Shown here: piece by piece, positions 1 to 42,151 of the stretch
Position numbering within the stretch: the stretch's first letter is position 1
Layout: every line of letters starts with the position of its first letter
From: Pelomyxa schiedti
Taxonomy: Eukaryota; Protista; Evosea
Direction of reading: 5' to 3'
Assembly: GCA_020536535.1 (NCBI GenBank)
Contig: JAHLWZ010000650.1
Location: 1-42,151, forward strand
DNA: 42,151 nt
Notes under the pieces: generated by a model
Told to the model about the DNA's origin: nothing
The model's input: only the letters and a program-made list of their open reading frames with translations
The model's database searches: none
Made by a program: the position numbers and the translations under genes

Positions 1-40
1 CTATGCCAACTGCCGGTGCCTTGCCTGTTGTTGTTGCCAT
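1..40 (-). CDS. HSP70: 5' fragment of a second HSP70 copy (continues off the window edge)
   Basis: ATG at 40 gives [13 protein letters not shown], identical to the start of the gene at 3893. Confidence 0.8.
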   Translation of the reverse strand, partial: MATTTGKAPAVGI

Positions 41-436
41 TTTCTTGTTGTTATTGCGGTCTTGTCTTTGGTTTGCGCTTTTTGATTTTGTGTGTAGTGC
101 TGAAATTAATTATGTAATCTGGAACTGAGCCTTAAATGTGGACCAAGTTCAATTTTGGCAGGATTTCGCCAAGTTCTTGCTGAAATGCCAAGGAGATTTC
201 CTGAGTTTTCCTTTGGTCTTTCTTCCGTGGTACCCATTCCTAGGAGTCTGTTGGTTGTCTTGCACTTTCAGCGTCATCTTACGGCAACAACGCAATTTCA
301 CTCCCCGAGGAGAAGAATTCCTTCGTTCATCAAATCGAATTTCGATGGGCAAAGTCTGTTCTGCTAACAACGAAATAACCGCCGTCTCGAGACGTGCCAA
401 GCAAGTACCAATAAAAAACCAAGGATCTGGGGGGTA

Positions 437-574
437 ATGGCCGGTAGACTGTGCTGGGCTTGGGTTGGGTTAGTTTCCATTGTGGTGTTTGCAGGTGGTG
501 TTGTGGCCTACAACGACACCGAAGTGGATCTCACAATCAAGAGGGCATTTTCGTGGATCTACGACCATGCGAAT
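437..574 (+). CDS. 5' fragment of a second LanC-like gene copy, cut by the assembly gap
   Basis: MAGRLCWAWVGLVSIVVFAGGVVAYNDTEVDLTIKRAFSWIYDHAN matches 4307-4444 with one F/C difference. Confidence 0.8.
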
Positions 575-674
575 NNNNNNNNNNNNNNNNNNNNNNNNNN
601 NNNNNNNNNNNNNNNNNNNNNNNNNNNNNNNNNNNNNNNNNNNNNNNNNNNNNNNNNNNNNNNNNNNNNNNNNN
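575..674. other. Scaffold gap (100 N, unknown true size)
   Basis: Run of exactly 100 N. Confidence 0.99.
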
Positions 675-688
675 TTCTTGTTGAACTT

Positions 689-1216
689 TCAACAGGGAGG
701 AGGAAGAGGACAAGGAGGAACTTCCGATTTGTGGCGGTGTGGGAAGCAGGGCAGGCTCAATGTAAAATTCTGGTTCACCCCCGCAGTAATAAAGGAGCCA
801 GTGGCTGTTTGTCCTGCAGTGAAATACTCGAGGGGGAGGCTTGCTGCACTCCAGCAAGACCCTTGAATCTCCTGTGCTTTGAACGTCGCGAAGCTTGAAA
901 ATGGAAGGGGAGCCTCGACCCTTCTTCTCGTGAACGACATAGTGATCCTCTCCTGCCAACCAGGACTCTTCAATGAGCTGCAAAACGGGCTTGACTTCCA
1001 ATTCCGAGGATATGACACCTGCATCCTGACAGAGTCTTCAGGGCTCGCTCCTCTGCTCGCTCTTCCTTGACTGGTGCCGGTGCGGAGCACGATGACCAGC
1101 CTCTTCTCGGAGGCCCTTGCCCAAATGAAGACGGAATATAACAACGACGGCGTCAGAACTCGCAGGGCCGATGCACTTCCGCACCTGGGAAGAGTTCCCG
1201 CGAGGAGGCTCAGCAT
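689..1216 (-). CDS. Hypothetical protein (structure uncertain; may splice into the 675-1001 frame and run into the gap)
   Basis: Open frame from ATG 1216 (MLSLLAGTLPRCGSASALRVLTPSLL...). Coding-like composition; no recognisable domain. Confidence 0.45.
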   Translation of the reverse strand: MLSLLAGTLPRCGSASALRVLTPSLLYSVFIWARASEKRLVIVLRTGTSQGRASRGASPEDSVRMQVSYPRNWKSSPFCSSLKSPGWQERITMSFTRRRVEAPLPFSSFATFKAQEIQGSCWSAASLPLEYFTAGQTATGSFITAGVNQNFTLSLPCFPHRHKSEVPPCPLPPPC

Positions 1217-1251
1217 CTGCTCTCTCAATTAAATTCCTTCAATTGGCACTT

Positions 1252-1266
1252 GGAAGTTTCCAGAAG
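1252..1266. promoter_or_regulatory. Perfect three-unit heat-shock element (nGAAnnTTCnnGAAn)
   Basis: gGAAgtTTCcaGAAg, about 40 bp upstream of ATG 1216 on the minus strand. Confidence 0.4.
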
Positions 1267-1746
1267 GAACCTTGGCGGCGGTGTCCCGCCAGAGTCGTCA
1301 CTCCTGGGGAAGTGGAAGTCATTCATCACTTTTTTCTTTCCTGGAAAAAAAAGCCTGGCAGCAGCACGAACTCTGTTCACTTCACACCGAAATATGAAGG
1401 CTCCGTAGTATAATGGTTAGTATGGGAGATTTTGGCTCTCTTGATCTCAGTTCGATTCTGAGCGGGGCCATTAATTTTTTTATTTTCTTCGCCAGAGAGC
1501 CGCACTGCGCGGTGCCACATTAAAAAAAGAAACAGCGTTTGTCCTCTTTCTTTATTATGTGATTTTGACTGGTTTGGGTGGGAACCAGTACCCAAGTGGG
1601 TTGGATGAAGTCACCCTTCACAAAAACTAAAACCAGTGCTCAAAAAACAAAAGAAAAGATGAAGGTTTTTTTTTAAATACAAGGTGACACCCAGACAAAC
1701 AGCTTACACGGCTGATTGTGTGTTGTGGAAAGGAGTTGTGGGGTAC

Positions 1747-3893
1747 TCAGTCGACTTCCTCGATCTTGGGACCACCAGTCTTGGTTGCTCCACTGGATGA
1801 CGACGACGAAGGTGTTGTTCTGGATGGGGTGGGTCCTCCAAAGTTGGGCATCTCTCCTCCTGGGAACCCTTCTGGCATACCGCCTGGCATCCCTCCTGGC
1901 ATGCCGCCTGGCATTCCGCCGGCTCCACTTGACTGGTACAGCTTGACCATGATAGGCTGCACCACGTCCTCCAGCTGTTTCATGCGGGAGTCATACTCTT
2001 CCTTGGTGGCCTGCTGATTGCTGTCTAGCCATTCAATAGCTTCTTTGCAAGCTTCCTCGAGCTGCAGAAAACGTCGTTAGGGTTATTCCAAGTGTAACGA
2101 ATAATAACAAGACATACCTTAGCTTTATCGTCTTCAGGTATCTTGGTGGCAATCTTTTCGTCCTTGATAGAGTTCTTCACTGAGTAGGCGTAGCTCTCCA
2201 AGTGATGCTTAGCATCAATGCGGCCTTTCTGTTCCTCGTCATCGGCCTTGTATTTCTCGGCATCGTGGAGCATGGAGTCGATTTGCTCTTTTGACAGTCG
2301 GCCTTTATCATTTGTGATAGTGATGTTGTTCTTCCGTCCAGTGGTTTTGTCTTCAGCTGTTACATTGAGAATTCCATTCGCGTCCACATCGAAGGTTACT
2401 TCAATCTGTGGCACTCCCCTTGGTGCCGGTGGAATTCCAGAGAGCTCGAACTTGCCCAGAAGGTTGCAATGCCTTGTCATTGCACGCTCACCTTCATAAA
2501 CTTGGATCAGCACACCAGGTTGGTTATCAGAATAGGTGGAGAAGGTCTGGGACTTCTTGGTTGGCACAGTGGTATTTCTTGGGATGAGTGATGTCATAAC
2601 ACCGCCAGCAGTCTCTATGCCCAGTGTAAGTGGTGTCACGTCGAGCAACAGAAGATCCTGTACTTTTGCACCGCCCGCGCCTGTGAGAATAGCAGCTTGG
2701 ACTGCAGCACCATATGCAACAGCTTCATCTGGGTTGACTGATTTGTTGAGCTCTTTGCCGTTGAAGAAGTCTTGTAGCAATTGCTGCACTTTCGGAATAC
2801 GAGTTGATCCTCCCACCAAAACAACATCATGGATTGAGCTCTTGTCAAGGCGTGTGTCACGAAGTACTTTCTCAACTGGATCCAGAGTTGATCGGAACAA
2901 GTCGATGTTCAACTCCTCAAATTTAGCCCTTGTGATCGTTGTGTAATAGTCAACTCCCTCAAAGAGCTGGTCAACCTCAATGGACGCCTGGGCTTGCGAA
3001 GAAAGAGTTCTCTTAGCACGCTCGCAGGCAGTTCGCAGCCTCCTCAGAGCTCGAGCGTTGCCACTCATGTCCTTGTTGTATCTCCTCTTGAAGTCCTTGG
3101 CAAAGAAGTCGACCATCCTGTTATCAAAGTCCTCGCCACCGAGATGGGTGTCACCTGATGTTGCCTTCACTTCAAAGACTCCCTCCTCAATGGCCAGCAG
3201 AGACACATCAAACGTGCCGCCGCCCAAGTCGAAAATGAGGATGTTCCTCTCACCACCCTTTTTGTCCAGCCCATACGCAATAGCAGCAGCCGTGGGCTCG
3301 TTGATGATCCTGAGAACGTTGAGCCCAGCAATAGTGCCGGCGTCTTTAGTGGCCTGCCGCTGAGAGTCGTTGAAATATGCAGGGCATCTGTAAAAATTGT
3401 TATTAGCCAAATGTGTCACTGGTAATTACAACAAAAAAGAGACTTACGTTATAACAGCGTCCTTGACCGGCTTGCCCAAGTAGGATTCAGCAATCTCCTT
3501 CATCTTTGTGAGCACCATTGACGAGATTTCCTCGGGGGTGAAAGTCTTCGAGTCGCCGCGATACGCCACCTGGATCATGGGCTTGTCACCCTTGTTGAGC
3601 ACCTTGAACGGCCAGTGCTTCATGTCAGACTGCACAGAGGGGTCGCTGAAACGGCGCCCGATGAGCCGCTTGGCGTCAAACACGGTGTTCTCCACGTTCA
3701 TCGCGACCTGGTTCTTCGCCGCGTCGCCAATGAGCCTCTCTTGGTCGGTGAATGCGACGTACGACGGCGTGACGCGGTTGCCTTGGTCATTCGCAATGAT
3801 CTCAACTCGGTCGTTCTGCCACACTCCGACGCATGAATAAGTAGTGCCAAGATCTATGCCAACTGCCGGTGCCTTGCCTGTTGTTGTTGCCAT
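1747..3893 (-). CDS. HSP70: Cytosolic heat shock protein 70; exons 3893-3448, 3387-2118, 2061-1747
   Basis: Motifs [37 protein letters not shown] repeats and C-terminal [12 protein letters not shown] introns at 3388-3447 and 2062-2117 restore the frame. Confidence 0.98.
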
Positions 3894-4306
3894 TTTCTTG
3901 TTGTTATTGCGGTCTTGTCTTTGGTTTGCGCTTTTTGATTTTGTGTGTAGTGCTGAAATTAATTATGTAATCTGCTGGTCTGGAACTGAGCCTTAAATGT
4001 GGACCAAGTTCAATTTTGGCAGGATTTCGCCAAGTTCTTGCTGAAATGCCAAGGAGATTTCCTTAGTTTTCCTTTGGTCTTTCTTCCGTGGCTCTGTGGT
4101 ACCCATTCCTAGGAGTCTGTTGGTTGTCTTGCACTTTCAGCGTCATCTTACGGCAACAACGCAATTTCACTCCCCGAGGAGCAGGATTCCTTCGTTCATC
4201 AAATGGAATTTCGATGGGCAAAGTCTGTTCTGCTAACAACGAAATAACCGCCGTCTCTAGACGTGCCAAGCAAGTACCAATAAAAAACCAAGGATCTGGG
4301 GGGGTA
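3894..4306. promoter_or_regulatory. 413-bp bidirectional promoter between HSP70 and the LanC-like gene, with a degenerate HSE-like array at 4054-4071
   Basis: Head-to-head ATGs at 3893 (-) and 4307 (+). GAGatTTCctTAGttTTC here; GAGatTTCctGAGttTTC in the duplicate at 193-210. Confidence 0.6.
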
Positions 4307-5727
4307 ATGGCCGGTAGACTGTTCTGGGCTTGGGTTGGGTTAGTTTCCATTGTGGTGTTTGCAGGTGGTGTTGTGGCCTACAACGACACCGAAGTGGATC
4401 TCACAATCAAGAGGGCATTTTCGTGGATCTACGACCATGCGAATTCCGATGGCTCATTCCCTTCTTATCTAACGGGCCAGGTGCGTCCTTATGTTTCTTT
4501 TTTTTTTCCTTATGCTGAGTGATTTTTCTGCCACAGGATTCTTATGATGTGTATTCGGGTTCTGCTGGCGTTGCCATTTTTTGTCTGGAATACTCTAAAT
4601 ATGACTTGGAATCGGCTAGCAAAGCGCTTAACCTGGCTGAGAGGGTTGGTGGATTGTTGGTTAACGTATATGACAGCATTTCGTCGGGACTGGACCCTTA
4701 CTTCTTCCACTGGGGCAAAACTGGCCTCGCTTTCACCCTGCATCACTTGTTCTTCGAGTTCCCAGACCGCACCGACTTCCATTCCAAGGCGAAGCAGATT
4801 GATCAAGAGGTCCTTCAATACTTTGTGACCAACCTCGTAACACAAAATGGAGTAAGGCGCGGGGCTGCTGGAGTGGGCTTTTATTACATGTGGCTCATAG
4901 AAAACGAAGTATACTCAGATGATATAGACATGGAATCTCAAGTGCGAGCTTCACTTAATATAGTGGCACAGGGTATCTTAAGCAACGGAGTCAAAGTTGG
5001 TGATGATAAAATGAGGTGGCCTTTCTCAGGAAACACTGGCTATGAGTACCCCAACTATAGCTATGGGACTTCCGGGATCATACACTTTTTCTCAAAGCTG
5101 TACACGTTTTCATGCAACACGACGTGGCTCGATGTAGTGTATGATGGCGCGAGATATCTGCTCTCTATTGCTGATACTACCGATGGGTGCCTTATCCAGT
5201 ACTCTATCCCCTCTGATCCAATAGTCAAGTGGTACTTTGGTGAGTGCAATGGAAATAGTGGGCTAATTAAAAGCATGTCCCACGTATGGAAAGTATCAAA
5301 CGATTCTCAGTGGCTAGACTTGGCTGTATCCTCTGCTCAGTCTCTCTTGACTTGGACAATCCCGGAGTTCAATTTCTGGGAACCACAAAAGTCCAGCCAA
5401 GATTACTTCTGGGACAACTTGTCCGTCTGCGACGGCAACATGGCAGCCATTGAAGCACTACAAATTCTGGCTCAGTATAACCCCGAAAATGCCGTGACCT
5501 GGAAGCAAGCGGTGACGGATTACGTCGACAATGCCATGTCCCGGAAGACTGATACAGGCACTTGGGCCTACTGGAGCGAAGCCGAATGGCGCAATGACCC
5601 TAACACCAAAACAACACAGGTTGGAATGTACATTGGGGCAGCCGGAATCGCTCACACCATGATGTTCCTGTCACACCCAGAAATGAGAATTGCACTCCCA
5701 GACTACACATACCCCCCTTTTGAGTAA
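4307..5727 (+). CDS. Lanthionine synthetase C-like (LanC-like) alpha/alpha-barrel protein with N-terminal signal peptide; exons 4307-4480, 4537-5727
   Basis: Seven GxxG-type loops: YSGSAG, HWGKTG, RRGAAG, SYGTSG, ECNGNSG, VCDGNMA, YIGAAG. Hydrophobic N-terminus. One GT-AG intron at 4481-4536. Confidence 0.85.
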
Positions 5728-5807
5728 AAATAAGGTTCACCCAACACACCCGAACGAACACAACAAAAGCAAACAACCTAACACTAGTATTTTATTTTCT
5801 TGCTATG

Positions 5808-8800
5808 TTAACTCTTCTTAGCACCGACTTGAGTCAGTCTCTTGAGCATTCTGTCCATCTGTTCGTTCTTTGTTGTAGCAGCACCAAGCTCCTCCTCCAG
5901 CTTGTCTCTTTGTGCTGTGAGTGCTGCTACTGTTTGCTGTGCCTCTGCCAGTTGGTCAGAGTGTTCCTTGATCGTCTGTGCACCAAGGCTCTCAATTTGC
6001 TCGCTCAGAGCACGCCATTGGTCTCTGTCTTCCATAAGAAGGACGTGGTCCTGTTTTGTGTTGTGTTGTTAGCAGAGTGATCAAGCCATGTGAATCAACA
6101 TACAGCTTTCAATGCCTCCAGTTGCTGCTTGAATTGCTCAGCCTCAGTGGAACCACTTGAGGTGTCGCCGGAGGAAGCGGCTGTTGTGCAGGCTTTGAGG
6201 GATTCCACTTGTTGAGCCAGCTGTGAGGCGTGCTGCTCGTGGGTGTTGGCCACTTTCTCCATCTCCGCGAGCTTCTTGGTTACATCGGTGAGCTGGATTT
6301 GGACCTGCTGGAGCTGCTGGAGAGCGGCTTGCTTGGCCTCGAGGGCCGCCACGGCTCTTTTCTCCGAGGCGTCGATCAGCTCGGCGGCTGCTTCCTTGGC
6401 CTCGGCCGCCGCGGCGGCTTTGGCTTCGGCGAGTGCTTGTTCTGACATTGCGGCGGAAGCGGGCGCGAGCTTTTCTCTCAGTTGGGCTTCGAAGTCGGCG
6501 GCATCGACGATGACTCCGTTGGCGAACTTGGTCTCCCATTCAGTAAGTTCGCTTTGCACGGATTCTTTTCCGTCACTTAGATCTTTGAGTTCCTGCGAGC
6601 CGAAGGGAAAAGAAGCGCGTCAAATTTGGGGCACGCGAAGAAGGCAAGCTTACGGCTTCAAGTTGCTGCATTTTTTTGGTGAGCTCCGCGGTTTCTTCTG
6701 AAGAACCTTCCTTCTGAAGAGAGTGAGATTTTTGGAAGAGAGGGGTTGTAAACTTGTTTCCCAGCTAGCATTGCTTGTTCAATTTCCTGGATGGGTTAGA
6801 ACAGAGTGAGAACTCTGTGATTCTTACTTTCTGCTTGGATTCGGACAGAAGTAACCTTTCATTCAATAAGCTTACTTCTCGGTCTTTCTCAGAGAGTGTT
6901 TGTTTGAGGTGGGACATAGCTGCTTCTCCCTGTTTCAGGTCATTGTAATTTTGACAAAAATTGACATGTACCTCTGTTATTACACGAGAGAGGATCTGCT
7001 CTTTTTGCACCAGGGATTCTCTCTCCCTTTGCATCTCTTGATGTAAGGTCTCGGCGTGTTGCTTTGTTTCCACCATTTCTTGTTCATGGTGCTGTTCACA
7101 GGCAATCAGTTTTTGACGGAGAGCTTCCATTTCGGCTTTGCATTGCTGTAGCTCTGCAACAACTTGCGAGTTATCAGAAGTACCAGATTCAGCTGGGTGA
7201 GTGTGCTCAAGCTGGCACGTTTTGTGGATCTCTTTTAGTTCCTCCAATTCTCTTTTTATTTGGGGACAGGTGTAATGCGATTCTTTGAGTGTATTTAGTT
7301 CCTGAGTGAGTTGCTGAATTTGATGCTGATATTGTTGTTGTATAGCTTCTTGGTTTGAATCTTGTGTAGGAGTAGATTGCACCAAGGCAGCCTGTTGTTT
7401 AAGAGAAGAATTCTCAGATTTCAACGAACCTAGCAAAGGGTTGGTTGAAAGGTATCAAAAGGGGAGACTTACTGAGTTGAGCTTCAAGGTCATTTAGTTT
7501 TCCCTGATAAATATTAAATTCAGCCAAAAAGAAAGTAATGTGCCTGAAGATCAGATTCGTATGATTGCTTCTGAAGAGAAGTAGCGGCCTTGAGATTGAC
7601 GAGTTGGTCCGTCGATTCCTTAAGCTGCATTTCGAGCTGTGACACCAGAGTTCTTACCAAGAATATGAGGTATTGCACGCCGTTGTTCTATTACACACGT
7701 TTTTGTTTCGATGTCTCTGTGATAGGCTTCCAGTTGCTGGGAAGAGGCTTGCATTTTTTCCTCCATTGAAGAAACTGTTTTATTCAAAACAGCTTGTACT
7801 TTCATCTTTTATATTGTTCTCGTTTGTGTGAAAAAAGGGTATAAGAGCTGCTTACGAGGTCATCTTTGGACACCACTGCTTGCGCTTTTAGAAGAATGAT
7901 CTGATTTTCTTGGTTTTCGATTGTTTGTTTCAGAGCAGTGATTTCAGTTGTCTGTAAACAGTCATAATGGGGTAAAACATTTCAATAGGTTACATCACGT
8001 TTCAGGAGCTCTGCAGAGAGTTAAAAAATGAGTTTTGTAATAAAATCAAGGAAAGGAAAACAAACCCGCTTGAACCGCGGCTGATGCTGTAGTCGGTATT
8101 GAAGGTGTTTCTACAATTGTCTCTGCTGTAACTGTATGTGGTGTTGGGTCAGGTGGTGGTGTTGTAGCTCTTGCAACAATAGTTGGTGGGGAGACAGCTC
8201 TTGCAGTCACAGTTTGTGTGGGCGTGGGGGTGGGTTCAGGGGTTTCTTCAATAGGAGTCTCAGGAGTTGGGGATGTAGAAGTTGAGGTGGTGGTTGATGA
8301 TACTGGTGAACTGGTAGTTGACCCAGAAAAAGGAGAAAGTTCCATTTTTACTGCCAGATTCTTAGTTTGAAAAGGAACCCACGGGGGTGGGCAAGGACCA
8401 CACCTGCAAGAAACATGTATGGTAGTCCATTGTTTGCACTCTTGGGATTCGTCACGCCACCAAGCATATATACTTTTTTTGATGCGTCAGTAAGTGTGTG
8501 ATGCAAGCGTGGTGCTGGAATCTCAGATTGCTTTGGGAGTGAGATGGTAACATCATACCAGGGAAATAGTACCCGTGGAAGAACTACTACACTCCACACA
8601 CGTGTTTGTGGATCAAAGTGAAAAACCTCTTCCAAAAATCCACTTTCAGATTCACCTCCACTTACAAGAATCTTATTAGCAACAACACACGAAGCATGAC
8701 CAAATACTGCTGGCGGTTGAGCTGAGGCCGGAGTTATTAATGACCATTTCAGTGTTGCTGGGGAAAATAAGAAAGCTAACTGAAAGAAGGTTATCAACTT

Positions 8801-9668
8801 GTGTCCAAAGCCCATATATCAGAAAGTTTCCTAGTTCCATCATTACCACCATAAACATACATTTGCTTCCCAATGAGACAAGAAGTATGCCCATATCGTG
8901 CACAAGGCCCTCCAGGAACAGAAAATTGTGTCCATGACCGTTTTCCTTTTTTTTTTTAGGGTACATAAAAAAACCTTGAAGCGCACCTATGCTAAAGGAT
9001 ACAAGTTCTGAAGTGGGACCTTTGGCAGTCAAACCACCAAAAATTAAAACAGAATCTGGAGCAACAAAAGTAGCTGTATGCATTGTAACTGGTTGAGGTG
9101 GAGTTCCTGCGAGATATTACAAACACAAATACACAGAAGACATGCAACCAGAAACGCGTGGTCTACTCCATGCTAGAGTTTCTACATTGAATAAAGCCAA
9201 GTCATTCATTGGCTCATCACCATTTGGGCTTTCAGCACCTCCAAATACCATCATAATACCCTTCTGCAACAGAGTGGTGGTGTGACCACACCGAGGCTTG
9301 GGTATGACACCAGTGCATGATGGAACGTTCCATCCTCCAAGTCCCTCTGACAAATGTATGGTGATGCAGGGAGCATTGAGTTTTTCTTTCTATAAACCTG
9401 TATTAAGGGTGTGCATGTCATTTGTAGTCTTGCCAGAGTCATTGCATCCAGCAAACACAAAGATTTTTGTGCCCTATTTGGTTTTTTTTTTTTGTTTTTT
9501 TAAAACCCACACAATACAACAAAGGGAGAGAACAATAAATCTACATTGAGGAAAAAAAAAAGAAGTGCCAAAAAAAAAAAAAAAAAAAAAAAATACCACT
9601 ACGGAGGCAGTGTGTAGGCAACGAGGAAATGGCCCCTGGCCGACCAACTTGAGGCTCTCCCAACTCAT
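5808..9668 (-). CDS. Kelch-repeat beta-propeller protein with S/T/P-rich linker and long C-terminal coiled coil (multi-exon)
   Basis: Kelch motifs PRCLHTASVV, PRCGHTTT..MVFGG, MHTATFV..IFGG, FGHASCVV..VSGG, PRLHHTLT..MLGG at 8340-9668. TP-rich linker at 8070-8345. E/Q/K/L-rich heptads to the stop at 5808. Confidence 0.85.
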
Positions 9669-9875
9669 TTTATCTCAAACAACAACGGACTCAAAATGGG
9701 GTTGTGCACCTCCCGACGGGACTGTTCTTCCCGGTATTTATTTTGTTTTTGTTGTTCCTTTGTTACCGGAAATCGGGTTGTTTGAGAGGGTGCCTTTTGC
9801 CTCCTTTTTTTAACCCCTTTCAACCTTTTTTTGTTGTTGGGTGTTGAGTTTTGTTCATGAACCTTAAACTTCAAG

Positions 9876-10911
9876 TCAAATCCTCCTTCTTTTGGGCAGG
9901 GTGGTCACGGGGGTAAGTGGAGGAAGGGCGTGAGACTGAGGTTGTGTTGTTTGGGGACTAGCCCTACTGGAGCCAGTCGCGCCACTGCCAGGTGCCCATT
10001 GTGGGACAACCTGTGGAGGTTGCTGCTGCTGTTGTCTTGTTGGGGTGGGTGTTTGTTGTTGTTGCTGGTATTGGTGTTGTTGCTGTTGCTGTTGCTGTTG
10101 TTGATGGTGGTGATGGGAGTGCTGGCTTGATGTTGTGTTGTTGGGAGGGGATGTGGCTCGCACTGGTATGTGGGATTGGGATTGTGATTGGTGCTGGTGT
10201 GATGACTGTGGTGGGGAGGTTGTTGGTGGTGGGGGCGGCGTTGTTGGTTTTGCGCGGTACTTTTCCAGGGCCATTTGGACTGTGGGGTTGGAGAGGTCGA
10301 CGTGTGATTGTTGGGGTTGAGGCTTTGGAAGTAATCTCCTTTGGACTCGGTGATTTGTGTGTTGTGCCGATGAACCAGGTTGTGGTGCTTGCGCCAGCCT
10401 GAATGGTTGTTTTGTTTTGGTTTGGTTGGTAATAGAGGTTATATATAGTGATGTATGGAATAATAGCCACTCGGAATAAACACAGCCACCAAACAAACCC
10501 CCCTTTGTTGTTAGTTCGTTTGCCACAATCAATCCCATAAGCGTACCCAGTGTAAGTGGTAGTATTCACACCGCCAGTGGCGGCAGTGGTGGCCCCGCCG
10601 CCAAAGCTCCCATAAGTGCCACCGCCGCCCCCCGGCGGGCCCCGCCTTTTATGCGGCGGCGGATCAACCGGCAAAACAGTCGCCGCCCTGTAGTCCGGGT
10701 CCGCGTCCGTGTACATCGTGGACGTGTCCACCACGACGGCCGTAGACGTCGGCGTCGATGTCTCGTGGTATGAGTCGCCGTCGAACAGTAACCCGCATTT
10801 GCCCGCTCCCATAGTTGCGTCTTGTGAGTGTTGTTGTTCCTGTTCTGGCGGAGGTTGCTGGTGCTGTTGGTGTTGCTCGAATTCCGTTTCGTCTACATAC
10901 TCGTGTGTCAT
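9876..10911 (-). CDS. Low-complexity Q/P/T-rich disordered protein with C-terminal basic NLS-like motif; exons 10911-10547, 10398-9876
   Basis: Two long ORFs joined in frame by a GT-AG intron at 10399-10546. PolyQ and polyP tracts; ends in PKRRRI. Confidence 0.6.
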
Positions 10912-10934
10912 GGGAGGCCGGGCCTTTTTTGTTT

Positions 10935-13590
10935 TTAATTTATTCTGATTTGATCGGAATTGTTATGATGGTGTTTTGGATAATAATTCTGGTTTTTTTT
11001 TGTTCCCGCTGTACAGTGAGAGGTTGTCCAAAAAATATTGACAGAGTGGGGGTTTGTGTGGTTTTCTGTGATGAAAGGGCCATCATGAGTTGTTGGACTT
11101 CCTGCGTTTCCGTGGAACTTTCTCGTCGGTTTCTTCCTGGTCACTTTTCCTTTTGCTGGCTGCCCTACAAACCATTGAGTGATGGAACATTGTGGATTCG
11201 GTACATACTCGGAATCGCTGTCACTGTCTTGGTTGTGGCTATTGTTGTTGTTGTTACTTGCGCCGGTGTTATTGCTACTACTGCTACTAGTACAGGTTTG
11301 GGTTTGAGGTGGTGAGGAAAACATGAACGAAGGCAGCAACGCCGCTAGTGCTGATATTGTGCTAGAAGCTGCTGTAGGTGGCGGAGTTACAATTGGTATT
11401 GTGGGAGGTTGGGCAATTGCCGCGTTTAGCGGTGAAGACCCGGGCGTGCTTGTTCTTGCAGCACTATTTGGCATGGGAATAGGAATGGGGGCTGATGTTG
11501 GCGTATTAGGGGTAGTGGACGAAGCTGTAGACATTGAATTAGAAGGAGGAGTATTCCCAGACATGGAACTGGAGGGCACGACAACTGCACTAGTCAGTGC
11601 CAATTCCTGATTTCCAGGCGCCTCAGTGTCGGTAACATCCACATCTTTGGTGGTAGCCTTGATTGCCCCACCCACACCAGAAAGATCGGTCTCTGAAAGG
11701 CTAGTGTTGGCTGATAACGACAGAGGTTCGTGTGCGGGGCTTGAAGGAGGGGTCTTCATCTTTCCCCGATCATGCCTATTAAATACTTGTTCTCTCCATT
11801 CTTGAGGATGTGCATTGTTGTGTTCATCATAGAACACACCATCACCCCACCTTTTGCTATCATGCCACATCCCTTCAAATTTGCATCCATCTGCCCATGC
11901 TAGTCTTCCAGAACCCTGTCTTGTGGAGTGTTGGTGGAACGGGCGCAGTGGGAAAAATAGACACACCTTTTGTCGTCAACCCAATTTCCTGTGTAAGTGC
12001 ACCCTGGTAGGGATTAGATGCTTGTAAGAACTCACATTATACATGCCATCTGGCCACCAGTACTGTCCTTCGCCATGTCGGGAGCTCTTTTTCCAGTAGC
12101 CGCTGATTGAATTGACATAAGAAGAAGAAAAGAACCTTAGCAGGGAGAATACGTGTATTTCCTACTGTTATTGGGCCAGGTGTATGTACCATGCCAACTA
12201 TGAACATATGAGAAGCTATCAAAGGGAAACTGCATCGAACCGTTCATTCTCCTGAAATTCACCTTCCCACTGCGAACCGTCAGTGAAGGTGAAGACACCT
12301 TTTCCATGTCGTTTGTCATCTTTGAAGTTTCCTTCATATTTATGTCCTACACATATTTTTGTTGGTTAAAAAAAAAAAGTGGGAGAACTTCTCAAAGAGT
12401 ACCATTTGGCCAGGTGAATTTACCATTTCCATTCCTCATGTTGTCTTGGTAGTATCCCTCATGCCTTTTTCCTTGTGGCCATATTGTTACTCCCCAACCA
12501 TCTTTTTTGTCTCTGACCCAGCTACCAATGTAGGTCAGCTGGCAATAAGGAGCTACATATATGCCTGTAAAGGAAAGTTAAAGTTGCACTCAGGACGAGT
12601 TCTTGCCTTTCCCGTGACGTTGATCTTCAACAAGCTCGCCATGGTAAATGGCTCCATCTGGGTAATTGAATGTTCCAAACCCTAAGACATATAAATGCAA
12701 AGGAGGGAAAACTTATAACGAACCATTTTTCTTCACACTTGCAGGGAAAACGTACTGAGGTAGGGAAAAGAAGAGAAAAAGAGTGAGTACTCGAACAACA
12801 GAAGTCAAGCAGAAACCTTGATGGAACGACAGGCTAACCTCCAGACTGAGTGATTCAACAATTTTAAATATTGAATCATAGGCTCCGTCACTTCTCTTTC
12901 CATAACTGCTTGCCACAGTTTATCTTCATAAGCAAACCTATGGAAAAGCTGACAGACACAAGAACATCTGAAATTTTTTTGGTCTTAAGCAAAAATTGTG
13001 GTAATATGTACCTTGCTAGACTTTTACTGTCTAAAAAGGAAAAGATGTCTAAAAAGGGCATAAGACTTCATTTCAAAAACCAGGGAAGGTACTTACGTAG
13101 TACAACTTCCCCAGGGAGTACAGCAAAGTAGCCATTACTGATAGTGCAGTGATAAATTGTGTTTTTTGACTGAAGGGCATGTTAAGTTGTGTCGATAAAG
13201 AGTAAACAGTACTAAATACGAATAGACATCAGTCAGCTTCGTGAGAGCTGCAACTACAGAGTCTACTCCAGGGGAGACCTCCGAAAACTGAAGGTAAGTG
13301 TTGGTTAGGTAAAGTTAACGGCGATTGTTTTCTGACCATCCAAGAATGTCCTACTTGTACATTGTTCCTGAAGCTTGCAATTTCAGCAGCCACGATTTTT
13401 ATGGATCGCAGCCTCTGAGCTAACACAGTTTCCACATCGTTTCCTTTTGAGGATTCATCACTATTGTTTTGAAAATTTGCTTTGTTAACCCAAAATATTT
13501 TGTGGAAAAAAAGAAGTAGTACCTCAAAGTGCTGTCACTACTTGGTTCCGCCAAAGTAGGTGAAGGCTGCGGTGTCGACTCTTCCATCAT
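10935..13590 (-). CDS. F-box + MORN-repeat protein with S/T/P/N-rich tail (multi-exon; ends approximate)
   Basis: Spliced F-box LPGEVVLHIFSFLDSKSLARCSCVCQLFHRFAYEDKLW at ~12900-13130. MORN repeats such as YIGSWVRDKKDGWG, HEGYYQDNMRNGNGKFTWPNG and FEGMWHDSKRWGDGVF at ~11800-12740. Confidence 0.85.
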
Positions 13591-14081
13591 TTTTACAAAC
13601 GTTTCCAACTTTTCTTTTCTTTGTTTTTTTGTTGTTGTATTTCAGTTTCTACCACAGCACCCACTTTTTTTTTGTTTTGTTGGTTTGTTTGTTTTTGTTG
13701 GTTGGGTGTCATTCCATGGTTCATTTGGTTGTTTGGTTTTTGTGGCACACCACTTGAGAGGAACAGCCCGTGTGTATTTTTTTTTTTTAAACAACAGACC
13801 GTCAGCCTTCGTTACTCACCACCAGTTCGTGAAAACCAATTTTTTTTTTGTTTTTTGTACTGAGAGTTGCTCTTTTTTTTTTTTCTCGGCCCTCTGTTGA
13901 TTTTTTTGATTATGTTTTTGGAGTTGTGGACTTCTGATTTTTCTTACCCGATTTTGCACCAACGAGGAAAAAGCGTTAGGTTCATATTGGTGTAGTGGGA
14001 TGTTGCCTGAGGGTGCGCTCTCAGAATAGTGGTTATTAGAAGGAATTACATAGATAAATGTGTTAGGGTGTTGGAACGGCA

Positions 14082-17000
14082 TTAGGTTCTGTTGGGATTG
14101 AGGTGTTGGGGGAGGCTCAGGAAGTGGGGGGATGAGTGTGCACTACTGGTGGTTGTGGTTGTTGGGTTTACCAGGGGAGATATAAGCTTGCATGTTAGAA
14201 TCCCGGAGTGTTTGTATGTAGTCAACCTGTGGTGTGAAAGTCATTAAATAAGTTGGGAGTGCACAAAGAAATGTACCGGGCCTGTTTTTCTTCATCCACG
14301 AAGTAGATTGGGTGTGCTTGAGGTAGTTCTTGGATGATCCTCCTCAGGGTTATTTTGCACCCTCCAAGGAAATCCGCGGGGCCGTGGGGATCGTAGTCAT
14401 ACACAGCCACTTTGATAGGTGTGTCCATACCTCCGCATGCTCCAATGTTGAGGTTCACAGGTGCGAAAGTGGGTGAGAGCTCTTGTGTGTGGACTTCAGT
14501 GTTAATAATCACGGCTTCGGTGTCCGGGTTGATTACTTGAAGGAAAGGGTCTGAAGTGGGTCGATCAGTTGCCAAGTTTAGATTTTCTTTCTCTCGATAC
14601 CAGATAAGCCAACGAGATCATCACTCCGAGGAAGCTCCGTTACGCTGAATTGCACCTGGTAATCTGTAATAGGGAGATATATAGCTTGACAAGAATCCAC
14701 GACAAGGCTCAAGTGTGAGGGTCTGTCTCGTTTTACAAAATCCACACCAAGGAAGTTCCCATACCTCGACTTATTAATCTGCTGCTTTACCTTGATCGAT
14801 GTACATACACCCATAAATCCAAGGTTACGCAAAGTCGTGTGCGCATGATGGCAATGGGGAAGGCTTATTTCTATATCCGTATCTAGTGTTTGAACACCCT
14901 CAAAGGGGATTGTGAATTCCATTTGTACATCCTGTGAGAAATATCAAACTTTTAGTGGAGGTCGGTGAAGATACCGCGAAGAACGGAGTTTCGAGGAGTA
15001 CACTAGGAAGACCAGTGCATGATGTGCCTTTCAGCTTCAAAATCCCACCTACAACATATGGGTAACTCCTTCCCCATTTATTTGCTTTGTACCTGTAACA
15101 GAATCTGGATGGGAAGGCGCGGTGAATCGACACGACAGGCGATATGCAGAAGCATTGAATACTGTTGGTGAAACGTTTACAAAAGGCTGCACGTCAAGTT
15201 GCATGCAACCCGAATTTCTATACATGGGTGTGCTGCAAGTGGTAAGCCCAACCTAACACTGGCATACATACTGAATTTTCTTTTTGTTTGACAGTTCTCC
15301 AAACCATATTCCGAATAGCAAGTCCCGGTAATTACAGTGCACTTTGCCTACCTGTATTCGTAGACCGCCCTTGAAGCTGTACACACACAACTGAGAGAGG
15401 GGTTTAGAAGTGCCACGGTGTCAGTTTGGAAATGGTAAACCTTTAACAGGCATGTATTAAAGAGCTCTGTATAGTTACGTAGCGAAATACTAAAAGGCTT
15501 CCAATCCGGGGAAGAGCCTGTAGCAAGTTCAGACCTGTGGAGATTAGTACAATTTTCTCACTAACTGCCTTTAACCTGTGTAATAAAATAAGTGGTTGTT
15601 CTGACATGCACAAAAACAGTTCGAACCACAAGTCACTATTACAGTCCAACTTGATTCCTTTAGGCCTATGGATTTTGTTGAGTGTTGCATGGCATTTTCT
15701 TACTTACTGTATGTTAAATGAATCATAAAGAGGAATTTGTGAGACTCTATCAATGGGTTCAGAGGAAATAATGCGGAAGGCACCAGCTGAACTTGTGACT
15801 GATACGCCTTCTGGCTTAAGAGCGAAATTGAAGGAAGAAAAGAGCCACTCCCTTAGTGTAACTTCCATGGAGCCAATAAGGTCATTTGATCCATCCTGTA
15901 ACAAAATAAGAAAGAATTTCATTTTCTTTCGTACTTTGAAGTGGTTAAAACATTTGACAGAAAACTCAGAGTCCCACCCATCAACATCCTCAGGGGAAAT
16001 TTCAAATGGTTTCCAAGGAGAATTATCAGTGGAAGGGACACTGCGGTATAAGAGGAAAGAGTGATTTTTACTAAGAATTTCGAAGTAAGGGGCTGAATTA
16101 TGTGAGACAGATACTTTTGAAACACTTAGACATACCCCCAGTGCTGGTAAGTCTTGTTCGCTTCAAAGAAACTCCAGTAGCCGTGACCCTGAGTGCTGTA
16201 GGCAATCCCTGTAGAGGAGCAAGGAATGGAGTAAACTGATCCACAGAAAAACAACCGCAACTACAGTAAAATGTATTAGATTAAAATTGAGGAATTGCAT
16301 ACGTTGTTAGAGAGGTATCAGTGTAAAGAGCATCCTGTACATTCCCAAATGACCACTCCCGTAGGGTTGTTGTCAGTGAGCCAATCAGGTCATGTGAGCC
16401 ATCTGTTAAAAAGGTTGGATGTGAATTTTGGTGGGGGATGATACCATTATCCGAGTCATAAACCATCACTTTGAACTTTTTATCAAAAGGTAGGTCATGT
16501 GTGCGAACAATGAAAGGTTGCCAAACAGGGTTCAGGCATTTCAAAATGACCTCTGAGCGATAAAGAGGGATAGGTTTTTTCCTTGCTTCAGAGTCCACAT
16601 AAAGGATGAAAAATGGATCTAAATAAAAATAAGAACTCTTTTTGAAAACTTGAGCCAACCTGATTTTCCATTAATATCTTTGGCTGCAAGCTTCCTTCCA
16701 GATACAGTCACTTTAAAAGCAGGAGACTCTTGAATGGAAATGATGGTATTTTCCGTTGGAATTGGCTTTGCTAAAGTAAACCCTCCTGAATTGAGACTAA
16801 GCCGTGGGCCACTTGGAATATTTTCATTAACAAAGAAAACTTGTGTACATAAGTTACCTCAAAGGAAATGTGAACCCGTTATAGATAAAGTCAGATATTT
16901 TCAATTTTACACTGCCGATTTCTTCATGTGATCCATCTAAAAAAAAAAAAGTGTAAGCGGAATAGTCGTGGGTAAATTATGTTCCTGCATCCCAGTCATA

Positions 17001-20000
17001 AACGACTACAGTGAAACTTCCATCCATCCCATTCAATTCAGCTAAATTTAATTGGAACCCTTTCCAGTCGGGATTAAGATTTTTGGGTATCACTTCTGAT
17101 CTTTGTGCGAGTTAGAATTTTGATTGGCAGGATGAAAAACCTGTAAAGGGTCAATTGAGAGGAAGACAGAATCTTGAAGAAAGGATCTGCGGAAAGAAAA
17201 ATCAGAGCCCAAATGCATGGAATTGTGAAAGCCTACCTGACTTCCCATTGAGGTCTTTGCTGCTCAGTTTAGAGGAACAGCATTTAAAGGAAAACGAGGG
17301 AGGAGGCTCATTTGTGGGCTGATTGTGCCTCTCAAATAGATGCTTGGTAGATTTCAAAGGAGATATTTCTTCCAAGATGAAAGCAGCATTACTGTAAGGG
17401 TAAGAAGGGGAAGAGAAAACGGTGGCAAACCTGTCCCTCAATTGCAGTGTGCGATTACGAAGTGGGTATGAAAATCCGCCACATAACAAATCCAGCAACA
17501 TTAATTCACATTCACCAACTTCCTTGTGGTTTCCCCTCCTTGAAAAGTGCAACACCCTATATAGGAAATTGATGTATTAGGAGGAGAGGATTCTAAATGA
17601 TTTAAATATACTTGAACTTCAGTGATGCGTCTGGAGATCCGAAATCTTCCAAGTCAATTTGGAATGGAGTCCAAGTGCCAGAGAGGCTATTATCATTGGG
17701 TGATGGCCCTGTACGCACCTGTTTCATTTTTGCTGCATTCATCGTTTCTGTGCAATACAGCATTTTTTCTTGCTTAAATAATTGCAGTATAACACCCTTC
17801 CCTGTAAGAGTAAACTAATGTAGGGTCGACTTTGGAAACCTTTTCTGGGTGTGAGTTGAGCAATTCCAAACTTGACTGAATATGAAGGGGAATATTCTCG
17901 AACCGGAGCAACAGCTAAGGTTTCTTCTATACGAAGGCAGAATCCTCCTCGACTTCATGTAGGTTAACAGATAAAATGACATTTAAATACATGCTTGATA
18001 ACGCCACCACTTAGGGCCGTTCGGTACTCTCCAAAGACAAGATCATGTATGGTAAAATGAGATGTTCCAATAAGGTCGTGTCCTCCATCCTTGGGTTGCT
18101 TTTAGGTAATTTGGTACCTTGAGTGACTGTATACCGTATCCCAGTCATAAACATCAACGAAAAATGTTGTATTTAGTCCACAAGTAGCTGGTAAAACAAA
18201 TGAATTCCAAGATGGATTCAGTGTCTTGGCCATAACTTCGAGAAGGAAAACCAGTAAGAGGAGCCAAGGTAATCACGAAAAACAAATACCTTCACTTCGG
18301 TAAACTGGCAGTTTTTTACCATTCTCTTCAGTGTACACGATGAAGAAGGGATCTACACAATAGTTAGGAAGACAAAACGACTCCAAAAAAAAACCAGAAA
18401 GCCCATTGACATCGCAGGCGGCAAGTTTGACTCCCCAAGGAGAAACCCTGTATGCTGCAAACGTCGGAATAGATACAGATTGTTGAAGGAAGGTGAGTTG
18501 ATTTACACATAGAGCTCCAACTTCTCGCCTGTAGTTCAGTAAGTAAAAAAAGAACACTCTGAATCGGGAAAGCAACCCAAGTGATCCACTTAACGATTCT
18601 CTATAGGGCAGGAAGAGCCATGTGCGCAATGTTGTTGACAAGGTGCCAATTAAGGCATGTGCCCCAACTTCACTGAAGGCGTACAAATTGACTGTAAAAA
18701 TATCATCAACAGACCCAAGATCTGATAAGCTGTTAGAACATTTGTCCGAAGTGAAACGAGTGACCTGAAAGATTCAGAGCGAAATCTCGCCATTGAATTG
18801 ATTTTCGGGGAGCAGGCTCTGATCTATGTAAGAGCTTCTGATTAACTCCAAATACCTCCAAGAAAAATGCTTTTGAAAGGTCATTTAGCAAGACTTCCTT
18901 TAAGGTGGAGATTTTAATTAATTGTTTGTAGATTTACTGTCTTGTGTTGCGTGTGCAGTCTTTGAAAAGAAAATAGCTGATCCCGACATATGTTCCAGAG
19001 ATAGATTAACCATCACCGCAGGGGGAAAAACCACAGGAGGAAGTGGTGGAATGGAGACCAATTCATCAATTGAGAAGGCACCAGTGTTTAAGTTGTGATG
19101 CTTCAATCCATATCTCCAAGGACCTAGTATCAATTCCCTGTTTTATTTTGTTACTGTTTTCCTATTGACTTTTTTTTTTTTGCCTAAGTGGAATTGTGAC
19201 CCTTCCAATCAAGTCATGTCCCCCGGTTCGATCCTGTTGATGTGAGTTGGCCCAACAATGCTACTTAGATGGCAAAAAGGTGGGGTAGGAGCGCACCCAA
19301 TCAAAGACTTTGACTTCAATGGTGGAATTTAGTCCCATGTCAATAACATTCAAAGAGAATGCATCCCAAGAGGGGCTAAGGTTTCTCCTTACAAAAGAGG
19401 ATCTATGGAGCAGCACAGGTCCCTTGGTGCTAGCTGTAGGTCCGTACACCTCAAAGAAGGGATCTTTTTTTACTCTTAAAAGTCTTTATCTGCAATTTCA
19501 CAAGTACCAGAACTCATGGATACATCTCGAACAGATAAGTTAATTGCCCTAGCCTTTATTTGAAGAGCAGCAGGAGAGGATTTCAGGAGTGGTTGGTCAG
19601 CGAACCTTACTGCATCAATTGAAAAGCCACCACAAGACCTAAGACTAATTAGAATCCGGCTGTAAATAGCAAAATACATTGGGCTGGCAGAATAAACCCC
19701 TATCAAGTATGGGGTAAACAACCACTCACGAAGAGTAGTTGTAGCAGACCCAATTAGGTCATGACCACCATCTTGGTGACGTAAATGGTTATTCCCAAAA
19801 AAAAGTAACAGCTACCTGAATCCCAGTCGTACACTTCAACTATAACGTCAGTGTCTTGAGACGTTACATCCGCAACATTAAGTCCAAATTCTTCCCAAGA
19901 GGGATCACGTTTGTGGCTCACAACCTCAGATCGGTAAAGAATAACTGGACGTTCCTCTCCTGTTGGTGTTCCTCTGATGATAAAATACGGGTCTAAGTAC

Positions 20001-23000
20001 ATGTGAACTATCACCTCAAATAGTTTGATTTTACCTGATGACAGAGATAAATCTCGGAATGCTAGCTTCCTTGCACTACTTTTTACAAAAAGAGATGAAA
20101 AATGAGGCTTTGGAGAAGCTATAGGTTGTGCTACAATGGAGTCAACAGAAAAAGCACCAGATGTACTATGTATGGTAAGTGTGCTTTGGTGTGACTCAAG
20201 AATTGTACAGGGATGCAGTAGTCGAGGAGTAAATCCCAAATTGATATGGAGTGAAGAACCATTCACGTAAAGTTGTTTCTGATTGCCCAATCAAGTCATG
20301 GCCGCCATCTTCAAGACTGAGGATTTAAATGGATACATCAACAATTGGTACCTCCATCCCAGTCATAAACACAAACAGTAAAAGGATTATCCACATCAAG
20401 CAAATCCTCTAGATTTAATGCAAAAGGCTTCCATTTTGGTGATTTGCAAGCCATTACAACTTCAGACCGGTATAAAGTGATTTGTTTTGAAAAACCAGGA
20501 GGTTTTCCCTTGATCACAAAGAAGGGATCTGCAGGTAAATGAGAGATTATGAGGCAGTGGTTTTGTTGTACCTGAGGAGAGAGATGGGTCACAGGCAGAG
20601 AGCTTCATCGCACTCGGAGAAACGAGTACTGAATTAAACTGAGGTCTCACGTACTGTGTATCTTGGAGTAACACCTCATCTACAGAAACGCCACCTGCCG
20701 TACTGATATTTTTATTGAGTTTACAATAAAAGGAGAAAGGAGTAACGTGATTGAAGCTTCAGAAAGATGTATTCCAAACAAATACGGAGTAAATAACCAC
20801 TCTCGCAGAGTTGTTTCCGCTGAGCCAATGAGGTCATGCCCCCCATCTTTTTTTTTTTTTTTTTTTTTGAGTAAGTGTGAAAAAGAAGAAATTACACCCC
20901 AAACCTGCATCCCAATCCCATACAGATACTTTGAATTTAGTGTCCAAGTTGGTGAGATCTCTGAGATTCAAGCCAAAAGGCTTCCATTTGGGATTTTTGT
21001 TTGAAAGTATTACTTCTGAACGATACAAAGTGATCTCTTTGCCTATTTCTGGTGGAGATGCTCTGATCACAAAGAAGGGATCTAAAGATCGCGTTAAGAG
21101 GATGTGTTTCTAAAAGAGTCCTTACCGGAAGAGCCAGACACATCTCGGGCAGCTAATTTTGATGCACTTAGTGTTACCTGAAGTGCAACAAACTGTGGCT
21201 TGGGATACTCTGTTGGTTGGAATTCCACACGATCGACGGAGAATGCACCAGCAGTCCTAAATACGATTAAGATAAAGACAGGTCGGCAACAGTGCTAACG
21301 TGATTGAGGAAGTTGACAGGAAGATTCCAAACTGGTATGGAGTAAACAACCATTCCCTTAGTGTCGTTTTTGCTTCTCCAATGAGGTCATGCCCTCCATC
21401 TAAATTGGGAGTTATTCCAAATTTCGAAGGCTTGAAGGGTTGCAGGCCTGCATCCCAATCCCACACGGAAATTGTGAAGTTGGTATCTCTGTCTATTACG
21501 TCACGTAAATTCAAGCCAAATGGTCTCCAAGATGGATTTTTGTTAGCCTTCAGTACTTCTGAGCGGTAAAGTGTTATCTCTTTTTCCATTCCTGGAGGGG
21601 TTGACTTGATAACAAAGAAAGGATCTATTCAAGAAATTAGGAAGCCAACAAGACAAGTTTGTGACGACCTGAGGTGCCAGATACATCACGACTGGCTAAT
21701 TTCATGGCACTGGGCTTGACAGAGAGAGCAGCAAAAATAGGGGGTGTGTGCTCAGTGTCTTGTAAGGTTATAGTGTCGACAGAAAAAGCACCGCAACTTC
21801 TGCAGTGCTATTACTAGGTGGATGGACATAAGAAAACGCACGTTGGATTTAATTTCGTATAAAGACCGAATTGGTATGGTAAAAAGAACCATTCTCGCAA
21901 AGTGGTCTTCGACTTCCCAATAAGGTCATGCCCACCATCTACGTAATGCCCCAACCAAGGAGTACATATGGTTTTGTCATTGTTTTGGGTTGTTGACACT
22001 CAAATACCTTCATCCCAGTCCCAAACTTGAATTTCAAACTGTGTGTCAATATCCAATACATCAGAGAGGTTAATCACAAAGGGTTTCCATGATGGGTTTT
22101 TCTTATTTTTAAGAACCACTTCAGAGCGGTAAGTGGTAATCTTGTGGTGTCCAGGCTTTTTTGTTTTTACCACAAAAAACGGGTCTTGGGAAGTAAGAAT
22201 AAAGCTAACCAAGCAGAAAATGCAACCTGAGGAACCTGTGGCATCTCGGCTGGCTAAATTCATGGCACTGCATTGGACTGAAAGAGACTTGAAGTGTGGC
22301 TTCAAATATTCTTGAGTTTGGAGTACAATCTTGTCTACGGAGAACCCACCAGAAGATCTGGGGAAGTGGGTAAATGCATTGCTTAGAATTTAAACAAAAA
22401 AAGTGAAGTGGCGTACAATCCAGCTGTGCTGTGTGTTCCAAGCAGATATGGGACAAAAAGCCATTCTCTTAAAGTGGTTTCAGCTGAACCAATAAAGTCA
22501 TGGCCACCATCTAAAGTAACGTCTCAACAAACTAAAGAGTGAAAGAATGGCGACCATTATCCCAGTCCCATATTTCAATTGTAAATTGTGTGTCTAGGTC
22601 CGTCACATCGTGCAGGTTTATTCCAAATTCCTTCCAAATTGGGTTTAAATTGGCCTTCACAACTTCAGAGCGATAAAGTGTCACTTGTGAGTGGTGTCCT
22701 GGGGGTTTTGATTTGACAATAAAGAAGGGGTCTGTAACGGAGTTATGAGAAGGTTGGGAAAAAGAAGAGGAGTAAACCAGATTTTCCATTGGTGTCCTTG
22801 GAAGAAAGTTTGGTGGCACTGGCACATATTAATACAGAGGCAGGGATATTCCAAAAAATAGGGTCTGCTTGCTCGACACGATTAACCCAGAAAGCACCGT
22901 TTGTTCTTCGGGTAGTAATCAAAGAATCACATGAAATTGGGAAAGAAAATGGCCCTAGAATGCAGTCTCTCAGGTTAATTTCAACATTTCCGATCAGGTC

Positions 23001-26000
23001 ATGCCCTCCATCTGTAAATGTGTCCGTTTTTAAGGCAGTAGAAATCAGAAACCTGAATCCCAGTCCCAAACAGCAATGTGGATTGGTACGTCAATTCCCC
23101 CTACATCTTCCAGGTTTATCACAAAGGAAGCCCAGTCTGCTTGATGAGAGACCAGAAAAGTTAAGAAAAGGACCAACCGGGGTTCAGGTTTTGCTTTATA
23201 ACTTCACTTCTGTAGATTGTGACATTCCCTTTTGCTCCAGGTGGTCTTCCAGATACAACAAAAAACGGGTCACTTTTTTGTCCTGGACCCACATCTTTGA
23301 CTGCCAGATTGCATCCTGAACAGAAAAGCTTCTTTCTTTGAGGTGCTGAATGGATGGAATGCTCAGCCATACCCTGAAAGCAGAAGAGATATTCATTGGC
23401 GCAGGCGCTACAGTAAGGGCTTCCAGTTTAGTGCACACAAATGCTCCTCGCCTAGTCACACGATCAAAGGGTATTATAGTAGGCGAAAAAGAACGCACGA
23501 TCTGGAAGATGAATTCAGTAAGGGGTGTCTGAACGGTCCCAAACTTTCGTGTGTTACTAAAGTAAATGATATAAAGCATCAATTACCACCAATCTCTCAG
23601 TGTGAGACTGCAAGACCCAATCTAGAAACAAGTTATATTTTATTGGAAATTGGCTACTACATACCAAATCATGTTTGCCATCTTTGTTCCAATCCTAAAA
23701 AAATACCAGCCTTAGTTCCGAAAAAAAGAAAAGCCATTATAGTGGGAACACACAAAAACATGAACAGAAAATTGGTTGTCGAGGCCTGCCATAAAATGTT
23801 AAAAAAAGTTGCAAAGTGAAGGAGTAAACTTTTAATCAGTGTCGAGTCTAGCATAAAGGTTGCCCAGGCAGGTGATGTACTCTTCGTAACTACTTCAGAC
23901 CGATACAACGATATCTCCTTGTCTCCTTGTCTCACCGTGACAACAAAAAAAGGATCTGGATTTTGAATCAGGGAAAGAAAGATCAAATGGAAGGTCTGTT
24001 CACCAGATGGCTGGAAACCAGTCACATTGAAGTCGAGTTTGGCAATTTTGTCCCCACATGCTGTAATGTTATAAGCAGGGGCGAAAGAAGGCTGAGGAGG
24101 AGCAGAAGCTATAAGTTCCAGTTTATTTACAGAAAATGACCCCTTGGAAGAGTTGTGCTCTAAAACTGCCTGCTGGTATGGCCCTATAGTCCAGATTGTT
24201 AGGCACTCATGGAGAGAGAGGGAGAACCATTATCAGACTGTATGAGAGAGCATGTCCACTCTCGCAGAGTGGTTGAAAGAGACCCAATTAACTTTGGCAA
24301 GGTTGTTAAGGGGATTACTTGACGAGTCACCATACGTCATGGGTGCCATCTTGGTCATAGTCATATACCGTAACAGTGAAAAGTGAGTCCAAGCCTCCTA
24401 AAATTGTGACACCGATGTCAAATGGAAGCCAAGTTGGCTCCAGTGTCTTGAAGCACACTTCAGATCTTTGTTTTGTGTTAGAAAAAAAGCCCACTAACTG
24501 GTACTGGTGGGAAGGAAGGTACACCTGTACACTGTCACACCACTCTTTATAACCAAGAAAAAGGGGTCGCTTTTTCCAAGGGGACCATCCATTCTAGCCA
24601 ATTTGGAGGCACTGCAGGTGATGCGAAGTGCTGTTGGGATCACAAGTGAAGCACTTGTCTCGAGGCATTGCAGAGATTCAACGCACATGCAGCCACAACT
24701 AACAAGTTTGTTACACAAATGGAGAGAACCCAAGTTTTCTACAGACTTGGAGGTGCCCTTAGTGATGGGTTCTTCAACCCACCACTGCAAGTCATGAAAT
24801 GGAAGGGATACAGAACCGATCAAATCATGTGCTCCGTCTAGTTTCTTATTGAGTTTGAAAAGACAGGAAAGTGCTGGTTACCTTTCTCCCAATCAAAAAC
24901 GGATATATCAATTGTGTCAGTTGGACCCTTCAATAGCTTTAGGGATAGTTCAAAAGGCTTCCAATGAGGCTCTTTCGATTTCATGATCACTTCAGACCTT
25001 TTTCCCCCCATAAGAAGTGAAGAAATAAATCAATAATGAAACAACCTGTACAGTGTAATCTCTTGATTCAAGGCGGGATCAAACTTCCTAACCACAAAAA
25101 AAGGATCAGCGGACATTGTTTGGACATTCATTGCTGGCAATTTTCGTGCGAAGACAGTCATCCTATTGTGGTTGGATTAACAGGGTGATTGCTGGAGGAG
25201 CTTATACTTGGCAGCCGGAGGCAAGAAAAAGTGATTTTCAACAGGTGTAGGCAACATGACAACCTTGTCAATGGAGAACGAACCGGCAGAACCACCACCT
25301 GGTTTGTTTATTGCTGTTGTAAACCACCCAAGTGACATCTCTCTGGCTGTGACAGAAAAACTCCCTTTTGAAAAATATCGTCAGAAGAGAATTGAACTTA
25401 GGAAGAATGCTGGTTACCCATATGCTCGTGATTTCCGTCTTGCTCCTTCAGCAAAAAGTTAGGGTGAAACGACTTAAATATCAGGGCATACCCAATCAAA
25501 TATTTTAAAGGTCATTTTTGTGTCCAAGGAATTGTGTATATTTAGGTTAAAAGGCTTGAACTGAGGTGCAAGACTTTGTTTCACAACTTCCGATTTATAA
25601 ACTGCTGGATGTCAGGCCAAGGTAATAAAGACTAATAATAAACCTTTGTCAGGAAAGAAGATCTCAAAGAATGCATCTATTTGTTGTGCATAAAAAGGAA
25701 GGACATTTTAAGTCATACTAACGCACCTGATTTCCTTATTCCAACACCTGCACGCTCAAGTTTTGATATACTGCAATGAACTTCGATTGCAGGTACCTGT
25801 GTAATTAGAAGGGGTGCCTCACATGGAACCACTCCTTTTACACCAAATGATCCATTGCTGAGATTTTCTTAAAGGTTTTTTTTCTCAATTTAAGGAATAC
25901 CATGAAGAATCTTTTCTTATTGCTTCCTCGTACCAAGACCACTGAAGTTCACTGAAAGGAACTGTGAGACTTCCAATGAAGTCATGTGAACCGTCATTAT

Positions 26001-29000
26001 CCTTGTCAAACACATCTTTTTTTTTCAGAAACAAAAATTTGATTGAGGGGGTACCGATGGTAAAAGTGTCGTTTAGTGATGTAAACAAGTGTAGTGGCAG
26101 TGTGAACTCAGTCCACGTTGGAGTAAATTGCTAAATTGGGGTTTGCAAGGATTCCAGGTAGATCTGTGGATGTGGCTACCTTGAGAATAGCTTCACTCCT
26201 GTATAATATTGTGCCATTTTTCTTAATCTCAAAGAATGGGTCCACAGACATGGTAAGTGTATCACATATTGGAAGCTTTCTAGCATAACATTGCATTCTA
26301 CAGAGTATATTATATATAGCCGATATATTGGATTTCAAGAAAAAACCTTAGAGCAGGAGGTAATGCACTACTTCTTGATGGTGGTTCAGACAGGGGTATA
26401 GCCTTGGAGACAGAGAAAGATCCGGAAACTTTAGATCCATTTCTTATTGCAGTCGAAAACCACCCAAATGACAGCTCGCGAATTTGGCATCTCACCTCTC
26501 CAAGTAACTCATGGTCACCTTTTTTTTGTTTTTTACATTTGTGAAATATGTACTCAAGGTACTTGTGGCAAACCATCTTTATTGTAATCAAAGCAATGGA
26601 AAATAGCAACTGTGTCCAATCCAGATGTCAATGAAATGACAAACGGCTTGAATTCTGTAAAAAAATTATAAATGCATCATCCATTGAAAAATAAGAGAAA
26701 TGACTACTTGGGTTCAAGTTGGCTGTGAGAACTTCAGATTTATAGACTAATTCATCTGGAGTTAGGGGAAAAGCTGAAAAGGGGTGTTTCAGAAGAACCT
26801 TTCGAGGTTCCAATTGTTACAGTAAAGAAAGGATCTGTTAGCTTGTTATTTTACCCCATGTCATTCAAGAAATGGGAACATGCCACAAGAGCCGAGTGGC
26901 CCATTTGCCCGCACCAAATTTTCACAGCAACAGTGCAGTTCCAGTGCAGAGGGGGTAGGAGGCATACTTTCAGCAGGAACAGGCTTCATGGTGGGTTGAT
27001 AAATGGTACAATATGATATATGTATACCTTCAGCTGATGAATGACAAAAGTGCCATTTGTGACAGTATTTTCATATTTGAACAGCAGGGGTGTTGTTGTT
27101 GTGAAGCTGAAGGAAATCAAAAATAGAATATATAAAAGGAATCACCACGATGGAGGGTGCAGTGGATACTGAAAAGGTCCTCCAATCAGTAGTTCATAAA
27201 GAGTAGTTTGATACCTCCCAATCTCACGGTGGTCACCCCTTTTTTCCCAGTCATACACAACCTGGGATTTCATTAATGGTGTCTAACTGAGGTTGAAGTG
27301 GGCCACACCAAAGTAAAGGGACTAAAGAAGTCACCAACGCTGCTTTTACTGAGTGTAAATGGTGAAAAATCAGGGTTGTTGTTGTTGGAAAGATGCTCTG
27401 ATCTATAGATTAATTTATTTGCAACTGTCACTTCGAAGAATGGGTCTGCTCTTTCCTGGAGGCACATAAAAAAGACTTAAAATTCCTTCACATTTCTCTC
27501 ACCAATGAACCAGGGATACTCAGTCTTTTGGCGGAGGCAGTAATCATGAAAGCTTCTACTCTTGTGTCATACGGGGGTGTGAAGGAACTCTGTCTTACTG
27601 GGTCATCGAACACAATGTTTCCTGCACTATTCCTCTGTGATTGAGTGCGACACTTGGCTTAAAAATAGAGGTACCTTGATGAACCACATAAAACGGAAAA
27701 ATTCTTGTTTGGGAATCTAACAAGTGCAAATGTACACAGTTTGGAGGTGCCGATGAGTTTGTGTGCTCCATCAACATCACAGTGATAGACCTCTACCTGC
27801 ACTAGATTAAGCGAGAACATTAGTCTCACTACTGCAAACCATCAACATTTCTCTTTGGTTGCTGTTCCAGAGGCTTGTGGGTAAGGAAAAGGGAGCCCAT
27901 GCAGGGTTTTGGGTGTTGGGAGCCACCTCCGATCGGTACAAACTTGTTGTCTTGGTGGAGATCACAAAAAAAGGGTCTGTAGAAGGAAATTAATTCCCAA
28001 ATCTCAATTTTAAAGGGAAACCTAGTCTTTTGGAAAAGACATCTTTTCTAAGACAAAAAGCAGACAATTTGAAAGTCCATGCATAAGGTTCCACAGCAAA
28101 CAAATCCAGAGGCCCAATTGAATTCATACTTTCGACCCAAAAAACACCAGAATTTCCAGTGAGCTTTCTATAAAGTATACATAAGGTGAAGAAAATACGG
28201 GTATCAAGATGATACTTTTTGGCTGGATTGATAAGAGGATATGGAAAGGGAAATTGAAGTAAGAACATGCTATCAGTAAAACGGCCAATTTCTTCAATAT
28301 CACCATCATCATCAAAATCAAATACAGTAATAATAACTTCAGTTCTCCAACCTAAAAGTATTCAAAGGGCAGAAATTTAATGGAGGATCTACTACATTGT
28401 GAGGAGAGTTCTCGAGAATCAAGAGAAAAGGGAGCCCATGTAGGATCAAGAGTTTTACGTATAACTTCACTTTTGTATAAAAGGGAGCCATCAGGTAGGG
28501 TAATTGTAAAAAATGGATCTGATTTTCCTAGGGGGCCATCCTTTTTTTCCAGTTTTTGAGCCCTACAGTTGAATCTATGCAGTGTAAAAGCAAAGGAATA
28601 GAAGATAAATAAAAAGGGGTGACAATACGAGAAAGCTGGAACTTGTGAAGGGATTGGGTGCACCTGTGGAGCCGCACTCACTATAATAATCTGGCCATCT
28701 CTTTTACCCTTCTTGTTGACCAAATCCATTGCCCTGTTAACTTCAACAAGGCTTCTCACCTGTGGAAGAAAGAAGAAAAACAGTATGCAAAATTGCTAAA
28801 CAATTCGCTACTACAAACCTCAGTTGTAATAAAACCCATGTAATCGAATCCACCATCAGAGTCCCACTTAAATTGAATGAAGTGAGTAAAACAAACATAC
28901 AAAAGGGGACCGGCACATACATCCCAGCAGTCAATTTTAACTTGGCCAGAGGCACCCCCAACTTCATGCATCCAAAGGGTAAATTCAGCCCATTCTATAT

Positions 29001-29448
29001 GCATGTGAATGAGTTAACATGGAGTCTTTGACTCAGAGTACCAGGGTCTAGAGTGTGCATAATAACTTCTGACCGGTACACAATTTCATTTGTTTCAGTA
29101 TTTGTAATCGTAAAGTATGGGTCTGAGCACCCAGAGTTTAGAAATTTGAAAGAAAATGAGCAACACAAATAGCTATTGCACACACAGAGGAAAGAAGGAA
29201 ACAACAAACAAAAACAAAAACAACAAAAAACTGACCACTCTTCGCAAAAAGGCCAACATCCATCTTTGGCAACTTTCTGCCATGCAATTTGAGCCTCAGA
29301 GCTGTGAATGCCTCGGCCCGTTGGTCGCGCACAACCGTGGGTGGTGCCTGCCCATCCCACAAGTTTATTCCTCACTCAAAACCCAACAACCCATCCAAAC
29401 CCAAAGCACCACAACCAAAGAACAAAAAAAACCTACCGTAGCTGCCAT
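14082..29448 (-). CDS. Giant tandem C2-domain protein, about 27 copine-type C2 repeats, no vWA domain (many short introns)
   Basis: The motif set (K/R)D...SDPFF...LYRSEV....NP.W.PF...VYDWD.DG.HDLIG...TTLREW recurs every ~550 bp from 29300 to 14280. The junctions I checked join in frame. Likely start at ATG 29448; likely stop at 14082 after YKHSGIL. Confidence 0.88.
19740..23100 (-). repeat. Block of ~6 most similar C2 units with shared intron positions
   Basis: Repeated DGGHDLIG..TTLREW.F.PY.FG and PPG..K.ITLYRSEV. Introns recur at S|DPFF, at xD|GGHD and in the linker, with a period of about 540-560 bp. Confidence 0.8.
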
Positions 29449-29719
29449 GGGCAACCTCCCAACTGATATTTGGATTTTTGGTGTTTCTCATGACCTGAGG
29501 TTTTCGTGTAACAGTGATCTCCAATTCTTGCACTGAGTGTCATTCTCAGTAGCGAGACTTTGGACTGAGCCCATTTTTTATCCTACCACGGACACTTGAC
29601 TGATAAGCAACTGAGAACAAAGGAATGTGATGGAGGGAAAGAATCCTTTTTATTTTAGTCGGTTGTGACAATCAATACTCAAAAGCAATCAGAAGGTACT
29701 TCCAGCCATTTCTTTAGTG

Positions 29720-30967
29720 CTAACCGTTTACTGGTGTGCCTCCATTTGGATGAAGAACCTTGGAAAAAGGAAGTGAAAAACAATTGCCACACCAAAGAGA
29801 CCAATACCTGTCCAGTGAAATAGGAAGAGTCATCAGATGCCAAGAATACATAGGATGGTGCCACTTCACCTTTTTTTGTTATTAGAATAAGACTAAACAA
29901 AAAAAATCACCCACAAGGATGGCCAGCTCTCTTCATAGGAACCTCAGAGCCAAACCTGATGACAAGGTAAATCTTTGGCCGCAAATTATGTAATGATTTT
30001 GATACTTTTCTACTTTATCTGCCTTGAACGATGCTACTATCAGAGGAGTCCTGTTATTGGTTATTAGGAGTTTCTTGTTGAATGTCGTTGCAACGAAATA
30101 CCATATGGGTCCTGGCGCAACAGCATTGACACGGATGTTTTTCTCAATGAGTCCAGCAGCAAGAGACCTTGTTAAAGTAGTTATTGCACCCTTAGTAAGT
30201 TAGAAAAAGTTGAAAAACGATAAACAACCTTAGTAGCTGCGTAGTCTATAAGTGAAGAATTCCCTTTATAGGAATTCACACTTGTGCTGTTTATAATGCA
30301 GGAGCCCGGCTTCATCATTGGCAGGCAGTACGATGTCAGGTAAAACATACTCAGTACATTTGTTCTGAAAAATAGGAAGTTAAGGATGCAGGAAGGATTT
30401 AGGAATACTTGAAGGTGGACTCGAGTTTCTTGAAGTCTAGCTTCTCTATAGTTTGCTCATGTTGTTCAGCAGCATTGTTCACTAGAACGTCAATGTGCCC
30501 CATTTTCTTTTCCGCAATATCTGCCACATTCTTGCAGAAATCTTCGTCACCAATGTCTCCTGGAACGTTCACACATTGAGCACCTTCTGCTTCAACCATA
30601 CGCTTTGTCTCTTCGGCATCACTATGCTGATGATACATTAGACTTCTTTGCCTTTGCTACAACATTGGAATACCTCAGATAAATACACATTGAGAATTAC
30701 TGTTGCCCCTTCTCGCGCAAAGTGCACAGCAATACTTCTTCCAATTCCACTATCACCACCAGTAATAAGAACAGTTTTCCCACTAAGTTTCCCACTACCC
30801 TAGTATTTTTTTTTTTTAATTGTCAAAGACACAACTCGGTTAGTTGATGAAATATGCTTTTTCCTATTAACCTTGTAAGAATCGCGTATGACCGTTGGCC
30901 TTGGTGTCATTTCGGACTCAATGCCAGGCAACTCTTGTTCTTGTGGCGGAAATCCAGTGGTTTGCAT
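29720..30967 (-). CDS. Classical short-chain dehydrogenase/reductase, YdaD/general-stress-protein-39 type (multi-exon)
   Basis: [49 protein letters not shown], catalytic [35 protein letters not shown]. Confidence 0.93.
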
Positions 30968-31328
30968 TATGGGTAGCCTTATTTTATCTCTTTACTTTTT
31001 CTTTGCGTGTTGGTGCTCGTCTATCTACCGCGATGTGATTCCCACAAGTTGTTTCATTCGCTCTCATTCGCGCACCAACGTCACCATTACTCGACGACCA
31101 GCACCTCGCCGAAAGGCAAACGGGAAAAAAGCATCACCGTGGCGCTCCCCAAATGAATGAACTTTCTTTTTCCTTTTTTGATTTCACGAACAGACAAAAA
31201 AAAACAAAACATACAAAAGTGATACGTCCCGGACGCGGCCAACACCTCACAACGAGCGAGTTGGGAGTGGTTTTAACTTATTGGACAGCCAGCCAAAACA
31301 ACAAACAACAACAACAACACAAACAGAA

Positions 31329-34300
31329 ATGGTTTCGGATCTTATGAGGCTTGTACTGTGCACCATCGGGCACGGCGAGGTGTGGGTCCTCATGTACGTG
31401 CTCCTAAGGGGGCTCGTGGTGAAGCCCCTGCGCCGCGCAGTCTTCACGCCCCTGTCGCTGTGGATAGCATCCATGCGCGACGCCTGCAACGCCGAAGACG
31501 TCGACGTTGGTGATGAGGATGATGAGGATGAAGATGAGAATGAGGAGGAGGATGAGAAGCAACAAGATGGTGGTGACGATGAGGAGGAGGAGGAGGAAGG
31601 GGGGGATGAGGATTGTGGGAGAAGCAGTGGGGAGGAGGAGGAGGAGGAGGAGGAGGTGGAGGTGTCGTCGAGCCCAAGCCCGGCAGTGAGTGACGTGGCA
31701 ACACAGACTGAAGAAGGGAGCGAGGACGACCAGCAGTTCGAACTTGTGGGTGGCGATGATGACGACGAGGAGGAGGCTGAGGAGGGGAGAAATGACAGTG
31801 GGACTGACGGCGATGATGAGAGCGAGAGCAGCGATGAGGACAAATGCATAAAGAACAACAAGGTGCCGCGCAAGAAAGGCGACACAAAACGGAAGAGAAA
31901 ACACCAGGGGAGAGTCCAGACCCATAATTCAACTTTTGCCGTGGAGGACGAAAAACTCCCTTCTGCGAAACAGCAGACCACGCAACGCCCTAAAAGGAAA
32001 CAACGGCTGGAAACAATGCCACATAAACCACCTCACAAACAACCAAATGAAAGCACCACCCAAAAGTTTAAAAAAACACCAACCCCTTCAACTACTCCCC
32101 CCATTTTGACCCCGTCATTAAGTACTGCTTCTGCTGCCATTGCACCCAACAAGGAACATCAAAATTGTAGTGCTTCACAAAAAAATGTACCGAAATCACA
32201 ACTCCCTGCTTTGAAACAAACAGTTCCTTCATTGGCTGGACCCACAACAGTGACAACAGCACCAGTGACAAGACAGAATTCTAAATCAAGAAAAACACCT
32301 ACAACCACTCCTTCTGGAACACCTGCTGTGTCACCTGCCAATACTCCACCTGTTACGCCAACCCACACTCCTGCCACGACACCAACTCTGCCACCATTAC
32401 CAACACTACCCAACATGTTTTTGCCTTCGAACTCACCACCACCTCCTGTGCACAGTCAGGAGACAACACACTTTACTACAACGCACAAGTCACTTCACCC
32501 ACAACAAGTCCCAAGCAATTGCAATTCTATTCCGATGCACAAGAATTTGCCTCCCTCTATACCACCGCCACAAAAGGATGATGTCTCACATCCGCCACAT
32601 AAGTCCAGCTTTCAAGCACTCCCAGCTGCACCTCATGTATCACCTTCTTCCACTTCACCATCCACATTTCCTACTCCCTTCTCAGCCACATCTACTTCCC
32701 AATTGCAATTATTGCACACAATGGAAACACTCAATGAGCAAGCACGAAGTGAAAAAGAGAGAGCTGATAATAAGCACTTATGTGATTCTTCACAAGCAAT
32801 ACCAATTTTCTACCCTACTCCAATGCGTCCGCCACAACTCCTTCCCAGTCCAGCTGAGCTTCAACGAGTTGAACTTCCTGAAAATTCAGATGAGTCATTC
32901 AATACCACATATGTCCGCCCATCCTGTGAAGATAGTGATGTGCAGTGTTTGAGAAGGTTTTATGACAAATTAAAGTGCACAACCCCCATTAATGGCTCTA
33001 TAGGGGTCTGGACAGGCCTGATTCCACTCCAACTCCAAGATCATTGGAACACAAGGGACTTAATACTGATTGGTCATTCTATTTTTGGGAAACTCAACTT
33101 CTCACTTGAATTTAGGAACAAGGATTTTTTGGAAAGTGAGAGAATGCCTGATGGCACAATTGCAGAGAAGCTTCAAGTTTTTTCCCCTTGCCTGTTGAGT
33201 GTTTAATTCTTCTACTTAGAAGTACCAACGTCTCACATCCCTTCACACTGATTTCCTGCACAATGCTGAAACATTTGGCAAAATAATAATATGTGAACAT
33301 TTCATAAACCAAGAATGTAAAACAATGCCCCCATGCCAGCTCGGTGGAACTGCAGGCGGTGTGTTTACCCAATCTGGGGGCATTTTTCCAATTCACACTA
33401 GGAATAAAGTATCAATACCATGGTATTATCTTTAAATTAGCCACTGATTGGAAAAAAATATACCATGGAGACGAAAACGCCCTCGTATGCAAAAAAAAAA
33501 AAAAAAGCCTGTTATTTGTTTGAATTGTAAAATGCAAACAGAAAGGTGCTGGGCATGAATTGAAGGGAGTGATGAGGTAATTCTGTTCCTGCCATCAAGT
33601 AGGTTCACCTCTCAACTAGATACTGTGGCAATAATCACGTCCATACTCCACTCATGGCCCTTATTGGTTTTCACCCTATTCTTAAAAATACATTTCACTC
33701 TCTTAGATTACAGAGGATTCCGCCTTGTGGCCCTTTCGGTTCTTCCAATAGACGGAACCACCCTCCTCTATGGTTCTTCAGGTACTGCTTTCAATTTTTT
33801 CCGGCAATGTTAACATTTTAACCAAAGATGGCGGGCACACTGTCCATAACGATGATCCAGGTGTGTTATGAGCCTCACTCCAAAAACATTTTTTCACTGG
33901 CTCATAGGCTTGGCAACACACATGGAAGAAATAGCAAGAACAATCAATATCAAAGGGCATAATACTGGCAAGGGGGAAAAGAAAATTCTCCATGGCCCTT
34001 GTGACATTGAAGGTCACCAGGTGGGTGCCAGATACACTCATTATCCTCATTTGCTAATTCAATACAAGGGTAAAGATGGCCAGTACTATGTTGTTGGTGT
34101 GTACTGTCCCGTTTTTTTCCCCTTATCCTCATTTTTACAGACTTTGCTCGTGTATTTCCTCCCACCAGTGATGTTGACGAGTCCTCCTATCTATACAAGC
34201 ACTTTAGGTATAAAATGATCATGCATAATCATTTTCGTTGCCTAAACCTCTAAATCAAGACCTGAGTTTGTGAAAAGCTACAAATTACCTCTTTCAAGTG

Positions 34301-37300
34301 ATGTCTTCTCTCCTTTTTCTTGTGACTCTTCAGATGTTCGGGAAGTTGTTTATCTTCTACTTTCAAAAGCACCCCAACCTTCTATCATAGGCAAAGGAGG
34401 CCACTGAGTTTCTCTTTAATACTACTATACCCAATTTAGCGCAATTTCTTTCTAACAAAAGAGTTGCACACCCACCACAAGTACTTCTTTGGTTACTTTG
34501 CTGTTATCACTAACATGATAAGCTTACAGAAGTTGTCCACCGAAATGGCGTCAACCTACGGTATCTTGGACGCATTCTCTTCCACACAGAGGACCAATCG
34601 ATCAGAAGACTTATAATCGGCGAGATTTTGGCCCGAATAGCTAAAAGACAGCTCCGGCAGCTTTTAAGGGATAAAATGAGTGTATGCAGTGACTGTGTTT
34701 TTCTGGTTTTTAATGCTTACTTTCACAGTCAAACAGTGAGAGACTTGAAGAAGATGTCTTCAAACTTTTGACGATTGACTTCCTAAACTCATTGTTGAGA
34801 AGGGATCCCAAAATTTTGGTACACTCCTTGAGTTTTTGGACTCCATCAATGATGGTACTGGCTGTTCTCCTATGGGTATTTACAAATGATCTTTTGCAGC
34901 GAGAAGTTGAAGAGCACTTTTCCTGGGCATGCCGGGCACCTGAATTTGGTTCCTTAGAGGCTGTCCTTGAGTTCGTAAATTTTTGGCAGTTTTTCCGTCG
35001 GGTTTTGGCAATTACTGGGGTATTCTGTTTAATCTATCCCGCGTTATTGTTCATTAGACTCAGGTCTCTCTTACTAAAAAAGCATTGGAAGAGTTCAAGA
35101 ACAACTTGCAGACTGAGTTTACTGTTTCGGATATTAAAAAGGTTTGACAATGTGAAATTTGGTTTTTTCCTTAAGAAAATGAAGATCAAAGTTATGGTGA
35201 AACACATGAACATCCTAAGTTACGATGAAGGCTGCATGCTTTACTTCCAAGCAATCAAAACTGAGTCTTTTGATACATCCAGACGGTTATTTGTGAGGGC
35301 ATGTGAAAAGTTTGAGGAGGTAGCACTGGTTGCATGCTCCGTTTTTATTCAAAGTTACTTCACTAGGGAATCAGAGCTACTCCGGATAATGCAACAATTC
35401 TCAGCATGTACGCCCATGTTCTGAAGGAATTTGGAATCAAGTTGAGCCAATTTCATGCAATGGATATTTCGCGCTTTGAAAGGTTTCCTTCCCGTCATGG
35501 ATTAGGTGTTGACCTAAAAGCTTAGATCTTATGAGTACTATAAAGTTGCCAAAGATTCTGAAGGACTGCTTTCCCTGGCTATTGCTCTTAAACCTCTGAT
35601 ATCTTTGCATGTGAATTTCTTTGTTGACCTTTTTCTCTGTCTTTTACCATTTCACATTCAGAGTGCACTTGAACACATTGCAGATGCAGCACTTGTTGAT
35701 GCGGGTCAAATAAAGCCATCTTTGAATTCCGAAATTGTCAAAGCCCGGGCGTCTCTCAAAATATGCAAGGTATTGGCTATACCTATTGTAATCCCTTAAC
35801 AATCTGGCACTTAACAGGCGCGAGCTTGCCACGACGAACTAAGTTACACTGGAGCAGGTATTAAGTGTATTCATTCACTTTCTCCTATTTTAATTTCCTC
35901 CAGGGGCACTTCTTTCATCATTGACAAATGGAAAACCAACTTGGGTCACTGATAAAGCACCTCTTCATATTATTGCCTCTATGTTTGAAGCCTCTGAACA
36001 TTCAAATAATCTAGAAATCTTCGACTCCATGTGGATTTTTAATAGACGCCATTTCATCCAACAGGTTGTTTTTTCGATAAGCCAACCTGGTCTAACTCAC
36101 TGACAAATCAGGACTTGGTACACCACCTAGTACTTCATGCTAAATTGCAACAACTTTCACTTGCACGATGTGAGGTTGGAAATGGAATGTTGAAGGAGGT
36201 TATGACTCACTGTGTGGGGCTCAAAACTCTTGATCTGACCCACAGTAAATTAGAGGTTCACATGATATCAATTTTCAACTCCTCAAAATTGCTCCCAGCC
36301 AGATACTATTCTTGGAGACGCTTTACGAGAATTTCATTCCCTCTCCAAATTGGTACTCACAAAGTGCTCACCAATACGTGAAAATTCTCTCTGCTCTATT
36401 TCATTCTGCACCCGTCTTACCCACCTTGGACTTGGTAATAGTATGCGTACCAAGTTGAAGTTACTGATGCCAAAACGCAGGTGGTGCCACAGTGAATATA
36501 GATTGTTTTTATGGCATTTGTAAAGCCTGCCCATTTATAACCAAGTTAGAGCTTCGGAAGGCAAAAATCCATACGCACATCCCAGAGCCAGAGCTCCCTG
36601 ACGCCATTTTACCAGGTACATTCATTAGAAGAAAAGAAATTCTATCCAGTGTATTTGATAATGGTGCATAGATTTGCAGCACCTCGATGCGGGGTTTTGC
36701 ACAATGCCAGTTGTCTTACTGAAGAAACTTTTCACTGCTCACAGCAATCTGACATTTCTTTCTCTGATTTCAGTTGGTGTTGTATCTGGTGATGTTGTTG
36801 GTCAAATTTGTGCCAACTGCCCAAGGCTCCAACATATCGATCTAGAAGGATGTCAGATAAATGCGGCCTGCTTTATGTAGCTTTCTTGTTTACACACCTT
36901 TCGTAATAAATGTATTCAGACCTCTCTCTTCTTGTACCCAGCTGGAATACATTTCCTTACCATCCCTGAAATGGAATGGTCTGCAATTCAATAAGGATTT
37001 TTCAAGGTTCATAGGCCAGTGTGCCAGTAGCCTTGTACAATTTCACCTGAAATATGACCCTTCCTCTGGAACTCCAACTCCGTCACAGTTTCTGAGTGAT
37101 ATTGCTAAGTGCAGGAAGTTGACCCAACTCACAGTTTCCAATATGAGAGTTAACACAGAATACTACTTGCGGTATTGGCTCACATCCCACAGGTTTTCGA
37201 TGATTGCATTTCCTCAGTTCTCTCTTCTTGTACCAACATCTCCAGTTTAACTTTGTGTGGTAGTAGCATCCAAGACAAGTAAGTCAATGTTAAAGAGGTC

Positions 37301-40300
37301 TCCGTTTTCCCACATCTGAGTAGGACAATCAGTGCGCTGGCTTTTCTGTCTCATCTCTTGCGACTTGATATATCAAGATGCAGTGAAGTAAAACCTGACT
37401 CCTTTGTGAATCTGGCAAGGTTCTTTCAGTTGTACATTTCTTTGTATTTTCTCCAACCCCTTTCTTCTTTGCGAAAAAAAAAGGTGTAAAACTCTCACAG
37501 CACTGAATGCAAGTAAAACGAATCTCACTGACGAGGCAGCCCTTCGAATTATTTCATCGTGCACTGGCTTGATCAAACTAAAATTGCAGTTTTGTGATAT
37601 TACGGTATAGAGTTATTCCGTTTATCAAGCTAACAACGGTCCAGGATTCTGTCATTTCCTGTATATCAAGGAACTTGCATGATCTTCGAAGCTTGGACAT
37701 AAGCAATTGTGGATTCGTTACATCAGTGGAGGTGGGAAGGAAATACAACAGCCCTTTTCCTAACACTCGATACAGCCATTGGTCTCGGGTTGTCCGTTCT
37801 TAGAGTCTCTTGTTCTTTATGGATGCCTCCATTTAACTGACTCTTCTGTTGCTGTAAGCTCCTTTTTTCTTTTTTTTTTTATGGAAACTAAGGAATATTT
37901 CCAGGCCATCACCCGACTGCGTAATTTACGTAAGCTCAACCTAGCCAAGTGCCAAAAGATCACTGATGAATCTTTGCAAGCAATAAAACAAAACATGATT
38001 GCTTTGAAGGTTTCTTGCCCCTTAATCTTACCTAGAAGCTTTTTAATTATTGCAATCACAGTCTCTTGTGATAGGGAACAATAAGTTTTCCAATGATGCT
38101 ATTATCACTTTGGCAAAAGAAAGACCTGATTTGTCTTTACCACACCGTGAACCCACCCCAAGGTCTCAAGTAGATATATTTATTTCACTCACAGAATTTC
38201 AGTTGTGAAATCAAACCAATCATTTCCGAGAACGCAAAAAAGAGGTTACTGCTCGAACTTAAACAACTGAATGCTTGTGACTATCCATACGTCAGTGCAT
38301 GTCCTCTTGAGCACAACTTGTTTGTGTGGCACGCTAATCTAGTTGGTGTTGGTGCGATTCGATACTCCCTTCACTGGTTGCATTAACCCGTTCCCCAGAG
38401 GAAACACCTTACGCCAATTTTATCTTTCATATCGAGCTTGAGTTTCCACAGGACTACCCGGCATCCCCCCCCAATGCCAAGTTATTAAATGTACTTTGTG
38501 TCTTTTTGTATGAAAACACTTGTAACTCTTTTGTCAGCCTATTCCTCATCCACACGTTCACGGTGGAAGGTATTGCCTGGAAAATTAAAACCTGAAATCT
38601 TTCCTTACCCTACTCAGAATATGCATGAATCTTTTAGGAGATTATGGTGGCTACTTTAAGCGTACTTCTGGCTCAAATGGATGGAGCAATGCATACACTG
38701 TGGAACAAATTCTCTTGCAATTACAAAGTAACACCTTTTAAGAAAAAAAAAAAAGAAAAAACCAAACCCCTTGCAACACTCAGTTCTTATACCCTTTCTA
38801 AACCATTGCACTTTCCAGCATTTCTCTTCTGCTTTGAGGATGCTGACACCGGGACTTTCTCCTACAATAAACACAGCCCCCAACTCTTGAATAAGGCGAA
38901 TGAATTTGCATGGTTTGTCCAATCTTTATTCCTTTGATTTTCCAACACTTTTTAGCCCTATTTGCCCTCACAAACCTGGAAGTCCACATCCCCCTATTCT
39001 TACCCATTACGAGGTAAATTGCCTCCTTCTTGTTCCTACTTATTTCGTTAGCCTCCCTGGCACTTCACACCTGAGGAGCAATTTAGATGCTACCACACCC
39101 ATGCATCTTATATTGAAGACGTTTTGGGATTCGGTGTTAACGTTTCCTACTACAGGTCTTCTAATTCGGCTCGAGACTTTTACTAAATGAAAAACAAAAA
39201 GGAATGGCATAATAGAAGACGCTATGGTTTTCCCCGATTTTCTTGGACACCATGCATTCAGTGCTGTGCAAGTTCGCAGTTCACCTTTGAATGAGTCATT
39301 TAACCACTGGATCCCAATTTGTAAACATTGAAATGTACTTCACTTTCAGTAACACCACCCAAGATATTAATGCTCTTCACGGTGCCAAGATGAAACAATT
39401 TGTTTATGAATCGGTCTCCCATGTTTTCTACAATTCCTTTTCGTCTGTTCCTGTTGACGTCAGGCACGTATTGGATGTTATACCGGCGATAATGAATGGC
39501 CTTGTGGTTCAGATTTGCAAGAAAACTCAATATCGTATTTTGCCTGGAGCTCAAACTTTTACTAATGTTTCTCCACTGCACACTAGCTTCAATAAAGCTT
39601 CTTCATGCTTACTGTCATTTCCATCGCCTGTTTTTAATGTTTGGTCTTGAAAATCCTTGCCTATGTGCCCAGGTCAATGCTGGAATAGAACAATTTATTA
39701 ATACTCCTGCGGCAAGATTAAAAAAGGTTTGTTCTTTTTCTCTATTTCTAAATTTGAGTACTGTGCAGAGTACCCCAAATCTTGGCCGATTTTTACACTT
39801 GCTCCTTATCAGCAAATTTTCTTGGGAAGATGTATCTTTACCTTACCTGGATGAATCTTTTGATCGACAAGTACTAAATATAATCAAGAAAGATCCAGGT
39901 AGCTCCATAAAAGTTTCCCCTTTGTTAACATTGACGCAGGGTTGGAATACGTTGGCAATCCACATGTGAGGAATTTTTTTTTTTTTCACTTCCATTAAGA
40001 CCATTTTAGATTGAATCAAAAAGACTGGAAGCAACTAGAATCCACACTGCCACATCCACAAAGCTTCTCCTCTTTTTCGTTTTTTTCTTAAACAGAATCG
40101 GAAGGTTAGCTTACGTAGATGTTCTAGTTTAACAGTTTGAACTGCCTTAGGCCTAAGAACTCTGACATGACCTCCATAGCTTCTCAATATGACCGAAATT
40201 TTGGCCGCCCTAATATTACTGACGAGGAGCTTTGCGCTGCGGTTTCTGATATTATGGGTGTTAGCACTTGGCCAGGTAAACAGTCACTAAATTATCTAAA

Positions 40301-40476
40301 CTAATTTTCAAAAAGGGTTCTTTGGCAGAATTGGCATTGTATACCCAAGTGATGCAGTACTTACCAAGCAATTAAGTGAGAGTGTCATGCGCAGTGCACA
40401 GAAGGGTTATCACAGGCCCTGCACTCCACAACTTATTATGGTCTATCCACCTTCACCTTACCCATACTTTGGGTAA
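31329..40476 (+). CDS. Multidomain protein: hydrophobic N-terminus, acidic/disordered region, Clu domain, helical region, LRRs, ubiquitin-conjugating (E2) domain, C-terminal domain (multi-exon)
   Basis: Clu motifs GGTAGGIKY, FKLATD, KGAGHELKG, DYRGFRLVA, LLYGSS, HGPCDIEGH, HRNGVNLRYLG at ~33050-35200. Cys-containing LRRs (CPRLQHIDLEGC, LRSLDISNC, LRKLNLAKC) at ~36100-38130. UBC motifs KRLLLEL, WHANLVG, FPQDYPASPP, HPHVHGGRICMNLL at ~38230-38730. The domain junctions I traced splice in frame. Confidence 0.8.
31510..31840 (+). repeat. GAG/GAT-rich trinucleotide tract encoding poly-Glu/Asp
   Basis: gaggaggag/gatgag runs giving DEDDEDEDENEEEDE and EEEEEEEE. Confidence 0.85.
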
Positions 40477-40645
40477 GTATCAACACCACGTAAGGCCTTT
40501 TTCACAAACAAAAAAAGGCCACAACACAACTACACAATTTTGGCTAAATTTTGTTGGTGCTAAATTAAAAATCGCACCAATAACACCTTATTCTTCCTAT
40601 TTATTCTGATTTTGTTTGTTCAGATAGATGGTAGAGGGTGCGTTT

Positions 40646-41827
40646 TTAGGACTTGTCCGACTTTGGTGTTGGTTTTTCCTTTTCCGTGACAGTTGCACCA
40701 GAGTACACCAGCTTTGCCAGAATGGACTGCAGCTCCTTGGTGGATTCATCGTCACTATCACCCTCTACATCCTCATCCACAGCAGGCAGGTTCCCACCAC
40801 CACCACCACCACCAGAAAACATAGCGGCGCTGGAGAGGGCGTAGTAGCTCCTAGGGGCGGGGGCACTGGGCTGGGTCCTGGCCCGCTTGGTAATCTTCCT
40901 GCGGCTCCGCAAGTACGCGCTCAGCAGGGCGTTCCTCTGCTCGTCCTCCTCGTCCCCGTCCTCATACTCCTCCGCGCCGTCCCCGCCCTCCTCCCCGTCC
41001 CCGTTTCCACTGCCACTGCCGTTGCCAGTGCCGTCCTTTGGTGCCTCGGCGCCGCCGGCCTTGCGGGCATTCTCGGCCGCTTGCATTTCCTGCCATTCCT
41101 CCAGGGCCTGCAGGTCCTCCTCCGACACAAGGGGGGCCTCCGGCGTGCCCGCGCTCCCGCTGGACCGCCTCCCTCTCCCCCTCGCAGCAGCGGAGGCCGT
41201 GTAGCGAGATCCTCCCTCCTCCTCCTCTTCCTCCTCTCCCTCGTCCTCCTGCTGGTCGTCCTCCTCCTCCTCTTCTTCGTCGTCTTCGTCGTCATCCGAG
41301 GGCTGCTCCTCCGAGGACGAGTCGCTGTCGGCGCCCATGGCCAGGGCCAGGGCCTCGGGGTCCCACAGCTCCTCGGTGGGCTTGACCGCGATCGGGTTGG
41401 CGTCCGCCTCGGCCGCGGCGGCGGCCTCGCACCCGGTGCCGTCGTCGTCGAACCGCAGGTGCTTGGGCTGGCACTTCGCGTCGCCCTCCCGCAGCCTCAG
41501 CACCGCGCCCTTGAGGTGGTGCCGCCGCCCCCTCGTGCGCCTCGCCCTCTTCTGCGGCACCTGCCTGGCGCCCGCCCCGCGCCCCGCCTCGTCCCCGCCG
41601 CCCCCGCCAGCTTCCTCGTCGACTGCAACGTTGGCCTCCGCATCTCGTCGAGTGGTGGTGGGTGCCGAGGTATTGTTCGTTGTCGTCGTCGTGGACGACG
41701 TGGTTGTTGGGGCTGTGTCGATGACGAAAGGAATGACTTCATCGGAAGTGGCCGAGATAGGAGCTAAACTCATCGTTGCAGGGGCTTCCGACGAAGAGGC
41801 CGGTGCCGCGGTCTGGTCTTGTTGCAT
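40646..41827 (-). CDS. Acidic, low-complexity, probably disordered protein with basic NLS-like patches (single exon)
   Basis: 393-aa ATG-initiated ORF, GC-rich. Poly-E/D tracts; KRARRTRGRR and RSRRKITKRAR patches. Confidence 0.7.
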   Translation of the reverse strand: MQQDQTAAPASSSEAPATMSLAPISATSDEVIPFVIDTAPTTTSSTTTTTNNTSAPTTTRRDAEANVAVDEEAGGGGGDEAGRGAGARQVPQKRARRTRGRRHHLKGAVLRLREGDAKCQPKHLRFDDDGTGCEAAAAAEADANPIAVKPTEELWDPEALALAMGADSDSSSEEQPSDDDEDDEEEEEEDDQQEDEGEEEEEEEGGSRYTASAAARGRGRRSSGSAGTPEAPLVSEEDLQALEEWQEMQAAENARKAGGAEAPKDGTGNGSGSGNGDGEEGGDGAEEYEDGDEEDEQRNALLSAYLRSRRKITKRARTQPSAPAPRSYYALSSAAMFSGGGGGGGNLPAVDEDVEGDSDDESTKELQSILAKLVYSGATVTEKEKPTPKSDKS

Positions 41828-42151
41828 CGTTTAATTAATCCTAGCAGATCTGGTGCAACTGCATTTCTATCATCAAAAAGAAAGAATTGGTTGAGACCCT
41901 CTTGCAGATGGAGACAGAGGCCTCGAAGTTCTCGTTGCTGCAAGTGCATGCACACAACACCCATGCGTCTCGTATTTGACCACCCACCCACACAGGCGGA
42001 CTTTCTGGCGCAGGACGACCCAGTGGTCATTGTCTGGGACTGCCCAAGTGTGCACACTTTTTATCGGGTTTATTAGTTTTCTCAGTCCAGAGACGAGGAA
42101 CTGAGACGGAAAAAAAAGGCGTTTTCTACAAGACCATCGGCCACGGGGTGC

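Follow-up and report, generated by a model that had tools for sequence, protein, structure and literature searches.

A giant gene of the anaerobic amoeba Pelomyxa schiedti with a predicted product of 27 tandem C2 domains

The minus strand of contig JAHLWZ010000650.1 of the anaerobic amoeba Pelomyxa schiedti carries a long series of C2-like sequence cores, which raises the question of whether they belong to one gene and, if so, what kind of protein it specifies. An earlier note on this DNA had claimed a single gene encoding about 27 copine-type C2 domains and nothing else. The window analysed here is the whole stretch of 42,151 nucleotides. In our judgement the array is probably one minus-strand gene of 92 exons, whose coding message of about 11 kb would yield a soluble chain of about 3,650 residues, composed of 27 C2 domains of the copine/synaptotagmin kind and presumed to bind membranes in a Ca2+-dependent manner.

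The gene model is a spliced profile-to-DNA alignment produced with a custom-written aligner. When the aligner was checked against NCBI proteins, the identical residues were 3127/3137 for Pelo_10634, 3162/3177 for Pelo_9897 and 3141/3174 for Pelo_11264. The coding span (14082..29448, minus strand, about 15.4 kb) comprises 92 exons and 91 introns with a median length of 44 nt. The assembled CDS of 10,947 nt is free of stops over 3,648 codons, giving a product of about 406 kDa with a pI of about 6. The model confirms the boundaries proposed earlier, the ATG at 29448 and the TAA stop at 14082 (14082-14084, minus strand), and its length falls within the predicted 3,500-3,800 residues.

Exon 1 (29437..29448, minus strand) reads ATG GCA GCT ACG (MAAT) and holds the first in-frame ATG after an upstream stop. 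It is followed by intron 1 (29348..29436, minus strand), which is 89 nt long, T/G-rich and bounded by GTAGGT..GGGCAG. The spliced N-terminus, MAAT-APPTVVRDQRAEAF, agrees with that of Pelo_10634, MASHRGVVGDQRRETNT, a protein with no hydrophobic N-terminus; read-through of the intron mimics a hydrophobic N-terminal segment and then meets a stop. An N-terminal signal anchor (MAATVGFFCSLVVVLW..) was therefore rejected, since the T/G-rich stretch is better explained as intron 1. An upstream start at 29574 (MGSVQS.., myristoylation-like) was also rejected, because an in-frame TGA follows and the sole short intron that removes it leaves the C2 frame. The stop of an upstream SDR gene lies at about 29723, some 275 bp from the ATG. 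At the other end, the C-terminal tail of about 57 residues (14082..14305, minus strand; 50-nt intron at 14227-14276, minus strand) consists of a last strand and a Pro/Thr/Ser-rich end, ..PQHLNPNRT. The public protein P0006 ends in the identical sequence, and the end of Pelo_10634 is homologous to it.

Two junctions depend on unusual donors (a slash marks the splice site). The first is a 46-nt GC-AG intron inside unit 18 (19138..19183, minus strand; cttag/GCAAAA..AAACAG/g), which yields ..IPL-R-ELILGPW.. when spliced, where the paralogue reads ..TFRELLLGPW.., and is followed by a stop when unspliced. The second lies in unit 22 (16938..17017, minus strand), which is kept whole only with a GA donor at 16983 (gatgcag/GAACAT); a TAA follows if the junction is left unspliced. 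With its GT donor at 17017, the public model drops 12 residues including the DWD loop; the frame continues with either donor. GC donors number six in this model versus 0, 3 and 2 in the paralogue models. The annotation of this genome does admit GC-AG introns, since P0006 has a GC donor at 17994. An apparent break between units 20 and 21 proved to be an artefact of the aligner's gap cost; canonical or GC-donor splices hold the frame.

A motif scan of the minus strand located DPFF / (Y/H)(R/K)SE / HDLIG cores at 29078, 28477, 27938, 27407, 26744, 26203, 25599, 24997 (split by an intron), 24465, 23905, 23214, 22675, 22131, 21568, 21025, 20472, 19936, about 19410, 18828, 18302, 17100, 16562, 16048, 15539 and about 14509. 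All 27 cores listed in the earlier note were recovered within about 10 nt, and the two units it had called degenerate, near 17750 and 14950, are real but divergent. Database searches were run exon by exon or with the public proteins P0006, P0160, P0161 and P0162, while the joined spliced protein was used for unit counting and local comparison. Pfam C2 (PF00168) matches 8 of 10 stop-free pieces, six above the curated cut-off of 22 bits and two just below, and reaches 168 bits on P0006, which represents the 3' third.

A unit HMM built here detects 26 units in the spliced model, with E-values of about 2e-17 to 7e-52, covering 88% of the residues; a cryptic unit recognised by its predicted fold completes the claimed set of about 27 C2 domains in one continuous frame. 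The units are joined by linkers of 7-10 residues and flanked by an N-terminus of 15 and a tail of 57 residues. Tandem Repeats Finder reports no DNA-level repeat of about 550 bp, since the units are too diverged and the repeat is visible at the protein level only. The units are old and diverged, their mean amino-acid identity being 32%. Collapse or expansion in the assembly was rejected on the same average and on the two youngest units, which are 72% identical and have saturated synonymous sites.

The units are listed in order along the minus strand, with residues, genomic position, putative Ca2+ ligands and HMM E-value in brackets. The N-terminal portion contains unit 1 (16-140; 28667..29314; DDDDD; 2.7e-34), unit 2 (147-269; 28119..28648; DDDDE; 2e-32), unit 3 (278-402; 27593..28094; DDHDK; 4.6e-27), unit 4 (412-542; 26981..27565; GDDER, in 4/4 paralogues; 1.1e-31), unit 5 (550-671; 26394..26959; NDDNE; 1.9e-36), unit 6 (681-801; 25824..26366; DDDDD; 1.9e-39), unit 7 (809-928; 25255..25802; GDDEE; 6e-38), unit 8 (938-1066; 24704..25227; NDDED; 2.5e-40) and unit 9 (1087-1206; 24113..24643; DDDDD; 1.9e-43). 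They are followed by unit 10 (1215-1338; 23418..24088; DDDND; 5e-43), unit 11 (1347-1479; 22869..23393; DDDDD; 5.8e-45), unit 12 (1486-1612; 22321..22850; DDDDD; 2.1e-47), unit 13 (1620-1747; 21763..22299; DDDDD; 2.3e-48) and unit 14 (1755-1884; 21220..21741; 7e-52). The ligands of unit 14 are DDDDD if a donor 3 nt upstream is used (tcag/gtcgtc), as in its sister units; the aligner's own choice places H at ligand 2. Unit 15 (1892-2020; 20666..21198; DDDDD; 1.2e-50), 72% identical to unit 14, and unit 16 (2028-2156; 20129..20644; DDDDD; 8e-50) are both extra relative to the paralogues.

Next come unit 17 (2164-2292; 19602..20107; DDDDD; 9.2e-44), unit 18 (2300-2425; 19053..19580; DDDDD; 2e-39), unit 19 (2434-2560; 18489..19028; KDASA, the Ca2+ site being lost in the paralogue too; 1.8e-25) and unit 20 (2568-2688; 17922..18467; DDDDD; 1.1e-36). 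Unit 21 is detectable by its C-terminal half (2748-2832; 17358..17706; 2.2e-18), its N-terminal half being degenerate and devoid of Ca2+ ligands. The C-terminal portion contains unit 22 (2849-2960; 16757..17309; 1.4e-25), unit 23 (2969-3095; 16227..16732; DDDDD; 6e-44), unit 24 (3102-3225; 15755..16208; RANFD; 1.1e-31), unit 25 (3233-3357; 15187..15733; DDS-I; 2.1e-17), the cryptic unit 26 (3358-3485; 14674..15186; C2-like by predicted fold) and unit 27 (3486-3591; 14306..14673; DDDDD; 7.3e-26), which reaches 31.6 bits against Pfam C2 on a stop-free piece.

Classical C2 domains coordinate Ca2+ through five aspartates in loops 1 and 3. The full pentad is present in 14 of the 27 units, whose loop 3 also carries an aromatic residue at its tip (DWD/DFD/DYD), and these are predicted Ca2+ sites. 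In 13 units the ligands are partly or wholly lost, in a position-specific pattern common to the paralogues; for instance, the RANFD of unit 24 is identical in the paralogue, and its residues would class it as a Ca2+-independent C2 domain. The array would accordingly be read, from its ligand residues, as one that binds Ca2+ and lipid.

The fold of the units was evaluated by an AlphaFold (AF2) model of units 23-24, the repeat-pair check proposed earlier, which returned a C2 fold with a pLDDT of 94.7, a pTM of 0.90 and eight strands per unit. In Foldseek, its best match is BON1 (1.4e-14), followed by C2A-C2B of E-Syt2, and all matches are C2 proteins. The unit profile searched against the PDB gives 89.5 bits for BONZAI1 (whole chain), 63.5 for dysferlin and 58 for synaptotagmin-1; C2B of BONZAI1 alone scores 66 bits versus 63.5 for dysferlin, so that the single-domain margin is small. 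The confident, fixed packing of the two units suggests a rod rather than loose beads, as far as one AlphaFold model with an alignment mixing paralogous unit pairs can indicate.

The cryptic unit 26 has no sequence match to C2 with the unit HMM. It occupies the same position in the paralogues and in the Pyxidicula and Rhizamoeba homologues by alignment, and its AF2 model (pLDDT 80) is an eight-stranded sandwich. VIA-align ranks C2B of BON1 best among 48,161 PDB chains (Z 8.6), with C2 domains in nearly all of the next rows, and the Foldseek match is weak (E about 0.01). On its predicted fold, the penultimate unit is classed as C2-like.

The product contains no other domain and leaves no space for one. 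PF00168 is the only family found on the exon pieces and on P0006, which includes the C-terminus, and none of FerA, FerB, FerI and DysF is found there; the chain is taken up by C2 units with short linkers between them. In a precomputed Pfam list, Pelo_9897 and Pelo_11264 carry PF00168 only, and Pelo_10634 also PF13517 and PF00792, neither of which is a ferlin accessory domain. An SMP domain and an N-terminal membrane anchor are absent, as unit 1 begins at residue 16 and what looks like a hydrophobic N-terminus belongs to an intron. An N-terminal PH domain is likewise absent, with only about 275 bp between the SDR stop and the ATG, and Pelo_10634 also lacks one. The maximum 19-residue Kyte-Doolittle hydropathy of the whole product is 1.45 and the hydropathy scan finds no transmembrane helix. 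A ferlin-type C-terminal anchor is missing, the tail being Pro/Thr/Ser-rich; the proposed solubility is borne out to this extent.

Comparison with characterised systems places the product close to copines in its units and apart from them in its architecture. A copine consists of exactly two C2 domains and, after them, a vWA 'A' domain, PF07002 (PMC10968396). Arabidopsis BONZAI1 (PDB 6KXK), and its C2B especially, is the best profile and fold match for the units, true copines are among the nearest small relatives, and copines and the array share the motifs DPF..(S/T)EV..NP.W and G.H.LIG and are soluble without a transmembrane helix. The label 'copine-type' is thus reasonable for the units. The whole product is nevertheless not a copine, having 27 C2 domains versus two and, as the earlier note had stated of the array, no vWA domain: PF07002 has no match on this contig, nor on the three paralogue contigs, although 16 other contigs of the genome match. 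The orientation of neighbouring units is also unlike that of C2A-C2B in BON1 (TM 0.40, rmsd about 20 Å over both domains).

Ferlins (dysferlin, myoferlin, otoferlin), the largest characterised multi-C2 proteins, have 5-7 C2 domains, Fer/DysF domains and, at the C-terminus, a transmembrane anchor, and their C2 domains pack into a ring-like tertiary structure; with Ca2+, this ring closes on membranes (PMC12264198). Like the array, as judged by its ligand residues, they mix Ca2+-binding and non-binding C2 domains, and they set a precedent for a multi-C2 chain that is ordered instead of floppy; their Fer/DysF domains and anchor are absent from the poly-C2 product. Extended synaptotagmins/tricalbins and MCTPs have 3-5 C2 domains with an SMP lipid-transfer domain and/or membrane anchors. 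They likewise use several tandem C2 domains, for Ca2+-regulated membrane tethering, but their SMP domain and anchors are missing here. To our knowledge, no characterised multi-C2 protein exceeds about seven C2 domains, and all of them have anchors or effector domains.

We suppose that a rise in cytosolic Ca2+ would load the competent domains with Ca2+ and bring them onto anionic phospholipids. With many sites carried by one stiff chain, such binding could be highly cooperative and its avidity very high, and one molecule might coat, tether or patch wounds by covering or bridging roughly 100 nm of membrane; the domains independent of Ca2+ would be spacers or protein-binding sites. Alternatively, the gene model may be right and the protein a structural or protein-binding scaffold (cytoskeletal, centriolar or axonemal) rather than a Ca2+/lipid sensor. 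That 13 of 27 domains lack a complete Ca2+ site in a conserved pattern, that C2 domains of CEP120 and of a ciliary tip central-pair protein are among the structural neighbours, and that the fixed packing of two units (pTM 0.90) points to a rod would all suit such a role. We regard it as unlikely, however, since 14 domains keep the pentad and the loop-3 aromatic under long purifying selection, and the nearest domains by sequence and fold are the Ca2+/lipid-binding ones of copines, E-Syts, synaptotagmins and ferlins.

Whether the array is transcribed as one mRNA has to be judged against the public annotation, in which only the last 1,210 residues of the locus are found. This protein, P0006 (1,210 aa), is identical to the 3' third of the gene and has the same stop; it starts at an internal Met (about 19010, MVNLSLEHM) at the boundary of units 18 and 19, just downstream of the 46-nt intron. 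No 5' public gene model of at least 1,850 aa for this contig emerged from homologue searches sized to catch one. This could reflect two or more transcription units: read-through of the GC donor at 19183, which is followed by an A-run and a stop, would terminate an upstream gene near 19165, and the last nine units (P0006, starting at an internal Met in unit 19) would be a separate gene. Such a split seems quite improbable, because three paralogues of 3,367-3,601 aa are annotated as single genes and are collinear across the supposed break, removal of the 46-nt intron yields R-ELILGPW in line with the paralogue, the P0006 start would fall in the middle of a C2 domain, intergenic space is absent, and P0006 itself has a GC donor at 17994. 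From the intact frame and the collinearity with these paralogues, we infer one mRNA for the whole array. The want of a full-length public model, unlike for the three paralogues, is probably due to the GC and GA donors.

The gene is the fourth member of a paralogous family in the P. schiedti genome, the others being 'hypothetical proteins' at NCBI: Pelo_10634 (3,367 aa, 62% identical to this gene), Pelo_9897 (3,601 aa, 47%) and Pelo_11264 (3,594 aa, 44%). The four have in common their all-C2 architecture, unit-for-unit collinearity, intron positions, penultimate cryptic unit, last unit and tail. Units 1-14 and 17-26 (in HMM order) pair one to one with units 1-24 of Pelo_10634 at 42-78% identity, compared with the mean of 32% among the units of this gene, and 56 of 83 introns fall in the same column and phase as in the paralogue, with 13 more within 3 columns. 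The differences lie in 27 units here versus 25 in the paralogues, the two extra central units being a recent internal duplication, and in an N-terminal extension of about 190 aa in Pelo_9897 and Pelo_11264 that this gene lacks.

Between paralogues, pN is 0.28 versus a saturated pS of 0.77, and relative-rate tests count 234 vs 239 and 253 vs 212 unique changes; the four paralogues are old and under purifying selection. Saturated synonymous sites, conserved proteins and equal rates therefore argue that the gene is not a pseudogene. A recently disabled paralogue with decaying splice sites and stops not yet gathered, as the GA at the unit 22 donor and the six GC donors versus 0, 3 and 2 might suggest, is highly improbable given the frame open for 3,648 codons, an amino-acid substitution rate equal to that of the annotated paralogue since their split, pN far below pS, the Ca2+-ligand pattern retained unit by unit, an in-frame GT donor 34 nt upstream of the GA, and the chance that the GA is a base error or polymorphism.

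The architecture, which the earlier note had set against proteins with a handful of C2 domains, is not unique: the genome holds four paralogues, and many protists have giant homologues, all of them uncharacterised. In Amoebozoa, Pyxidicula operculata TRINITY_DN5524 has ORFs of 3,568 and 4,016 aa on single Trinity transcripts, giant poly-C2 homologues occur on single transcripts also in Phalansterium and Luapelamoeba, and others are found in Rhizamoeba and Protostelium. The Amoebozoan giant homologues share the cryptic unit before the last C2 domain, and the gene has the features of this family: at least 24 collinear units with signatures of their own, the cryptic unit in penultimate position, and conservation of the last unit and the tail. 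Further giant homologues include Thecamonas trahens AMSG_10679 (3,282 aa), Carpediemonas KAG9393611 (2,517 aa) and Anaeramoeba KAJ5068616 (3,901 aa). Relatives extend over Amoebozoa, apusomonads, metamonads (including Trichomonas and Histomonas), the CRuMs member Diphylleia, a glaucophyte and a stramenopile.

The protist homologues carry 7-27 copine-like C2 units in the proteins counted with the unit HMM, and are named only 'C2 domain-containing' or hypothetical. A literature search on giant or tandem C2 arrays, 20-27 C2 domains, or Pelomyxa C2 proteins retrieved no relevant description, and the gene belongs to an unnamed, unstudied giant poly-C2 protein family of many protists. The Pyxidicula and Thecamonas homologues differ from it in having an N-terminal PH domain, orthology of individual units outside Pelomyxa is evident at the ends only, and in the more distant protist homologues only 14-70% of the length is made up of C2 units.

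With its 27 C2 domains, the soluble chain stands at an extreme of valency, and would be a natural system for studying how C2 avidity and cooperativity shape the Ca2+ thresholds of membrane binding. We put forward, as a doubtful but conceivable extension, that these proteins are an old, widespread and unnamed eukaryotic membrane machinery: semi-rigid filaments of at least 25 C2 domains that would coat or bridge membranes in an all-or-none manner above a Ca2+ threshold, forming a Ca2+-switchable membrane skeleton or wound patch by a mechanism unlike that of copines, ferlins, annexins and E-Syts, with the pattern of competent and dead domains encoding the assembly geometry. The family may also be a clue to how amoeboid and parasitic protists repair or tether membranes or organise their cortex, by a mechanism as yet unstudied. 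Among the parasites, the homologues measure 3,283 aa in Histomonas and 1,682 aa in Trichomonas (XP_001302514).

The minus strand from 29448 to 14082 carries, at the protein level, a repeat with a period of about 550 nt. When the strand was scanned for the DPFF, (Y/H)(R/K)SE and HDLIG cores, every one of the repeat-core positions listed in the earlier note was matched, with a tolerance of about 10 nt. Among ten stop-free pieces, Pfam C2 matches eight, with six exceeding the curated cut-off. As read from the DNA, the C2 unit is laid out over three exons: the first runs from ..GAFSVD through a linker to KLAxRDxxGxS, the second holds DPFF..LYRSEV..NPxWxxF..VWDWD, and the third holds DGGHDLIG..TTLREW.F.PY. 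The introns within a unit are about 44 nt long and their phases are conserved (1, 1, 2). No tandem repeat is detectable at the DNA level in the gene, implying that the units are old.

The entire 29448-14082 interval could be threaded in one frame with a purpose-written profile-to-genome aligner, in which GT/GC-AG introns in all phases were permitted. Applied to three paralogous loci, the aligner reproduced the NCBI proteins at 3127 of 3137, 3162 of 3177 and 3141 of 3174 residues. Both ends and one profile-silent region were modelled with the closest paralogue, Pelo_10634, as the guide, together with P0006, a public protein covering the 3' third of the gene. The final model comprises 92 exons and 91 introns (median 44 nt; 38-60 nt in 82 of them), and its 10,947-nt CDS encodes a protein of 3,648 aa, 406 kDa and pI ~6 with zero internal stops. 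Two junctions leave a margin of 1-12 aa in this length. Database and prediction queries used exon references or public proteins, and the joined protein entered only our local scripts.

The model starts from 29448, the first in-frame ATG (MAAT), with a T/G-rich intron of 89 nt right after it. The spliced N-terminus, MAAT-APPTVVRDQRAEAFTALRLKL.., matches that of Pelo_10634, with C2 unit 1 starting from residue 16. A hydrophobic N-terminal anchor was considered and rejected, as read-through of intron 1 would imitate one and then meet a stop. The C-terminus, ..EEKQA-R-LTTYKHSGILTCKLISPL..PQHLNPNRT, is identical to that of P0006 and homologous to that of Pelo_10634, with TAA at 14082-14084. Directly upstream lies an unrelated, intron-containing short-chain dehydrogenase/reductase gene (29723-30656, minus strand); since its stop is only ~275 bp from the ATG, a PH or other N-terminal domain does not fit in between. 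The presumed 5' leader holds a 28-codon ORF (MGSVQSLATEND.., 29488-29574, minus strand) with a myristoylation-like start. An in-frame splice from this ORF to the C2 exons is impossible, so it may be a uORF.

Our own unit HMM finds 26 units in the protein (E 2e-17 to 7e-52), which cover 88% of the chain with spacers of 7-10 residues. Ahead of the last unit comes a stretch of 128 residues that the paralogues and the Pyxidicula and Rhizamoeba homologues also conserve and that is predicted to fold as an eight-strand sandwich (pLDDT 80). Its best match out of 48,161 PDB chains is the C2B domain of BON1 (BONZAI1), a plant copine (Z 8.6, 113 residues), and the lower rows are almost all C2 domains; Foldseek alone gives a weak match. 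Counting this C2-like sandwich beside the 26 HMM units brings the total to 27, in agreement with the earlier note. An AlphaFold model of units 23-24 (pLDDT 94.7, pTM 0.90) shows two eight-stranded units joined by a 9-residue linker; Foldseek ranks BON1 first (E 1.4e-14) and E-Syt2 second (E 1.7e-10), with synaptotagmins and ferlins next and weaker. When the unit profile was compared with PDB sequences, BONZAI1 was again at the top with 89.5 bits overall, the margin being small for single domains (BON1-C2B 66 bits, dysferlin 63.5, synaptotagmin-1 58).

The nearest small relatives include true copines with PF07002, the copine vWA domain. The vWA exon is absent from the contig of the C2 gene and likewise from the contigs of its paralogues, whereas copines have PF07002 exons on 16 other contigs of the genome. 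Classical copines thus coexist with giant poly-C2 genes in Pelomyxa schiedti. The hydropathy maximum of the C2 protein is 1.45, below the TM level everywhere. The observation in the earlier note is confirmed, and the structural interpretation proposed there, a soluble array of C2 domains lacking vWA and TM segments, is supported by the single frame, the 27 domains and the absence of both features. The true copine gene set is large, as seen in PF07002-matching exons (e.g. C711:18764-19289, C1169:8407-8655, C701:11295-11867 and C894:54084-54649).

A six-frame search of the same genome (52.4 Mb, 5,337 contigs) revealed three further poly-C2 arrays, on contigs C800, C790 and C812. They correspond to Pelo_10634, Pelo_9897 and Pelo_11264, to which the C2 protein is 62%, 47% and 44% identical, respectively; the annotation gives every one of them as one hypothetical protein. 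Each unit of the C2 protein has one partner in Pelo_10634, with 42-78% identity against a mean of 32% within the gene, except for the extra central units 15 and 16; units 14 and 15 are 72% identical. Introns share column and phase with the paralogue in 56 of 83 cases, and 13 more are at most 3 columns off. The paralogue comparison gives pS 0.77 (saturated) and pN 0.28, and relative-rate tests count 234 vs 239 and 253 vs 212 unique changes, so that the C2 gene copy is not accelerated. From the pairing, the shared introns, pN and pS and the equal rates it follows that the poly-C2 array is older than the gene duplications, that each unit position is individually constrained, and that the copy studied here behaves like a functional gene.

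Two paralogues, on C790 (~15,500-31,000) and C812 (~79,500-95,500), have an N-terminal extension of ~175-190 aa (public proteins P0160:1-190 and P0161:1-175), in which no PH domain was matched by Pfam at E <= 1. In contrast, a Pyxidicula homologue has a clear N-terminal PH domain (E 1e-9) on a 4,016-aa ORF, and PF00169 is on record for the Thecamonas homologue.

The public protein set covers only the last 1,210 aa of the C2 gene, as P0006, which begins with a Met inside unit 19. This break coincides with a 46-nt GC-AG intron (19138-19183); left unspliced it leads to a stop, and its splicing yields sequence as in the paralogue. In unit 22, the domain-preserving donor is GA (16983). A GT donor lying 34 nt upstream is taken instead in the public model, at the cost of 12 residues and, with them, the DWD loop; both donors keep the frame. 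The model contains six GC donors (19183, 27160, 26883, 24251, 21447 and 17994), compared with 0-3 in the paralogue models. This excess of non-GT donors, one GA and six GC, could reflect tolerance of weak donors, errors in the bases or an early stage of decay.

When 1.84 billion representatives were searched exhaustively with the profile, 120 proteins reached E <= 1e-30; lengths of 2,000-5,000 aa with 10-25 matched stretches are common among them. They occur in Amoebozoa (Pyxidicula, Rhizamoeba, Phalansterium, Luapelamoeba and Protostelium), the apusomonad Thecamonas, metamonads (Carpediemonas, Anaeramoeba, Histomonas and Trichomonas), Diphylleia (CRuMs), the glaucophyte Cyanophora and a pelagophyte (stramenopile). 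Two Pyxidicula ORFs of 3,568 and 4,016 aa, with 25 and 27 units, respectively, come from single Trinity transcripts. The homologue in Trichomonas vaginalis, a tractable species, is 1,682 aa long. Homologues from named sources are labelled only as hypothetical, 'C2 domain-containing' or 'Ca2+-dependent lipid-binding'. Full-text searching found no publications on giant poly-C2 proteins, 'multi-C2' there referring to ferlins, E-Syts and MCTPs. Poly-C2 proteins are unnamed in databases, and the present copy is without a full public model. The architecture is a variation on multi-C2 proteins.

Alignment of the units to the classical Ca2+ ligand positions (D of KLAxxD, D of DPFF, D-x-D and D of HD) gives five-aspartate sites in 14 units, including unit 14, whose set is completed by a donor 3 nt upstream that restores the missing D. 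Two further units have four-aspartate sites, and the remaining units are partial or have none. The ligand pattern recurs unit by unit in the paralogue; GDDER is found at unit 4 in all four genes, and RANFD at unit 24 recurs at unit 22 of the paralogue. Judging from the homologous C2 domains of copines, synaptotagmins and ferlins, each of the 14 competent units would bind 2-3 Ca2+ and dock to anionic lipid via loops 1 and 3. With 27 domains per chain, very short linkers and confidently predicted fixed packing of neighbours, the protein would be very long and stiff and would bind membranes multivalently, at a steep Ca2+ threshold. Its length, estimated from typical C2 dimensions, may be on the order of 100 nm. 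Ferlin structures demonstrate that multi-C2 chains can form defined tertiary assemblies closing on membranes with Ca2+ (PMC12264198). The cellular role may be that of a membrane coat, bridge or patch, or instead of a cytoskeletal scaffold.

Elsewhere in the window, 41000-41830 has 65% G+C against an average of ~42% in the rest, and contains an apparent intron-free ORF on the minus strand with a long acidic (Asp/Glu-rich) tract.
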